A stretch of 64,000 bases of DNA from Nitrospiraceae bacterium (GCA_020632595.1 JACKFF010000006.1:1460-65459); one strand, 5' to 3'. Positions 1 to 64,000 are shown, numbered from the stretch's first letter. Notes: generated from the letters alone by a model not told the origin. A program made the numbers and translations.

Positions 1-2
1 TG

Positions 3-524
3 TCGAATCAATTTAAAAAGATCATCGGGTATCTTCTCGTTGTTTTCCTGGTCATCGGATTTTTTGTGCTGTATCGCTATGTCCAGCCGACAGGGTATCA
101 CCTTCCAGATGACCCGCTTGCGTTGGAGGCGTTGGAATTGGTCAAAAATCACCGATCCCGGCAAGGTTATACGCTGGACGAAGCGGTTCAATTAATGGTG
201 GATGATTTGAAAACCAAAGGCATTCCGTTTCATGAAGGAGATTGGCAGGTGGCCGCACAGGGCGAAGATAAATATATGGTACGTAAAATTGTGCGGGAGA
301 AGGGTTCCATGGAGTGGATCGAGCGGGAATATGCCTGGAGAGTGGATAGCAAGGAAAAGTCGATTCGTGTAATCTCGTTAGCCGCCCAACAATTAATGCC
401 GTTTGAGAATTTGCCGCCACTTCCCCATGGCGATCAAATTTCATCCCTTCCAGGCATGATGCTGAAATTACCTGTTCTGAGCGCACTCGAAGAAGAGTCT
501 GCTAAGGACGTTCTTCTCATGTAA
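3..524 (+). CDS. hypothetical protein, probably N-terminally membrane anchored; frame is open to the window edge
   Basis: ORF 66..524. The same frame has no stop back to nt 3 and encodes a hydrophobic helix (IIGYLLVVFLVIGFFVLY), so the true start may lie upstream of the window. No family recognised. Confidence 0.45.
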   Translation, partial: SNQFKKIIGYLLVVFLVIGFFVLYRYVQPTGYHLPDDPLALEALELVKNHRSRQGYTLDEAVQLMVDDLKTKGIPFHEGDWQVAAQGEDKYMVRKIVREKGSMEWIEREYAWRVDSKEKSIRVISLAAQQLMPFENLPPLPHGDQISSLPGMMLKLPVLSALEEESAKDVLLM

Positions 525-637
525 AGAGCTTTCTGGGTCTACCTGGATGTCTCGGAGTTGCTGCGTGTGTTGTAGTGATTAGTCAGGGAAAGTGCTTGGT
601 AGGAAGGGAATTTTAAAATTCCAGAGTTTGTAGGATT

Positions 638-982
638 TTATAATTGCCTATTCTCAGTTGTTGGTGGGGCGACGTGAATGACGCCATCAACCACCTGTAC
701 TTCATAACACGGCACGTTCCAGCTCGGGCTCGGGTTTTTTTGGCAAACCCCGGTTTTGATATCAAATTTCCATCCGTGCCAGGGGCATTCGACGAAGTTG
801 CCCTCTACAAATCCTTCTCCCAGTGGCCCTCCGGCATGTGGACAGGTATTATCCAGGGCATAAACCACTCCTTCGACATTAAATAAGGCAATGCCGTGAT
901 CCTGGAGCTCAATGCTTTGACAAGTGCCTGGAGGGAGATCTTGAATCTTGGCAACTGGATGAAAGTTCAAGGGCATGGTCAT
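638..982 (-). CDS. small Rieske [2Fe-2S] ferredoxin (NirD-like size)
   Basis: CPHAGGPL and CPWHGWKF give the CxH / CxxH Rieske cluster ligands; 114 aa. Confidence 0.85.
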   Translation of the reverse strand: MTMPLNFHPVAKIQDLPPGTCQSIELQDHGIALFNVEGVVYALDNTCPHAGGPLGEGFVEGNFVECPWHGWKFDIKTGVCQKNPSPSWNVPCYEVQVVDGVIHVAPPTTENRQL

Positions 983-1124
983 CTCTAAGCGGCAAAAACC
1001 CCTAATATATCAACTTCTTCATGCCACAACAAGAGCCAAATGGTCTCTCTTGATTCTCTGGATTCGTCGGTGATATAGGAACAGGGTTTCCTCCAACCTG
1101 GCGAGGTCTCTAGAGTACGTTTGT

Positions 1125-1661
1125 ATGGAAATGACTCTCCTACTCAATGCTACCTACGAGCCATTGCGAGTTGTGCACTGGCAAAAAGCCATCAATTTGT
1201 TATGGCAAGGAAAAGTCGAAGTCCTTGAATTTTATGATCGGGATATTCGAGGGGTGTCCATTTCCTTTAAATTGCCTTCCGTGATGCGTCTTCTCAACAT
1301 GGTCAAGCTTCGTTCGAATCATCATGCGGTGAAATTTTCTCGTATTAATATTTTTACCCGTGACGGGTACACCTGCCAATATTGCTATACACGGTTTCGC
1401 ACCGAAGAATTGACGTTTGATCATGTGGTGCCAATTGCCAAAGGTGGGAAGAAAACATGGGAAAACATTGTGACGGCGTGTTGGCGATGTAATAACCGGA
1501 AAAGCGGGCGTGTTCCCCATGAGGCAGGCATGAAATTACTTAAGGAACCCGTCAAGCCAAAGTGGACTCCACGGCTGACCCTCATGATCGGCATCCGCCA
1601 CGCCCCGGAAAGTTGGCGGGATTACTTATACTGGAATGTGGAATTGGATGCGGATTCCTAA
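1125..1661 (+). CDS. HNH endonuclease family protein
   Basis: CQYC...FDHVVPIAKGGKKTWENIVTACWRCNNRK is an HNH/zinc-finger nuclease motif. Confidence 0.85.
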   Translation: MEMTLLLNATYEPLRVVHWQKAINLLWQGKVEVLEFYDRDIRGVSISFKLPSVMRLLNMVKLRSNHHAVKFSRINIFTRDGYTCQYCYTRFRTEELTFDHVVPIAKGGKKTWENIVTACWRCNNRKSGRVPHEAGMKLLKEPVKPKWTPRLTLMIGIRHAPESWRDYLYWNVELDADS

Positions 1662-1940
1662 ATCCTCCTTCTCTCCTGGGTCCTGATGGTTGTCAGCGGG
1701 GCTACATTTTCCTGGTTTCCGGTGATGGACTGCCTACATCGGAATTCCATGCTCTCATAAGAAGCGAATCCGACGCCTTTCTCGGGCCCGAGCAGGAATG
1801 GTGGGCAATGAGACGGGGCATCACTACGCTGTCTTTTTTTCCCCGATTCCCTGAAATGCTTATCCATGACCCGAATAGGCAGAACGCACAGGATTTATCT
1901 GCCAATCCGGGTCGAACGATTGAGAAATTACGCGTTTGCG

Positions 1941-2093
1941 CTAGGATACTTCGATGAGAGGAATCGGTGCCCGCTCGGCTTGTTTCCGTAGGCCACAATT
2001 GATACACCAGAAAACCAGAAGAGACATTCCTGATTCCATGTCGACTTCTCGATCGAGCAACATCGTTCCTTGGCATTTTTCACAGCGATACAT
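1941..2093 (-). CDS. candidate 50-aa zinc-ribbon protein (below the ORF-track size cutoff)
   Basis: Hand translation: MYRCEKCQGTMLLDREVDMESGMSLLVFWCINCGLRKQAERAPIPLIEVS. Two CxxC pairs lie 22 residues apart. AGGAG sits 8 nt upstream of the ATG (CAGGAGATTCATCTATG). Confidence 0.4.
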   Translation of the reverse strand: MYRCEKCQGTMLLDREVDMESGMSLLVFWCINCGLRKQAERAPIPLIEVS

Positions 2094-2517
2094 AGATGAA
2101 TCTCCTGTGGTTCTACCGGTCAGGCTACAGGAGTCGTCAGAATCAACAGGGAAGAAAGCTTACAGGCATTTGGCCGAGAAAATGAATGAGGACCAAAAAA
2201 AATGAATACAGCCTTGAGCACTGATTCTTCAGACGCGCTGACTCGGAGTGTGAATAAAAAATTGCATGGTCCTGAATGAAGGAATCCTAAAAAAGAGGGG
2301 CAATCTACCATAGGCAAAAAGGTAAAAGCTATGGAATTTAAGTGGGTAAATGAGAATAGATAAGACATCGTCCAGGTTTTAACTTAGTGAGGGAATGGAG
2401 TGAAGATTTGAGCTTCATCTGGCGGTTGATCCGGAAGGGTCTGGTAAGAGACCAAAGTCTGATTCTCACGAAAGTGATTTTGATGATGATTCGAAACCAA
2501 CACTGGTACGGGAGGTT

Positions 2518-3573
2518 ATGAGTTTGGATCTTCAGCCGGATTTTCAGCCCCCTGTTCCCGCAGAGCCCGAATGGGTTTCCTGGACTGATGAACAATTGTT
2601 GAATCTCCGGTTGTCCGATTTGAAGCTTCGCATTTCCGGAACCGAATTGGGTCAATGCGTTCGTCAGTTATACCGCGAATTGAAAGATCACGGGTTAGTG
2701 TTTCGCCCCCATGTCTGGTTGTCGGACGATTGGTATTCGCCTGATGGCACGCCGGGTCTTGCCGTGCCGTTCTATATGGGGCATCCGCGGTTAGCGAAGC
2801 TGGAACTTAATCAAATGTTGGAAGTGGAGGGCGGGACCCCGGAATGGTGTATGCGGATTCTTCGACACGAAACGGGCCATGCGATTGAGAATGCCTACCG
2901 CTTACGGCGGCGGCGCAGCCGGCAACAAATGTTCGGGCATACTTCGGTTCCGTATCCCGATTGTTATTTGCCAAAGCCCTATAGTAAAAGCTTTGTGTTG
3001 CATCTTGATATGTGGTATGCCCAGAGTCATCCGGACGAGGATTTTGCCGAAACCTTTGCCGTCTGGCTTACCCCGCACTCCCATTGGCGTGAACGTTATG
3101 CCGGATGGCCGGCACTAAAAAAACTGGAATATATGGACCGGCTTATGAAGGAGTTGGCGGGGGTTGCGCCGATTGTGACGACCAGGGAACAGGTGGACCC
3201 TATTCAGCGACTGCACAAAACGCTCCGGGAACATTATAAAGACAAGCGGGAACGGTATGGGCTGGACTACCCAAACTTTTATGATCGGGACTTGCGGCGT
3301 CTCTTTTCCGGGGATCCGGATCAATCCCCAAATCCGTCCGCGGAGAATTTTATCAGGAAATTCAGAAAAGAAGTTCGACGGAAAGTCGCTGCATGGACGG
3401 GAGAGTATCAATATACCATTGATCAAGTTTTACAAGATATGATGGCACATTGCCGTGAACGGAATTTGCGATTAGCTGTTCCTGAAGAGCAGGCCAAAGT
3501 GGACTTTACGATTTTATTGACGGTGCAAACGATGAACTATTTGCATGGTGGACGGCATCGGGTGGTGTTATGA
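2518..3573 (+). CDS. putative zinc-dependent metallopeptidase (HExxH)
   Basis: HETGHA motif. GGGAGG lies upstream of the ATG. The stop overlaps the next start (ATGA at 3570-3573). Resembles the 'putative zinc-binding metallopeptidase' family that often pairs with ATP-grasp genes (from memory). Confidence 0.65.
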   Translation: MSLDLQPDFQPPVPAEPEWVSWTDEQLLNLRLSDLKLRISGTELGQCVRQLYRELKDHGLVFRPHVWLSDDWYSPDGTPGLAVPFYMGHPRLAKLELNQMLEVEGGTPEWCMRILRHETGHAIENAYRLRRRRSRQQMFGHTSVPYPDCYLPKPYSKSFVLHLDMWYAQSHPDEDFAETFAVWLTPHSHWRERYAGWPALKKLEYMDRLMKELAGVAPIVTTREQVDPIQRLHKTLREHYKDKRERYGLDYPNFYDRDLRRLFSGDPDQSPNPSAENFIRKFRKEVRRKVAAWTGEYQYTIDQVLQDMMAHCRERNLRLAVPEEQAKVDFTILLTVQTMNYLHGGRHRVVL

Positions 3574-4592
3574 GAAAGCTTCGTGTCATGGCCCTTATGC
3601 ATCAGGATCTCGTGCCACCCGACGATGTGGAGCATGCCGATCTGGCTGAGGTTGAATGGAAAACCGAATTTGATGTGGTCTCCACTCTCCGGGATCTCGG
3701 CCATGAGGTTATGGCTGTCGGTGTCAGAGATGATTTAAGTGTTATTGATAAGCTGGTAACGGATTGGAAGCCGCACATTGCTTTCAATCTGCTGGAAGAA
3801 TTCAATGGCAATCCGGAGTTTGATCAAAATGTCGTGTCTTATTTGGAGCTTCTGGGAGTTCCTTATACCGGATGTAATCCCAAGGGGCTTGTGCTTACCC
3901 GGGATAAGGGCTGGTCAAAAAAAATTATGGCCTATCACGGCATCCGATGCCCGGAGTTTGTGGTCTATCCACTGGGGCGAGTGATCAAGTGGGCAGACGA
4001 GTTTCCCTTTCCGGTCATTGTCAAATCCATTAGTGAAGAAGCGTCCCTCGGCATTTCTCAGGCCTCTATCGTCCATGACGAAGACAAACTCAAAGAACGT
4101 GTTGAATTTGTGCATCAGAGTGTAGGCACAAGCGTCATTGTCGAGCGGTACATTGAAGGGCGGGAACTCTATGTGGGCGTGCTAGGTAATCGACGCTTAC
4201 AAGCCCTGCCGGTTTGGGAGTTGCACTTGAAAAATCTTCCTCCTGATGCGCTGCCGATTGCCACAGCCCGGGTGAAATGGAGTACGAAATATCAAAAAAA
4301 ATATGGGATTCAATCGGGTGAGGTTGAGGGTCTACATCCTAAGCTGGTGCGGCATATTCAACAAACGGCAAAACGGGTCTTTCATATTTTGGGCTTGAAC
4401 GGCTATGCCCGAATGGATTTCCGGTTGGATCCCCAGGAGCACCTGTATATATTGGAAGCCAATCCAAATGCTCAATTGGCGTATGGCGAAGATCTGGCTG
4501 AGTCGGCTGAACGAGCCGGTATTTCCTATGAAGCCCTGATTCAACGAATTCTGAATATCGGTCTGAGCTGGAAACCTGAAAGCCAACGGTAG
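3570..4592 (+). CDS. ATP-grasp enzyme, D-alanine--D-alanine ligase family
   Basis: Ddl-like layout: VIVKSISEEASLGI, ERYIEGRELYVGVLGN, YARMDFRL...LYILEANPN. Confidence 0.8.
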   Translation: MRKLRVMALMHQDLVPPDDVEHADLAEVEWKTEFDVVSTLRDLGHEVMAVGVRDDLSVIDKLVTDWKPHIAFNLLEEFNGNPEFDQNVVSYLELLGVPYTGCNPKGLVLTRDKGWSKKIMAYHGIRCPEFVVYPLGRVIKWADEFPFPVIVKSISEEASLGISQASIVHDEDKLKERVEFVHQSVGTSVIVERYIEGRELYVGVLGNRRLQALPVWELHLKNLPPDALPIATARVKWSTKYQKKYGIQSGEVEGLHPKLVRHIQQTAKRVFHILGLNGYARMDFRLDPQEHLYILEANPNAQLAYGEDLAESAERAGISYEALIQRILNIGLSWKPESQR

Positions 4593-4798
4593 CGGGGATT
4601 CTGAAAAAAACCTGCCCCAAGCAAAGACGAAAGGAAAGGCGAAAGGGCTGTCGGGCAGGACTGTCTTGTCTCTTGCTCTGAAAATCAGGCTGCAGAATAA
4701 TTTCCGTGAGTCCCTGGTTTATTTCTTAGAATGGCGCAATTTTCTAAGATTGCTGGGAAATTCGAGAAGGGATTCGTTTATCTGAGCGCAGAGGGTGG

Positions 4799-7324
4799 TC
4801 ATGAGTTTTTTAATCCTGCTTGCCAAGTGGCAAGCGCCAATAAAGGAAAGTAGTGAGAGTACAAATGGTATTTCAAATAGAAAACGTTGGGGAATCCGGT
4901 TCCAGTCATGAGTTCCTCGTCCCACTCTCCTTGCTGATTCTGATGGGTGAGCAGCCAGTCGATTCCACGATGAACGGGTTTTGAGGTTCGATCGCCAGCC
5001 GCCTCAAGTGCAAGCAGAGCCCAGGCTGTTTGTGAAGGGGTGCTTGATGCTGGAACAAATTCCTGTTTTTCATAGCTAGCACAGCTTTCCCCCCAACCCC
5101 CATCCTGGTTTTGGATTGAGCGTACCCATGTGGCGGCACGCTGGATGGCGGCGTTTGCAGCGGGGGAGCCACTTGCGCGAAGGCCACGCACGGCGAGGAA
5201 TGTCCCATAGGTATAATTTACGCCCCAGCGTCCATCCCAACTCCCATCGGCTTGTTGGTGGCCCAGGAGAAATTGGACGGCACGCGCGATTGCCTGGTGT
5301 TGGTATGTGTAATCACGCCGGCAGAGTGCCTCTAGCACCCGTCCGGTGATATCCGGACAGCTGGGATCAAGCATGGCATTGTGGTCTGCGAATGGGACCT
5401 TATTCAGCAGGGCCCAGTTGTTATCGACATCAAAGGCAGCCCAACCCCCGTCTGAGGATTGCATCCCTAATAACCAATTGATGGCACGACCTTCGGCGCG
5501 GGTCTGCCGGTCGGGATCGGAGGCCTTGGCATGTTGTAGGGCCAACAAGACCATGGCGGTGTCGTCGATATCCGGGTAGAGTTCATTCGCAAATTGGAAA
5601 GGCCATCCTCCAGGTTGCAAATCCGGTCGCTTGACCGACCAGTCTCCTTTGCGGCGAATCTCCTTGCTTAATAGCCAGTCGGCTGCCCGCTGCATGGCTT
5701 GCGGTTCACCAACACCGAGTTCTCCTAATGCAAACATTGAGATAGCGGTATCCCATACGGGGGACAAGCTTGGCTGAAACTGCAAAGCATCTTCTTTCTC
5801 AAGAATGAGTCCTTCAAGCTGCCCTAGTGTGTCAATGAAGTCCGGGTGGTCCCGCTCATAGCCCAGAGCATCCATCGCCATAAGGGCATACATCATTCCC
5901 GGAAAAATTGCTCCCAATCCATCCGTGAACCGCATGTGATCTAACATCCACTTCTCTGCTTCGCGTATCGCCTTAGCGCGAACATCCTTAAATCCCCGCT
6001 TTTCCCAGATTTTTAATATCTTGTCCACCTGATGAAACATGAGAGAAAAGGGATCTTTTCTCGGGAGCCTCAGTTTTCGATTGGGCACCATGAGTTCGTC
6101 AACGGTCCAATTCCCGGGCACGCTGCGTTGTACTCCGGACGCTTGAAGAATGGAAAGGGGGACGACGATGGCCCGACTCCACGATGAAATTTCATACAAG
6201 ACATTCCCAGGGATCAGGACAAGTTCGGGTGGAACGCTTGGAGTGTACTTTCTCGGGAAGAGACCGAACATGCTCAGGTTATTTTTCGTGTAGCTATTGG
6301 TGGCTTGAAGGCCTCCGAGGGCAAGAATGCGTTCACGCGCACGCTGCATAAGTGGTTGGTCGGGATCATAACCACCCACTCGAAGCGCGACGTATGCTCG
6401 GGTGGTGGCGTTAACTTCGGCCGGTCCTTCGGTATAAATGTTCCACCCACCATCTGAAAGTTGCCGGTCAAGGATGGTGCGTATGGCTTCCTTGACTTTT
6501 GTCTGAATTCTGGGCTCCCACGCCCCGTTCTCTGGTGGATAGAGCCAGAGTAAAAGCAACACATAGTCGGATTCCAATGTTGTGTCGGCGGTCAAGTCTC
6601 CCTGCCAAAACCCTTTCGGATTTTGTTTCGCGAGCAGTGCACGCGCAGAGGTTTGGGTGGGTTGGTATGCTTGTCGTTCGAGTTCCTCCACATGTGACTT
6701 AAAGGAAGCCAATTCCGCGATGGCGTCATGAGGCGGTGTGGGTATGGTGGTTGTGGACGTGTCTCTCATGGGTTCTCCTGATTGTGTGTGAGATTGGATC
6801 TCCAAAACAACAGTGGCTCGTTGCTCGCGCGTGGGTGGCGCTAATCCAAGGGCCTCACTGAACCAAAGCCCTTCGACAGCCAGCCGCCCCAAGAGGGAAC
6901 GAGTCGGATCGATGGTATTGGCCAGAAAAATGCTCTGACAATTTTGGTACCGCTCTCGAATGGGTTCAAGTAGGCGGGGATTGATGGAAAACGCCGCCAT
7001 GAGAATGGAGGCAATTTCTTCTCCACGAAGGGACCGATTATGGGCGGGATTGTCGATAATCTCATGGCTAAGAGCCATGCCTGGATGTTCCTCATGAATG
7101 GAGCTAGTGAGAAATTCTCCAACCTGTTTGCGTTCTAAATCCTGGATGAGTAATTCGATAAGCCCCGCGAGTAACTGTTCCTTTCCCTCAAAATGATAGA
7201 GTAAGCCACCTTTACTGATTCCGGCTTCTCGAGCGACATGCTCAAGCGTCAACGCACTGACGCCGTTTCGTCCCAGCAGGTCTATGGCGGTCTCAAGAAT
7301 CAAATGCCGTGTTGAAGTTAGCAT
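4799..7324 (-). CDS. shc: single uninterrupted ORF: TetR-family HTH domain (aa 1-185) followed in frame by squalene-hopene cyclase (aa 186-841)
   Basis: N-terminus LTLEHVAREAGISKGGLLYHF is a TetR HTH. The rest carries repeated QxxxGxW-type motifs (QADGSWDG, QNQDGGWG, QSSDGGWA) and the DIDDTAMV (DxDDTA) catalytic motif of SHC. Confidence 0.8.
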   Translation of the reverse strand: MLTSTRHLILETAIDLLGRNGVSALTLEHVAREAGISKGGLLYHFEGKEQLLAGLIELLIQDLERKQVGEFLTSSIHEEHPGMALSHEIIDNPAHNRSLRGEEIASILMAAFSINPRLLEPIRERYQNCQSIFLANTIDPTRSLLGRLAVEGLWFSEALGLAPPTREQRATVVLEIQSHTQSGEPMRDTSTTTIPTPPHDAIAELASFKSHVEELERQAYQPTQTSARALLAKQNPKGFWQGDLTADTTLESDYVLLLLWLYPPENGAWEPRIQTKVKEAIRTILDRQLSDGGWNIYTEGPAEVNATTRAYVALRVGGYDPDQPLMQRARERILALGGLQATNSYTKNNLSMFGLFPRKYTPSVPPELVLIPGNVLYEISSWSRAIVVPLSILQASGVQRSVPGNWTVDELMVPNRKLRLPRKDPFSLMFHQVDKILKIWEKRGFKDVRAKAIREAEKWMLDHMRFTDGLGAIFPGMMYALMAMDALGYERDHPDFIDTLGQLEGLILEKEDALQFQPSLSPVWDTAISMFALGELGVGEPQAMQRAADWLLSKEIRRKGDWSVKRPDLQPGGWPFQFANELYPDIDDTAMVLLALQHAKASDPDRQTRAEGRAINWLLGMQSSDGGWAAFDVDNNWALLNKVPFADHNAMLDPSCPDITGRVLEALCRRDYTYQHQAIARAVQFLLGHQQADGSWDGRWGVNYTYGTFLAVRGLRASGSPAANAAIQRAATWVRSIQNQDGGWGESCASYEKQEFVPASSTPSQTAWALLALEAAGDRTSKPVHRGIDWLLTHQNQQGEWDEELMTGTGFPNVFYLKYHLYSHYFPLLALATWQAGLKNS
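6767..6780 (-). promoter_or_regulatory. internal Shine-Dalgarno plus ATG at the TetR/SHC junction (CAGGAGAACCCATG)
   Basis: ATG at 6769..6767 is codon 186 of the long ORF, in frame. AGGAG lies 5 nt upstream. Initiation here would give a 655-aa SHC of normal length. Confidence 0.5.
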
Positions 7325-7355
7325 TGTTTTCTACTGTACCGTCTGGCTGGTTTAG

Positions 7356-7367
7356 TTTCAATTGAAA
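7356..7367. promoter_or_regulatory. perfect 12-bp palindrome TTTCAATTGAAA, candidate TetR operator
   Basis: Located 32-43 nt upstream of the TetR-domain start codon (7324, minus strand). Confidence 0.35.
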
Positions 7368-7594
7368 ATTTTGAATCTTACACATCATGAAGAGAGGACG
7401 ATCCTGACTGGATTTAAATTCCCGACAGGAAAAATTTTATGAAAATGGCATTTACGATGGCGGCCAGACCCTTTTCTCAGGTCAATAAAAAAGGAGGAAA
7501 CTTGAAATGAGGTTGGTCCACAAAATAACTGTCTTGGATTTCTGGGACTTCCTACCATTTGCCCGAGACTCAGAGGTGGGAGTTGTGGGGGAAG

Positions 7595-7948
7595 TTAATT
7601 GAAGGCCAGGAAACGGTCGCATCCGTCGATGATGTTTGAGAGAATAACCAAGCCGCAAAAAGTCACTTCTTTGCCATACCCGTCAGTTGAGATGTGGTGT
7701 TGTTGGCATCCATAGGCGCACACAAATAGTTTCAGTCCGTTCTTCGCCAACTCCGAAAATCTCGGGTCTTCTAGGTTTTTGACTCCCTCATCAATAAAAT
7801 ACAAATAGGTATCCACCTTATTAGCTAACGCGGTTTTGGAGAGGTGGTAGACTGTCTCTGCATTGGGATGTTCGGGTGAGGTTGAGAGCAGGAGGCCTAA
7901 TTTTTTGTTGGCGAGAGAAGGATTGGCTATATTAGTGGTGGATTCCAT
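7595..7948 (-). CDS. DsrE/DsrF (TusD)-like sulfur-relay family protein
   Basis: 117 aa. The pattern LLLSTSP...VDTYLYFIDEGV...LFVCAYGC resembles the DsrE fold with a conserved Cys. Assignment is from memory. Confidence 0.55.
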   Translation of the reverse strand: MESTTNIANPSLANKKLGLLLSTSPEHPNAETVYHLSKTALANKVDTYLYFIDEGVKNLEDPRFSELAKNGLKLFVCAYGCQQHHISTDGYGKEVTFCGLVILSNIIDGCDRFLAFN

Positions 7949-8114
7949 AGGAGAAACTGTCTGTATGATAAGGTTTTACGACTGTTTATAGGTGGAATGA
8001 GCTTGGCTGTCAAGCGAATACTCAGAAGGGATCCCTTGCTTGACGTCCTTTTTCCTCTGTCTTTATAATTTACTGATTTTCAAGAGAAATTTTCATCTCT
8101 GATTATTTTTGACG

Positions 8115-8618
8115 ATGGCAAATCTTACGCATTTTAATGAGTCCGGACGGGCTCGAATGGTGGATGTGACGGACAAGTCTCCAACCGAGCGTGTGGCGGT
8201 TGCAGAGGGGAAAGTGTTTGTCTTGCCGGAAACCCTTGAAAAAATTCTTGCAGGTCGAATTACGAAGGGTGATGTGCTGGCCGTGGCTCAGGTAGCCGGT
8301 GTGATGGGGGCCAAACGGACCCCGGATCTGATCCCAATGTGCCATCCCTTACTTCTCACAGGAGTGGATGTCGACTTCCAAGAAGACTCCCACCCTAATT
8401 CTGACGGACGGTGTGTTATTACGATTGTCGCAACGGTGAAAACCACTGGAAATACCGGAGTGGAAATGGAGGCCATGACAGCTGTTTCCGTGGCAGCTCT
8501 GACGATTTATGATATGTGTAAGGCCGTAGATAAAGGCATGGAGTTTGGAGAGATCGCCCTGGTTTCAAAATCCGGGGGAAAGTCAGGCACGTATGTCCGT
8601 GGTCGACAAAGCGGGTAG
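8115..8618 (+). CDS. moaC: cyclic pyranopterin monophosphate synthase MoaC
   Basis: [58 protein letters not shown]. An alternative TTG start lies at 8109. Confidence 0.9.
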
Positions 8619-8665
8619 GAACGATGATGACCATTCTTCGAGCTTGGTCATGGGAGTTTTAAATT

Positions 8666-8926
8666 GTGAAGATTAAATTATTCGGGATGTTGAAGACCAT
8701 GATTCCCGGTGGGAAGGATTTAGAAGTGGCCTTTTCCGAAGGTGAACAGGTTAAGGATCTGGTTCATGCCATACAGAGGGAATATCCTCAGGTTGGTGAA
8801 TTGCTCGAAAAGAAAAAAGTGCTGGTGTCGGTGAATCAAGAAATCGCTCATTGGGACACGGTGCTGGATACGGCTGATGAGGTCGCATTATTGCCTCCCT
8901 TTGCGGGAGGATCAGGCGAATTATGA
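8666..8926 (+). CDS. moaD: molybdopterin synthase sulfur carrier MoaD (ThiS/MoaD fold) with a 4-residue tail after the Gly-Gly
   Basis: 86 aa ending ...ALLPPFAGGSGEL, located between moaC and moaE. GTG start. Confidence 0.75.
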   Translation: MKIKLFGMLKTMIPGGKDLEVAFSEGEQVKDLVHAIQREYPQVGELLEKKKVLVSVNQEIAHWDTVLDTADEVALLPPFAGGSGEL

Positions 8927-8948
8927 TCTCAGGAGAAAGGGCAATCCA

Positions 8949-9392
8949 ATGGCTGTTGAATTAGAAGAAAGCATGCTGGTTCGGGTGCAACTGGAAAATT
9001 TTTCCATTGATGAAGAATTGGATCGAGTGCGGTCACGGTCCCGTCGAATCGGGGGAATTGCCATGTTTTTGGGTACGGCTCGTGATCGCTCCAAGGGTCG
9101 AGACGTGAGTTCCATGAGTTTTGATCACTACGAAGGGATGGCCCAGAAAAAGCTCAAAGAAATCCGAGAACAGGCACTTCGTGATTTTGCCATTATTGAG
9201 GCATTGGTCCTGCATCGCTATGGTCCCATTGAAATTGGTGAAAATATTGTGCTGATCATCGTTGGGGCTGAACATCGTGCTGATGCGTTTAAGGCTTGCC
9301 AATGGTGTATCGATGAACTCAAGAAAATTACTCCAATCTGGAAAATGGAAACGACGCCTGAAGGCGAAGTGTGGGTGGAGGAACACCCATAA
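8949..9392 (+). CDS. moaE: molybdopterin synthase catalytic subunit MoaE
   Basis: GGIAMFLGTARD...HYEGMA...VGAEHRADAFKACQWCIDELKKITPIWK. ATG at 8949 was chosen over the long ORF start at 8877, which overlaps moaD. Confidence 0.85.
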   Translation: MAVELEESMLVRVQLENFSIDEELDRVRSRSRRIGGIAMFLGTARDRSKGRDVSSMSFDHYEGMAQKKLKEIREQALRDFAIIEALVLHRYGPIEIGENIVLIIVGAEHRADAFKACQWCIDELKKITPIWKMETTPEGEVWVEEHP

Positions 9393-10453
9393 TGGATGGG
9401 GGGGGAGCCGTGACTCTGCCGGAAGCGGTTAAAGATGTCTGGGGACGTCCCTTGCGATCCTTGCGGGTGTCAGTGACCGATCGATGCAATTTACGTTGTC
9501 AGTACTGTATGCCTGAGGAAAATTATGTGTGGCTTCCTCGGGAAAATCTGTTGACATTCGAAGAAATCGCCTTCCTGACGAATTTATTTTCCAATCGGGG
9601 AATTGATCGAGTTCGTATTACCGGCGGCGAACCTCTATTACGCAATAATGTCGCGGAACTCATCAAAATGCTTCGTCAAAACTCTCGCATTCACGATATT
9701 GCGATGACCACCAATGGGGTGTTGTTGAGCGAGCAGGCGCAGGCTCTTTTCGATGCCGGGCTCCATCGGGTCACGGTGAGTCTGGATACATTGAAGCCCG
9801 CGCGGTTTAAAGCACTGACTCGACGCGATACTCTGGACAGAGTGTTGGAAGGCATTGCTTCAGTGGGACGGGTCGGGTTCAAAGGGTTGAAGCTGGATAC
9901 GGTCGCCATGAAGGGGTACAACGAGGATGAAATTATTCCCTTGATTGAATACGGCAAGCAGGTCAACGGAGAAGTTCGTTTTATTGAATATATGGATGTC
10001 GGTGGAGCCAATGACTGGTCGGCGGAAAAGGTCCTTTCCCGGAAAGAGATCTTGAAAATGGTCGGTGAGTATTATGGTTCCGTCGAGCCGGTGGAGGAGG
10101 TCAGTTCGGCTCCTGCGCAGCGATTCCAGCTATCAGATGGCACTATATTTGGTATTATCTCTTCCACTACCGTGCCTTTCTGTTCGACATGTGACCGGAG
10201 TCGTCTGACGGCTGACGGGATGTGGTATTTGTGCTTGTATGCCAAAACCGGTGTTGACCTTCGCAAGCTCCTTCGAATGGAACGATCACGAGAAGATATT
10301 CTCTCCATCATACAGGCTGTCTGGGAAAACCGAAAAGATCGGGGTGCGGAAGAACGCAAAGAGCTTGAACAGGTCAGCGGTCGTGGCCGGTACATTGATA
10401 TTGAGCGGTTGCGCCAAGATCCACATTTGGAAATGCATGCAAGGGGTGGCTGA
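9392..10453 (+). CDS. moaA: GTP 3',8-cyclase MoaA (radical SAM)
   Basis: CNLRCQYCMP radical-SAM cluster, a C-terminal CSTCDRSRLTADG cluster, and a TAATG overlap with the moaE stop. Confidence 0.9.
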   Translation: MDGGGAVTLPEAVKDVWGRPLRSLRVSVTDRCNLRCQYCMPEENYVWLPRENLLTFEEIAFLTNLFSNRGIDRVRITGGEPLLRNNVAELIKMLRQNSRIHDIAMTTNGVLLSEQAQALFDAGLHRVTVSLDTLKPARFKALTRRDTLDRVLEGIASVGRVGFKGLKLDTVAMKGYNEDEIIPLIEYGKQVNGEVRFIEYMDVGGANDWSAEKVLSRKEILKMVGEYYGSVEPVEEVSSAPAQRFQLSDGTIFGIISSTTVPFCSTCDRSRLTADGMWYLCLYAKTGVDLRKLLRMERSREDILSIIQAVWENRKDRGAEERKELEQVSGRGRYIDIERLRQDPHLEMHARGG

Positions 10454-10724
10454 TCCCCCGCGTTTTCTCCTTATTCCATGTCGGCTCCACCTGCTGCCAA
10501 TACACCCGAATGGTCTGGGTGGAAGAGTCGGCTACCTTAATCGATTCTTGCCGGGTCAACCTTCCTATGCTAATGTCGCGTCGTGATCGAAGACTGTGTC
10601 GGAGTTCATGATTCCTGGTTGTGTTCTTTCCCTGCCTTTTTCGCATTTTCTCTAGCTCAGCCAGATCTGTATCTAGGTTCGCGTGCGGTGCGTTTATGAG
10701 AGAAGCTTAAGGATAGACTGATTT

Positions 10725-11585
10725 ATGGGATGGTTTAAACGGAATAAAAACACGGATCCCGAAGGCACGTCCATTAAAATTGTGGAAGGGATGTGGGTTA
10801 AATGCGCAGTGTGTCGCGCCATTATTTTTAAACGCGAGGTTGAGCGAAATTTAAAAGTCTGCCCGAAATGCCAATACCATTTTCCGCTATCGGTTGGTGA
10901 GCGATTGGAATTGATCGTCGATCCAGGTTCATTCGAGGAATGGGATGAAGATTTAGTCCCAGTGGATCCCCTTCAATTTGTGGACACATTGCCGTACCGC
11001 AAGCGCATTCACAAGGCTCAAGAAAAAACGGGGAAGAAAGAAGCGATTTTGACCGGGCGATGTCAAATTGGCAGGAAACCCGTTGCGCTTGGCATTTTTG
11101 ACTTTTCATTCATGGGTGGGAGCATGGGATCGGTAGTCGGCGAGAAAATCTGTCGGGCAATCGACCACGCGCTGACGGGGCATATGCCATTTTTATTGGT
11201 CACGACTTCCGGTGGAGCACGAATGCAAGAGGGGACTTTGTCACTCATGCAAATGGCCAAAACGGCTTCAGCCTTGGCGAAACTACAAGAAGCTCGAATT
11301 CCCTTCGTTGTCCTGTTAACGGATCCGACGTTTGGCGGGGTCACTGCCAGTGTCGCGATGTTAGGGGATATCATTCTAGCGGAACCGAAGGCGCTGATTG
11401 GGTTTGCAGGCCCACGGGTCATAGAGCAAACGATCAAAGAGCATTTGCCTGAAGGCTTTCAACGTGCTGAGTTTTTGCTGGAACATGGCATGGTTGATCA
11501 TATCGTGGAACGAAAAAATCTTAAGCCAACCCTGGAAACGTTGCTTGCGCATTGTGTGACAGAAGTCTCTTCCCCTTCGGAGTAA
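10725..11585 (+). CDS. accD: acetyl-CoA carboxylase carboxyltransferase beta subunit
   Basis: Zinc ribbon CAVCRAIIF...CPKCQYHF, then GGSMGSVVGEK and GGARMQEG. Confidence 0.9.
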   Translation: MGWFKRNKNTDPEGTSIKIVEGMWVKCAVCRAIIFKREVERNLKVCPKCQYHFPLSVGERLELIVDPGSFEEWDEDLVPVDPLQFVDTLPYRKRIHKAQEKTGKKEAILTGRCQIGRKPVALGIFDFSFMGGSMGSVVGEKICRAIDHALTGHMPFLLVTTSGGARMQEGTLSLMQMAKTASALAKLQEARIPFVVLLTDPTFGGVTASVAMLGDIILAEPKALIGFAGPRVIEQTIKEHLPEGFQRAEFLLEHGMVDHIVERKNLKPTLETLLAHCVTEVSSPSE

Positions 11586-11684
11586 TCGCCGAAAGGGCTG
11601 GACTGCCTTGAGCCCCGGTGGATCCCAGCAGCCATGCCGATGGGATATTCCGTTCGTGGGGAAAGTCATACGTTGTAGTTATTA

Positions 11685-13025
11685 TTGATACGAAATCTCC
11701 TTCCCTTTATAGTCTCCCGCCCGGTTTCGATTCCTGTGGCTAGTTATCCAGAAACGCTTGACTATCTTTTCTCCTTGCACCGGTTTGGTATCAAGCTTGG
11801 CCTGGAAGCCATTACCGATATTCTTGCCAGGCTGGGGAATCCTCAGCGCCAATATCCCACCCTTCATATTGCCGGCACGAACGGGAAGGGTTCCTCCTCA
11901 GCCATGCTGGCCAGCATCCTTCAAGCGAACGGGTATCGGGTTGGTCTGTATACTTCCCCGCATTTGATTGATTTCCGGGAGCGCATACGTGTTCAGGGAA
12001 CAGACATTTCGGAAGAATGGGTCTGTGCCCTGACCGAGCAAATCCGGCGAATTGCCGATTCACTCGGAACACTGACATTTTTTGAATTTACGACCGCGCT
12101 GGCTTTTCTCCATTTTAAAAACCAACAAGTGGATATTGCGGTGGTGGAAGTCGGAATGGGCGGACAGTTTGATGCGACCAATGTGTTGAGCCCCATGGGG
12201 GCTTTGATAACAGGGATTAGTTTTGATCATGAGGCCTATTTGGGAGACTCTCTGCAGAAGATTGCAAGGGAGAAGGCCGGCATCATTACACAAAAGGCTC
12301 CGGTGGTTTTGGGACCCATGCCGGAAGAGATTCTCCAGATTTTTGAAATCCAGGCCAGGAAGTGGCAGGCACCATGCTTTCGGATGGGTCAGGAGTTTTT
12401 TCTTCTGGAAAACAGCGCAACGACGTTTACCTATCAAGGGCCGCGATGGACGCTTCCAGGACTACAGACGAATTTGCCAGGCCGGCATCAGATGGTGAAT
12501 GCGACGAATGCTCTGGCGGTATTGGAGATGGCTGTCGATAGCATATTCCCTATTTCACCGTCGGCCATCCGGACCGGTTTGCAAGACGTGAGATGGAGAG
12601 GTCGCTTAGAAATCGTGCAACGAAATCCATTTTTGCTTCTGGATGGCGCGCACAATCTTGCTGGGGCTCAGGTGTTATTTGACTTTCTTCACTCACAAAT
12701 TCATGATGGCGCGGGACGACAACTTATTTTGGTGGTTGGGATGATGCGCGACAAAAATCTTCGGGGATTTTTGCGTGTGTTGATTCCTCTTGTTGACCAC
12801 CTGATTCTCACCCAGCCACGGATGGAAAGGGCGGCGTCGGTAGATGAGCTCAGTCAGGCCGTCGATCGCGATGATCTGGTGCCGTGTCTACTTGCAGATT
12901 CATGGGAGGCTGTTTGCAGGGCCAAAGACATCGCGAAACCCGCAGATGTGATCTGTGTGACCGGGTCGTTATTCCTGGTTGGGGAGGTACTCAATCGGCT
13001 CACTCAGCCGGGTTCCCCAACGTGA
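11685..13025 (+). CDS. folC: bifunctional folylpolyglutamate synthase / dihydrofolate synthase
   Basis: HIAGTNGKGS P-loop and a Mur-ligase layout. accD-folC synteny is common. The TTG start at 11685 is uncertain. Confidence 0.85.
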   Translation: MIRNLLPFIVSRPVSIPVASYPETLDYLFSLHRFGIKLGLEAITDILARLGNPQRQYPTLHIAGTNGKGSSSAMLASILQANGYRVGLYTSPHLIDFRERIRVQGTDISEEWVCALTEQIRRIADSLGTLTFFEFTTALAFLHFKNQQVDIAVVEVGMGGQFDATNVLSPMGALITGISFDHEAYLGDSLQKIAREKAGIITQKAPVVLGPMPEEILQIFEIQARKWQAPCFRMGQEFFLLENSATTFTYQGPRWTLPGLQTNLPGRHQMVNATNALAVLEMAVDSIFPISPSAIRTGLQDVRWRGRLEIVQRNPFLLLDGAHNLAGAQVLFDFLHSQIHDGAGRQLILVVGMMRDKNLRGFLRVLIPLVDHLILTQPRMERAASVDELSQAVDRDDLVPCLLADSWEAVCRAKDIAKPADVICVTGSLFLVGEVLNRLTQPGSPT

Positions 13026-15319
13026 CGTGTGCGAGCCCGGGAGATAACCGGCGTGTTCATTGGCCCCGTTCCCATAAATTGTTGCTTGGTGTATTCATCT
13101 TTTTCACGATACTGTCAGCGGGAGACACCGTGTTCGGGCAACCGGATGGTCCCGCTGTGGAATCCGAGGAAGTCCCTGCTGCTTCCTCAGCTGGGAAGGG
13201 CTCTGCCGAACCAACTTCAGAGGGAGTTCCCGTCGCCATTAATGGCGACCGGATTGAATATGATAATAATCGGGAAGAATATCAAGCGACCGGGGCTGTG
13301 GATATCACACGCGGACCCATTCATCTCAATGCGGATGAAGCCACGCTACAAAAGCTTACGGGGCGTCTCACGGCGCGTGGGCATGTGCATTTACGAGATG
13401 AGAAGACCGATATCTGGTCGGAGGAGCTTGAACTCAATCTCAATACCGAAGCGGGTGTGATCATCAATGGTAGTATTTTTCTCAAGGAGCAGAATTCCTT
13501 TGTGACGGGCCGACGTCTCCAGCGGTTTTCTGAAACCCATTATCGGGTCAAGGAGGGTTCCTTTACCAATTGTGATGCGAAGAATGGCGAGATTCCAGCC
13601 TGGCGATTTAACTTTCATGATATGGATGTGGAATATGAGGACAGTTTGTTTGGTAAAGGCGTATGGTTCAATGTGAACGATGTGCCGGTGTTCCCGCTTC
13701 CCACCTTTCGATATCCGCTGGGCGCTTCTCGAAAAAGCGGATTCTTGTTTCCTACTACCGGGTACAATACTAATTTCGGTTACCAGTATCGGCAGGGGTA
13801 TTTTTGGGCCATCAATCCCAGCAATGATTTAACCATTTCCCCCCAAATCTTAACGGAGCGTGGAGGAGGCGCGGATCTGGAATATCGCTATGTGTGGAAT
13901 CGGCTCACAAAGGGAGAATGGTTGGTACGCTCGCTTTATGATACCCAGCAAAATCGTGGGCGGGCAGAAGTTCGAGGAGCTCATGTTCAGCAATTTAATC
14001 CTGATTTGTCCTTACGAATGCGCGCCAATTTTTCAAGTGATCGAACGGTTTTGCAGAATTTTAGCAGTTCCGGGACTCAACGGGCTTTACCCAGCCAAGA
14101 GTCTCATCTCACTATTTTGCAACGGCTTGATCATGGAGCGCTGTATTTTTCTGGTCAATATATTCAGCCGTTAAGCACCGGCGGGAGTACGACCTTTCAG
14201 CGTTTACCGGAAATCGGGCATCGCTTCGTGAATCCCAGTGTCTTGGGCAGTCCCATATCGCTGACTGCGGAAACGACCGCGGTGCAATTTCACAGGCAGA
14301 CGGGATTCGATGTCGGCCGTATCGATGTGATGCCGGGACTGTCAATGGAAGGGCTCCATCTGGGGCATGCATTGGGATTCCGTCCCCAGGTGAAATTTCG
14401 TGAAGTCGGGTATAGCCGAGGACTGACTGACAAATCAGCGCAACATCGTGAAACCTTTTGGGCCGGCGCTGAATTGTTCTCGAATGTCTCAAAACGGTTT
14501 TCCCTCGGCGATGGGAATTGGATCCGGCATTCTATACAACCGAATGTAATTTATGAGTATGTGCCACAGACAAAACAATCCGAATTAGTTCAGATCGATG
14601 CGGTGGATGATTTGATTCAAAAGAGCCTGGTGACCTATTCCTTGAGAAATCGTCTGAGCCAAATTGGTGGCGGGACGTCCAATGCCTGGTTGGATCTGTT
14701 CTTTGCCCAAAGTTATCATGTGGCCGATCCCCCGCCCTTCGCCTCCCGCTTTTCAGATATCTGGACACGGGGGGATTTTCATTCACCGGTCGATTCCTCA
14801 GCCTTCATCTCGGCCTTCAATCTGAGGGTTGATGCCTTTTACGATCCGAATAGGAAATATTTTTCTCAGATGAACACGGATGTGCTCATCCAAAGCCGGC
14901 AGACATGGTATATGACCGTTGGTCAGCGGTATACCAAAGCGGGGACGAGAGTGCGCCGTGGAGATATTTGGAATCCCGTGTCGTTTAATGAGGTGTTGGC
15001 TCCGGATGAGGAAATTCTCTATCTGACCACTGGTGGTGGAGTGCGTTTGCCGCATGGTGTGACCCTGGGCACCAAGTGGTATCATGACTTACGGACGGGA
15101 CAGACTGCGGAATGGGATGTGGTCGGGCTATACCAAAATCCTTGCCGATGTTTTTCCCTCGGGCTTACATATACAAGGCTTCCTGACCGCTCACAATTTG
15201 AATTTCTTATCAGTCTGACCGGGTTGTGGGGTACCCAAGGGCATGGGACGCAATTAATGAAGTTGATTTTGGGCCCCATCATGGCGGGAGAGCGTGGAAT
15301 TCCTTGGGACTATCGGTAA
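13022..15319 (+). CDS. lptD: LPS-assembly outer membrane protein LptD (OstA)
   Basis: OstA_N-like region (NGDRIEYDN...HLNADEATL...ARGHVHL) followed by a long beta-barrel-like C-terminus. GTG at 13022 overlaps the folC stop (GTGA) and precedes a signal-like segment LLLGVFIFFTILSAG. Confidence 0.8.
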   Translation: MTCASPGDNRRVHWPRSHKLLLGVFIFFTILSAGDTVFGQPDGPAVESEEVPAASSAGKGSAEPTSEGVPVAINGDRIEYDNNREEYQATGAVDITRGPIHLNADEATLQKLTGRLTARGHVHLRDEKTDIWSEELELNLNTEAGVIINGSIFLKEQNSFVTGRRLQRFSETHYRVKEGSFTNCDAKNGEIPAWRFNFHDMDVEYEDSLFGKGVWFNVNDVPVFPLPTFRYPLGASRKSGFLFPTTGYNTNFGYQYRQGYFWAINPSNDLTISPQILTERGGGADLEYRYVWNRLTKGEWLVRSLYDTQQNRGRAEVRGAHVQQFNPDLSLRMRANFSSDRTVLQNFSSSGTQRALPSQESHLTILQRLDHGALYFSGQYIQPLSTGGSTTFQRLPEIGHRFVNPSVLGSPISLTAETTAVQFHRQTGFDVGRIDVMPGLSMEGLHLGHALGFRPQVKFREVGYSRGLTDKSAQHRETFWAGAELFSNVSKRFSLGDGNWIRHSIQPNVIYEYVPQTKQSELVQIDAVDDLIQKSLVTYSLRNRLSQIGGGTSNAWLDLFFAQSYHVADPPPFASRFSDIWTRGDFHSPVDSSAFISAFNLRVDAFYDPNRKYFSQMNTDVLIQSRQTWYMTVGQRYTKAGTRVRRGDIWNPVSFNEVLAPDEEILYLTTGGGVRLPHGVTLGTKWYHDLRTGQTAEWDVVGLYQNPCRCFSLGLTYTRLPDRSQFEFLISLTGLWGTQGHGTQLMKLILGPIMAGERGIPWDYR

Positions 15320-15324
15320 CCGTC

Positions 15325-15969
15325 ATGCGGATTATGGCCATGCGCATGCGCGCGTTTCCGGTGATGGTGCTATGGGGCTTAGCCTTCTGGCCGCTTCATG
15401 TCTGGTCGCAAGAAGTCGTTACTGATCAGGTCACCATTACGTTGGCAAGAGGACAGTTGTTTGGCATCACGTCCGGCGAGGGAATTGCCAGGAGGGTGTT
15501 AGCGCCGGGGGAAGACGTACTGGTGGTTGAAAGCAAAGGTGTGACGGGATTTGTTCAGACAACCACACGGTTGCTTGGTTTTTCAGGTCGGTTGCAACGG
15601 TGGGTGGAAATGAATCTTTCCTCGGCCGAGGAAGTGATCACCGCCACGGTCACTCCCCAAATGATTATTGTTCAAGGTCGACAGGCGGCTTACGGTTTTC
15701 AAAGTGATCTGGGTCGTTGGAAACGGGAACCTTGGGGAGCCGGAGAGGTCTTGGTGAAGAGTATTGTGAATGACTATGTGGCCGTGCTCATTTCCAATCG
15801 ACGGGCCTTGGGGTTTTCTGCGTTGACCGGAGGGTTTTTCCCGCAAGATCTTCCATCCGGCAATACGATTGATCAGACGGAAGCCAATGCGAATATTGTA
15901 ATCATCCACCTGTCAGGACTGATGTTGGTATTCCGATCCGGATTGGCAATTTGGACGGTGTTGCCCTGA
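15325..15969 (+). CDS. hypothetical secreted protein
   Basis: ATG at 15325 gives MRIMAMRMRAFPVMVLWGLAFWPLHVWSQE, a signal-peptide-like start. No family recognised. Confidence 0.45.
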   Translation: MRIMAMRMRAFPVMVLWGLAFWPLHVWSQEVVTDQVTITLARGQLFGITSGEGIARRVLAPGEDVLVVESKGVTGFVQTTTRLLGFSGRLQRWVEMNLSSAEEVITATVTPQMIIVQGRQAAYGFQSDLGRWKREPWGAGEVLVKSIVNDYVAVLISNRRALGFSALTGGFFPQDLPSGNTIDQTEANANIVIIHLSGLMLVFRSGLAIWTVLP

Positions 15970-16197
15970 TTAATTGGAGGCAGGACTACTGGCTAATTCC
16001 TGGTGCTTGGTGACGCCCGGGTAATCCACCCCGATAGGCCTGTTTGAGCAATAATGGCTCCACCAGTCAATGACTTCCTGAAGAAAAGGATCTTCCGGAC
16101 CCGTTGCAAAGAGGTGACCATAGAGATAGCCGGTTTGGGTATCAAAGAGAATGAATATCGGCATGGGGGCGGGTTGTGGAAGATGTGGCGTGTCCAT
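15970..16197 (-). CDS. hypothetical small protein
   Basis: 75-aa ORF filling the gap on the opposite strand. No motif recognised. Confidence 0.25.
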   Translation of the reverse strand: MDTPHLPQPAPMPIFILFDTQTGYLYGHLFATGPEDPFLQEVIDWWSHYCSNRPIGVDYPGVTKHQELASSPASN

Positions 16198-16489
16198 GGG
16201 TCGTCGGGATCGTGCGTCAGAGGTTCCTTCCGTTTTTCTCTAGGTATTCTTGTCGGAACGTGTTGGATATTTCTTAAATATACCCTCGGATCAAAGGGCG
16301 GTGATCGTTCATGGGAAATTCAGCGTCTTATCGAGGTTTGACTAGACGAGGGGAAGGGACCCGGCAACGATTGGAGCAAATTAGTAGACAACTCTTGACC
16401 TTCCCCGTCAAATGGGGTAGCTATGTTCCTTTACCGCCCAACCTGGTCAACGGTATGGGCGTTTATCTGGGCTGAGAGGGAGGCTAATC

Positions 16490-17950
16490 ATGGAGGCATT
16501 CGATTCTGCTGGATCAGCTATCGCGAAACAGGTTGCCAGGATCCTGCTTGTTGAAGATGAAGTCGATGTGCGGGAGTCCATCAAGTTGCAGCTTGAGGAT
16601 GAGGGACATCAGGTTGTAGACACGGAATCCGGCGGCGATGCCTTGGTGCTGGCCGAGTCCTCCCAGTTCGATGTTGTCCTGACCGACGTGATGATCCCCG
16701 ACATTAACGGAATTGAGCTGGTTCAGCGCATTACGCAGCTTCCCAATCATCCGGTCATGATCGTCATGACGGGATATGGGTCGGTGGAGATGGCGGTGAA
16801 AGCGATTAAAGCCGGTGCCTTTGATTTTCTCTCTAAACCCTTTTCCATGGATGTGCTGAGTGCCACGCTTGCCAGTGCCATACGTGTTAAGTGTCTTCAG
16901 GACGAGAATGTCGAATTGAAAAAAACCGTCAGGGGCCAATTTAGTTTAGGAAAACTCATTAGCTCCAGTCAGGTGATGCAAGAAGTGTTTCAGCTGATCG
17001 ATTGCGTGGCGGATACCGATAGTACCGTGCTGATTTTAGGAGAAAGTGGAACCGGCAAAGAATTAATTGCCCAAACCATTCATTGTCATAGCACGCGGCG
17101 CCAGGGAAGCTTGATTCCTGTCAATTGCGGAGCGATTCCCGAGGCGTTATTAGAAAGTGAATTGTTCGGTCATGAGAAAGGTGCCTTTACCGGAGCGGTC
17201 GCATCACGAGTCGGACGATTTGAGTTGGCGACCGGGGGAACCATTTTCCTTGATGAAATCGGTGATCTGAGTCCTCCCCTCCAAGTCAAACTTCTTCGTG
17301 TCTTACAGGAGCGAACGTTTGAACGGGTAGGAGGTACTCGAACATATAAGTCGGATGCTCGTGTCATTGCCGCCACAAATCAGGACCTTGAATCCCTGGT
17401 GGCTGCGAAACAATTTCGGGAAGATTTATTTTATCGGTTAAATGTGGTGCCGGTTCTTGTCCCTCCTCTCCGGCATCGGGTCGAAGATATCCCCCTCTTA
17501 CTTCAGCATTTCATCACAATGTTCAATGATCGCCGAAAAGCGGAGCTCACCGGGGTGGCTGATGATGCCATGAGTCTCTTATGTGAATATCCCTGGCCGG
17601 GAAATGTTCGGGAACTTGGAAATATCGTTGAACGGATTGCGATCTTGAAACGGCGGGGGCTGATCGTCCCGGAAGATTTACCGGAAAAAATCCGGCGATT
17701 ACCCTCCTCTCATCTCCCAACCATGCCCGCGGCAATTCCTGTGGCCGGGATGGATCTCTCGAGGACGGTTGAGGAGTTTGAAAACCGGTTGATTCTTGAA
17801 GCGCTCGAGCGAACGAATTGGGTCAAAAGTAAAGCGGCTCGTCTCTTGCAAATCAATCGCACCACCCTCATTGAAAAGTTAAAAAAGAAATCCCTGGCCG
17901 AAGTGGTGGCACAACGTGCCACCCCATCCGAAGATCTGGCTGACGTGTAA
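16490..17950 (+). CDS. sigma54-dependent response regulator (REC-AAA+-Fis HTH, NtrC family)
   Basis: REC (LLVEDE...[15 protein letters not shown]...LSKPF), Walker A GESGTGKE, the sigma54-contact loop GAFTGA, and a C-terminal HTH ([15 protein letters not shown]). Confidence 0.9.
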
Positions 17951-18149
17951 CGATCGAGGACACCCGGCCTTTCCTACCCTGTGTTTGCCTTCCCATTTTG
18001 AACAAGCCTGAGGTTCTGACCATTCCGTCAACTCCTTGACGGCGGCAATTTTGTCCGTTCGTCGTCGTCCTGACAAAACTTCCTGGTTTTTCAACGAAAA
18101 CCCTGTGGTCGATTTTTTGTCATCGGCAAGAATGACTCCGGTCTAATTT

Positions 18150-20267
18150 TTGCTGAAGAGGTCTATCAGGTTGGAGCAGAAACCAAAAGTGAGGAAATGT
18201 ACTTGGATTGTGCTGTTCTGTGTGATCTGGCCCAGCGCAGTTTTGGGAGGCCCTTGTTCTGATTTTTCCTGGTATGTTTCCCGCGATATGGTTATGCCGG
18301 AGATTCTTCGAAAGGGGCAGGATGCCTTGCGGGCGGGACAACTCTTGGAAGCCAGAAAGATGTTTGCCACCTATCTGAATGAGCAGGAACATGGGCAGTT
18401 TGCAGAAGGGACCCGTTGGGTTCTGGCCTCTCTTCCTGATCCCTTGGATGAACCCGGGAGAGAAAAATTTCAACGCATCGAACGTCTCCAAGCGATGAAA
18501 ATGAATGATCCGGGGAGTGTGTATGTCCCATGGGCCGTGTGTGCCATGGGTAATGTGTATTGGGAGGCTGGATGGTTTTCAGAAGCCAGCGGAATATTCG
18601 AAGATTTTCTCCGGTCCTATCCCGATCATCCGTTAGCGGGTGGAGTCATGGTCGAAGCCGGGCTAGGGTATCTGAGCAATAAGCAATATTTGGAGGCGGC
18701 GCTGATTCTCAGACGAGTGGTGGAAGAACCCAAATGGAGTGGCCATCGCCTCAAGGCTGCATTAGGGTTGGCGGATGCTACGGCCATGGCGAAGGCTTGG
18801 AAGCAAGCGTATTACTGGTATCGGGTGGTCGAAGCCGAAAAGCCTGAACTCATTCGCGGGTCTGGAACTTCATCCTATCAGTATGGATTAACGGAACTTG
18901 CCGTTGGAAATCCCGACATGGCGATATCCAGATTTTTGCTGGCGGTGAATCTCCATCCGCATGAGGAGCCAGCCGGTATGGCTTTGAACCAGATATCAGA
19001 AAAGTTGTGGAAAGAAGGGCATGAATATCTAGCCTTGTATTTTGCCGATCAAGCCCGACAACGTTTTCCCGACCAGGAGCCCGGTCGACGGGGACAGGCC
19101 GCGCTCACCAGATGGGTCGTGGCGTTTGTCACCCGGGAGCACGCCAAGGAGGACTGGGTCAAGGTGTATCATCGGTTTGATGATTTGGAAATCTATCTCT
19201 CGCTCTCATGGGATTATGTACTGGAAACGGCCGATATGCTCAGTCATGCTCTGGAAAGGGATGTGGCTGATGAGGGCCTGTTGTGGATGGGGCAAGCCTA
19301 TCAGGCGCTTGGCGAATACGCTGATGCGGTTCAAGCCTATGCCCGCCTCATTGTCGTAACCCCGTCCGATGACAGGCGTCAGACAGGGCAGGATCGACTC
19401 GCCCGCTTGTTACAGCATCAGATTCGTTCTTTCTATGATTCGAAAGCCTGGGTGCCGCTACTCAAGTTTCACGCCGATTATCAAGATGCGTTTCAGCTGG
19501 TGCCCTTGGAACGGGAGCGTCTCTTCATGGTGGCGCAAGCCTATCAACAAGTGAAACTTCCGGCTGAAGCCTGGCATTGGTATGGCAAACTCTTAAAGGA
19601 GTATCCCGACAGTCCGCTTCGGGAAGACATTCGTCTGCAGCAGGTGGTAGTTGCTCAAGAGCAGGAAAACCGATCCTTGGTGCGAGAGGCGGGGGCGTCC
19701 TATCTCCGGGAGTTTCCTCATGGCCAGGGACGAGGGCGGGTGGAGACCATTCTTGCCTTGGAAGCTCTCACGGACAAACGGTATGAAGAGGCGATACAAG
19801 GTTTCTCGTCGGCTCTCCAGCATGTAGACGGTGCAGTAGAACAACGCTATGTGCTCCGGAATCGGGCACGCGCCTATCGAGCGCTCGGGCGGATGGAGTC
19901 CGTGGTGCAAGACCTCCGCCAGGTGGTGTCCATTCAACCCACGCAGGTTTCCGATGTCCTCCGTTTGGGGGATGCCATGTTTGATCATGGGGACTATGTC
20001 GAAGCTCAACATCAGTACGATCAAGCCCTGGCCTTTGATGCGCCGCCGGCCTTGCACACCTGGGCCAAATATCGGTTAGCGGCTTCGCTTGAATACATGG
20101 GGAAGTCCGATGAAGCGGCCACACTGCTTGCTGAAATCCGTCAATTACAAACCCGTTCTCCCGAATTGGAACATACCATTCGTTCGGCCGCCACGGCGGT
20201 GTTGGATGAAATGTCCTCGAAAGAAACGCCACCAACCAGGATACCCGATGCCCCAATTAAATCCTAA
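18150..20267 (+). CDS. TPR-repeat protein, probably exported
   Basis: Repeated TPR-like AxxxYxxAL/G helices throughout (e.g. MGQAYQALGEYADAVQAYARL, GDYVEAQHQYDQALAF) and a hydrophobic N-terminus (WIVLFCVIWPSAVLGG). Confidence 0.7.
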   Translation: MLKRSIRLEQKPKVRKCTWIVLFCVIWPSAVLGGPCSDFSWYVSRDMVMPEILRKGQDALRAGQLLEARKMFATYLNEQEHGQFAEGTRWVLASLPDPLDEPGREKFQRIERLQAMKMNDPGSVYVPWAVCAMGNVYWEAGWFSEASGIFEDFLRSYPDHPLAGGVMVEAGLGYLSNKQYLEAALILRRVVEEPKWSGHRLKAALGLADATAMAKAWKQAYYWYRVVEAEKPELIRGSGTSSYQYGLTELAVGNPDMAISRFLLAVNLHPHEEPAGMALNQISEKLWKEGHEYLALYFADQARQRFPDQEPGRRGQAALTRWVVAFVTREHAKEDWVKVYHRFDDLEIYLSLSWDYVLETADMLSHALERDVADEGLLWMGQAYQALGEYADAVQAYARLIVVTPSDDRRQTGQDRLARLLQHQIRSFYDSKAWVPLLKFHADYQDAFQLVPLERERLFMVAQAYQQVKLPAEAWHWYGKLLKEYPDSPLREDIRLQQVVVAQEQENRSLVREAGASYLREFPHGQGRGRVETILALEALTDKRYEEAIQGFSSALQHVDGAVEQRYVLRNRARAYRALGRMESVVQDLRQVVSIQPTQVSDVLRLGDAMFDHGDYVEAQHQYDQALAFDAPPALHTWAKYRLAASLEYMGKSDEAATLLAEIRQLQTRSPELEHTIRSAATAVLDEMSSKETPPTRIPDAPIKS

Positions 20268-20271
20268 ACCG

Positions 20272-21411
20272 ATGATCGCTTTGAGTTCAGGAAGGAACAA
20301 GGAATTGAGTTGGCCGACACTCGACTCTACCACCGAGCCGACGATCTCCAGTGAAACCCTCAGTCTGGCGCTAGAGGCCAAATATGCGGAAACGCAACGA
20401 TTGCATCATCATCTGCATCGTTTGGTGAAAAGTCTTCCGTTACCTGCCTTGCTCTATAACCGCAAGGGGAGGATTGTGACGGCCAATCATGAGGCCCATG
20501 TGCTGATGGGAGGAATCGATTGGAAAAAGATGAATTGGCACGTTCAGGATCTCTGGACAAACCTGGGATGGCCATCGGTTCCATTTTCAGAGTGGAAGTG
20601 GAAATCAGGCCGTGTGTCCTGTTGGGATTGTCCGTTAGGAGGCATGGATCAACCATCCAGTCTGACGGTTCGTTATCTCAAATACGAAGGTGACGCGCAC
20701 AGTGCACGAACCGAACAGATTGAACGTTTGGCGACCATAGGAGAACAGGTCGGGCGGCTGGCGCATGATATTCGGAATCCACTGGCGAGTATTGAATGGT
20801 TTGCCACACTTTTGGGGCGCGATGGTCCGTCCGGCAATGGACGTCGTGAGCTGGCGGATCAATTACTTCACACCATTCGTTCATTGGAGGGACTGGTCTC
20901 CAATCTCTTAACATCCACCACGCCATTGAAGGGAAATCGGCAGTGCGTGAACCTCTTGGAACTGTTGGATGATGTGGAGCTCCTGGCCACGTTTCCCCTC
21001 AGAATCAAACGGCTGACCATTCACCGGCAGCGAGAAATCTCACTTCTCGAGATTTTGGGTCACGAGCAGTTATTAAAACAGGCACTTTTGAATCTCCTCT
21101 TGAATGCGATTCAGGCTTCTCCGCTTGATGGTCATATTGAGATTCATTGCCGGCGGGACTCTCGGCCGGCGCCGGGAAGGGCCGCCTCCGCCATGGTCGA
21201 TGGGGTGGCATTGAGTATTCGAGATGAAGGATGCGGCATGTCCGAAGAAGACCTCACCAGGGTCTTTCAGCCATTTTATTCGAAACGCCAGGGAGGGACA
21301 GGCCTGGGACTCCCGATTGTGAAAGACATAATGCAGGTGCATCAAGGCGTGATTGAGATGGAAAGCCAGACCGGCAAAGGCACAACGGTCAAACTATTTT
21401 TTCCCCAATAA
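20272..21411 (+). CDS. soluble sensor histidine kinase (PAS-like N-terminus, HisKA, HATPase), FleS/FlrB-like
   Basis: H-box LAHDIRNPLASI, N-box LLLNAIQAS, G-boxes DEGCGM and GGTGLGLPIV. ATG at 20272 follows the upstream stop (20265-20267). No TM segments. Confidence 0.85.
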   Translation: MIALSSGRNKELSWPTLDSTTEPTISSETLSLALEAKYAETQRLHHHLHRLVKSLPLPALLYNRKGRIVTANHEAHVLMGGIDWKKMNWHVQDLWTNLGWPSVPFSEWKWKSGRVSCWDCPLGGMDQPSSLTVRYLKYEGDAHSARTEQIERLATIGEQVGRLAHDIRNPLASIEWFATLLGRDGPSGNGRRELADQLLHTIRSLEGLVSNLLTSTTPLKGNRQCVNLLELLDDVELLATFPLRIKRLTIHRQREISLLEILGHEQLLKQALLNLLLNAIQASPLDGHIEIHCRRDSRPAPGRAASAMVDGVALSIRDEGCGMSEEDLTRVFQPFYSKRQGGTGLGLPIVKDIMQVHQGVIEMESQTGKGTTVKLFFPQ

Positions 21412-21422
21412 AGGAGATTGGC

Positions 21423-22811
21423 ATGATCGATACCGAGGGTGGAGTGGGCCGGGGTATCCTGGTCGTTGAAGATGATGAACAGTTGCAATCGGCCTTGACT
21501 TACGCGTTGAGTCAGCACGGGTATGCCGTCACGGTTGCCAGAGATGGCTATGAGGGTTTGGAGCGGATGGAACGCGAGGCCCCATGGCTGGTGCTGACTG
21601 ATCTGAATTTGCCGGGCAAAGGAGGGATGGATTTTTTACGGGAAGTCCGAAGCCAGGGTTACCATATGCCGGTGGTGGTTATGACCGCGTATGGTGGAGT
21701 GGATGCCGCAGTCGAGGCTCTTAAATACGGGGCAACCGATTTTCTGCAAAAGCCATTTCCCCTTGATCGTCTTGAAAAATTAATCGACCAGTTAAAAGAT
21801 GCGCAGCCTGTGTCAGGGCTGGAGGTTCTGAGGGAACAGGAACGATGCCGCCGTGAAGAGCCGCGTGAAGGATTCCTGACCAGAGATCCGAAAGTGTTGA
21901 ACACCATCAGCATGTTGGAGATGGTGGCGGCCAGCCCGGCGACCATTTTGATTCAAGGCGAAAGCGGAACGGGAAAGGAAGTCCTGGCCCGGCATGTCCA
22001 TCGTCATAGTCCCCGGGCCTCTCAACCCTTTGTGGCGATCAATTGTGCCGCTCTGCCGGAAGGCCTCTTGGAAAGTGAATTATTTGGCTATGAAAAGGGG
22101 GCCTTTACCGGCGCGCTCGCGAGACGATGCGGCAAGTTTGAATTAGCTCACCAGGGAACATTGTTGTTGGATGAAATCGGGGAAATGAGTTTGGGATTAC
22201 AGGCCAAATTACTCAGGGTCCTTCAAGAACGTGAAGTGGATCGCCTTGGCTCCAGACAGCCGGTGCAGGTGGATGTGCGGGTGATTGCCACGACAAACCG
22301 GAATCTGGCACAGGAAGTACAGGCCGGACGGTTTCGTGAGGATGTGTATTACCGGCTGAGTGTCATGCCGTTTACTATCCCCCCTCTGCGTGATCGTCCC
22401 GAGGACGTTCAATTATTGGCCGAATATTTTGCCAACCGGTCATTGCGGCGAAACCGGCGCACGCTGTGCGAGATCTCTGAAGAAGCGATGTCCTATTTGA
22501 AACGGCGTCCATGGCGAGGAAACGTACGCGAACTGGAAAATGTGATTGAGCGGGGCGTGCTATTAGCCGGCAATGGGCCATTACTGATTGAACATTTTCA
22601 GTTTGAGGAGCCCGTGTTGTCGACCAATCATGCCAGTGCGCCGTGTGGGACTATCTGGGAAATGGAACGGGAACTTATTTTGAGAACTCTGGAGCGCCAT
22701 GATGGGAATCGGACCCACGCGGCCAGGACCTTGGGAATCAGTATTCGGACCCTACGGAATAAATTACGGGAATATCGACAGTTAAACGGGGGGCTTTCCT
22801 TGGGTATTTAA
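21423..22811 (+). CDS. sigma54-dependent response regulator, FleR/FlrC-like
   Basis: REC (LVVEDD...VLTDLNLPGKGG...LQKPF), [14 protein letters not shown], and an HTH (RTHAARTLGISIRTL). Sits directly downstream of the kinase and upstream of flgB. Confidence 0.9.
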   Translation: MIDTEGGVGRGILVVEDDEQLQSALTYALSQHGYAVTVARDGYEGLERMEREAPWLVLTDLNLPGKGGMDFLREVRSQGYHMPVVVMTAYGGVDAAVEALKYGATDFLQKPFPLDRLEKLIDQLKDAQPVSGLEVLREQERCRREEPREGFLTRDPKVLNTISMLEMVAASPATILIQGESGTGKEVLARHVHRHSPRASQPFVAINCAALPEGLLESELFGYEKGAFTGALARRCGKFELAHQGTLLLDEIGEMSLGLQAKLLRVLQEREVDRLGSRQPVQVDVRVIATTNRNLAQEVQAGRFREDVYYRLSVMPFTIPPLRDRPEDVQLLAEYFANRSLRRNRRTLCEISEEAMSYLKRRPWRGNVRELENVIERGVLLAGNGPLLIEHFQFEEPVLSTNHASAPCGTIWEMERELILRTLERHDGNRTHAARTLGISIRTLRNKLREYRQLNGGLSLGI

Positions 22812-22930
22812 AAGGAGGAAATGGAAGAACATCTGGATGCCTCGCGACTGCCGGCTGTCAGGAATGGCAGGAGTAGGGCGGAAAAATATGCCGATCCGGG
22901 AAAAAGTTTCCTTGCGGCCATGAACGACGT

Positions 22931-22994
22931 ACGGTGAGAGAGTTGAGGAGTACGAGGAAAAGCGGGAGGGTCTCTTTTTTCGCTTTACGGTTCA
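22931..22994 (+). repeat. possible member of the SD-like/anti-SD-like intergenic hairpin family (weak)
   Basis: ACGGTGAGAGAGTTGAGGAGTACGAGGAAAAGCG ... CGCTTTACGGTTCA, upstream of the flgB promoter. Confidence 0.3.
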
Positions 22995-23012
22995 TTTCTT
23001 GCCGGTACTTTC

Positions 23013-23027
23013 TGGCATTGGTGTTGC
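23013..23027 (+). promoter_or_regulatory. candidate sigma54 (-24/-12) promoter for flgB operon
   Basis: TGGCAT-N5(TGGTG)-TTGC with exact consensus spacing, ~100 nt upstream of the flgB ATG. Confidence 0.6.
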
Positions 23028-23124
23028 TGCCTTGCGGAAGGACGTGAGGGTTTTCTCGGACAGTCAGGAGGGGGATGCAGGTGCAGATACAGGAGTACAT
23101 GAAAATTGGAAAGGAGAGAAGGCT

Positions 23125-23541
23125 ATGATGATTTCCCCGTGGGATGAAGGCACGCGACTCTTTGAGCGGTCACTGGATGTCCGGAGCGGTATTCAGGAAA
23201 CGATTGCCTCCAACATGGCCAACGAAGAAACGCCGGGCTATAAGTCCAGGATCCTGCCCTTCCACGAAACCTTCAATGCGGTTCTTCGAGGGGATGGCCC
23301 ATTAGAGTCTGTCGTCACCAATCCGAAACATGTGCGCACGGCCTCAGAGGATTCCCGGATATTTCAGCACACCATCAAACAGGATGCCGGAGCCGGGTTA
23401 GACGAGAATACCGTGAATTTGGAAAAAGAAATGACCCTGATGGCGGAAAATACCTTAATGTATATGGCGGTCAGTCAATTCTTAAAAGGGCGCTTCGATG
23501 GGTGGAATGCGGCAATTGATGGAGGTAGTGGCGGTAGGTGA
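23125..23541 (+). CDS. flgB: flagellar basal-body rod protein FlgB
   Basis: IASNMANEETPGYK rod-protein N-terminal motif. AAGGAGAG lies upstream of ATG 23125. Confidence 0.9.
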   Translation: MMISPWDEGTRLFERSLDVRSGIQETIASNMANEETPGYKSRILPFHETFNAVLRGDGPLESVVTNPKHVRTASEDSRIFQHTIKQDAGAGLDENTVNLEKEMTLMAENTLMYMAVSQFLKGRFDGWNAAIDGGSGGR

Positions 23542-23669
23542 AGGTTTTTGAACTAGTGCTTCCTATTACGCCGATCCCAGTAAAGCCGAGTGAACCCGTG
23601 AAGCGTGAGGTTGGCCAAGATAAGAAGGATGAGAAGAGCTGAAATGGGTGCCGGAACAAGGAGGTTGAG

Positions 23670-24113
23670 ATGAATATTGATCGAGTGTTTTCGGTCGTCG
23701 GGTCTGCCTTGGATGCACAACGGCAGCGGCTAAATATCATTGCCAGTAACTTAGCCAATGCGGAATCCACCCGGACGCCGGAAGGAGGACCATACATCAG
23801 ACGTGATGTCGTGTTTCAAGCCTCACCGGCAGAGCGCCAGTTTTCCAATGTATTTGCCAATGCCTTTGGTGATCAGTCCGGACCAGCCGGCGTTCGGGTG
23901 ACGGATGTGATTCAAGACGAGCGACCGTTACGAACCATGTACGATCCCAGTCATCCCGATGCGGATGAACAGGGGTATGTACACCTTCCGAATGTGAATC
24001 CGATTGAGGAGATGGTGAATCTCATGTCGGCCACCCGGGCCTACGAGGCCAATCTCGCGGTGATGGAAACCGGCAAGACGATGACGCTTCGTGCATTAGA
24101 AATGAGTCGTTAA
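23670..24113 (+). CDS. flgC: flagellar basal-body rod protein FlgC
   Basis: IIASNLANAESTRTPEGGPY...VHLPNVNPIEEMVNLMSATRAYEAN. Confidence 0.9.
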   Translation: MNIDRVFSVVGSALDAQRQRLNIIASNLANAESTRTPEGGPYIRRDVVFQASPAERQFSNVFANAFGDQSGPAGVRVTDVIQDERPLRTMYDPSHPDADEQGYVHLPNVNPIEEMVNLMSATRAYEANLAVMETGKTMTLRALEMSR

Positions 24114-24147
24114 GACGTTTCAATTCTGAAGGAAGGAGAACGGGGAA

Positions 24148-24450
24148 ATGGACGATCTTCAGATTAAAGGCATTGAGGGTGTTTCGGAATCGTTTGGTGT
24201 CACCCCGCTGAAAGGACCCGCTAGCCAGGACAAGGGATTCAGCGATCTCTTGAAGAATGCGGTGGAGTCCGTCAATACAATGCAATATGAGGCCATGCGA
24301 TTGGAAGATGCGGTTGCCAAGGGAGAAAATGTCAACATTCATCAAGCGGTCATTGCCGGTGAAAAAGCCGGGTTATCGTTCAAACTCTTGATGCAGGTCA
24401 GAAATAAGGTGATTGATGCCTATCAGGAAGTTATGCGGATGCAAGTGTAA
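24148..24450 (+). CDS. fliE: flagellar hook-basal body complex protein FliE
   Basis: 100 aa. FSDLLKNAVESVN...IHQAVIAGEKAGLSFKLLMQVRNKVIDAYQEVMRMQV is a typical FliE C-terminus. Confidence 0.85.
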   Translation: MDDLQIKGIEGVSESFGVTPLKGPASQDKGFSDLLKNAVESVNTMQYEAMRLEDAVAKGENVNIHQAVIAGEKAGLSFKLLMQVRNKVIDAYQEVMRMQV

Positions 24451-24600
24451 GTCATGCTGGCCTTGAAACATGCTGGTTCCGACCATGGCGGAGACCTCAA
24501 TGAGAGGGCCGGCACCGGTCACATCACGTACGAGTTCTCGGTGTAAGAATGATGCCCACATTTCTTCAATCGCGAGCATTGAGCACAATCCGCCAATCCC

Positions 24601-26193
24601 ATGGACAGCCTTCTTAGTAATTTTCAAGCCTTAACCTTAACCCAGCGGATCGGCGTGGTCGTCGTCCTGGCTTTAGCCCTGGCGACCATTCCAATGTTGA
24701 TGGTGGTCGGAAGGGCCCCTGAATTGGTGGTGTTGTTTTCTCAGCTCAATCCCGATGATACGCGGGCAATTATTCAAGAACTGGGCAAGCAAGGCGCGGT
24801 CTATGAGGTGGGTGACGGCGGGAATACGATTAAAGTTCCTGCCGAACGGGTGCATGAATTGCGACTCCAGCTGGCCTCGTTAGGACTTCCTGAATCGGCT
24901 GGGGTGGGATTTGAAATTTTCGATCGAACCGGATTGGGCGTGACGCCTTTTACGCAACAAATGAATTACCGGCGGGCGCTTCAAGGAGAACTGGCGCGGA
25001 CCATCTCGCAATTATCCCAAGTTGAGCGGGTACGCGTGCATCTGGTGATGCCCGAGAAGCGCCTGTTTGCGACGGAACAAAAACCAGCCCAGGCTGCAGT
25101 CGTGCTAACGCTCAAGCGTGGGGCTCCTCTTGGCGGCACACAGGTTCAGGGGATCGTGCATTTAGTGGCCAGTAGCGTCGAGGGATTAGAGCCCGGCCAG
25201 GTGACGGTCGTGGACAATCACGGTCAGGTGCTCAGTCAAAACTCTGCGGATAGTGATGCCCAACTGACGGCTTCTCAAATTGAAACTCAACGACGGGTAG
25301 AACGGGATCTGGAGCAACGGGTGCAGACGATGTTGGATCAGGTCTTGGGCCGGGACAAGTCTGTGATTCGGGTCACTGCGCCGTTGGAATTCCGGCAGGT
25401 CGAAATCACCGAAGAAAGCTTTGACCCCAATAGCCAGGTGGTACGAAGTGAAAACCGGAGTCAGGAGAAGGTGCTGGAATCCGGTTCGACCCACGGGGGA
25501 CCGGGTGTTCCGGGTGTCAGGAGCAATGTCCCCAGTGAACTCAAGGCAGGAAACGGAACAGAACAAAAAGAAGCCAAACGAAAAAATGAAACCTTGAATT
25601 ATGAAGTCAATCGTAAAGTGAGCAAAATCATTGAACCGACCGGGGCGATTAAGCGGTTAAGTGTGGCGGTCTTAGTGGATGGGACCTATGAAACGGCTCA
25701 GGGAGCTGATGGACAGGCGACTGGGGATACCTCGGAAAAGAAATATGTGCCACGGCCTGAACAGGAAATCCAGAATCTGGTCCAAATTGTGAAAAAAGCG
25801 GTCGGATTCTCCGAGGAACGCGGGGATCAAATTGAAGTCATCAATGTGCCGTTTGAATCTCCCGCCGTCCTTGAAGGTGAAGAAAGTTTCACGGCGGGTG
25901 TGCAATCCTTCCTGGCCGCGTGGGGTGGTTTTCTGAAGCCCGTCCTCTTTTTCTTCCTGGGAGTGATGGTGCTGTGGTTCGTGGTTCGACCGATGGCGCT
26001 GAATCTCACCAAGCCCACCGCGGCAGCGGTGGTCCTGCCGCAGAAAGGGTTGCCGGCCACGGTGACCGAGTATGAAGCCGAAATTTCCGAAACCCCTCAG
26101 GAACAAGCCATTAAGCTGGCTGCAGATAATCCGGCCTCCGCCGCGCAAGTGATTCGAACCTGGATTAAAGAAGAACAAGGGGAAAAAGTTTAA
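24601..26193 (+). CDS. fliF: flagellar MS-ring protein FliF
   Basis: N-terminal TM, the LQGELARTISQL / VRVHLVMPE motif, and a second TM near the C-terminus. Confidence 0.9.
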   Translation: MDSLLSNFQALTLTQRIGVVVVLALALATIPMLMVVGRAPELVVLFSQLNPDDTRAIIQELGKQGAVYEVGDGGNTIKVPAERVHELRLQLASLGLPESAGVGFEIFDRTGLGVTPFTQQMNYRRALQGELARTISQLSQVERVRVHLVMPEKRLFATEQKPAQAAVVLTLKRGAPLGGTQVQGIVHLVASSVEGLEPGQVTVVDNHGQVLSQNSADSDAQLTASQIETQRRVERDLEQRVQTMLDQVLGRDKSVIRVTAPLEFRQVEITEESFDPNSQVVRSENRSQEKVLESGSTHGGPGVPGVRSNVPSELKAGNGTEQKEAKRKNETLNYEVNRKVSKIIEPTGAIKRLSVAVLVDGTYETAQGADGQATGDTSEKKYVPRPEQEIQNLVQIVKKAVGFSEERGDQIEVINVPFESPAVLEGEESFTAGVQSFLAAWGGFLKPVLFFFLGVMVLWFVVRPMALNLTKPTAAAVVLPQKGLPATVTEYEAEISETPQEQAIKLAADNPASAAQVIRTWIKEEQGEKV

Positions 26194-26196
26194 TCC

Positions 26197-27192
26197 GTGA
26201 ATAGTCAATTATCCGGATATGAGAAAGCGGCGATTTTGTTGCTTGCTATTGGGGAGAGTGCCGCGGTGGAAGTCTTGAAAGTCCTCGATCAAAAGGACAT
26301 CCGGCAAATCGGCGCCTATTTGGGAGCGTTGGTCAATGTGGGGCAGGATGAACATCGATTGGTGTTAAAAGAATTCCGGGAATTGGCCGGAACATCCGGT
26401 CTGTCGGTGGAAGGCAAAACCTATCTTTCAAAAATCCTCAATGCGGCACTGGGTAAAGATAAAGCCCGGCGTATTTTGAGTTCCCTGAATACGTCGGAGA
26501 ATGCCGGATTTGAAACCTTGAAATCCCTCGATGCAGCATCGATTGCGAACTTGTTGGCCATTGAACATCCTCAAACAGGCGCCTTGATTCTAGCCAATTT
26601 AGAATCTGATCACGCGGCTCAGATTTTGTCATTGCTCCCCGCAAATAAACGGGATGCCATCGTCTACCGGTTAGCCACCACAGAAGAAGTCTCGCCCAAT
26701 ATGTTGGACGAATTAAATTCTGTGCTTCAGGAGGAATTGCGTCTGGGGTCATCCAAAAATGCGGTGGCCGTGGGCGGGACCGGGCTGGTGGCCGAAATCC
26801 TGAATTCCGTGAAACGCAATGTGGAAGGGGAAATCCTGACCTCCCTGGAAAGCAAAAATCCGGAGATTGCCGAAGAAATCCGTGGGAAGATGTTTGTGTT
26901 TGAAGATCTGGAAAATGTCGATGATCGCGGAATGCAGGAATTGTTGCGTGAAGTCAGCAAAGAAGAATTATTGCTGGCTCTGAAGCCGATTGATGGCCCA
27001 CTCCGGGATAAATTCTTTAAGAATATGTCCAGTCGAGCGGCGGAATCTCTGAAGGAAGATATGGAGACGCGAGGCCCGGTCAAGCTGAGTGATGTGGAAA
27101 CCGCTCAGCAGAACATTATTAAAACCGTTCAGCGCCTGGCCGGTGAAGGCCGCGTAGCCTTGGGAGGAAAGGGTGAGGAGCAAATGGTCTAA
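26197..27192 (+). CDS. fliG: flagellar motor switch protein FliG
   Basis: GYEKAAILLLAIGE...MFVFEDL...SSRAAESLKEDME. GTG start. Confidence 0.9.
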   Translation: MNSQLSGYEKAAILLLAIGESAAVEVLKVLDQKDIRQIGAYLGALVNVGQDEHRLVLKEFRELAGTSGLSVEGKTYLSKILNAALGKDKARRILSSLNTSENAGFETLKSLDAASIANLLAIEHPQTGALILANLESDHAAQILSLLPANKRDAIVYRLATTEEVSPNMLDELNSVLQEELRLGSSKNAVAVGGTGLVAEILNSVKRNVEGEILTSLESKNPEIAEEIRGKMFVFEDLENVDDRGMQELLREVSKEELLLALKPIDGPLRDKFFKNMSSRAAESLKEDMETRGPVKLSDVETAQQNIIKTVQRLAGEGRVALGGKGEEQMV

Positions 27193-27811
27193 GGTGCGTT
27201 CGCTTATGGAACAGGATGACACAGTCAAGCGTTTTCAGATGGTGGAATTAGTCCACAAAAGTGCGAAGCAGCGGGCCGAGGAGGCTCAACCTCATGATTG
27301 CAGGGAACTCCAACAAGCTGCCTTTGAGCGGGGACGCCAGGCCGGAATCGCCGAGGGGCGTGCCCAGTGCCATGCCCAAGTGGAGGAGGAGATCAAAAAG
27401 ACCCTTCGATTAGCCAATCAAATTGGTCGGGCTCGGGTAATCGCGTTAGAAGAACAGGAACGGGATATTGTGGAGGTCGCGCTGGCGATTAGCAAAAAAA
27501 TTCTGCTACGGGAATGTGAGAACGATAAAGAGCTCGTGGTTCGACAAGTGCGTCAGGTGCTTGGACTGCTTCACGACAAAACGTTAGTGACGCTGAAAGT
27601 CCATCCGCAAGACTTCAAAATCCTAGAGCCCCTTCAACACACATTACGACCGGAGTGGGCCGATGGCGATCATCTGGCACTTGAAGCCTTTGATGACGTC
27701 GACCCGGGTGGATGCCTGGTTGAGCAGGCCGGCCTTTTGTTCGATGCCAGGCTGACTCAACAACTGGCACTTTTAGCCAGCGAATTCGGATTGGAAGCCC
27801 CCCGGTTATGA
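27173..27811 (+). CDS. fliH: flagellar assembly protein FliH
   Basis: Lies between fliG and fliI with start/stop overlaps. Charged coiled-coil N-terminus plus a FliH-like C-terminus (GGCLVE). Confidence 0.65.
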   Translation: MRSKWSKVRSLMEQDDTVKRFQMVELVHKSAKQRAEEAQPHDCRELQQAAFERGRQAGIAEGRAQCHAQVEEEIKKTLRLANQIGRARVIALEEQERDIVEVALAISKKILLRECENDKELVVRQVRQVLGLLHDKTLVTLKVHPQDFKILEPLQHTLRPEWADGDHLALEAFDDVDPGGCLVEQAGLLFDARLTQQLALLASEFGLEAPRL

Positions 27812-29151
27812 GTCTCTCCACGATTCAACAACGGTTGGACGACATTGTTCCGGTGACGATTACCGGACGCGTCGTCAAAGCCGTGGGGCTGACTCTGGAA
27901 GGCACCGGCTTGGGAGCTTCGGTCGGTCAACGATGCCATATCTTCAGTAAGCGAGGGCAGTCGATGGTGGAGGGAGAAGTCATCGGGTTTCGGGAGCAAC
28001 GTGTGGTGGTCATGCCGTTCGGAGCTGTACGCGGCATCGCCGCCGGAAACCTCATTCGCTACGATCCGACCTCTTCACGATTATTGGTCGGGCCTCAAAT
28101 GTTGGGTCGAGTCGTGGATGGACTCGGGGAGCCGTTGGATGGAAAAGGGCCGCTGTCCCGTAGCCGCCGCTATGCTCTCTATGCGCCCGCTCCGGCGCCC
28201 ATGCTCCGGGAGCGCATTACCATGCCCATGGATTTGGGCGTACGAGCTATCAATGCCCTGTTGACTTGCGGGGTCGGGCAAAAACTCGGGATTTTTGCCG
28301 GAAGTGGAGTCGGGAAAAGTGTCTTGATGGGAACGATGTGCCGGCACACATCTGCCGATGTGAATGTGATCGCACTGGTGGGTGAGCGAGGACGGGAAGT
28401 CCGGGAATTTCTGGAACGGGATCTGGGCCGGGAAGGGCTCCGCCGTTCGGTGGTGGTGGTGGCCACCTCGGATCAATCCCCGTTGGTGCGGGTCCGGGCA
28501 GCGTTTGTGGCCACCGCCATTGCCGAGTTTTTTCGGGATCAGGGCAATCAGGTGTTGCTCCTGGTTGATTCCCTAACCCGGTTGGCACATGCGCAACGGG
28601 AGGTGGGGCTGGCTGCCGGAGAACCGCCAACCACCAAAGGGTATCCGCCGTCTGTCTTTACGCTCTTTCCTCAAGTCTTAGAGCGGGTGGGGCCGGTGGG
28701 AACGGGATCCATAACCGGTCTGTATACGGTGCTTGTTGACGGTGACGATTTAAACGATCCCATTGCCGATTCTATCCGGTCTATTTTGGACGGACACATT
28801 GTGTTGACACGACGGTTGGCGATGCAAGGACACTTTCCCGCGATTGATGTCCTGCAAAGTGTGAGTCGGGTGATGTCGGATATCGCATCGACCACCCATC
28901 AGGATGCTGCCAGATTTCTGGTGCAGATGATGGCCGAATACCGGAATGCGGAAGACCTCATCAATTTGGGGGCGTATCAATTAGGGACGAATCCTCGACT
29001 CGATGCGGCGATCCACATGAAAGGGCCGATCGATGCTTTTCTCAGACAGCAACGCGAGGAAGGGGTGGGTATACCGGCAAGCTGCGAGGGTCTCGAATCG
29101 TTGGCACAACAGGGCCGGCGTCTTCTTGAAAGAAAGGGGAAAACCGTATGA
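27808..29151 (+). CDS. fliI: flagellum-specific ATPase FliI
   Basis: Walker A GSGVGKS, Walker B LLLVDSLTR, F1/T3SS ATPase fold. Confidence 0.95.
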   Translation: MSLSTIQQRLDDIVPVTITGRVVKAVGLTLEGTGLGASVGQRCHIFSKRGQSMVEGEVIGFREQRVVVMPFGAVRGIAAGNLIRYDPTSSRLLVGPQMLGRVVDGLGEPLDGKGPLSRSRRYALYAPAPAPMLRERITMPMDLGVRAINALLTCGVGQKLGIFAGSGVGKSVLMGTMCRHTSADVNVIALVGERGREVREFLERDLGREGLRRSVVVVATSDQSPLVRVRAAFVATAIAEFFRDQGNQVLLLVDSLTRLAHAQREVGLAAGEPPTTKGYPPSVFTLFPQVLERVGPVGTGSITGLYTVLVDGDDLNDPIADSIRSILDGHIVLTRRLAMQGHFPAIDVLQSVSRVMSDIASTTHQDAARFLVQMMAEYRNAEDLINLGAYQLGTNPRLDAAIHMKGPIDAFLRQQREEGVGIPASCEGLESLAQQGRRLLERKGKTV

Positions 29152-29594
29152 ATTGGACGACACTGCTCCGATTTCGAAAGCAAGTGGAAGACCTCGCCCG
29201 CGAAGAAGTGGTCTTGGCGGAGTGGGGAAAAAGTCAGATCGTCTCAAAACGGGATGACCTTATGCTTGAAATGGAAGTGGTGGCCACTGAATTGGACCAG
29301 CGCATACGAGAGGGTATCGACAATATGATTGCTGAGCAACGCTATCAGTGGCTGGATCAAATCAGTACGGCCATCGAACAACAAAGCCAACAGATTCAGA
29401 TTGCGGAAGCCAATCTCGTTGATTTACGGGCCACATTAAAAAAGGCCCATCATGCCAGACGTGTGGTGGAGTTGGTGATCGCCAAGAAGGAGCAAGTGGT
29501 TATGCAAAAAGTCGCCACACAGGAACAACAGATGCAGGAAGATGTGACGGCTCATGCTTATGCCACTTCGCAACTTGAAGAAATGATCCAATAG
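29148..29594 (+). CDS. fliJ: flagellar export chaperone FliJ
   Basis: 148-aa coiled-coil protein overlapping the fliI stop; canonical position. Confidence 0.65.
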   Translation: MNWTTLLRFRKQVEDLAREEVVLAEWGKSQIVSKRDDLMLEMEVVATELDQRIREGIDNMIAEQRYQWLDQISTAIEQQSQQIQIAEANLVDLRATLKKAHHARRVVELVIAKKEQVVMQKVATQEQQMQEDVTAHAYATSQLEEMIQ

Positions 29595-29605
29595 GGATTG
29601 GAAAT

Positions 29606-30448
29606 ATGTGGAAAAAAATGCCTGTTCAGCCTATGCATGATCTTGACCATCCACCCAACAATGCTGCTTTCAATATGGCTCGGGGTGAAAGTCTGCCGAG
29701 GATCGAAAGGAATAAGGAGGGGGCGGGAGCCATGAAGCATCTTTTAATCTCACACTATACGCCTCACAGCTTCCGTTTCCCGTTTCACGCTTCAGAGGCC
29801 CAGGAACGCGGCCGGCGGCAATTTTCAACACTTCTGAATAGAACAATGTTGCCTAGTCGAACACTCATTGTCTGGTGGGTGTTGGCCATGATCCTGTGGG
29901 CCACCACGGTCGGATCCGTTCAAGAAACCCCGGAGGTGGGAACAACGGATTCATTTGAAAATCAAGCAGTTGAAAAGCGGTTGAATGAGGAAGCGCCCAG
30001 TGCAGAAATTACATTATTGGAACAATTGCAGGCGCGTCTCAAAGAGGTGGAAGAGAGGGAACGTGGTTTGCAACTACGTGAAGAACGGCTCATGGCACTC
30101 CAGCAGGATTTAGAGGCGCTGGCTGCACGACAAACCAAAGAGGGTAAACGGCTAGAGGGGGAGGCCTCTTCGCTTGCAGAAGAACAACGTCGATATGTGG
30201 AACAGGATCCGGCGTTAATTCATTTAATTAAAATCTATGAATCCATGGATCCCGAAGAAGCGGCCTTGCGAATCGCAGAAATGCGGGAAGGCTTAGCCCT
30301 GGATATTTTGGCCGCCATCAAAGATAAAAAGGCCGCCGGCGTGTTAGCGGGCGTTGAACCCGTCAAAGCGGCCCGATTATCAGAAGGCCTCAGGCGATAT
30401 CGAGACATTAAATTGAACCAACGTAAGAACTCCAAGATGCAGAATTAA
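29606..30448 (+). CDS. MotE/FlbB-like flagellar protein (MgtE_N-type C-terminal domain)
   Basis: TM segment (LIVWWVLAMILWATT), a coiled coil, then IYESMDPEEAALRIAEM...AAIKDKKAAGVL. The start is uncertain; ATG 29732, preceded by AAGGAGG, is an alternative. Confidence 0.55.
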   Translation: MWKKMPVQPMHDLDHPPNNAAFNMARGESLPRIERNKEGAGAMKHLLISHYTPHSFRFPFHASEAQERGRRQFSTLLNRTMLPSRTLIVWWVLAMILWATTVGSVQETPEVGTTDSFENQAVEKRLNEEAPSAEITLLEQLQARLKEVEERERGLQLREERLMALQQDLEALAARQTKEGKRLEGEASSLAEEQRRYVEQDPALIHLIKIYESMDPEEAALRIAEMREGLALDILAAIKDKKAAGVLAGVEPVKAARLSEGLRRYRDIKLNQRKNSKMQN

Positions 30449-30451
30449 ACG

Positions 30452-32032
30452 ATGATGAATGCCGTGCCATTCCTTTTCGGACCTCTGGACAGTCCCCCAC
30501 ATATGACCGGTCAGGCCGGTGGAGTGAGGCTGGATCAGGGGAAGACTCCGGAAAACCCTTCCAATAATTCGTTCACCAAAATTTTTCGTAGCCAGACGGC
30601 CGCGGGCTCTTTACTGAATAGTGTATCCACGACGAGGTCAGGGGAGGATGGAGGACGAGGGTTGAACCTTGATTGGCTTGTCGGCACTCAGGCTGTATCG
30701 GGTGACACCCTCCCGTTCCTGTATCTGGCGAACCTTTTGGAGAACAATGGGCAAGGGGGACTCGAAGAAGGTGCCGTAGTGGGAAAACCTTCGATTCCCT
30801 TGAGGGCAGAAGGCGTAAATGGAAACAGCACAGGGGCTCAGGTGGAGAGCCAAACGGCGCTGTTCGGACTCTTGCCCGGGGATGGATCTCAGGATGGGTC
30901 GGTGGTCAATGCGGTTGTGACGCCCCAGGCATTCCTCCACGGAAAACCCGGAGGAGAGATAGGACAACCTGCGGTATTCGGCAGTCAGGCAGGCTTGCCC
31001 CTCTTGGCGGGCGCCTCTTCAAGTCAGACAGCAGTGGTGGGGAGCACGCCCGCCGGTCAGAGTGCGGCTCCTCTCGTTACCAAGGTCGATGCGGAACGGG
31101 GCCTCCAAAATGCCATGGCAGCGGTTGCTGGGAAGTCGGTAACAGAATCTCACGCGAATCAGCTGAATACAGTGGACCGCGCCTTGAGCCCTGTTCAAGA
31201 TACTGGGCCTCGTTTGCTGCAAATTCCTCCATCACCGATAGGGCCTCAGCAGGAGTCAGTCAAGCTTGCGAACACTCCAGTCAATCAGGCGTTCCCGGTT
31301 CTAGAACCTTTTGAAGAAACGCCCGCAGGTATTGCCGATGCGGCTCAATTGAGTCAGAACCGATTGAAATATGTGAGCGGGGTTTCGTCCGTTCTGAGTG
31401 AATCGCCCGCGAACGGGAAGGAAGTCTTGATCGGGATTCCCCCAGACCTTCTTGGTGATCCCAATGTGGCATTGTCAGGCGATCGTTCAAGAGATGGTCT
31501 TGAGGCAACAGGGAAAGCCGAGGGAGTCGATCCCAATTCCGGACAGGGGCTCAGTAATGGCCTGGGCAATCCAACCCATTCTCAGTCAGGCTTTCAGCAG
31601 TCCTCGTCCTCTTCCTCACCTGGCTCGACTGCACGGATGGCGGAAGAGCGTGTCCCGGATCTTCCCGGCCCCGCGCTTCAACGCCTCCAAATGGAGGTGC
31701 AACTTTCCGAAACCAATCGAGTGCAGATTGAGGTGGGCGTGCAGCACCGGCAGGTCTATGCCAGCTTGTTAATGGATCAAGCCACTTTGAAAAATCTGGC
31801 GATCCAATTTGTTCCACAATTGGAAGAGCAACTGACCCAGGGCGAGATGGAGTTGCAGGAATTTTCCGCGGAAGTCCGCGATCACCAGAATGGTCAGGAA
31901 TCAGACACACGTTCGGATGGGGCGGGAACGCAAGCGAGCCATCGGGGTATGCCTTCCCTCCGTCAAACACCAGGCTCGCTCTCCCATAGGGCCGGGCGGG
32001 CTGAGGAACAGGGATTCCACTTGGTGGCGTAA
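30452..32032 (+). CDS. fliK: flagellar hook-length control protein FliK
   Basis: Long low-complexity Pro/Ser/Gly/Gln-rich N-terminus and a C-terminal Flg_hook-like block (LQMEVQLSETNRVQIEVGVQHRQVYASLLMDQ...). Sits before flgD. Confidence 0.7.
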   Translation: MMNAVPFLFGPLDSPPHMTGQAGGVRLDQGKTPENPSNNSFTKIFRSQTAAGSLLNSVSTTRSGEDGGRGLNLDWLVGTQAVSGDTLPFLYLANLLENNGQGGLEEGAVVGKPSIPLRAEGVNGNSTGAQVESQTALFGLLPGDGSQDGSVVNAVVTPQAFLHGKPGGEIGQPAVFGSQAGLPLLAGASSSQTAVVGSTPAGQSAAPLVTKVDAERGLQNAMAAVAGKSVTESHANQLNTVDRALSPVQDTGPRLLQIPPSPIGPQQESVKLANTPVNQAFPVLEPFEETPAGIADAAQLSQNRLKYVSGVSSVLSESPANGKEVLIGIPPDLLGDPNVALSGDRSRDGLEATGKAEGVDPNSGQGLSNGLGNPTHSQSGFQQSSSSSSPGSTARMAEERVPDLPGPALQRLQMEVQLSETNRVQIEVGVQHRQVYASLLMDQATLKNLAIQFVPQLEEQLTQGEMELQEFSAEVRDHQNGQESDTRSDGAGTQASHRGMPSLRQTPGSLSHRAGRAEEQGFHLVA

Positions 32033-32090
32033 AGAAGATGCCATGATGCCCTCGTGTAAAGAAGGTTGGAAAAAATAGGAGCCTGACATT

Positions 32091-32759
32091 ATGGAAGTTA
32101 CGCCGACACAATCAGGAACGAATGCCACGGCCACAGGCGGTGCCAATGTGCAGGCGGCGGTTTCGGCCCTTGGCTCGGATGTCTTTCTTCGCTTGTTAGT
32201 CACGCAGTTGCAAAGCCAGGATCCCACCAACCCGGTCCAAAATGAGGATTTTGTGGCGCAGTTGGCGCAGTTCACCACCCTGGAGCAGGCTACGAGTACG
32301 AATAAACTCCTGGAAAAATTGATCGGCCAGGATACCCAACGGACACAATTAGATCTGGTGAATTTGATTGGACGGACGGTCGTTACGCAGGGCGATACCA
32401 TCAGTATTGCCGGGGATGAACAGCCCACGCTGAGCTTTGCCTTAAGCGGAGAGGCCAGGTCGGTCATCATCAAGGTGTTGGACTCGGACCAGCACGTGGT
32501 CCGGACATTGGAGTCCACAGATGTTCAAAAGGCCGGGACCAATCAGGTTCAATGGGATGGGTTGAATGATTCGGGGGACCGGGTGCCGGAAGGCGTCTAC
32601 CAGTTCATTGTGAAGGCCGAAGACGCCAATAAACAGCCTGTCCCGAATTTCACGTTCGCTCGTGAACGCGTTATGACGATTGCCTTTGGAGCGGAGAGTC
32701 CGGTCGTCCTGCAAAGTGGAAAAAGCTTACACACAGAGGACATTCTTTCAATTCTTTGA
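32091..32759 (+). CDS. flgD: flagellar hook capping protein FlgD
   Basis: FLRLLVTQLQSQDPTNPVQNEDFVAQLAQFTTLEQ plus a FlgD Ig-like C-terminus (VQWDGLNDSGDRVPEGVY). Confidence 0.9.
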   Translation: MEVTPTQSGTNATATGGANVQAAVSALGSDVFLRLLVTQLQSQDPTNPVQNEDFVAQLAQFTTLEQATSTNKLLEKLIGQDTQRTQLDLVNLIGRTVVTQGDTISIAGDEQPTLSFALSGEARSVIIKVLDSDQHVVRTLESTDVQKAGTNQVQWDGLNDSGDRVPEGVYQFIVKAEDANKQPVPNFTFARERVMTIAFGAESPVVLQSGKSLHTEDILSIL

Positions 32760-32823
32760 AGTGAACGGTGGTAGGGAAAAACAGCATCAGATAGGTCAAT
32801 CGAGAAACAAGGAGTACACGCCA

Positions 32824-34164
32824 ATGGGAATTACCTCAGCATTTTTTGCCGCGACAAGTGGAATTAACGCGACCAGCCGGGCGCTCAGTGAGATTGGGAA
32901 CAATATCGCTAATGCGCAAACAATCGGCTATAAGAGCCGGTCGGTCTCGTTTGGTGATCTCTTTGGAGCCACGATAGGCGGTGGAGGGACGAGCACGGCT
33001 TTAGTGGAAGGTCGTGGTGTGCGGGTGTTGGGAATCGATCCGAGCTTTACGCAAGGATCGCTTCAGACAACGTCCAATGCCTTGGACCTGGCCATTGATG
33101 GTGACGGATTTTTTCGGGTGAGTGATGCCACCGGAAATATTTTCTACTCCCGTGCTGGCCAGTTTGATATCGATTCACAAGGAAACCTGGTCAATCCAGC
33201 CGGTCTACGGTTACAGGGAGACCAAGCGGATGATACGGGACTTCTAACCGGGAGTATTGGCAATTTAACGTTAACCACCAGCACTCAACCAGGGGTCCAA
33301 ACATCGGAGATCACGATGTCTGGACGTCTGGCAGCCAATGCTCCAATCAACGCATACACCACGGCACAGGTTCTCGATCCTCAATCCAATAGTGGGTTGT
33401 TTCCAGGAAGTACCTCTGTTCGGGTTTTTGACTCTCAGGGGACGGGGCATGACTTAACGGTGTATTTTGCTAAAACAGCTAATAATACTTGGGATTATAA
33501 TGTGATTGCACCAGACTCGGAGGTGACCGTCCCAGTCGGAGATAACAATCCCACTACAGGCAATGCCTTAGTGGCCCAGGGAACTCTGACTTATACCACG
33601 GACGGATTTCTGTCATCAGAAAGTGATCCTACGGGGCATGACATTACATTTACGGGTGGAGTTGGCGCGCCACAGAGAATCATTTTTGATTTTGGGACCA
33701 GTATTACCGAAGGGGGAGCTGGAACAGATGGCCTATTACAACAGGGTGAGAGTTTGAATAACAAGGCGTTGATTCTCGACACCCTATCTCAAGACGGGTA
33801 TGGCCCGGGATCACTTGCGGGAACTTCCATTGGTGAGGATGGGGTGATCACAGGCCGATTCGATAATGGAACCACCCGGACATTGGGACAGGTTCGACTC
33901 ACCCGGTTTATTAATCCTGATGGCTTGCAACCGATTGGACGAAATTTGTTTATTCAATCCGGTGATTCAGGAACACCCTTGGACGGGGTGCCTGGCACGG
34001 GGGCATTTGGCAAGGTATCGGCAAGCACGCTTGAAGCATCCAATGTGGATTTAGGTGAAGAATTAGTCAATATGATTACCATGCAGCGTGGCTTTCAGGC
34101 GAATTCACGAATCATCACCACCACCAACGATCTACTTGGAGAACTGGTGAATCTGGCCCGTTAG
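32824..34164 (+). CDS. flgE: flagellar hook protein FlgE
   Basis: N-terminus ALSEIGNNIANAQTIGYK and C-terminus LEASNVDLGEELVNMITMQRGFQANSR. ATG 32824 was chosen; the ORF-track start overlaps flgD. Confidence 0.9.
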   Translation: MGITSAFFAATSGINATSRALSEIGNNIANAQTIGYKSRSVSFGDLFGATIGGGGTSTALVEGRGVRVLGIDPSFTQGSLQTTSNALDLAIDGDGFFRVSDATGNIFYSRAGQFDIDSQGNLVNPAGLRLQGDQADDTGLLTGSIGNLTLTTSTQPGVQTSEITMSGRLAANAPINAYTTAQVLDPQSNSGLFPGSTSVRVFDSQGTGHDLTVYFAKTANNTWDYNVIAPDSEVTVPVGDNNPTTGNALVAQGTLTYTTDGFLSSESDPTGHDITFTGGVGAPQRIIFDFGTSITEGGAGTDGLLQQGESLNNKALILDTLSQDGYGPGSLAGTSIGEDGVITGRFDNGTTRTLGQVRLTRFINPDGLQPIGRNLFIQSGDSGTPLDGVPGTGAFGKVSASTLEASNVDLGEELVNMITMQRGFQANSRIITTTNDLLGELVNLAR

Positions 34165-34192
34165 ATGCTGGCCGAGCAGGTGATTGCTCAAG

Positions 34193-34226
34193 CCCCCAGG
34201 CAGGTGTTCCTGCCTGGGGGCTTTTT
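34193..34226 (+). terminator. rho-independent terminator after flgE
   Basis: Perfect 12-bp stem CCCCCAGGCAGG / CCTGCCTGGGGG with a 4-nt loop, followed by CTTTTT. Confidence 0.85.
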
Positions 34227-34266
34227 CGTTCCTTAGTAGAAGGTTGAATAATCATGTCTCCTGAAC

Positions 34267-34436
34267 CATGAGGGGTAAGGCGTGAACCGAAAAATTTCGT
34301 TTCTTGCTCATGGCTCTTCGCGCTTCACATGTTCAGCATCCACGAGGAAAGATGCCCGTTGAACAATGTCATTCATGACGGAACAATTCTCGATCCCTGT
34401 TTTATTCCTCATGTCTGACCTCCCTCCCTTTACGAC
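34267..34436 (+). repeat. intergenic hairpin-family sequences downstream of the flgE terminator
   Basis: CATGAGGGGTAAGGCGTGAA ... CTTCGCGCTTCACATG, and further on CTGACCTCCCTCCCTTTAC. Confidence 0.4.
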
Positions 34437-34622
34437 TTAGCGTCTCAGGTTCCCATAGACGGACCTGTCAAAGGTTCCCGCGAATTGCCAGGAAAATGAC
34501 GAAAAGGAAGGTCTCATGTTGTTGCAGAGCCCAAGAGATGTCAGGCGCGACTGCGGAGGAAACATATGCAGATTCAGTGTATTCCAGGATTAGCCGCAGC
34601 GTGTCTACGTAGAAACGTGGAG

Positions 34623-34637
34623 TGGCACAAAGGTTGC
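34623..34637 (+). promoter_or_regulatory. sigma54 (-24/-12) promoter for fliL operon
   Basis: TGGCAC-N5(AAAGG)-TTGC, an exact consensus, 58 nt upstream of the fliL ATG (34695). Confidence 0.7.
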
Positions 34638-34694
34638 TGACTTGGGAGGGGGAACGTGAAGGTCCAAAAATTTTTTAGCGTGTGAGGTTGAAGG

Positions 34695-35189
34695 ATGGCT
34701 GAAGAGGATGACAAAGGGGAAACTCCCGTTAAAGCCGGGGCCGGAAAAAAAATGTTGTTGATTGTTATCGCGGGCGTTCTTCTTCTCGGTGGAGGGGGAG
34801 GCGCAGCCTGGTATTTTATGAGTGGCCAGGAGGAGAAGCCGGCTGTGTCCGATGAGCATGCCAAAGCCGAGACCGTTCATGAAGAGCCCGGGCCGGTGAT
34901 GGAGTTAGAGCCCTTTCTTCTAAATTTAGCGGATCGGGAGGAGCTGCGATTTTTAAAAGTAAGCATTAAACTCGAGTTGGACCGGCCTGAAGAAAAAACG
35001 GATTATCAACACAAAATCCCGGCCATTCGCGACGCGTTGCTGGTGTTACTGAGTAGCAAAGAGTCGCAATTACTCAGAACAGTGAACGGGAAGCGCCGGG
35101 TGCGAGAAGAAATTATGACGCGGGTGAACGGCGTCATGAGTAAAGGGAAAGTGGCCAATGTGTATTTTACTGATTTTATTATTCAGTAG
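34695..35189 (+). CDS. fliL: flagellar basal body-associated protein FliL
   Basis: Single TM (LLIVIAGVLLLGGGG) and the FLLNLAD...FLKVSIKLEL...VYFTDFIIQ FliL signature. Confidence 0.85.
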   Translation: MAEEDDKGETPVKAGAGKKMLLIVIAGVLLLGGGGGAAWYFMSGQEEKPAVSDEHAKAETVHEEPGPVMELEPFLLNLADREELRFLKVSIKLELDRPEEKTDYQHKIPAIRDALLVLLSSKESQLLRTVNGKRRVREEIMTRVNGVMSKGKVANVYFTDFIIQ

Positions 35190-35281
35190 GGCCTGAGGAG
35201 AAAGACGGAAGAGTCCGGAGTCAGGAATCAGAAAGAGGAGAGAAGAGGCAGCAGGGCTGTTTCTTTGTGCCGCGTCCCAAC

Positions 35282-36271
35282 ATGGAAAAAATTCTTAGTC
35301 AGGATGAAGTTGATGCCCTCCTACGGGGCGTGTCCGACGGCGGCGTGGATACGGAACCTGAAGACCCGGTAGGTGCCGAGCTACAGGATGGACCGGTTCC
35401 GTATGATTTGGGAAATCAGGAATGGGTCGTTCGCGGGCGAATGCCGACCCTGGATGTGATCCATCAGCAATTTTCGCGTGGGTTCCGCCTCTCTTTAAGT
35501 GACGTACTTCGAAAAACCGCCGAGGTGACGGTCACGAACCAAACGGTAATGAAGTTCGGAGAGTTCACCAAACGTCTTCCCATCCCGGCCTACCTCCAGA
35601 TTATCTCCATGGAGCCTCTTCGCGGCTTAGCGATGATCGCCACGGATGCGGCGACGGTGTATTTGCTGGTTGATCATTTTTTCGGGGGAGCCGGCCAGAC
35701 CCATGTGAAACCGGAAGGGCAGGATTTTACCATCATTGAGCAGCGCGTGATGAAGAAGGTCATGCTGATGGGATTGGGGAATCTTCAAAAAGCCTGGGAC
35801 CCTGTCCAAAAACTTCTCATCAATGCGGTTCGTGTAGAAATGAATCCTCAGTTGGCGGCCATTGTGTTGCCGGCGGATATCGTCATTGTGGTCACCTTGG
35901 GCATCGAATTAGGCAATTCGGTAGGGGATCTCCATCTCTGTCTGCCCTATGCGATGTTGGAACCGATTCGAGAACGTCTGCAGGTGAGTTTCCAGGGAGA
36001 CTCGTTTGAAACGGATCATGGATGGTTGAAACGATTTTCAGCCAGGCTGAAGGAGGCCTATGTCACCCTGTCCGTGTGTTTGGGAGAAACGGAAATCTCG
36101 GTGGAGGAATTGATGCAATTTTCACCGGGAGATGTGGTCACGTTGAATCAAGGGACCACCCAGCTGCTTACAGCCACGGTGGAAGGGGTGCCAAAGTTTC
36201 TTGGTTCACCGGGAACGACAAAGGGCATGCAATCATTTCAGATTAAGGACATCATTCTGACGAGGGAGTAA
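35282..36271 (+). CDS. fliM: flagellar motor switch protein FliM
   Basis: N-terminal CheY-P binding peptide ILSQDEVDALL. A GTG at 35267 is an alternative start. Confidence 0.9.
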   Translation: MEKILSQDEVDALLRGVSDGGVDTEPEDPVGAELQDGPVPYDLGNQEWVVRGRMPTLDVIHQQFSRGFRLSLSDVLRKTAEVTVTNQTVMKFGEFTKRLPIPAYLQIISMEPLRGLAMIATDAATVYLLVDHFFGGAGQTHVKPEGQDFTIIEQRVMKKVMLMGLGNLQKAWDPVQKLLINAVRVEMNPQLAAIVLPADIVIVVTLGIELGNSVGDLHLCLPYAMLEPIRERLQVSFQGDSFETDHGWLKRFSARLKEAYVTLSVCLGETEISVEELMQFSPGDVVTLNQGTTQLLTATVEGVPKFLGSPGTTKGMQSFQIKDIILTRE

Positions 36272-36334
36272 GACCCGGTGAACGGGATTAGGTGCCGGCC
36301 AGTTACTGATTGTGGAAAAACCCGGAGATGAACG

Positions 36335-36760
36335 ATGAGTGAAGAGGACAACATCGACATGGACACGTTTGATGCTGAGAAGGAAATGATGGAGGCGTTA
36401 GCGCAGGAAGCCGCTGCGAAAGAGCAGAACGCTGCCGCGAAAAAACAGGAGGTGGCGGCGAGTACCAGCAGTCACCCGCCACAATTAAATACGTCTCACG
36501 ATCAGAACTTAAATCGTATCCTGGATATTCCGTTGGTGCTCTCGGCGCAATTGGGCAATACTCGCATGCTGATTAAGGACTTATTGCAGTTAGGACCGGG
36601 TTCCATTGTTGAATTGGATAAACTCGCCGGTGAACCGTTGGAAGTGTTGGTGAATGAACGGTTAGTCGCTCGTGGTGAGGTGGTGATGGTCAACGAAAAA
36701 TTCGGCATCCGTCTCACCGATGTGATTAGCCCGACCGAGCGTGTGAATAAACTTCGATAA
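36335..36760 (+). CDS. fliN: flagellar motor switch protein FliN
   Basis: SpoA-type C-terminus LDIPLVLSAQLG...GSIVELDKLAGEPLEVLVNERLVARGEVVMVNEKFGIRL. Confidence 0.9.
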   Translation: MSEEDNIDMDTFDAEKEMMEALAQEAAAKEQNAAAKKQEVAASTSSHPPQLNTSHDQNLNRILDIPLVLSAQLGNTRMLIKDLLQLGPGSIVELDKLAGEPLEVLVNERLVARGEVVMVNEKFGIRLTDVISPTERVNKLR

Positions 36761-36768
36761 AAACCTAA

Positions 36769-36877
36769 GAGGTGAGGAATGAGGAGTAATGTGTGAGGAG
36801 TAGGATAAAAAAGGAATATGGTCCAAGACGATGGAGGAATCCGTTGTCCTTCCTCCTCATTGTTCACTCCTTACTTT
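36769..36877 (+). repeat. intergenic hairpin element (fliN/fliO spacer)
   Basis: Purine arm GAGGTGAGGAATGAGGAGTAATGTGTGAGGAGTAGGA; pyrimidine arm GTCCTTCCTCCTCATTGTTCACTCCTTACTTT. Confidence 0.6.
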
Positions 36878-36890
36878 CTAGGAAGACGAT

Positions 36891-37325
36891 ATGGACCTTA
36901 CCCATGAAGCGCTGAAAATGGCGGGCACCCTGGCCCTGGTAGTCCTGGTCCTTCTTGGAGGTTTAGCCTGGGTTCGCCGCGCGTTCGGGGAATTGCCCGG
37001 AAGGAGTGGTGATCCGGTGATGCGCATTTTAGGCGGACTCCGGGTCGGAACGGGAAAGCACATCATGCTCGTGGAGGTGGCCGGAGAGGTGTTGGTGTTG
37101 GGGACGACAGCCCGGGAGATGACGTTGCTGACGACCGTTGCGGATGCCGGCCGGATTGATCGGCTCCGCTCTATAGGGAATCCGCTCGTCGGGCCGCTAG
37201 GCAGCTGGTTGGGACAATGGACCAGGCAGGCATTTGAGAAGTCCGAGCGAGAAGCGGTGACCTCCGGACCGTCCATCCGAATGTCCAAACGCGTTGCACA
37301 GGTGAGGGGAGACGAGAAGTCGTGA
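36891..37325 (+). CDS. fliO: flagellar biosynthesis protein FliO
   Basis: N-terminal TM, then a ...LRVGTGKHIMLVEVAGEVLVLGTT block typical of FliO. GTGA overlap with fliP. Confidence 0.65.
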   Translation: MDLTHEALKMAGTLALVVLVLLGGLAWVRRAFGELPGRSGDPVMRILGGLRVGTGKHIMLVEVAGEVLVLGTTAREMTLLTTVADAGRIDRLRSIGNPLVGPLGSWLGQWTRQAFEKSEREAVTSGPSIRMSKRVAQVRGDEKS

Positions 37326-38101
37326 GACATCCCTTTTGGGGGTTTCGGGGAGGACATGAGTGTTGGCGACTGTTCGGTATGAGTCTGGTCCTGGGGCTGC
37401 CGACCTCGGCTTTTGCCCAGGCCCCCAAGGATCCGGCAATCAGTTTACAGGTATCCGGATTGGACGGAACCGAACCATGGACGTTCGGGCTTCGTATCCT
37501 TTTTCTCCTGACGGCATTAACTCTTGCGCCGGCCCTGTTGATGTTGGTAACGGCATTTACACGCGTCGTGATTGTTCTGGGTCTTCTTCGGCAGGCGTTG
37601 GGGACCATGCATGCACCACCGAATCAGGTGATGATTGGATTGGCCATGTTTTTGACCCTGTTTATTATGATGCCGGTATGGGAGCAGATTCGGGTTGAGG
37701 CTCTTAATCCGCTCTTGGAACAGCAGGTGACACAGGAAGTGGCGCTTGATCGGGCCAAGATTCCGTTAAGAACGTTCATGCTGAAACAAGTACGGGAAAA
37801 GGATTTAACCCTGTTTGTGGAGATGGCGAAAGTTCCTCACCCTCAGACGCCCGATGATGTCCCGTTCCATGTCCTGGTGCCGGCGTTTGTTACCAGTGAA
37901 TTGCGCACCGCGTTTCAAATTGGCTTTCTCATTTATGTGCCTTTTCTTGTCATCGATATGATTGTCGCCAGCATTTTAATGTCCATGGGTATGATGATGC
38001 TGCCACCGATCATGATTTCATTACCGTTTAAATTGGTGTTGTTTGTGTTGGCTGATGGATGGTTTTTGGTCGTGGGAGCGCTGATGAATAGTTTTCAATA
38101 A
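37322..38101 (+). CDS. fliP: flagellar export apparatus protein FliP
   Basis: LTALTLAPALLMLVTAFTRVVIVLGLLRQALG...FLIYVPFLVIDMIVASILMSMGMMMLPP. Confidence 0.9.
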   Translation: MRHPFWGFRGGHECWRLFGMSLVLGLPTSAFAQAPKDPAISLQVSGLDGTEPWTFGLRILFLLTALTLAPALLMLVTAFTRVVIVLGLLRQALGTMHAPPNQVMIGLAMFLTLFIMMPVWEQIRVEALNPLLEQQVTQEVALDRAKIPLRTFMLKQVREKDLTLFVEMAKVPHPQTPDDVPFHVLVPAFVTSELRTAFQIGFLIYVPFLVIDMIVASILMSMGMMMLPPIMISLPFKLVLFVLADGWFLVVGALMNSFQ

Positions 38102-38230
38102 CGTGGGGAGGAAGGCGTAGAGCGTGAGGAGCAAGTAGTAAATAGTAAGAAGTGTATCGAATGCCGGGGGGCAACGATCCGGTTCTTTGTCTGTCTTCTT
38201 CCTGCTCACATTTCACGCCTTACCTTTGAC
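38102..38230 (+). repeat. intergenic hairpin element (fliP/fliQ spacer)
   Basis: 38110-38138 GGAAGGCGTAGAGCGTGAGGAGCAAGTAG against 38195-38225 CTTCTTCCTGCTCACATTTCACGCCTTACC. About 22 of 30 positions pair in a hand alignment. Confidence 0.65.
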
Positions 38231-38261
38231 ATTCCATGGCAAGACTGAAAGGGATAAGGAG

Positions 38262-38531
38262 ATGACAACTGAAAGTGTCCTGAGCATCGGTCAGGAGGCG
38301 ATTCAAACAATCCTGCTTGTGGCGGGCCCAATGTTGGGTCTCAGCCTTCTGGTCGGACTCTGCGTGAGTGCCTTCCAAGCCATGACACAAATTAACGAAA
38401 TGACCCTCACCTTTTTGCCAAAGGTGGCCACTATGTTTGTAGTGCTCTTGGTCACATTTCCCTGGATGGTGGAAATCCTCGTGGGATTCATGACGGGGGT
38501 ATGGGCCAGGATACCCGAGTTTGCCCAATAA
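38262..38531 (+). CDS. fliQ: flagellar export apparatus protein FliQ
   Basis: 89 aa from ATG 38262: LLVAGPMLGLSLLVGLCVSAFQAMTQINEMTLTFLPK. Confidence 0.9.
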   Translation: MTTESVLSIGQEAIQTILLVAGPMLGLSLLVGLCVSAFQAMTQINEMTLTFLPKVATMFVVLLVTFPWMVEILVGFMTGVWARIPEFAQ

Positions 38532-38579
38532 TCGAAGGAGTGGGCCTGCGGCATGAATCAGAAAGATGTCCGGTAACCG

Positions 38580-39365
38580 GTGTTGCAATGGGATATGGCG
38601 ATACAGCAGGTGTGGCAATTTGTGGTTGTGCTCGTGCGCACCGCCGTTATCTTGTCGGCGTTACCGTTGCTGGGGGGCCAGTCCGTACCGAGTCGTATCA
38701 AGATCGGCATGGCGGTGATCATCGCCATCCTGTTGATGCCCATCGTGACGTTTACCCTTCCTCCCAATTGGTTGGAACCTGGAAATCTGGTGATCGTCTT
38801 GGGTGCCGAATTGCTTGTCGGTCTGGTCTTAGGTTTGGCCCTGCGATTACTCATGACCGCGGTGGAACTGGCGGGAAGTGTGATGGGCTTTCAAGTGGGG
38901 TTTGCCATGGCCGGAGTGTTGGACCCTGTCACGCAAGTGGAAACCCCGGTGTTCGGGCAATTACTGACCATTCTGGCCACCCTTCTGTACTTTCAAGTCG
39001 ATGGGCATCATTTGGTGTTGTTGGCGTTGGGCAGTAGTTTTCTGTTGATCCCCCCTTTTGGCGCCCATTTAAGCGCCCCCCTCCTGAGCGATGTGACCCA
39101 AGTGATTCAACGCACCTATGACACGGGGATGAAACTGGCCTTTCCTGTGATGGGGGCCACCTTTTTGGTTCATTTCATCATGGGGATTCTTGGCCGCCTG
39201 GTTCCCCAGATGAATGTGATGCTCACCAGTTTTCCCATTACGATTGCGGTCGGGTTGTTGGTGTTAGGCCTGGGCTTGCCCTTCATCGCCTTGGTTTTTC
39301 AAGACTCCATTGTCGGGATGGAAACGGTCCTGTGGGACTTACTACAGGAATTAGGGCATGGCTGA
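38580..39365 (+). CDS. fliR: flagellar export apparatus protein FliR
   Basis: Polytopic membrane protein in the fliR position. GTG 38580; ATG 38595 is an alternative start. Confidence 0.85.
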   Translation: MLQWDMAIQQVWQFVVVLVRTAVILSALPLLGGQSVPSRIKIGMAVIIAILLMPIVTFTLPPNWLEPGNLVIVLGAELLVGLVLGLALRLLMTAVELAGSVMGFQVGFAMAGVLDPVTQVETPVFGQLLTILATLLYFQVDGHHLVLLALGSSFLLIPPFGAHLSAPLLSDVTQVIQRTYDTGMKLAFPVMGATFLVHFIMGILGRLVPQMNVMLTSFPITIAVGLLVLGLGLPFIALVFQDSIVGMETVLWDLLQELGHG

Positions 39366-40434
39366 GAATAAAGACGGGGCGGATAAATCCGAGCAACCGA
39401 GTCCGAAGCGTTTAGCGGAGGCTCGTCGCAAAGGCCAAGTGCCGATGACCCGGGAATTGCCTTCGTTGTTTGTGTTGTTGGGCGGGGTTGGGCTGCTGTC
39501 TCTGTGGGCGCCTCACGCCTTTGTCCAATTTTTTGATCATTACCGACAGTGGTTGGCCCAGGCCGGAACCCTTCATTTAGATGCGCAGTCGACACATGCC
39601 TTGTTGTTAAATATTGCCTATCAGGCTTTTGTTCCCCTCATTCCGTTCGGGCTCCTGGTCGGGGTATTCGCCTTTCTCGCCGTTATCCTTCAAACGGGAC
39701 CGCTGTGGATTGAAGAGGCCTTACAACCCAAGCCCTCCAAATTGAATCCCTCCAATGGGTTGAAGCGCATTTTTTCCTGGAAAGGCGTCGTCGACCTTTT
39801 AAAGTCCTTGCTCAAATTAGCAGGGGTGAGTGGCATTGCCTATCTGATTCTGTCTCATAACCTGCTCGCCATTGTTCAACTTCCCCTCCTGGAGTTAACG
39901 GAGGCGGTTGGGGGCGTGTGGGGTCTCCTGGAGAATATTACATGGTCGGTCGGAGGGTCCCTGCTCCTGTTGGCGATCATCGATTTCGTCTATCAGCGGT
40001 GGCAGCATATTGAAGATCACAAGATGACGAAACAGGAAGTAAAAGACGAGTCAAAGGATGTGGAAGGTGATCCGCAGATTCGATCCCGCCGGCTCAGTTT
40101 ACAACGGGAACGCGCCCGACAACGAATGTTGCAGGCGGTGCCTAAAGCCGATGTGGTGATTACCAACCCTACGCACGTGGCGGTGGCACTCAGGTATGAA
40201 ACAGGAAAAATGGACGCTCCGGTGGTGGTGGCGAAGGGCGCCGGATTTATGGCGGAGAAGATTAAGCAAATCGCGCGTCATGCGAACGTGCCGATTATTG
40301 AAAACCGGAGTTTGGCTCGAGGTCTGTATAAGGCGGTGAAAATCGGCCAAGAAGTGCCTAGTGCGTTGTATCAGGCGGCCGCCGAGGTGTTGGCCTACGT
40401 GTATCGCCTGAAGAAAATGCATGGGGGAGATTGA
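39358..40434 (+). CDS. flhB: flagellar export switch protein FlhB
   Basis: SEQPSPKRLAEARRKGQVP N-terminus and the NPTH autocleavage site (VVITNPTHVAVAL). Confidence 0.9.
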   Translation: MAENKDGADKSEQPSPKRLAEARRKGQVPMTRELPSLFVLLGGVGLLSLWAPHAFVQFFDHYRQWLAQAGTLHLDAQSTHALLLNIAYQAFVPLIPFGLLVGVFAFLAVILQTGPLWIEEALQPKPSKLNPSNGLKRIFSWKGVVDLLKSLLKLAGVSGIAYLILSHNLLAIVQLPLLELTEAVGGVWGLLENITWSVGGSLLLLAIIDFVYQRWQHIEDHKMTKQEVKDESKDVEGDPQIRSRRLSLQRERARQRMLQAVPKADVVITNPTHVAVALRYETGKMDAPVVVAKGAGFMAEKIKQIARHANVPIIENRSLARGLYKAVKIGQEVPSALYQAAAEVLAYVYRLKKMHGGD

Positions 40435-40556
40435 AGACGTGAAGCGTGAAAAGTGAAAAGGAAGACGAAAAAAATCAAAAGGAATCAGAAAAAAAACAGA
40501 CTTTTTCCATTTCTTCTTCACTGGTGTCTTCTCGATTTTCACTTTTGGCTTTCCAC
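40435..40556 (+). repeat. intergenic hairpin element (flhB/flhA spacer)
   Basis: AGACGTGA directly after the stop. GAAAAGTGAAAAGGAAGAC (40448-40466) pairs with GTCTTCTCGATTTTCACTTTT (40526-40546). Confidence 0.6.
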
Positions 40557-40639
40557 CCCTGACATAGCAAGAGTGTTAGCAGAGTCCGATGGAGGCAGTT
40601 GGGCAATCTTTGTGAGAGCGGTAACCGATCAGGGCACGC

Positions 40640-42748
40640 ATGGCATTTGATTCTCAAAAATTACGAGACGAACTGACTCCCGCGCATTATGGGGATGTTC
40701 TTTTGCCGATCGGGGTGGTGGGGATGCTCCTCCTCATGCTCTTACCCCTTCCCTCATTTCTGTTGGACCTTTTTTTATCCTTCAGTATTACGCTGGCTGT
40801 CTTGATTTTACTCGTGACCATGCATGCCGGGCGTCCTGCAGAATTTTCCGTCTTCCCCTCGGTGGTGTTACTCACCACGTTGTTCCGGCTTGCACTGAAC
40901 ATTGCTTCGACGAGGGCCATTCTCATGCATGGAAACGAAGGCCCCGCTGCCGCCGGGCAGGTCATTGCCGTGTTCGGGGAGTTTGTGGTCGGGGGGAATT
41001 ATGCGGTGGGCATTGTGGTTTTCTCCATTCTGGTCATTATCAATTTCGTCGTGATCACGAAGGGGGCCACCCGTATTGCGGAAGTTGCCGCGCGGTTTAC
41101 CCTGGATGCGATGCCCGGCCGGCAAATGAGTATCGATGCGGATCTGAATGCGGGAATCATTGACGAAGGCGAGGCCCGGAAACGCCGGGAGGCCATTTCA
41201 CAGGAAGCCGATTTTTACGGATCGATGGACGGTGCCAGTAAGTTTGTCCGGGGCGATGCGATTGCCGCGCTGCTCATTATCTTCATCAACGTCATCGGGG
41301 GGTTGGGCATCGGCGTGCTGGAGCATGGGATGTCCATCATTGAAGCTGCCAAACGCTTCACCCTGCTGACCGTCGGGGACGCCATTGTGGCTCAAATCCC
41401 TGCCCTGATTATGTCGACGGCCGCCGGTATTATCGTGACGAGGGTTTCGACCAAAACCAGCCTTGGACGTGATTTAACCGACCAAATCTTTTTTAATCCC
41501 CATCTTGTGGCTGCCGTGGCGGGCATGTTGTTCTTTTTAGGATTTCTTCCCGGGCTGCCGCATGTCGCGTTTTTAATGTTGGGAACCATGACAGCCGGTC
41601 TTGCCTATGTGTTGTGGAATCAGAAGCAGGAGGCCGCTCGGCTAAAAAATCTTCCCAAGAAAAAAGATCCGGCGACCTCTTCCGGCACGGAATCGGTCGA
41701 TTCCGTGACTCCTCCTGACCTTCTGGAATTGCATGTCGGTTATGGGCTTGTGCCGTTTGTTGATCAAGCTCAGGGAGGAGAGTTGCTGGAACGGATTCGG
41801 GCTATCCGGCGCCAAACGGCTCTTGATATGGGATTTGTCGTACCCGCCGTGCATATTCGGGATAATCTCCAGCTCAAACCCCATGAGTATAATATTTTGT
41901 TGAAGGGGATTCAGGTCGCCAAGGGAGAATTGGTGCCCCGGCATTTATTGGCCATCAATCCCGGTCATGCCAAAAAGGGCCTGCAAGGAAAGCCGGGAAA
42001 AGATCCGTGTTTCGGATTGCCGGCCGTCTGGATTGCTCCGACAGAAAAAGAGCGTGCTCAAATGGATGGCTATACGGTCGTTGATGGCCCGGCCATTATT
42101 GCCACGCATATGACCGAATTTATTAAAACGAATGGGCATGAATTGCTGGGTCGGCAAGAGGTCCAGAATTTGCTGGATAACCTCGCTAAGACGTATCCCA
42201 AGGTGGTGGATGACTTGATTCCGACTCAAATATCGTTAGGAGCGGTGGTGAGAATCCTCAAGAATCTCTTACGGGAACGAGTGTCGATCCGTGATTTGCG
42301 GACCATTCTGGAGACTGTTGCGGATTACACCACTCAGAGTAAGGATCCTGACACCCTGACCGAATATGCTCGGCAAAATTTATCCAGAACGATTTCGTCC
42401 CAATACGCCAATCCCGACGGATTGCTGCAGGTGATTAGTCTGGATCCGGTACTGGATCGCCGCTTGATGGAGGCGATGCGGCCGAGTGGAAATGGAGAGC
42501 AGGGTGGGTTGCCTCCCAGTTTGTTGAATCAGGTGATTGTGTCGGTCCGTCAGGCCATTGAGCGAGTCGTGAGTCAAGGATATCAACCCGTGCTGTTATG
42601 TTCCCAGTCGATTCGATCCCAACTGTATCGCTTAGTCTCGCCGGGCGTGCATGCCCTGGCGGTCCTTTCGCCGAATGAGTTGGACCCTAAAACTCAAATT
42701 CAAGCTATTGAAGTTGTGAGGATGCCACATGAAGCTGAAACGGTTTGA
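40640..42748 (+). CDS. flhA: flagellar export gate protein FlhA
   Basis: FPSVVLLTTLFRLALNIASTR, EVAARFTLDAMPGRQMSIDADL, FYGSMDGASKFVRGDA. Confidence 0.95.
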   Translation: MAFDSQKLRDELTPAHYGDVLLPIGVVGMLLLMLLPLPSFLLDLFLSFSITLAVLILLVTMHAGRPAEFSVFPSVVLLTTLFRLALNIASTRAILMHGNEGPAAAGQVIAVFGEFVVGGNYAVGIVVFSILVIINFVVITKGATRIAEVAARFTLDAMPGRQMSIDADLNAGIIDEGEARKRREAISQEADFYGSMDGASKFVRGDAIAALLIIFINVIGGLGIGVLEHGMSIIEAAKRFTLLTVGDAIVAQIPALIMSTAAGIIVTRVSTKTSLGRDLTDQIFFNPHLVAAVAGMLFFLGFLPGLPHVAFLMLGTMTAGLAYVLWNQKQEAARLKNLPKKKDPATSSGTESVDSVTPPDLLELHVGYGLVPFVDQAQGGELLERIRAIRRQTALDMGFVVPAVHIRDNLQLKPHEYNILLKGIQVAKGELVPRHLLAINPGHAKKGLQGKPGKDPCFGLPAVWIAPTEKERAQMDGYTVVDGPAIIATHMTEFIKTNGHELLGRQEVQNLLDNLAKTYPKVVDDLIPTQISLGAVVRILKNLLRERVSIRDLRTILETVADYTTQSKDPDTLTEYARQNLSRTISSQYANPDGLLQVISLDPVLDRRLMEAMRPSGNGEQGGLPPSLLNQVIVSVRQAIERVVSQGYQPVLLCSQSIRSQLYRLVSPGVHALAVLSPNELDPKTQIQAIEVVRMPHEAETV

Positions 42749-44063
42749 GGCCCTTTCATTACAAGAAGCTCTCCAAGCGGTCAAAGCCGAACTGGGACCT
42801 GAGGCGGTCATCGTTTCGTCGCGTCGTATTCAAAAAGGGGGAGGCTTGTTCGGTCTGCTTAGTCAGTCCGTCATTGAGGTCACCGCGGCGGTGGATCGTT
42901 CGGCCCAGGCGGAGGAAGGTCCTGCCGCACGCGTTGATCGCTCCCTTCAGAACCTTTTGGCCAAACGTGTTGTGCCTGAGGAGCCGGTTCGTCAACGGGG
43001 ACAGCCCAAAACGGATGCCAGTTTTTCGGAAGCTCTCCAGGTGGCGACGGTGCTCGATCCCGTGACTCAGAACCTTCATGAGATGCGCCAGGAAATTCAA
43101 CGGTTGCGGGAGGAGCAACAAGATCCTGAACGGGTGTTAGGGCCCTTGCGACAAGAATTAGAAGGCTTGCGGATTGTGGTGGGACAAGTCTTGGGAAGTC
43201 AGATGGACAAACGTGTTGAGGGGTTACCCGGAGACGTGATGGACGTCTACCAGTCCATGGTGAGTCAGGGCGTGACTCCTCAGACAGCGCATCATCTGCT
43301 TCGTGCGGTAGTGGAAACGCTCGGGACTGCCGGGGTGGGAAATCGGGAAGCCATGAAAAGTCTGTTATGGGAACGGATGGAGGAGACCGTAGCCGTCTCG
43401 GGTCCATCAATTTCCAAGCATTATGGCCAAAAAGTGATGATGATGGTTGGGCCGACAGGCGTGGGGAAAACGACGACCATTGCCAAGCTGGCAGGGTTGG
43501 CCCGACAACAGGATGAGCATCGGCGAACCGTGTTGATTACCTTGGATACGTATCGTGTGGCAGCGGTGGAGCAACTCCGGGTGTTTGCAAAAATTTTAAA
43601 AATTCCTTTGGAGGTGGCCGTATCCCACAAGGATTTTATGGAATGCATGGGACGCCATCAGCATGCCGATTTGCTGTTGATCGACACGGCGGGGCGAAGC
43701 CCAAAGGATCAAGCCGGGTATGACGAATTACTCGCGATCACCAGAGGACAATTACACGTCGAAACGCATCTGGTGTTAGCCGCTCCGATGGCCGAGTCGG
43801 TGCAGATGGACGCCATTCGCCGCTATCAATCGGTTCCTATCCATAAGCTCATCATCACGAAACTGGATGAGGTCTCGAGCGGGGGCGGTCTGTATAACGT
43901 CTTGTCACAGACGGGACTGCCGGTTTCGTATCTCTCTGCCGGACAGCGTGTGCCTGAAGACTTAGAAATCGCCACCCGGACACGCCTCATCGAATTGGCT
44001 TGGGGCCACTCACCAGGCCAGGTCCTTCAAGAACGTGTGCCGGTCACGGGGGTGGCGCACTAA
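42729..44063 (+). CDS. flhF: flagellar SRP-type GTPase FlhF
   Basis: GPTGVGKTTTIAKLA, DTYRVAAVEQL, LIDTAGRS, TKLDE. Confidence 0.85.
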   Translation: MKLKRFEALSLQEALQAVKAELGPEAVIVSSRRIQKGGGLFGLLSQSVIEVTAAVDRSAQAEEGPAARVDRSLQNLLAKRVVPEEPVRQRGQPKTDASFSEALQVATVLDPVTQNLHEMRQEIQRLREEQQDPERVLGPLRQELEGLRIVVGQVLGSQMDKRVEGLPGDVMDVYQSMVSQGVTPQTAHHLLRAVVETLGTAGVGNREAMKSLLWERMEETVAVSGPSISKHYGQKVMMMVGPTGVGKTTTIAKLAGLARQQDEHRRTVLITLDTYRVAAVEQLRVFAKILKIPLEVAVSHKDFMECMGRHQHADLLLIDTAGRSPKDQAGYDELLAITRGQLHVETHLVLAAPMAESVQMDAIRRYQSVPIHKLIITKLDEVSSGGGLYNVLSQTGLPVSYLSAGQRVPEDLEIATRTRLIELAWGHSPGQVLQERVPVTGVAH

Positions 44064-44995
44064 TGGCCGGGTCATTATCCACACCGGTTCTGGTGCCCGG
44101 CGTTCCGGCCCAACGACCACTGGATCAAGCCAGTGGATTGCGTGCAGCCATGACCTCCAACCCACAGGATCCTTCACGGATTCAGGTGATTGCGGTCAGT
44201 TCCGGAAAAGGCGGAGTAGGAAAAAGTAATGTCGTCGCGAATTTAGCGGTGGCTGCAGCCCGGCAGGGACGGAAGGTGTTGATCATGGATGCGGATCTGG
44301 CCTTAGGAAACGTCGACATCCTCCTGGGCCTCACTCCGCAGTATACGATTGAGGATGTTCTCTCCGGGCAGCGAGGGTTGAAGGACGTCCTCGTGACCGG
44401 GCCCGAAGGTATTCGCCTGTTGCCGGCGACCTCCGGAGGCCAGGCATTTACTCAGCTGACGCATGAGCAGCAACTTCATTTGCAATCGGCGTTCCTTCAG
44501 TTGGCGTCTCCGCCGGATTTGCTGCTTATTGATTGTGCGGCAGGGATTTCGGCCAATGTGCTGTACTTCAGTGTAGTGGCCCACGAAACACTGGTAGTGG
44601 TATCGCCCGACCCGACGTCTCTGACGGATGCGTATGCCCTGGTCAAAATTCTTTCCACCCGTTATCACTTACGCACATTCCGCATGCTGGTCAATAAAGT
44701 GAAGCATACTCAGGAAGGCAAAGATGTGTTTCGGAAGTTGAGTCTGGTGACGGATCGGTTTTTAAATATTTCGCTCGATTACCTCGGCTGTGTTCCCGCA
44801 GACGATTATGTGACCATGGCCGTGGCCCAACAACGCGCGGTGTGCGATGTCTATCCCCGCGCCCCGGCGAGTCGAGCCTTTTCTTCGTTGGTGAAGACCC
44901 TCAATGATTGGAGAGGAGATAGTTCCTGGCATGGGGGCTTTCAACTCTTCGGTCCTGCAGCTTTGGGAGCCACTCGAACTGTGACGGAAGGATAA
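44063..44995 (+). CDS. flhG: MinD/ParA-type ATPase FlhG (FleN)
   Basis: Deviant Walker A SGKGGVGKS, then DADLALGN. ATG 44063 overlaps the flhF stop (TAATG). Confidence 0.85.
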   Translation: MAGSLSTPVLVPGVPAQRPLDQASGLRAAMTSNPQDPSRIQVIAVSSGKGGVGKSNVVANLAVAAARQGRKVLIMDADLALGNVDILLGLTPQYTIEDVLSGQRGLKDVLVTGPEGIRLLPATSGGQAFTQLTHEQQLHLQSAFLQLASPPDLLLIDCAAGISANVLYFSVVAHETLVVVSPDPTSLTDAYALVKILSTRYHLRTFRMLVNKVKHTQEGKDVFRKLSLVTDRFLNISLDYLGCVPADDYVTMAVAQQRAVCDVYPRAPASRAFSSLVKTLNDWRGDSSWHGGFQLFGPAALGATRTVTEG

Positions 44996-44998
44996 CCT

Positions 44999-45793
44999 AT
45001 GAAACGTGGCGCGGTAACAACGGTTTCAGAGAGCCCGGTTTCGGAGAAACCGGCATCGTTGAATCCGACGAAACTTTCGCTTTCCACCCAGGAGCGTGAG
45101 ACGTTGGTTCAGGAGTTTTTGCCGGTAATTAAATACATGGCTATGCGAATGGCCATGCGAGCGTCGAGTGGGCTCAATGTGGAAGATCTCATGAGTGCCG
45201 GAATGGTTGGGCTTCTGGATGCTCTGACGAAATTCGATCCTTCACGAGAAATAAAATTTCGTACCTATGCCGAGTTTCGTATTCGTGGAGCGATGCTTGA
45301 TGAAATCCGGGCGATGGACTGGGTCCCGCGGTCTCTTCGGGAACGCATCGGGAAAATTCAGCATGCAGCCAATGAATGGACGAAACGCAAAGGGCGGCCA
45401 CCGACGGAGGATGAGCTCGCAGAATCCTTAGGCATGGAGGCTCAGGAGGTGGACGAGACTCTTCTGCAAGCCAAGGGAGCCGTCGTGTTAAGTCTCGATG
45501 ATTTGGGCTCCAATGATGAAGACTCACATCCCATTTTGGATGCACTGGCGGATCGGGACCAACCTTCGCCGTTGGAGACGTTGGTGTCGGAGGATGCCCG
45601 CCAGGCGTTGGTCGATGCCATTGAACGATTGCCGGAGCGTCAACGGCTGGTGTTAACCCTCTATTATTTTGAAGAACTGACCATGAAAGAAATAGGAGTC
45701 GTGTTGCACGTCACGGAATCCCGAATTTGTCAATTACATGCCCAAGCCATGATTCGTCTGAAGGCCCTTCTTCATACTCGGCTCGGTCCGTAG
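44999..45793 (+). CDS. fliA: flagellar sigma factor FliA (sigma28)
   Basis: Region 2 (LMSAGMVGLLDALTKFDP...FRTYAEFRIRGAMLDEIR) and region 4 (LVLTLYYFEELTMKEIGVVLHVTESRICQLH). Confidence 0.9.
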   Translation: MKRGAVTTVSESPVSEKPASLNPTKLSLSTQERETLVQEFLPVIKYMAMRMAMRASSGLNVEDLMSAGMVGLLDALTKFDPSREIKFRTYAEFRIRGAMLDEIRAMDWVPRSLRERIGKIQHAANEWTKRKGRPPTEDELAESLGMEAQEVDETLLQAKGAVVLSLDDLGSNDEDSHPILDALADRDQPSPLETLVSEDARQALVDAIERLPERQRLVLTLYYFEELTMKEIGVVLHVTESRICQLHAQAMIRLKALLHTRLGP

Positions 45794-45799
45794 ATATGC

Positions 45800-45850
45800 C
45801 TGAGAGAGACGGCGTAAGCCCTCAGGCGAAGGTGGCGTTTTTTTTTCGGC
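45800..45850 (+). terminator. possible terminator after fliA
   Basis: GCCTGAG...CTCAGGC stem followed ~10 nt later by a T9 run. Geometry is non-canonical. Confidence 0.3.
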
Positions 45851-45902
45851 ATGTCCGACATCTTTGATCGGGCATTGAACTTCAGTTCATGACCAATACG
45901 CG

Positions 45903-45978
45903 CCGTGTGAGGCATGAGTATGGTGAGATAGGGAGGTCTGCTTTTCCTTGAATTTCCAGACACCTCCGTTTTCCTTGC
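45903..45978 (+). repeat. intergenic hairpin element (downstream of fliA)
   Basis: CGTGTGAGGCATGAGTATGGTGAGATAGGGAGGTCTG ... CAGACACCTCCGTTTTCCTTGC. Confidence 0.5.
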
Positions 45979-46000
45979 TACACAACTCTCGAATATCTCT

Positions 46001-47224
46001 GTGGGTTCAATGAAGCAGATGCCGACGGAAAAGGTCCTCGAAATGAACACGCCTCCCGGCGATCCCCTGTATACCATTCTCATTGTGGATGATGAAACGG
46101 TTGTGCGGATGGTTGCCAAGAAGCGTTTGGCCAAACTGCCCTGTCGATTATTAGAGGCAGGTAGCGGGGAAGAGGCGCTAGTCATCCTGGATCACGAGCC
46201 GGTGGATCTCATCCTGTCGGATTGGGTCATGCCCGGTCTTGATGGTCCCGGACTTTGTGAAGCGATTAAACAGGATGAACGCTATCGCACGATCCATTTT
46301 ATCCTGATGACGGCATTGGACCATCCGACACAAATTGCCGAAGGGCTCAGCCGGGGAGCCGACGACTTTCTTTCCAAAACCGATTCCGATCATGAAATTG
46401 TCGCCAGAGTGTGCGCGGGGCTTCGAGCGCGACAGTTGATGACGTATGTGGAAAAGTCTAATCGGTTGTTATCACAAAAGCAGGCCGAATTAGATTCTGA
46501 GCTCCGTTCGGCCTCCACCTTTGTGCGTAGTCTGCTTCCCCGGACCGGGGAAGTGATTCCTGGAGTGCGGGTGGAGTGGGAATTTTTGCCGTCTTCGCAT
46601 TTGGGGGGAGATTTCTTTCAGATCGCCCGATGGGGGGACGACCATCTCGGTCTTATGGTGTTGGATATGTCGGGTCATGGAATCGGGCCGGCGTTGCGGG
46701 CCGTATCGTTATCTCTGCTTTTCAAGGGAGACCACATGCAACAATTGTTTCCCTCCTACGATCCAGGTGAGATTCTGACGAGTCTGAACCAACAATATCC
46801 CATGAGCGATGACGGGGAGTACTTCACGATCTGGATTGGGGTATGGCAATGCTCCACCCGCCTCCTTCGATATGCGAGTGCGGGGCATCCCGGTTCCATT
46901 ATTGTGAAAACCGACCGGTCCTCGATGGTGTTAGGCGAAAAATCCTGGCCCATTGGTTTTTCGCGTAACGAAGTGTATGGAACTAATTCCATCTCCGTGA
47001 AGCCGGGGGACCGGATGTATCTCTATAGTGATGGGATTTATGAGGTGATGAATCCTCAGGAAGAGATCTGGGGGAAAAAAAGACTTCGGAAGGCCCTTGA
47101 GGCGGTTGCCGGCCAGCCGATGCAGTCGGGATTATCCCGTATTATCGAGCAGAGCCGGGCATGGAATGCCAAAGGCGGGTTTGAGGATGACGTTGCGTTA
47201 CTTGGAGTGGAGTTTTATACGTGA
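46001..47224 (+). CDS. response-regulator receiver fused to PP2C (SpoIIE/RsbU-type) phosphatase
   Basis: REC (ILIVDDE...ILSDWVMPGLDG...LSKT), then a PP2C block (GGDFFQI...VLDMSGHGIGPAL...YLYSDGIYE...EDDVALLGVEF). Confidence 0.85.
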   Translation: MGSMKQMPTEKVLEMNTPPGDPLYTILIVDDETVVRMVAKKRLAKLPCRLLEAGSGEEALVILDHEPVDLILSDWVMPGLDGPGLCEAIKQDERYRTIHFILMTALDHPTQIAEGLSRGADDFLSKTDSDHEIVARVCAGLRARQLMTYVEKSNRLLSQKQAELDSELRSASTFVRSLLPRTGEVIPGVRVEWEFLPSSHLGGDFFQIARWGDDHLGLMVLDMSGHGIGPALRAVSLSLLFKGDHMQQLFPSYDPGEILTSLNQQYPMSDDGEYFTIWIGVWQCSTRLLRYASAGHPGSIIVKTDRSSMVLGEKSWPIGFSRNEVYGTNSISVKPGDRMYLYSDGIYEVMNPQEEIWGKKRLRKALEAVAGQPMQSGLSRIIEQSRAWNAKGGFEDDVALLGVEFYT

Positions 47225-47293
47225 GGCCATAGCAGCAAGATACCCCTTTAGCCGGAAGATTCACCTCTCATGTTCTACCCTGACACCTCACGC
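47219..47293 (+). repeat. intergenic hairpin element (REC-PP2C / REC-kinase spacer)
   Basis: The stop codon is embedded in ACGTGAGGCC. Pyrimidine arm TTCACCTCTCATGTTCTACCCTGACACCTCACGC. Confidence 0.5.
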
Positions 47294-47308
47294 TTGGCGG
47301 TTGTCGAA

Positions 47309-48286
47309 ATGGCAGGTATGACAAACACTGTCTCCCGAATCCTCTTAGTAGACGATGATGCGTCAAATCTGGATGTTCTAGTCGAATGTCTGAAGGATGA
47401 ACCCTATGAACTTGTTCAGGCCCAGAATGGGGAAGAGGCCTTAACGCATTTGCGAAAGGATGGCCAAGAATTTCATGCCATGGTGTTGGATCGAATGATG
47501 CCGGGGATGAATGGTCTTGATCTTTTGGGGCATCTGAAAGCTGATGAGCGGCTTCAATGGCTTCCGGTTGTGATGCAAACCGCAGCCGGATCTCCCCAAG
47601 AAATAGGCGAAGGGATTGAAGCGGGAGTCTTTTTTTATCTCATTAAGCCCTTTGACCAGCGGCTCCTTTTGCGGATTGTCAACGCCGCGGTTGAGGAGGG
47701 ATTGAAATGGAAACGGATATGCCGAAATCTGCACCAACAGTCTCAGATTGTTGAATTGTTGCAGCAAGGCCGTTTTCACGTTCGTACCATGGAAGAGGCG
47801 TATGATCTGGCATTCCTATTGGGGCGAGCTTGCCCCAATGCAGAAAAAGTTGTGTTCGGGCTAAATGAACTCTTGGCGAATGGCGTGGAGCATGGAAATT
47901 TGGGAATCGGGTTCGATGAAAAAACGGTCCTGCAGGCAAAGGGAACATGGGAGAAAGAAATTCAACATCGGTCTGGGCTGCCTGAGTATGTCCATAAGGT
48001 GGTCGACGTGTTGTTTGAACGGTGTCAGGATTGCATCCAGATCACCATCACGGACCAAGGTTCGGGTTTCGACTGGCGGAAGTATGAACAGATCAACCCG
48101 GACCGAATTTTGGAAAGTCACGGAAGGGGTATTGCGATGGCCAAGGCCCTAAGTTTCTCACGGATCGAGTATCGAGGGAAAGGCAATCAGGTCGTGTGTG
48201 TCATCAAGACTGACTCCCCGATCGGTGATGAAGGGAACTCTTTCGCATCTGAACCGATGGCCGTTCACAAATCGAATCGGGCGTGA
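47309..48286 (+). CDS. response-regulator receiver fused to an RsbW/SpoIIAB-like HATPase (anti-sigma-type serine kinase) domain
   Basis: REC (ILLVDDD...VLDRMMPGMNG...LIKPF), then ELLANGVEHGN...ITITDQGSGFD...HGRGIAMAK. ATG 47309 or 47318. Confidence 0.75.
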   Translation: MAGMTNTVSRILLVDDDASNLDVLVECLKDEPYELVQAQNGEEALTHLRKDGQEFHAMVLDRMMPGMNGLDLLGHLKADERLQWLPVVMQTAAGSPQEIGEGIEAGVFFYLIKPFDQRLLLRIVNAAVEEGLKWKRICRNLHQQSQIVELLQQGRFHVRTMEEAYDLAFLLGRACPNAEKVVFGLNELLANGVEHGNLGIGFDEKTVLQAKGTWEKEIQHRSGLPEYVHKVVDVLFERCQDCIQITITDQGSGFDWRKYEQINPDRILESHGRGIAMAKALSFSRIEYRGKGNQVVCVIKTDSPIGDEGNSFASEPMAVHKSNRA

Positions 48287-48358
48287 GGAGTCATACGTGA
48301 GGGAAAAGCGAATTTGCCCTCTCCAAAAATTTCCCTCCGTATCCTTACTCCTCCCTAC
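48279..48358 (+). repeat. intergenic hairpin element (after the REC-kinase gene)
   Basis: The stop is embedded in GGCGTGAGGAGTCATACGTGAGGGAAAAGCG. Pyrimidine arm TTCCCTCCGTATCCTTACTCCTCCCTAC. Confidence 0.6.
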
Positions 48359-48548
48359 AGGTTGTGGGCATCATGAGAAAAAATGAGTCTGTCTAAAGTA
48401 AGTTTCATTGGTCTCCGAAAGGGATCGTTGTCTCCTGTTTATCTCTTGATAGGTCGTAGGGATTACCCTGGGAATCGTAGCGTCAGATTAGACAGGAAGG
48501 GACGTTGGAAGGTTTACGGTTTTTTTTTACGAAAGATGAGAGGGTAAC

Positions 48549-48845
48549 ATGGAAGAATGCCAAGTCACGTCAAGGAGTCCTGATGAGCCGGTACTCAGGC
48601 CCCAAGGCGACCTCACCATTTTTGAAGCGGCACAATTTCACGCCGATTTAATGTCCTTGAATCAACAAAAGGGGCCTCTCGTGATTGATTTAAGCGGGGT
48701 GGACCGTATGGATTCCTCCTGTGTGCAGCTGATGGTCGCAGCGACCCGCTCCGGGCGGGTGACGGTGCGGGGGTATTCCAACCGTATTCGTGACAAGTTT
48801 GAGCAAATTGGATTTGCACAGTTTCTTCCACCCCAGGAATCGTAA
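48549..48845 (+). CDS. STAS-domain anti-sigma-factor antagonist
   Basis: 98 aa. GDLTIFEAAQF...LVIDLSGVDRMDSSCVQLMVAA is a SpoIIAA-like pattern with Ser after the D-x-x-D/S position. Confidence 0.8.
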   Translation: MEECQVTSRSPDEPVLRPQGDLTIFEAAQFHADLMSLNQQKGPLVIDLSGVDRMDSSCVQLMVAATRSGRVTVRGYSNRIRDKFEQIGFAQFLPPQES

Positions 48846-48903
48846 CGCAAAAACATTAAATAATGCAGTCGGTATTCAACGAGATTCAAGAATGAGGTGA
48901 TGT

Positions 48904-50040
48904 GTGAATGGTGATTGGATGGTATGGATGGGTGTAGTGGTGGCCGGAACCGGAATTGGATATGTCTTGGGCGCCAGGAGCAGGCAGACACGAATCCACC
49001 GGCTGGAACAGCAACTGCAGGAAAGTATTCAGGCTCAGCGCCGTTGGATAGAGAACTGGAAGGCCTTTTGCCAGTGTCTGGCACCGGTGTTTCCGGTATT
49101 TGTGGCACAGATCAAGGCGGTCATTCAAGAAACAGGACAAGCGGCCGACGGATTGATTCAGCGGTTTCAGGCGATTTCACGAAATGCCAGGGAGCAGGTA
49201 GAGGAAACCGAAGCGTTGTTACATATGGCAGATGGGCATGGCGGGAAAGATGACTTTACCGTCGATCGGATCCTACATGACACGCAAAAGACCATCGAAA
49301 TGTTTGTCAAGCAAGTCACACAGACGACCACCGTGACGCTCGCCACGGTGAGTGTGATGGAGCAGGCATTAGAAACCACCTCTCGAATTTCAGAGGTGGT
49401 GGAGGAAGTCGAATTTATTGCCGATCAAACCCGACTCTTAGCGCTCAATGCGGCGATTGAAGCCGCTCGAGCGGGAGAGCATGGCCGGGGGTTTGCCGTG
49501 GTGGCCGACGAAGTGACGAAGTTGGCCAATCGGTCTGCCCAGGCCTCAGAGCAGATTCGTACTCTCGCGACGACGGTGAAAGGCACAACCGAATCGGCCA
49601 TGTCGGAACTCCAGGTGTTGGCGTCGTTAGACTTATCGGAAACGGTAGAAGCTCAGAACCAGGTTTTGGAGATGATTAAGATTATGGGTCAAAAAAATGA
49701 GACCTTAAAAAAGAGCGTTGGTCACAATTCGGGGCGAACCAAAGAACTGGGCAAGGATATCGGACATATTGTGATGTCCATGCAATTTCAAGATATTACC
49801 CGTCAAAAATTAGAGCATGTCTACCAGCCCTTGGAGCGCATTCATGCGCCGCTTCAAGCGGTGGCAGACGATACTGACGGTATAGATATGATGCCGAAGG
49901 TGCTCGAAGAAATCCGGAATCTCGAGCACACCTACACCATGGAGTCTGAACGACTCACGATGCAGTCTGCGCGTTCGGGTCAAGGGACGGTGATGGTCGG
50001 AACCGGCTCGGATGAAGGAGATAACATCACGTTATTCTAA
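48904..50040 (+). CDS. short methyl-accepting chemotaxis protein (one N-terminal TM, no large sensor domain)
   Basis: Signalling hairpin [42 protein letters not shown]. Confidence 0.85.
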
Positions 50041-50102
50041 AGACGTGAGGGGTGAAGGGGCAGGCGTGAGGTGTAATTTTCCACCGTACATCCTTCCGTT
50101 AC
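50041..50102 (+). repeat. intergenic hairpin element (after the short MCP)
   Basis: AGACGTGAGGGGTGAAGGGGCAGGCGTGAGGTGTAA ... CCACCGTACATCCTTCCGTTAC. Confidence 0.45.
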
Positions 50103-50194
50103 TGAATTATGAAAAACTGGGAGGAGTTCGCGGGTTCCATGCTGATCGTACAGCGTCAACAGAGAAATTCACAGAACCAAAGTGAGGTAAAGCT

Positions 50195-50566
50195 ATGGGC
50201 AAGACAGTTTTAGTGGTGGACGATTCCGTCTCGATGCGTCAGATGGTGAGCTTTACGCTGACCGGTGCCGGCTACGAAGTGGTCGAGGCTGGAGACGGAA
50301 AAGAAGCCGTGGATAAACTCAATGGAGGGGCGAAGCCCAGTTTGGTGATTACGGATCTGAATATGCCGAATATGGATGGAATTTCTTTGATTAAGGCGGT
50401 ACGGGGCATGGCTGCCCATAAGTTTACCCCGATTCTTATGTTAACCACCGAGTCCTCTGATGACAAAAAGAAAGAAGGGCAAAGTGCTGGAGCGACGGGG
50501 TGGGTTGTCAAACCGTTCAATCCAGAACAAATGTTAGCCACGATTAAGAAAGTTCTTCCCGGCTAA
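50195..50566 (+). CDS. cheY: chemotaxis response regulator CheY
   Basis: 123 aa. VLVVDDS...VITDLNMPNMDG...VVKPF. Confidence 0.9.
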   Translation: MGKTVLVVDDSVSMRQMVSFTLTGAGYEVVEAGDGKEAVDKLNGGAKPSLVITDLNMPNMDGISLIKAVRGMAAHKFTPILMLTTESSDDKKKEGQSAGATGWVVKPFNPEQMLATIKKVLPG

Positions 50567-50569
50567 GAA

Positions 50570-50697
50570 AAGGTGACGAGTGTGGAGTCTGGAGTGAGAT
50601 TAGAGAAGCAAAACAAAAGAGTCAGGAGAAATCGTATTGTTGCCCCTTACCCCCTGCCTCCATTGAATTGAAGCGTAAGGGGGTGATGAGTGAATGC
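50570..50697 (+). repeat. intergenic hairpin-family sequences (after cheY, before the four-helix-bundle pseudogene)
   Basis: AAGGTGACGAGTGTGGAGTCTGGAGTGAG ... CCCCTTACCCCCTGCCTC ... GCGTAAGGGGGTGATGAGTGAA. CCCCTTAC (50643-50650) pairs with GTAAGGGG (50674-50681). Confidence 0.45.
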
Positions 50698-50982
50698 AGA
50701 AATCCCTAAAGGGTTAAAAAAATCGGGAAGGGAGTTAGTCCCTATGGTCTTCTTTAGACTCACGCAAGGCTTCCCATCTCATGAACCATATTGATTAACC
50801 GGTCCAATTGGCAGATCGGCCTCGGTATACCGGCAAAGATTGCTGAAGGGGCTGCGAGGCAAACCCAAAAAGAGTTCATGCTGTTTCTCCATATTTCCCG
50901 GGGATCGTTGAGCGAGGTAATGACGTTGATCGAGTTGCACGTGGTGTACGATATTTCCCCCAAGAAGCATGACAGACGATAG
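50678..50982 (+). pseudogene. four-helix-bundle protein (23S rRNA intervening-sequence protein family), apparently frameshifted
   Basis: The C-terminal part (50791..50982) reads GIPAKIAEGAARQTQKEFMLFLHISRGSLSEVMTLIEL, matching the IPxNIAEG...KEF..FL.IA.GSL.E family signature. The N-terminal part (..LVPMVFFRLTQGFPSHEPY*) lies in another frame and ends at 50792-50794. Confidence 0.5.
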
Positions 50983-51090
50983 AGGGCCAACGCCATTTTA
51001 CCGGGAAGACGATCACGGGACTCATTAAACAATTCAAGTATATATACGCTGTAACGCTACACAAGTAAGAGCGAACAAGGGAAGCCATCT

Positions 51091-51160
51091 ACGGTGAAAC
51101 GGTGAGGAAGAAGAGGCAGGCACTGCTTACTCCTTATCCTTCACTCCTTACCAAAAGGAG
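51091..51160 (+). repeat. intergenic hairpin element immediately upstream of cheA, overlapping its SD
   Basis: ACGGTGAAACGGTGAGGAAGAAGAGGCAGG ... CTTACTCCTTATCCTTCACTCCTTACC. CTCCTT (51144-51149) can alternatively pair with the cheA SD AAGGAG (51155-51160). Confidence 0.6.
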
Positions 51161-51168
51161 TTTATTCA

Positions 51169-53274
51169 ATGGCAGTTGATCTTTCACGGTTTCAAGAGTC
51201 ATTTTTTACTGAATCCGCAGAACATGTCGAAACCATCGAATCCGGTTTGTTGGCGTTAGAGCAACGTCCGAACGACCTGGACTTATTGAACCGAATTTTT
51301 CGGGGCGCTCATTCGATTAAAGGCAATGCGGGGATGTTTCATTTTACGGCCATTGCCGAGTTGACTCACAAAATGGAAAACATTCTGGATGACCTCCGGA
51401 ATGAAAAAATGCCGGTGACCCCTCACATCATCGATGTGCTGTTACGGGCGCTGGACGGATTAAAAAACCTTTTGGATGCGGCGCAGGGAGGTGAGGCAGC
51501 AGATGAGGCGGCCATTCACGTCCTAGAAGGTGAGCTGGATGCCTGTCAGAAAGGAAGGCCCGCTTCTGCACAGGAGGGGGCTTTTGCTGAAACCGGTCCC
51601 CAGGCTTTTCCACTTCAAGCCGCCACGTGGCGAAGGGTCCAGATTGATTGGAGTGCCTTGCCGGAATTATTTCAACGAGGGATGGATCCCGCCCAGATTT
51701 TCAAGGAACTGCATGAGTTGGGTATGGTGAAGACGCTGCATGTGCGAACCGACGGTCTTCCGGCTTTGGATGCACTCGATCCAGAACGGTGTTATCTCGG
51801 TTGGAGGGTGGAATTGGAAACGGATGCTCCTATCGCCCAGATCGAGGAGGTGTTTGCGTTTGTCCGAGATGGGAGCGAGTTAGCCATCATCGATTGCGCA
51901 CCGAAAAAACCGGAACCCTATAAACGGGTGGGGGATATTCTGGTGGAAGAAGGCGTGGTGACTCCGGAGCAAATCGCCGAAAGCCTGGCCAAGCAAAAGC
52001 CTCTTGGCGAAATTCTGGTGGAAGAGAAAAAGGCGTCTCCCCAACAAGTCCATCAAGCGCTGCAGAAGCAGCAGCAATTGAAAAAAAATGAGGTGGCATC
52101 TATTCGGGTCGATACGGAAAAGATCGATAAATTAATCAATCTGGTGGGGGAATTGGTGATTACGCAATCGATGATTACCGACCTGAGTGAGAAGTTTACC
52201 CTCGCGCAGCTCCCGGTTCTCCAGGAACGGATAACCCAATTGGAACGTAATACCCGGGAGATACAAGAACGGGTCATGTCCATTCGAATGATGCCGATCG
52301 GAAGTGCCTTCCACCGATTCCCGCGGTTGGTTCGGGATCTCGCAGGGAAAAGCGGCAAGCAGATTCAATTGGTCATGTCAGGAGAGGAAACCGAGTTGGA
52401 TAAAACGCTGATCGAGGCGATTGGCGACCCGCTCACCCATCTGGTTCGCAATTCAGCCGATCATGGGTTGGAGTTACCCGAAGAACGGGTGGCTCAAGGC
52501 AAACCGGAACGAGGAACCATTCGTCTCCATGCGTATCACGATGGCGGCAATATTTGTATTGCCGTGGAGGATGACGGGCGAGGGCTGAACCGGGAAAAGA
52601 TCATTAAAAAAGCCATCGAAAAAGGGATCATTGCCGATGGCAGCAATATGTCGGATGAAGCCGTGTATCAACTGATTTTTCGGCCTGGATTTTCCACGGC
52701 AGAGACCATCACCGATGTGTCAGGTCGAGGGGTGGGGATGGATGTGGTGAAGCGGAATATCGAGGGTCTTGGCGGGTCAGTGGACATTCAGAGCACGATG
52801 GGAAAAGGTTCTCGCCTCACGCTGAAATTGCCGCTTACGCTGGCCATTATTGACGGGATGACCGTCCGGGTCGGTCAGGATAACTACATTATCCCGCTTA
52901 TTGCGGTCACCGAATCCATTCGCCCTAAACCCAATGAGTTGCAACGGATTGTGGGAAAAGGCGAGGTGGTCAATCTTCGTGGAGAATGGGTGCCGGTGGT
53001 CAAGCTCTATGAGGCGTTTGCCCTCACGCCAGACTTTACCGATCCCTCGCAGGCTTTGTTGGTGATCGTGGAAACCGATGGCCGGCGATTGGCCGTGCTC
53101 GTGGATGAACTGACGGGGCAACAACAAGTGGTCATTAAGAGTTTGGAACAAAATTATCGCAAGGTCGAGGCTATTTCCGGAGCCACCATTCTGGGGGACG
53201 GACAGGTCGCGTTGATTTTGGATGTGCCGGGATTGGCCAAATTGGCACGGGTTGGCCACATTGCGGCGGCATAA
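51169..53274 (+). CDS. cheA: chemotaxis histidine kinase CheA
   Basis: HPt FRGAHSIKGNAGMF, dimerisation and HATPase domains (HLVRNSADHG, DDGRGL, GRGVGMDVV), and a CheW-like C-terminus. Confidence 0.95.
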   Translation: MAVDLSRFQESFFTESAEHVETIESGLLALEQRPNDLDLLNRIFRGAHSIKGNAGMFHFTAIAELTHKMENILDDLRNEKMPVTPHIIDVLLRALDGLKNLLDAAQGGEAADEAAIHVLEGELDACQKGRPASAQEGAFAETGPQAFPLQAATWRRVQIDWSALPELFQRGMDPAQIFKELHELGMVKTLHVRTDGLPALDALDPERCYLGWRVELETDAPIAQIEEVFAFVRDGSELAIIDCAPKKPEPYKRVGDILVEEGVVTPEQIAESLAKQKPLGEILVEEKKASPQQVHQALQKQQQLKKNEVASIRVDTEKIDKLINLVGELVITQSMITDLSEKFTLAQLPVLQERITQLERNTREIQERVMSIRMMPIGSAFHRFPRLVRDLAGKSGKQIQLVMSGEETELDKTLIEAIGDPLTHLVRNSADHGLELPEERVAQGKPERGTIRLHAYHDGGNICIAVEDDGRGLNREKIIKKAIEKGIIADGSNMSDEAVYQLIFRPGFSTAETITDVSGRGVGMDVVKRNIEGLGGSVDIQSTMGKGSRLTLKLPLTLAIIDGMTVRVGQDNYIIPLIAVTESIRPKPNELQRIVGKGEVVNLRGEWVPVVKLYEAFALTPDFTDPSQALLVIVETDGRRLAVLVDELTGQQQVVIKSLEQNYRKVEAISGATILGDGQVALILDVPGLAKLARVGHIAAA

Positions 53275-53365
53275 GGAAGAAGTGGAAGGTTAGGAATGAG
53301 GAGTAAGGAGGTAAAGAAACGGGAAAAGAAAGAATCGGATCAAATGCTTTCTTGCGCCCTACTCC
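53273..53365 (+). repeat. intergenic hairpin-family sequence (cheA/cheW spacer), purine arm dominant
   Basis: AAGGAAGAAGTGGAAGGTTAGGAATGAGGAGTAAGGAGGTAAAG ... GCTTTCTTGCGCCCTACTCC. Confidence 0.45.
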
Positions 53366-53417
53366 GGCCGAGGTAATGCAGGTTGATAACCACAATACAT
53401 GACAAAGGAGCTAAATA

Positions 53418-53957
53418 ATGACCACCGCAACGGCTGAACCGACAGAACAACGCTCGATTCGAACGACGTATGCCAGCGACGATCAACAATATCTGACCTT
53501 CAATCTGGCGGATGAATATTACGGAGTGGATATTCTGAAAGTACAGGAGATTAAGGGATACACCACGGTGACCAGGATCCCCAATACCCCTGACTTTCTT
53601 AAAGGGGTGCTCAATCTTCGGGGCACAATTGTGCCCATTGTGGATCTTCGCATGAAATTCGGCATGGGGGTGACCGAACCCACGTCGTTCACCGTGGTGG
53701 TTGTGGTCAATGTCCGGAATCGTGTGATGGGCTTTCTGGTTGATGCGGTGTCTGATGTGTTGGATATGAATGCCAAGGATATTCAGGCCCCTCCGGACAT
53801 GGGCACCTCGGTCGATGTCACGTTTATCGCCGGCATCGGTAATGCCCAGGATCGCTTAGTGACCCTGTTGGATATTGATCGGGTTCTCACGGAGGAGGAA
53901 GTCGTCGTCGTGGAAAACATTCAAGACTTGGAAGAAAAACCTGAGGTCCATGACTGA
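53418..53957 (+). CDS. cheW: chemotaxis coupling protein CheW
   Basis: YLTFNLADEYYGVDILKVQEIKGY...NLRGTIVPIVDLR. Confidence 0.9.
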   Translation: MTTATAEPTEQRSIRTTYASDDQQYLTFNLADEYYGVDILKVQEIKGYTTVTRIPNTPDFLKGVLNLRGTIVPIVDLRMKFGMGVTEPTSFTVVVVVNVRNRVMGFLVDAVSDVLDMNAKDIQAPPDMGTSVDVTFIAGIGNAQDRLVTLLDIDRVLTEEEVVVVENIQDLEEKPEVHD

Positions 53958-54034
53958 CCGGAAACTAAAGGGACCATGGATGGTCTGGGACACCGGCGGG
54001 GAACAACAACTTTAAAGAAGCCAGCGAGGACTCT

Positions 54035-56272
54035 ATGAACAGGATGGTGAACACAAATTTCAGTTTGGGGATTGCAACCAAGTTGGTGGTGTTGTTCGCC
54101 ATCTTTGGCATAGTGCCGATGGCCGCGGTGGGGTATTTAGGGGCTTCCGCTACGGGGGAAATGGAAACAGCCGCCGGACTGCGCGTGCAAGCGATGGCTG
54201 AGACCATTGGAGATAAAATCGACCGTAATTTATTCGAACGGTATGGGGATCCTCAATCCTTTGGTCTTAATAGGATCGTGGGTGAGCGCTACCATTGGTA
54301 CAGCAAGGAGAATAATGCGATAGCGAGTGCCATGAATCAATATGTCGCGACTTCCGGAATTTATTATTTGACGATATTGGTAGATCCTGCTGGAGATGTC
54401 ATGGCTGTGAACTCAAAGGATGCCAAAGGGAATCCGATCGACACCACGGCAATTTATTCAAAAAAATATACGGACGCTCCCTGGTTTAAGGCGGTGGAAG
54501 CGAAAGAATTTACCACAAGACAACCCTTTACGAGCCCCGGCAATGATACGGCGACCGGGACCTACATTGAAGACGTTCATGTCGATGAAGATGTGAAGTC
54601 GGTGTATTTGGGAGATGACGGGTTGACCTTGGGTTTTTCTGCTCCGGTGTATGTGGATGGCGATTTGATCGGGTATTGGACCAATCGGGTCAAATTTTCT
54701 TTGGTGGAAGAAATCGTGCAATCCGCTTATCAAGAGCTTAAAGGGGCCGGATGGATGGGGTCGGAAATTTCTCTGCTCGGAGATAAGGGGCAGGTCATCG
54801 TGGATTTTGATCCCTCCAATCAAGGCACAGAGGACATGACCCATGATTTTGAAAAGACGTTGTTTAAACTCAATCTGGCAGACAATGGAGTAGAAACGGC
54901 AAAATTCGCCGTTGCTGGAAAAACAGGCTATCAATTAGCCCTCCATGATGAGAAGAACATCTGGCAAATGGGTGGCTATACCCATCTGAAAGGCGCCTTA
55001 GGCTATCCGGGTATGAATTGGTCTGTCCTGGTGAGAGTTCCTAAAGCCGAAGCCACTGCTGCGGCCATTGCATTTAATCGAGATTTAACCATTACCGCCA
55101 TTATTTGTCTGGTTCTGATTTTGGTCGTTGGATTGTGGGTTGGTCGTCGTGGTGCAAATAATCTGGTTCAAATTAGCGAAGTGGCTCAACGGGCGGCCGA
55201 TGGAGATTTGAGTCGGCGGGTCACCGTGATGTCCAATGATGAATTGGGAACCATGGGCAAGGCGATGAATGTCATGTTGGATAATTTGGTGAGAGTGGTA
55301 TCGGAAGTCCGCCAGGCTGCGGAACATGTCTCTATCGCATCAGGTGAAATCACCCAAGGTAATGAAGATCTCTCGCAACGCACCTCGGCTCAGGCAGGCG
55401 CCTTGGAGGAGACCAGCGCGTCGATGGAAGAGATGACGTCCACCATCAAGCAAAATGCCGATAACGCCAAGCAGGCCAACCAATTAGCGGTGGCCGCCCG
55501 GGAAGTGGCAGAGAAGGGGGGCGCGGTCACGGACAAGGCTGTGGTGGCCATGGATGAGATTAATAAGAGCAGCAAGAAGATCGCGGATATTATTAACGTG
55601 ATCGACGAAATCGCGTTTCAGACAAACCTTTTGGCACTCAATGCTGCCGTGGAAGCTGCACGCGCAGGTGAACAAGGCCGGGGTTTTGCTGTGGTGGCCT
55701 CGGAAGTGCGAAATCTGGCACAACGTTCGGCCTCGGCTGCCAAGGAGATCAAGACACTGATCAATGAATCGGTGCAAAAAGTTGGTGACGGCAGCGAGTT
55801 AGTGAATCGCTCGGGCCAGACGCTGGGCGAGATTGTGAATTCGGTTAAACGAGTCACGGATATTATTTCGGAAATCAGTGCGGCCTCCCAGGAGCAGGCT
55901 GCGGGGATCGATCAGGTGAACAAGTCGGTGATGCAGATGGATCAGGGCACGCAGCAGAATGCGGCCTTGGTAGAGGAAGCTACGTCGGCTTCCCAATCCA
56001 TGAAGCAGCAAGCGACTGAACTGTTGAATCAAGTCGCATTTTTTAAATTAGAAGATACAGAACAAAAACGGGTTGCAGGGACACAACCCGGATCGGGAGC
56101 CAAGGTTGCGCTTTCAAGTGGCAATAATTCCTCCGCCATGAGTAAGCCTTTACATTCAGTGAAGGGTGTCCTCCCTCCAAAGGCCACGGCGAAGACTCAA
56201 CCGGTTGGCGTGGGCAGTTCGAATGGCCATGACCGCCGTCAACGTCAGGATGATTTTTTTGAAGAGTTTTAG
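54035..56272 (+). CDS. methyl-accepting chemotaxis protein with a ~300-aa periplasmic (Cache-like?) domain and HAMP
   Basis: Two TMs, HAMP ([19 protein letters not shown]), the signalling domain, and a C-terminal DDFFEEF. Confidence 0.9.
55379..56047 (+). repeat. 669-nt signalling-domain block, copy 1 (paralogous to 57367-58035)
   Basis: Encoded peptides are almost identical ([55 protein letters not shown]...). DNA differs mostly at synonymous sites. Confidence 0.9.
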
Positions 56273-56410
56273 AAGACGTGACGGGTCAATCGTGAGGGGA
56301 GAGACGAAATGACAGAAAAGAGGGAGCCTGATGGCGTTGCCTTTTCGGGCATCCCGGCCGGTTGGTAGGGGGGATCCATCCTACGCCTTACGGTTCACCC
56401 CTTACGCGGG
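56273..56410 (+). repeat. intergenic hairpin element (between the two large MCP genes)
   Basis: AAGACGTGACGGGTCAATCGTGAGGGGAGAGACG ... CATCCTACGCCTTACGGTTCACCCCTTACGCGGG. Confidence 0.6.
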
Positions 56411-56460
56411 ACATTGAGGCAGGCAAGTTTGTTTATTTATCAAATAAGATAGGAGGTCGC

Positions 56461-58269
56461 ATGGGTAAAGTATGGAACTCAATAGGCATCGGTCCAAAGG
56501 TGGTGATGACTATTATGGTGGTCTTTTCAAGTTTACTTGCAGGGGGAGCGTATTTGCTCGGACAGCAATTGCATTCCGATCTTGAACGGGTCTTGTCCGA
56601 TCAGGCGTATATTGTTCAAAAGCAAATTGAGGTCACTCGTGCCTATGTGACCAAAGAGTTTGTGGTGAAAGCCAAGGCGGCTGGGATGAATACCGGGGTT
56701 GACCATAGTGCTCCCGATACGGTTCCCTTTCCGGCCACATTTGCTCGTGAAACCTCTGAAATATTGGCTGAGGAAGGCGTGTTTAATGCCAGGATCGTGA
56801 GTCTCTCGCCCCTGAATCCCAAAAATGCTCCGCAAGATTCCTTTGAGAAAGACGCCCTAGCTGCCCTGGCTGCCGGCCAAAAAGAATTTACCAGAAACGA
56901 TACCGTGAATGGGAAAATGATGTTCCGCCGTGCGACCCAGGATTTGGCGACGGTCCAAGCCTGCATCGGCTGTCATGAGGGCAAAAAAATCGGGGAAATG
57001 CTGGGAGCTGTATCGGTACAGATTCCCATGGATGGTCCCGCTGCCCAATTACAAGGGAATCTCAGTAATATGTATATGGGGATTCTGGCCGTGGGCTTGT
57101 TGATGATGGGGCTGTTGTATCTGATGATTGCGAAGTTGGTGGTCAAGCCGATGAAGAGTCTGGAGTCCATGGCGGAGCGAGCCAAGGAAGGAGATCTCAC
57201 CGGTCGGGCCAGCGTGAACAGTCAGGATGAAATCGGTCGAACCAGTGAATCGTTTAATATGATGTTTGACCGGGTGAGTGAAGTCATTGGGTCTGTCAAA
57301 ACAGCTGTTTCCGGCATTACGACCGGGACTTCCGAGATAAATGCAGGAACCTCCGATCTTGCCGGGCGAACCTCGGCGCAAGCAGGAGCCCTGGAAGAAA
57401 CCAGTGCGTCCATGGAAGAGATGACCTCTACCATTAAACAGAATGCGGATAACGCCAAACAGGCGAACCAATTGGCGGTGGCCGCCCGGGAAGTGGCGGA
57501 GAAGGGTGGCGCGGTCACGGACAAGGCCGTGGAGGCCATGGATGAAATCAATAAGAGCAGCAAGAAGATCGCGGATATTATTAATGTGATCGACGAAATC
57601 GCGTTTCAAACGAATCTCTTAGCTTTGAATGCAGCGGTGGAAGCGGCACGGGCGGGCGAGCAGGGACGAGGTTTTGCGGTAGTGGCTTCGGAAGTGCGAA
57701 ATCTGGCGCAACGTTCTGCCACGGCGGCCAAGGAGATTAAGACGCTGATCAACGAATCGGTGCAAAAAGTTGGCGGTGGCAGTGAGTTGGTCAATCGCTC
57801 GGGCCAGACGCTGGCCGAAATTGTGAACTCGGTCAAACGGGTCACGGATATTATTTCAGAAATCAGTGCGGCTTCCCAGGAGCAGGCGGCGGGGATTGAT
57901 CAAGTGAACAAGGCGGTGATGCAGATGGACCAAGGCACACAACAAAATGCGGCCTTGGTGGAACAGGCGACTTCAGCGTCCCAATCGATGGCGCAACAAG
58001 CTGAGGATCTGTTGCGGCAGGTCGAGTTTTTCAAGGTCCAGACTGAGTTCGGGACTCAACGTTCTGAGCCTATGGCAAAAACCGGCTCATCCGTTCACGC
58101 TCAATCGACGAGCGGAACGGGGTCTCAATATTCTCGTGCGGCCTCGTCTATGACTGGTAAAGCTCAGGGAAAGCATTTCCCCACTAAAAAAGAGGTCGCT
58201 GTGGGTGTTGGGAGTTCGGGGTCCAACGGGCATAAAAAGCCAGGGGATGATTTTTTTGAAGAATTTTAG
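56461..58269 (+). CDS. methyl-accepting chemotaxis protein whose periplasmic domain is a Tll0287/DUF3365-like c-type heme module
   Basis: TM1, a ~190-aa periplasmic region with CIGCH (CxxCH) followed by [10 protein letters not shown]2, HAMP ([18 protein letters not shown]), the signalling domain, and a DDFFEEF tail. Confidence 0.85.
57367..58035 (+). repeat. 669-nt signalling-domain block, copy 2
   Basis: See 55379-56047. Confidence 0.9.
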
Positions 58270-58416
58270 AAGACTGTTCATAACTTGGACCTGGCGAAAA
58301 GGGGAAATCATGACTCCCACTTCAACGCCTGTGAAATTCTCTCCTAAAGTTGGATCCATTTTTCCCGAAAACCTGGGGAGGATTCTATGAGTGTTTATTA
58401 ACATTGTGTTTAAACC

Positions 58417-58449
58417 AGGTTATGGAAGAAATGCTGGATGTTCCATAAC
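58417..58449. promoter_or_regulatory. 10-bp perfect inverted repeat GGTTATGGAA-N13-TTCCATAACC upstream of the first stand-alone heme protein gene
   Basis: Read directly; ~50 nt upstream of ATG 58498. Confidence 0.35.
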
Positions 58450-58497
58450 CATGTCGGACTCATCTGCATGATGTTTCCCTATACTTACAGGAGGAGG

Positions 58498-59043
58498 ATG
58501 ATTATGAGGAGATGGACTGTATTTTCACTAATGTTTGTCATGTTAGGTCTTGGCTTTGCCTTGGTTGCGCCGCTAGGTCTAGCCGCAGACGCGGCTAAGG
58601 AAATGGCGGCCAAGTACATCTTGGCTACCTCTAAGGCTGCCAGAACCGTGTATGTCAAGGGGATTATGGCCGACGCGACCAAAGGTGGAATGAAACCGTC
58701 TGAAGATTGGGTGAAGGATGACCACGGCATGATGCTGCCGGCTCAGTTCGTGAAAGAACTCGGGAAAGAAATAAAGGAGTTTGATTTGTCTTTGGTTGGG
58801 ACCGATCCCTTGTATGCCTCCAATGCCGCGAAAAGTGCCAAGGAAAAGGACATGCTCGCGGAATTAGCCAAAGGAAAAGAAAAAGTATTAGTGGCGGAAG
58901 ATGGCGGAGTGACGGTCGGTATGTCGGCCGATTATGCTATCGCGGACATTTGTGCTGATTGCCATAACTCACACCCAAAAACCACCAAAAAAGATTGGAA
59001 GAAGGGTGATTTTATGGGAGCCATTGTGGTGCGACTGAGATAA
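58498..59043 (+). CDS. periplasmic Tll0287/DUF3365-like c-type heme protein
   Basis: Signal peptide (WTVFSLMFVMLGLGFALVAPLGLAADA), CADCH heme-binding motif, then GAIVVRL. GGAGGAGG precedes the start (ATG 58498 or 58504). Confidence 0.7.
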   Translation: MIMRRWTVFSLMFVMLGLGFALVAPLGLAADAAKEMAAKYILATSKAARTVYVKGIMADATKGGMKPSEDWVKDDHGMMLPAQFVKELGKEIKEFDLSLVGTDPLYASNAAKSAKEKDMLAELAKGKEKVLVAEDGGVTVGMSADYAIADICADCHNSHPKTTKKDWKKGDFMGAIVVRLR

Positions 59044-59108
59044 TAAAGTTTTAAGATCATTTTCTTGAGAGAGGCTGGGAGGGCTTAGATGCTTTCCTCG
59101 CCTTTCTC
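58931..59108 (+). repeat. direct repeat A (3' end of the heme-protein gene plus downstream hairpin)
   Basis: Aligns by eye at ~80% with 61514-61697, including a long identical core AAAAAAGATTGGAAGAAGGGTGATTTTATGGGAGCCATTGT. Confidence 0.8.
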
Positions 59109-59725
59109 CTCTTCTTCCTTTCCTTATATCCTAAAAAATCTCGGGCTGAAATTCCCCGGGTATGGGTGTGCCTAGTGGGTAAAGGATTGAACCTATGGTC
59201 TTTTGTTTAACCCCTCAATTTTCCCCCTTGATCTAAAATATAATCTGTCAGGCAGTTTCCCTTTAGTTGAACGAGAGACTGCGCCCATTAAGTTCCATAC
59301 CCGGCCAGAGGATCGAACGGAAGTCTTCGCATTGGGGATATATTTCGAGCCAATATTCTGGATTTCTTTCCAACCAGCTATACCATTGAGGTCAGCGAGA
59401 GGCAGGAAAGTTCAGGCGATCATCAAAATCCTGCAGCCACTCGGTATATAAGAATTTGAACGACCCGGCCGGAATGCCATTGGGCGGAAACTTATACACC
59501 CGGTGCAGGCAAAATCCCTACCTCTTGCGAAAGCGAAACCAATCAGACCGTCCCAATCTTGCCTCCATACAAGACAAGGAGTATCCGTTCCCGCTAATCA
59601 AAGGAAGGAGGTGATGCAGGGAATTCTTATTGGCAAGAGGGGGGGAATCGTCATATACTCTCGTTCTATTCGTTTTCTTTTGTTCTCGTGTGTCGCTTGT
59701 CTCACTTTCAAAACAAGGAGGTTCT

Positions 59726-60466
59726 ATGAGCCGAAAGAAATTTCTCTCTGCAGTTTTTTTCCTGATTGCTCTCCTCGCGCCTGTCATAGTATTTGCAGGG
59801 GCCGATGTGGTTGAAACAGGCCGCCTCCTGGCTATTCTGCTTGACGCCGGGCGTGGGGCAGTCGCGGCCAACCAGCCCCTGATCAATGATGCGAGCAAGG
59901 GAGACAAGGGGTTCACGCCTGATGTGTTTGCCCAGCAACTCGCGGAGAAATTTAAGGCCCGAGCCAGCGTGGATTTGGGTAATCTGAAAGGGAGCGGCGT
60001 TCCCGAGATGGCGCAAAAGCTGCTGCTGGAACTCGTTGAAGCCGCAAAAAAGACGGTCGCCAACAACCAGGATAAAATCAATAAGCCCGGTGTCGCGTAT
60101 AAGGGCTTTACACCGGCCCATTTCGGGACGCAGACCGCTACTTTGTTCAGCGAAAAAAGCGGTATTTACATGAAACAAACGACAACAGATGCGTTACTCC
60201 GAAATCCGAAGAATAAGGCAGATGACTTTGAGTCCGGGATGATGAAAAAATTCGGCGATTCCGCTTATCCACGCCAGGGGGACAAGATCGCGAGCGAGAC
60301 AACCGACGGAGCCGTGCGTGTGATGTTGCCCTTGTTCTATGGGAAAGGTTGCATGGGTTGCCACGGTGGTCCCAAAGGTGAAATGGATGTTTCCGGCTAC
60401 AAAAAAGAAGGGGCCAAGGAAGGCGACCTTGGAGGGGCAGTCAGCGTGAAGCTTCCCGCCAAATAA
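59726..60466 (+). CDS. periplasmic Tll0287/DUF3365-like c-type heme protein (second paralog)
   Basis: Signal peptide (FLSAVFFLIALLAPVIVFAGA), CMGCH motif, then GGAVSVKLP. AAGGAGG lies upstream of ATG 59726. Confidence 0.7.
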   Translation: MSRKKFLSAVFFLIALLAPVIVFAGADVVETGRLLAILLDAGRGAVAANQPLINDASKGDKGFTPDVFAQQLAEKFKARASVDLGNLKGSGVPEMAQKLLLELVEAAKKTVANNQDKINKPGVAYKGFTPAHFGTQTATLFSEKSGIYMKQTTTDALLRNPKNKADDFESGMMKKFGDSAYPRQGDKIASETTDGAVRVMLPLFYGKGCMGCHGGPKGEMDVSGYKKEGAKEGDLGGAVSVKLPAK

Positions 60467-60525
60467 GCAAATCCTATTATTAAATCCTAAGTGCCCGGGA
60501 GGAACTAATTTAAGATTTTTTGTGG

Positions 60526-60554
60526 GCTTCCGGAAGTCTGAGTGCTTCCGGAAG
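60526..60554. promoter_or_regulatory. two copies of GCTTCCGGAAG (contains the 10-bp palindrome CTTCCGGAAG), 18 nt apart, upstream of cld
   Basis: 60526-60536 and 60544-60554, ~145 nt upstream of ATG 60697. Confidence 0.4.
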
Positions 60555-60696
60555 CAAGTGGGAACACCTTCGAATTTATGAGAGCCAAAAATCTTTCTTA
60601 GGTGGGGATTCTGAAGGATTGTCAGCAAATCCCTTACCCCAAAGAACCCATGACTCTCCATAAATAAATAAGGAAAATAAATAAGGAGAAAAATGT

Positions 60697-61461
60697 ATGC
60701 GCGCCTTAGCATCCCTGTTGTTCATTGCGGTTTTGACTGTTGTGTCCTTTGGCTTGACATGGGCGGCCGATGCCCCTATTTTTGGCACCTTTGCCCTGTT
60801 TGAGGTGGATAAAGATTGGGGAAATTTGTCGGTGGAAGAAAGGCAAAAAGGAGGGGAGGAGGCGAAAGCCCTGTTGGAATCAATCAAAAATCAGGTCACC
60901 GTGGATGGCTATTGGACCTATGGGTTGACAACGGAATCTCATTTTATGCTTCGGCTGCATTCCGCCGACCTCAAAGCCAATCAGCAATTAATGACTCAAC
61001 TCCGGAGTACTCGCCTCGGCCGACATTTGAATTTGGAATACACCGTCAGTGGAGTGACCAAAAGTTTAAATTATGCGCCGGATTTTCCGGAATTGTTGGA
61101 AAAGTTGAAAGCAGCGAAATACAAAGGAGATCCGTCGACATATGCAATTATGATCCCGGTTCGGAAAAATGCCGAATGGTGGAATCTGCCTAAAGAAGAA
61201 CGTGTGGCGCTGATGAAAGAGCATACCATTCCCACTGTGGCCTATTTAGAAACAGTCAAACGGAAATTGTACCATTCCACCGGGATTTCAGACGTGGATT
61301 TTTTAACATATTTTGAAACAAATAGTTTGATTGAATTCAATGATCTGGTCATTGCGTTGCGGATGGTTCGGGAGGATAGCTTCAATGTTCAGCTCGGAGA
61401 GCCGACGATCATTGGCACACTGAAAAACTGGAATGAGATTGTGGATCTCCTTATGAAATAG
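60697..61461 (+). CDS. cld: chlorite dismutase (Nitrospira-type, periplasmic)
   Basis: Signal peptide ending TWA/AD. YAIMIPVRKNAEWWNLPKEERVALMKEHT...TVKRKLYHSTGISDVDFLTYFET matches the remembered N. defluvii Cld. The proximal His (EHT) and the distal Arg 13 residues later (VKRK) are present. Confidence 0.85.
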   Translation: MRALASLLFIAVLTVVSFGLTWAADAPIFGTFALFEVDKDWGNLSVEERQKGGEEAKALLESIKNQVTVDGYWTYGLTTESHFMLRLHSADLKANQQLMTQLRSTRLGRHLNLEYTVSGVTKSLNYAPDFPELLEKLKAAKYKGDPSTYAIMIPVRKNAEWWNLPKEERVALMKEHTIPTVAYLETVKRKLYHSTGISDVDFLTYFETNSLIEFNDLVIALRMVREDSFNVQLGEPTIIGTLKNWNEIVDLLMK

Positions 61462-61513
61462 ATGGGTCCCAGTTCGATCAGATGGATTCATGGTTTTGAA
61501 TAATCATTTTGGG

Positions 61514-61630
61514 GATTATATTGCCTGAAGGTGACAATTGTGCCGATTGCCATAACAAACACCCCAAAACTACCAAAAAAGATTGGAAGAAGGGTGATTT
61601 TATGGGAGCCATTGTTGTCAGACTGAAATA
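61514..61630 (+). pseudogene. remnant of a Tll0287-like heme-protein gene (C-terminal ~35 codons only)
   Basis: Reads ..GDNCADCHNKHPKTTKKDWKKGDFMGAIVVRLK*, a copy of the C-terminus of the 58498..59043 gene. No upstream coding continuation. Confidence 0.65.
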
Positions 61631-61697
61631 ATTTCGTTTTACGACCAATCGTCTTGAGAAAGGGCGGGGAGGGTATCACAACCTTCCTCGCCTTTTT
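61514..61697 (+). repeat. direct repeat B (partner of 58931-59108)
   Basis: See repeat A. Confidence 0.8.
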
Positions 61698-61699
61698 TT
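61663..61699 (+). terminator. rho-independent terminator
   Basis: GGCGGGGAGG / CCTTCCTCGCC stem (one bulge, two G-U pairs), 9-nt loop, T7 tail. Confidence 0.6.
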
Positions 61700-61749
61700 A
61701 TTCCCACCCCTGGGCTTCCCTTTTTTTTAAAAAAATTCCCTCCGGTCCT

Positions 61750-61776
61750 TAAATTCGATCATAGGTGTGCCGATAA
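61750..61776 (+). promoter_or_regulatory. sigma28 (FliA) promoter for cheR-cheD-cheB
   Basis: TAAA-N15-GCCGATAA, an exact match to the class-3 flagellar promoter consensus. ~390 nt upstream of the cheR ATG. Confidence 0.7.
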
Positions 61777-61802
61777 CTTGAAATGGAAAAGGAAAAAGAA
61801 TT

Positions 61803-61854
61803 GAGGCTGAAGGGTGAGTGGTAAAGCGAATAGTCCATCGTTTCACGCCTCACG
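61803..61854 (+). repeat. hairpin element in the cheR leader (1)
   Basis: GAGGCTGAAGGGTGAGTGGTAAAGCG ... CGTTTCACGCCTCACG. Confidence 0.5.
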
Positions 61855-62045
61855 AAGAAATCTGTTTCTTGCATCCATTCCGGATTTTTTCACTTCATTG
61901 AGCCCCTGGAACGGAAATCTTCCAGCGGAAATATGGCTATCGAAAATATTTTATGGGAGTGGGTTTTTGTCGGAATGACCACGGCCTATGGTCTTTCCCT
62001 TTGACGTCCTATGTAGTCTATGGGTTGTGGTTTCTATTGGTTCCA

Positions 62046-62133
62046 GGAAGGGTGAGTAGCAAGGCGTAAAGGGGATGTGCGGTGTTTTTTTCACGACTCC
62101 TTCCTGTTCACTCCTCACTATCAATCCCTTTAC
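62046..62133 (+). repeat. hairpin element in the cheR leader (2)
   Basis: GGAAGGGTGAGTAGCAAGGCGTAAAGGGGATGTG ... CACGACTCCTTCCTGTTCACTCCTCACTATCAATCCCTTTAC. Confidence 0.55.
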
Positions 62134-62168
62134 TTTTTGTTTTGGATCAATTGACGATAAAGGACAAT

Positions 62169-63008
62169 ATGATGACGGCAACGTTGACTGATAATGAATT
62201 TGAACAGTTTAAACACTTAATTTATCAGCAGGTCGGTATTACGCTCGATGCCCCAAAAAAAACGCTCTTAGTTTCTCGTTTGGGGAAACGGCTTCGGGAT
62301 CTTCACCTTTCCTCGTATCAGGCGTATTACGACTGTGTGAGCGGGAAAGGCGGGGAAGAAGAGTTGATGAAGTTGTTGGATCTTGTGTCAACGAATAAAA
62401 CTGATTTTTATCGGGAGCCTGTGCATTTTGATTTTCTCCGCGACCAGGTTCTTTCAGAGGTGCAATCGGCCAAGACCTTGAGAATTTGGTCTTCCGCGTC
62501 CTCTTCCGGGGAAGAACCCTATACGATTGCCATGACCCTGTCTGATGGCATTGCCGATATTAATCGATGGGACATCAAAATTCTCGCCTCCGATATTTCT
62601 ACGCGGGTATTGGCAAAGGCTTCCTCGGGTATCTATGAGGAAGAGCGGGTGAGTCAACTTCCCATTGATTTGGTGAAACGACATTTTCTCCGTGGGAAAG
62701 GCCCGCAAGCGGGAAAGCTGCAGGTGCGCCCTCAGATCGCGCGTCTTGTGGCCTTTCGACGGATAAATTTGATGGACCCGACCTTTCCTATACGGAGTCA
62801 ATTGGATGTAATCTTTTGTCGGAATGTTATGATTTATTTTGATCGTCCCACGCAAGCCAAACTCATGGAGAAGTTTTTCCGATATCTCCGCCCTGGTGGA
62901 TATTTGTTTATCGGACATTCAGAAAGTTTGCAGTGGATCGACCATCAATTTACATATCTGCGCCCGACCATTTATCAAAAACCGATCAGCGTGAAAAGTG
63001 AGGCGTAG
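62169..63008 (+). CDS. cheR: chemotaxis methyltransferase CheR
   Basis: FEQFKHLIYQQVGI...TDFYREP...IWSSASSSGEEPYTIAM...IFCRNVMIYFD. Confidence 0.9.
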   Translation: MMTATLTDNEFEQFKHLIYQQVGITLDAPKKTLLVSRLGKRLRDLHLSSYQAYYDCVSGKGGEEELMKLLDLVSTNKTDFYREPVHFDFLRDQVLSEVQSAKTLRIWSSASSSGEEPYTIAMTLSDGIADINRWDIKILASDISTRVLAKASSGIYEEERVSQLPIDLVKRHFLRGKGPQAGKLQVRPQIARLVAFRRINLMDPTFPIRSQLDVIFCRNVMIYFDRPTQAKLMEKFFRYLRPGGYLFIGHSESLQWIDHQFTYLRPTIYQKPISVKSEA

Positions 63009-63098
63009 GGGAGAGGGCAAAGGGGAGAGTGGTTAGGCGTGGAGGATCGGAAGCACTCATCACTTTTCTCATGCTCCTGACTGTTCACTCCTTACTTT
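62997..63098 (+). repeat. intergenic hairpin element (cheR/cheD spacer)
   Basis: The stop is embedded in GTGAGGCGTAGGGGAGAGGG...GGTTAGGCGTGGAGG. The pyrimidine arm ends TGTTCACTCCTTACTTT, a 17-mer identical to 36861-36877. Confidence 0.6.
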
Positions 63099-63107
63099 AA
63101 GGAAATT

Positions 63108-63716
63108 ATGTCATCTACAGGATTGATGGAATTTGGGCATATTCGGCGAATGCAGGATACCCGCTTCCCCTACGAAGTGGCCGTCATTCTCCCAGGTGAA
63201 TATTTTGTAAGCCGGGAGCCCAAAGTCGTCTATACGGTATTAGGTTCCTGTATCTCAGTGTGTCTGCGAGATCCAGAAGCCGGCGTGGGAGGGATGAATC
63301 ATTTCATGTTAGCAGCTCCTTCCAATATTGAAGGACACGATAATTGGGCAGATTCGGGACGATACGGGAGCTTTGCCATGGAAATGCTGATGAACGATAT
63401 TTTCAAGCGCGGCGGAAAAAAAGACCGCCTCGAAGCGAAAGTCTTTGGCGGGGGAAAGATTTATGATGGCACCATCGATATTGGGGCCCAAAATGCCGCT
63501 TGGGCTCTCGCCTTTTTGGAACAGGAGGGTCTGTCGCCTATTAAAGCCGATGTCGGAGATGTCTGTCCTCGGAAGGTGTACTATTTCACCGATTCGGGAA
63601 AAGTGCTCATGAAAAAACTCGACCGTGTCGTGGCGAGTGCGATTGCGCAGGAGGAGGGGCAGTATCGGAAGAAACTTCAACATGCTCCTGTGCAGTCGGA
63701 CGTCACACTTTTTTGA
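63108..63716 (+). CDS. cheD: chemoreceptor glutamine deamidase CheD
   Basis: TVLGSCISVCLRDPEAGVGGMNHFMLA...KVFGGG. Confidence 0.9.
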   Translation: MSSTGLMEFGHIRRMQDTRFPYEVAVILPGEYFVSREPKVVYTVLGSCISVCLRDPEAGVGGMNHFMLAAPSNIEGHDNWADSGRYGSFAMEMLMNDIFKRGGKKDRLEAKVFGGGKIYDGTIDIGAQNAAWALAFLEQEGLSPIKADVGDVCPRKVYYFTDSGKVLMKKLDRVVASAIAQEEGQYRKKLQHAPVQSDVTLF

Positions 63717-63724
63717 GGAAACAC

Positions 63725-64000
<276 letters not shown>

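Follow-up and report, generated by a model that had tools for sequence, protein, structure and literature searches.

Introduction

Chemoreception can be indirect, by way of soluble periplasmic binding proteins (e.g., MBP with Tar), and stand-alone heme sensors can be encoded beside their signalling partner, as is H-NOX with a histidine kinase. Heme can also reside in the chemoreceptor itself: the Geobacter sulfurreducens MCPs GSU0582 and GSU0935 each have a periplasmic domain with one covalent c-heme, and the stimulus proposed for them is either the redox state or a small gaseous ligand (PMC3460858, PMC8396549). The heme-Cache domain (DUF3365) was characterised only in 2026, with NO sensing proposed for receptor-fused members and a redox role for stand-alone ones (bioRxiv 10.64898/2026.02.01.703092). 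According to the same study, the CXXCH motif is 99% conserved in this sCache_heme family, domains fused to signalling modules behave as sensors of NO and not of O2, and stand-alone forms with Cys/His ligation look redox-type (bioRxiv 10.64898/2026.02.01.703092). Chlorite dismutase (Cld), the third type of heme protein considered here, counts as a common trait of nitrite oxidisers (PMC12342949).

We analysed a stretch of 64,000 nt (hereafter, the window) from a Nitrospiraceae bacterium, Nitrospira sp. Ecomares 2.1 or a nearly identical metagenome-assembled genome, in which genes for two stand-alone sCache_heme proteins (g1 and g2) and for a Cld lie between the gene of a heme-MCP (MCP_B) and cheR-cheD-cheB. 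The original prediction had read g1, g2 and cld as one cassette embedded in the chemotaxis cluster. Comparison with related loci (denoted L001 and onward) leads us to favour, with moderate confidence, a locus of two layers: a native, che-linked g1 and MCP_B, and a later relocation of cld and g2 into the g1 unit.

Results

The predicted genes (g1, g2, cld, the heme-MCP and a g1 remnant) were all recovered at or near their proposed places by Pfam, PDB, repeat and fold matches. MCP_B (602 aa; 56461-58269, plus strand) comprises a transmembrane segment, a periplasmic Tll0287-like/sCache_heme domain with a CIGCH motif, a second transmembrane segment, a HAMP domain and an MCP signalling domain, which is the architecture of heme-c chemoreceptors. 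Profile searches against Pfam identified PF11845 (3.9e-16), HAMP (2e-11) and MCPsignal (2e-56), and the hydrophobic segments, as read from the sequence, span residues ~13-33 and ~205-228. Orthologs of its sensor part in L087 and L089 are 67-86% identical. By analogy to the characterised sCache_heme receptors, the input of MCP_B is most likely NO or the periplasmic redox state.

The two stand-alone proteins, g1 (179 aa; 58504-59043, plus strand; PF11845 E 8e-11) and g2 (246 aa; 59726-60466, plus strand; PF11845 E 2.6e-20), belong to the same family as the MCP_B sensor, with PF11845 bit scores of 43 for g1, 73.7 for g2 and 60.2 for MCP_B, all above the Pfam gathering cut-off of 24.1 bits. Their heme-c motifs (CADCH in g1, CMGCH in g2) are invariant in 31 g1 homologs and 34 g2 homologs, respectively. 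Reading the sequences of g1, g2 and the MCP_B sensor revealed zero cysteines outside CXXCH, and the Cys/His axial ligation of Tll0287 and of the P. putida redox-type subgroup is thus absent from all three. The export that had been proposed for g1, g2 and Cld agrees with inspection of their N-termini, each of which begins with a basic residue and has a hydrophobic segment and an AxA-like site; those of the sCache_heme proteins resemble Sec signal peptides by eye (MRRWTVFSLMFVMLGLGFALVAPLGLA/ADA and MSRKKFLSAVFFLIALLAPVIVFA/GAD).

The description of g1 and g2 as paralogs of the MCP's own sensor held with respect to family membership, with a correction as to age. With only 22-30% pairwise identity between the three full sensor domains (BLASTP E ~0.05 for g1 versus g2), these are ancient paralogs rather than recent copies of the MCP sensor, and the sole recent duplicate among the sensor-fold copies is the g1 3' remnant described below. 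Sequence searches of PDB chains with g1, g2, a g2 profile and the MCP_B sensor (phmmer/hmmsearch) did not match Tll0287 or GSU0582, and no NCBIfam model matched g1 or g2. The link to the Tll0287 structure (5B82) comes from the fold search only. In that search, AF2 models of g1 (pLDDT 77) and g2 (pLDDT 86) had 5B82 as their best PDB match (Foldseek; probability 1.00; E 1.8e-3 and 2e-5), at a sequence identity of 13-15%, followed by Cache ligand-binding domains. TM-scores were modest (0.43-0.62). The models thus predict a Cache-type fold like that of Tll0287 for both proteins.

Homologs of g1 were numerous (n = 202), with the best 120 of the 202 at 60-97% identity and the named ones all from Nitrospirales. 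His74 and Met77 are invariant in 31 sequences; this pair would equally suit an ordinary six-coordinate electron-transfer cytochrome. The order MCP-g1-(DUF420)-cheR-cheD-cheB, without g2 or cld at the locus, recurs in L087, L089, L090 (Ca. Nitronereus thalassa), L092 (Nitrospira sp. M1), L181 and L182, and in Ca. Nitronereus thalassa g1 lies between an MCP gene and cheR even though MCP_B is missing. Together with L183, these make seven loci that have g1 without g2 or cld. L183, the most divergent g1 ortholog, is outside any che cluster, directly 3' of a FliA-like sigma factor gene and near csrA. Since relatives without g2 or cld at the locus share the MCP-g1-(DUF420)-cheR order, g1 is, as judged from synteny, a native, old and conserved member of the marine Nitrospira che operon. 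Upstream of g1 we noted a weak sigma-28-like motif (TAAA-N15-CCCGAAAA, plus strand, 58345-58371) with 2 mismatches, a class of match that in a motif scan was no commoner in the sequence than in shuffles; the motif is kept in L001 and L007, partly kept in L016 and L008, and was not seen in L087.

This conserved synteny strengthens, for g1, the earlier idea that soluble paralogs act as partners of the MCP. As g1 is fixed beside MCP genes and is without the axial Cys found in stand-alone members of redox type, we infer that it most likely serves as a soluble co-sensor or redox mediator for an adjacent MCP, in the same input pathway as MCP_B.

The other two genes have homes elsewhere. Homologs of g2 were found across Nitrospira lineages (n = 763; the best 120 of the 763 at 65-94% identity), and in L094, L096 and L098 its orthologs adjoin a VIT1 gene, without g1 or cld. 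The DNA homology of the g2 region to this VIT1-g2 context is confined to 59685-60456, and L007 and L016 lack the segment ~59250-60610. The usual home of g2 thus appears to be the VIT1 neighbourhood, from which it would have moved into the che slot. The spacer between g1 and g2, which from ~59214 onward is common to L008, L015 and L100, contains a putative relic of an acetolactate-synthase small-subunit gene (ALS_ss_C; ilvH) at 59266-59450 (plus strand): in profile comparison, the homologous ORF of L100 (L100:8269-8586) scored 32.7 bits against a cut-off of 23.2, and the window copy only 12 bits. A minus-strand ORF-like stretch in this spacer (59230-59500) had no family match.

The cld gene (60697-61461, plus strand; PF06778 E 7e-33) encodes a predicted exported protein of 254 aa that matched the PDB chains 3q08, 2vxh and 3nn1 in sequence searches (E 5e-63 to 3e-57). 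All 13 homologs compared keep its proximal His176 and distal Arg189, which lie 13 positions apart, in line with the intact His and Arg claimed at the outset, and Lys157 and Trp161/162 are likewise invariant. Family profile, catalytic residues and similarity to structure entries all point to a functional clade-1 chlorite dismutase, probably a periplasmic chlorite-detoxifying enzyme as elsewhere in nitrite oxidisers. We rejected an origin of cld in a perchlorate island: no pcrABCD or clrABC reductase genes were found beside it, and che or signalling functions account for every gene called within ±10 kb. In Phaeospirillum (L067), cheA, cheW and an MCP gene occur 6 kb from cld.

The gene is che-embedded in the window and L001-L006, and in L007, L008, L010, L015, L016 and L100, with L007 and L016 carrying it in the che slot without g2. 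Orthologs of 76-83% identity occur in five sister species (L009, L011-L014) within an Slp-cld-DUF1207-pyruvate dehydrogenase (PDH) locus, and DNA homology to these Slp-type loci is confined to 60683-61465, i.e., the coding sequence plus its ribosome-binding site. For both g2 and cld, homology to the home loci ends within ~15-40 nt of the coding sequence. A metagenome scan with DUF1207 returned only other Nitrospira contigs, in which DUF1207 does not adjoin cld, so that Nitrospira as a whole did not inherit the Slp context from its ancestor; the empty donor site sought was not found on the 1-Mb contig Ga0675950_000025, where cld is in the che locus. In a neighbor-joining (NJ) protein tree, che-type and Slp-type Clds did not separate (bootstrap 11-50%), with the Cld of L015 grouping weakly with Slp-type sequences.

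These distributions do not fit a single travelling cassette: g1 occurs alone in the seven loci above, whereas L007 and L016 have g1 and cld but no g2, L009 and L011-L014 have only cld, and L094, L096 and L098 only g2. One metagenome-assembled genome (WGS prefix DAORAP01) holds, on separate contigs, a che cluster without the insert (L087) and cld among unrelated neighbours (L014), the combination that the original prediction had itself named as its disproof. With g1 native to the che locus and separate home loci for g2 and cld, the origin of the latter two would be relocation from housekeeping loci, of the same genome or of a relative's.

The junctions of the insert are marked by a repeat. Alignment and repeat searches showed that ~160 nt comprising the 3' end of g1 and a hairpin (58945-59105, plus strand) recur downstream of cld, where 61533-61647 is a direct repeat of 58945-59059, the g1 3' end, with 87% identity. 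The g1 3' remnant, a pseudogene, lies at 61533-61630 (plus strand), the copy continuing to 61695; it reads CADCHNKHPKTTKKDWKKGDFMGAIVVRLK followed by a stop codon, and degraded similarity begins at ~61515. In seven lineages the remnants have a 3' signature in common (VVRLK followed by a stop), which differs from the intact g1 that these genomes also carry and is nearer to outgroup g1. The CXXCH or the reading frame of the remnant is broken in L007, L010 and L015, and several remnants are without CXXCH or have gained a stop. The common signature together with these losses indicates that one old event gave rise to all remnants, which have since decayed. For the 3' end, we rejected gene conversion of the remnant with g1, as remnants keep their own signature.

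Both copies carry an RNA hairpin. The one 3' of g1 (59067-59108, plus strand; RNA fold -29.8 kcal/mol, z -3.75), ending in CGCCUUUCUCCUCUUCU, has no uridine tract and is probably a weakened terminator, and the one 3' of cld (61655-61700, plus strand; -32.2 kcal/mol, z -6.8) forms an intrinsic terminator with a 20-bp stem followed by U7, presumably the former terminator of g1, which now follows cld. L007 likewise has a g1 hairpin without a U-tract and a hairpin with U7 after the remnant, and in the insert-free L087 and L090 a hairpin with U7-8 directly follows g1. Because the upstream hairpin has no U-tract, co-transcription of g1-(g2)-cld is plausible on the anatomy of hairpins and U-tracts; the U-tract was lost at a repeat boundary, so that selection for its loss need not be invoked.

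The sigma-28 promoter predicted before cheR is a perfect consensus at 61750-61776 (plus strand; TAAA-N15-GCCGATAA, in full TAAATTCGATCATAGGTGTGCCGATAA), the only such match in the 64 kb window, against 0 expected from shuffles, and equivalent motifs precede cheR in L100 and L090 and DUF420-cheR in L089. It is followed by cheR (279 aa; 62169-63008, plus strand; Pfam CheR 2e-62) and then cheD (63108-63716; Pfam CheD 8e-25). A generic scan for sigma-70 promoters and terminators gave the same counts as shuffles.

Discussion

In the two-layer history that we favour, the main che operon of marine lineage-IV Nitrospira natively carries MCP_B, with g1 immediately before cheR. The g1 transcription unit would then have been entered by cld, as a bare coding sequence plus ribosome-binding site, in the ancestor of the Ecomares-2.1 clade, and g2 would have come from a different locus, simultaneously with cld or later. 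The cld insertion, with or without g2, would have occurred once and duplicated ~160 nt of the g1 3' end and the terminator hairpin, leaving in order an intact g1, a hairpin without its U-tract, the insert, a decaying remnant with the original hairpin and U7, and the sigma-28 promoter of cheR. Given the resulting terminator arrangement, g1-(g2)-cld would probably be co-transcribed. The slot is plastic: L100 holds an IS3-type transposase fragment, the spacer an ilvH relic, L089, L092 and L181 have DUF420 insertions, and L092 a tandem g1. The presence of Cld at this site is best read as relocation into a recombination-prone slot and not as a signalling role.

The same plasticity might suggest that the g1-cheR spacer is simply a hotspot of recombination and insertion, with no chemotaxis function for anything in it, g1 included, which would be a linked, ordinary periplasmic cytochrome. 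The transposase fragment, the ilvH relic, the decaying remnant and the variable slot content are consistent with this, as are the redox rather than sensory roles proposed for stand-alone sCache_heme proteins, the six-coordinate heme that His74 and Met77 could provide, and the position of L183 outside the che cluster. We nevertheless consider it unlikely, because g1 is kept between MCP and cheR over a range of 60-97% protein identity, even in a genome without the heme-MCP, and because even the g1 of L183 adjoins a sigma factor gene of FliA type near csrA; such stable linkage to motility genes is unexpected for an unrelated cytochrome.

Functional recruitment would instead make g1, g2 and Cld a periplasmic accessory module of the heme-MCP, in which the paralogs bind to it or exchange electrons with it, and Cld either shapes the local signal, by making O2 out of chlorite, or shields the sensor hemes against chlorite and other oxidants. 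Two genes of different home loci have converged on one slot, inside the g1 transcription unit and upstream of its terminator; at least seven species-level lineages have kept this arrangement and its intact active-site residues, and the slot's other occupants (the g1 duplicate, DUF420) are also heme- or oxidase-related. Retention of the insert with its catalytic residues, and the heme- or oxidase-related nature of all colonisers of the slot, also speak against pure accident. However, the same che cluster runs without g2 and cld in sister species, the slot of L007 and L016 has no g2, and both the g2 and Cld families are conserved far beyond the clade in non-che contexts, which implies core functions independent of chemotaxis. 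Moreover, the sCache_heme proteins tested so far form no stable O2 complexes, which weakens the idea of a signal made of O2 from chlorite. We therefore regard recruitment of the whole module as rather improbable.

That the che-embedded arrangement is ancestral, with recombination between the g1 3' repeats having removed the insert from the sisters and cld having moved out to the Slp locus, is highly improbable, because, although the direct repeats would permit precise, scar-free excision and the Cld tree, with L015 weakly among Slp-type sequences, does not resolve the two groups, outgroups at growing distance (L089, L181, L182, L092, L090) all have no cld in the che locus and the remnant is itself a mark left when an insertion or duplication struck a g1 that was already there.

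Under the two-layer history, the striking che neighbourhood of Cld is a clade-specific relocation and not evidence of a new role, and the locus offers a clean, datable example of single genes spliced into an existing transcription unit: a coding sequence moved with its ribosome-binding site, the junction is recognisable by the duplicated 3' end and terminator, and the "before" and "after" states can both be seen in sister species. For g1, a bolder reading can be put forward tentatively, as one we think will probably not hold: that this protein, kept between the MCP genes and cheR throughout marine lineage-IV Nitrospira, is a soluble co-receptor of heme-Cache type in the periplasm, the first of its kind in chemotaxis, and reports to a neighbouring MCP on NO or on the redox state of the periplasmic cytochrome pool, with g2 and Cld recruited in the Ecomares-2.1 clade as co-expressed partners that tune or protect the sensor hemes. 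If true, this would give a nitrite oxidiser, whose metabolism centres on nitrite and NO chemistry, an input for NO- or energy-taxis. As a Cys-less stand-alone member stably located in a che operon, g1 is a natural test case across the split between NO sensors and redox proteins.

Among described systems, the sCache_heme family (Tll0287 of Thermosynechococcus, 5B82; the P. putida stand-alone protein; the NO-binding CHH receptor of P. azotoformans) shares with the proteins of this locus above-threshold Pfam matches, a CXXCH in an insertion before the last strand, and export, predicted here (bioRxiv 10.64898/2026.02.01.703092, 10.64898/2026.05.25.727664). Both of its architectures, HAMP-MCP-fused and stand-alone, occur here side by side. 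Whereas Tll0287 and the P. putida redox-type protein have an axial Cys, g1 and g2 have none although they stand alone, and in the lack of Cys outside CXXCH they and the MCP_B sensor resemble the sensor-type protein of P. azotoformans. In addition, g2 differs from these examples by its extra N-terminal helical region of ~100 aa, and the stable place of g1 within a che operon is a setting that the text of the family preprint does not mention (bioRxiv 10.64898/2026.02.01.703092). MCP_B is like GSU0582 and GSU0935 in its periplasmic domain with one predicted c-heme, and unlike them is accompanied in its locus by soluble paralogs.

The window Cld shares the long clade-1 form, a signal peptide (predicted here), the proximal His and the distal Arg with NdCld of Ca. 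Nitrospira defluvii (3NN1) and with the Clds of perchlorate reducers (3Q08, 2VXH). It is ~40% identical to the canonical Nitrospira Cld and, unlike the cld of perchlorate reducers, its gene has no pcr or clr reductase genes nearby; its location in a che operon, specific to one subclade, sets it apart from other Cld systems. With MBP/Tar and H-NOX/kinase, the locus has in common a small soluble protein of sensor fold encoded, in conserved adjacency, beside a potential transducer. H-NOX is cytoplasmic with heme b and classical binding proteins are without a cofactor, whereas g1 would be a periplasmic Cache protein with c-heme.

Heme-protein genes within a chemotaxis cluster

On the forward strand of the window, cheA (51169-53274) and cheW (53418-53957), identified by gene calling and Pfam, are followed by two MCP genes: MCP_A (54035-56272), whose sensor part has no Pfam domain match, and MCP_B (56461-58269), which combines a Tll0287-like sensor carrying the heme motif CIGCH with HAMP and MCPsignal domains. 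Downstream lie two genes for stand-alone Tll0287-like c-heme proteins, g1 (58504-59043; 179 aa, CADCH) and g2 (59726-60466; 246 aa, CMGCH), the chlorite dismutase gene cld (60697-61461; 254 aa, PF06778), a short repeat of the g1 3' end (the remnant), cheR (62169-63008) and cheD (63108-63716). Pfam, PDB matches, fold matches and repeat alignment confirmed that heme-protein genes and a remnant occupy this che cluster, and the four copies of one fold named in the original prediction are g1, g2, the MCP_B sensor and the remnant.

The Cld protein matches PDB chlorite dismutase entries 3q08, 2vxh and 3nn1 (E 5e-63 to 3e-57), the enzymes of Dechloromonas, Azospira and Ca. Nitrospira defluvii, and its proximal His176 and distal Arg189, described earlier as intact, are invariant among 13 homologs. 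An identical Cld is encoded on several MAG contigs of matching gene order and on the 4.71-Mb chromosome OZ224219.1 of Nitrospira sp. Ecomares 2.1, a marine nitrite oxidiser of lineage IVa (PMC12342949), where NCBI annotates the 40-aa remnant ORF as "c-type heme family protein".

Two further features of the cluster were seen. A second, divergent cheR lies 3' of cheB, 26-31% identical to the first (L001:14490-14774 vs L002:9252-10082); the MAG contigs have it at full length (276 aa), and in the Ecomares 2.1 chromosome the gene call is a fragment of 94 aa. MCP_A and MCP_B share a 300-nt stretch of 86% identity in the signalling domain (55379-55678 vs 57367-57666), and their almost identical 3' ends (56248-56277 vs 58245-58274) encode one and the same C-terminal tail, …DDFFEEF. 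This is suggestive of a recent duplication of the cytoplasmic part, or of gene conversion there, the sensor domains being unrelated.

g1 is native to the che locus, and g2 and cld have other homes

The original prediction treated g1, g2 and cld as one cassette; synteny splits it. The order MCP-g1-cheR-cheD-cheB, lacking g2 and cld, occurs in MAG AMR_MDS_0955 (L087), L182 and Ca. Nitronereus thalassa (L090). Nitrospira sp. M1 (L092) has two g1-like genes in tandem, and a DUF420 gene separates g1 from cheR in L089, L181 and L092. This membrane-protein gene, whose family is that of the oxidase-assembly factor CtaM, was seen in the g1-cheR slot of insert-free relatives at L089:10810-11280, L092:10888-11352, L181:7931-8398 and L093:1497-1979. 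The most divergent g1 ortholog among the matches listed (60%; L183:5882-9613) lies outside any che cluster, directly 3' of a FliA-like sigma factor with csrA nearby, still a flagellar-regulon neighbourhood. Given these conserved contexts, g1 is therefore a native, motility-linked gene.

Contexts of cld were collected by a Cld-profile scan of one genome per species, followed by tblastn with the window proteins (80 loci). Within the che locus, the order is g1-cld-remnant in L007 and L016, g1-g2-cld-remnant in L008, cld-remnant-cheR in L010, cheY-g2-cld-remnant in L015, and g1-IS fragment-g2-cld-remnant in the JGI contig L100. In the MAG L015 (7545-10914) cheY is directly followed by g2, with no cheA, cheW, g1 or either MCP gene, owing to a deletion or a mis-assembly at the contig end. 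Five other species (L009, L011, L012 = Nitrospira sp. T9, L013, L014) carry a cld 76-83% identical in another context that is conserved among them: Slp lipoprotein, hypothetical, cld, hypothetical, DUF1207, pyruvate dehydrogenase E1/E2, ankyrin and HbpS-like, of which L013 lacks the DUF1207-PDH part. L014 and the insert-free L087 share the WGS prefix DAORAP01 and are therefore one assembly, so that a single genome combines an insert-free che cluster with a cld at another site, the pattern of hitch-hiking that the original prediction had named as counting against itself, found here for cld and g2. In further Nitrospirales, canonical Nitrospira and proteobacteria, cld had no che or Tll0287 neighbours, apart from L067 and L069, two loci of proteobacteria where che or MCP genes lie at a distance of 6-9 kb. 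In the first, a Phaeospirillum MAG (L067:10001-20670), cheA, cheW and an MCP gene begin 6 kb downstream of cld, the sole other such set in the 80 loci and probably a coincidence, the genome being rich in MCP genes.

Orthologs of g2 in other Nitrospira (L094, L096, L098) adjoin a VIT1 gene, followed downstream by AdoHcyase, MetK and ResB/CcsA in L094 and L098 and by other genes in L096. g2 is probably a periplasmic heme protein of the Nitrospira core set.

The insert is bounded by a decaying copy of the g1 3' end

At the DNA level, the window matches the Slp-type cld loci only at 60683-61465, the cld coding sequence plus about 15 nt, and the VIT1-type g2 loci only at 59685-60456; the g2 segment (~59250-60610) is precisely missing from L007 and L016. 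The g1-g2 spacer (~59266-59450, + strand) holds a relic of the acetolactate-synthase small-subunit C-terminal domain (ALS_ss_C; just 12 bits, and 32.7 bits in L100:8269-8586), apparently debris of an unrelated gene that was brought into the slot. In L100, a sister lineage of g1-g2-cld order, g1 and g2 are separated by an IS3-type transposase fragment (HTH_21 + rve; L100:7266-7859, - strand), which shows that mobile elements have been active at precisely this spot.

The remnant, placed near 61514 by the original prediction, is real: 61533-61647 is 87% identical to 58945-59059, and similarity extends through the following hairpin (59073-59105 vs 61663-61695). Remnants of all seven lineages end in GTTGTCAGACTGAAATAA (VVRLK*), resembling outgroup g1 genes, and in these genomes full-length g1 ends in GTGGTGCGACTGAGATAA (VVRLR*). 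CXXCH is lost in L007 and the heme-ligand His in L010 and L015; L015 has gained a stop codon and L010 has lost its own. Because the remnants share their own 3' ending and several are damaged, their sequences point to one old duplication or insertion event, after which the copies decayed, with no subsequent gene conversion of their 3' ends. The last ~57 nt (window 61574-61630; L007, L008, L100) diverge by 2-10% between species, the flanking DNA by 15-20%, and the CXXCH part decays; selection and gene conversion are candidate explanations for this low divergence.

g1 and cld probably share a transcript

The sigma-28 consensus TAAA-N15-GCCGATAA has a perfect match at 61750-61776, the sole one in 64 kb where none is expected by chance, bearing out the proposed sigma28-driven cheR unit. 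Related motifs precede cheR or DUF420-cheR in L100, L090 and L089. The L089 motif is perfect and upstream of the DUF420 gene, which is therefore probably the first gene of the cheR operon there.

Directly 3' of g1, insert-free L087 and L090 have a strong hairpin and U7-8. In the window and L007 this hairpin still folds (-29.8 kcal/mol) and is followed by CUUUCUCCUCUUCU instead of the U-tract, inside which the repeat boundary is located; the hairpin that follows the remnant retains a stem of 20 bp and U7 (-32.2 kcal/mol, z -6.8), and the cheR promoter lies downstream of this terminator. The simplest reading of these signals is that g1-(g2)-cld would be transcribed together as far as the original g1 terminator, as a unit separate from cheRDB.

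The original interpretation is thus partly supported: the insert is inherited stably across at least seven lineages and probably lies on the g1 transcript, so that it may be co-expressed with a chemotaxis-linked gene. Periplasmic chlorite detoxification is the usual role of Cld in nitrite oxidisers (PMC12342949), and the window Cld is predicted to be this usual enzyme; our literature search found no paper tying Cld to chemotaxis in Nitrospira.

Three separate lineages of heme sensor domain

For AF2 models of g1 (pLDDT 77) and g2 (pLDDT 86), the best PDB fold match was the Tll0287 structure 5B82, followed by Cache ligand-binding domains. The description of g1 and g2 as paralogs of the MCP's own sensor holds at family level and fails for recent copying: the MCP_B sensor is 27-31% identical to g1 and 22-31% to g2, and g1-g2 similarity is barely detectable (E about 0.05). 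Judged by these identities, the three are not recent copies of one another, each having its own orthologous series: 60-97% identity in Nitrospirales for g1 (best 120 of 202 homologs), 65-94% across all Nitrospira lineages for g2 (best 120 of 763 homologs) and 67-86% for the MCP_B sensor. None has a Cys outside CXXCH. His74 and Met77 are invariant in g1 (31 sequences aligned); in g2 (34 homologs) invariant His, Met and Cys are confined to the CXXCH motif.

The sCache_heme family, characterised in 2026, has a Cache rather than PAS fold, 99% conserved CXXCH and about half of its members stand-alone; a receptor-type member without axial Cys binds NO tightly and forms no O2 complex, and redox-protein behaviour is described for a stand-alone Cys/His member (bioRxiv 10.64898/2026.02.01.703092). 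The strings 'operon' and 'neighbo' have zero occurrences in that preprint's text. A HAMP-only receptor signals via a kinase partner encoded by a separate gene. By analogy, the most likely role of MCP_B is that of a chemoreceptor for NO or redox state. Because the position of g1 is fixed, we infer that it serves chemotaxis input, as co-sensor or redox mediator. In Ca. Nitronereus thalassa (L090:7662-10543), whose genome lacks a heme-MCP, g1 is retained after MCP_A, so that any partner of g1 could be a protein other than MCP_B. The part of the locus that merits experiments is g1, a conserved soluble heme-Cache protein linked to che genes. The novelty of the locus as a whole is modest, a clade-specific variant of known parts; c-heme MCP sensors are also found in Geobacter (PMC3460858, PMC8396549).
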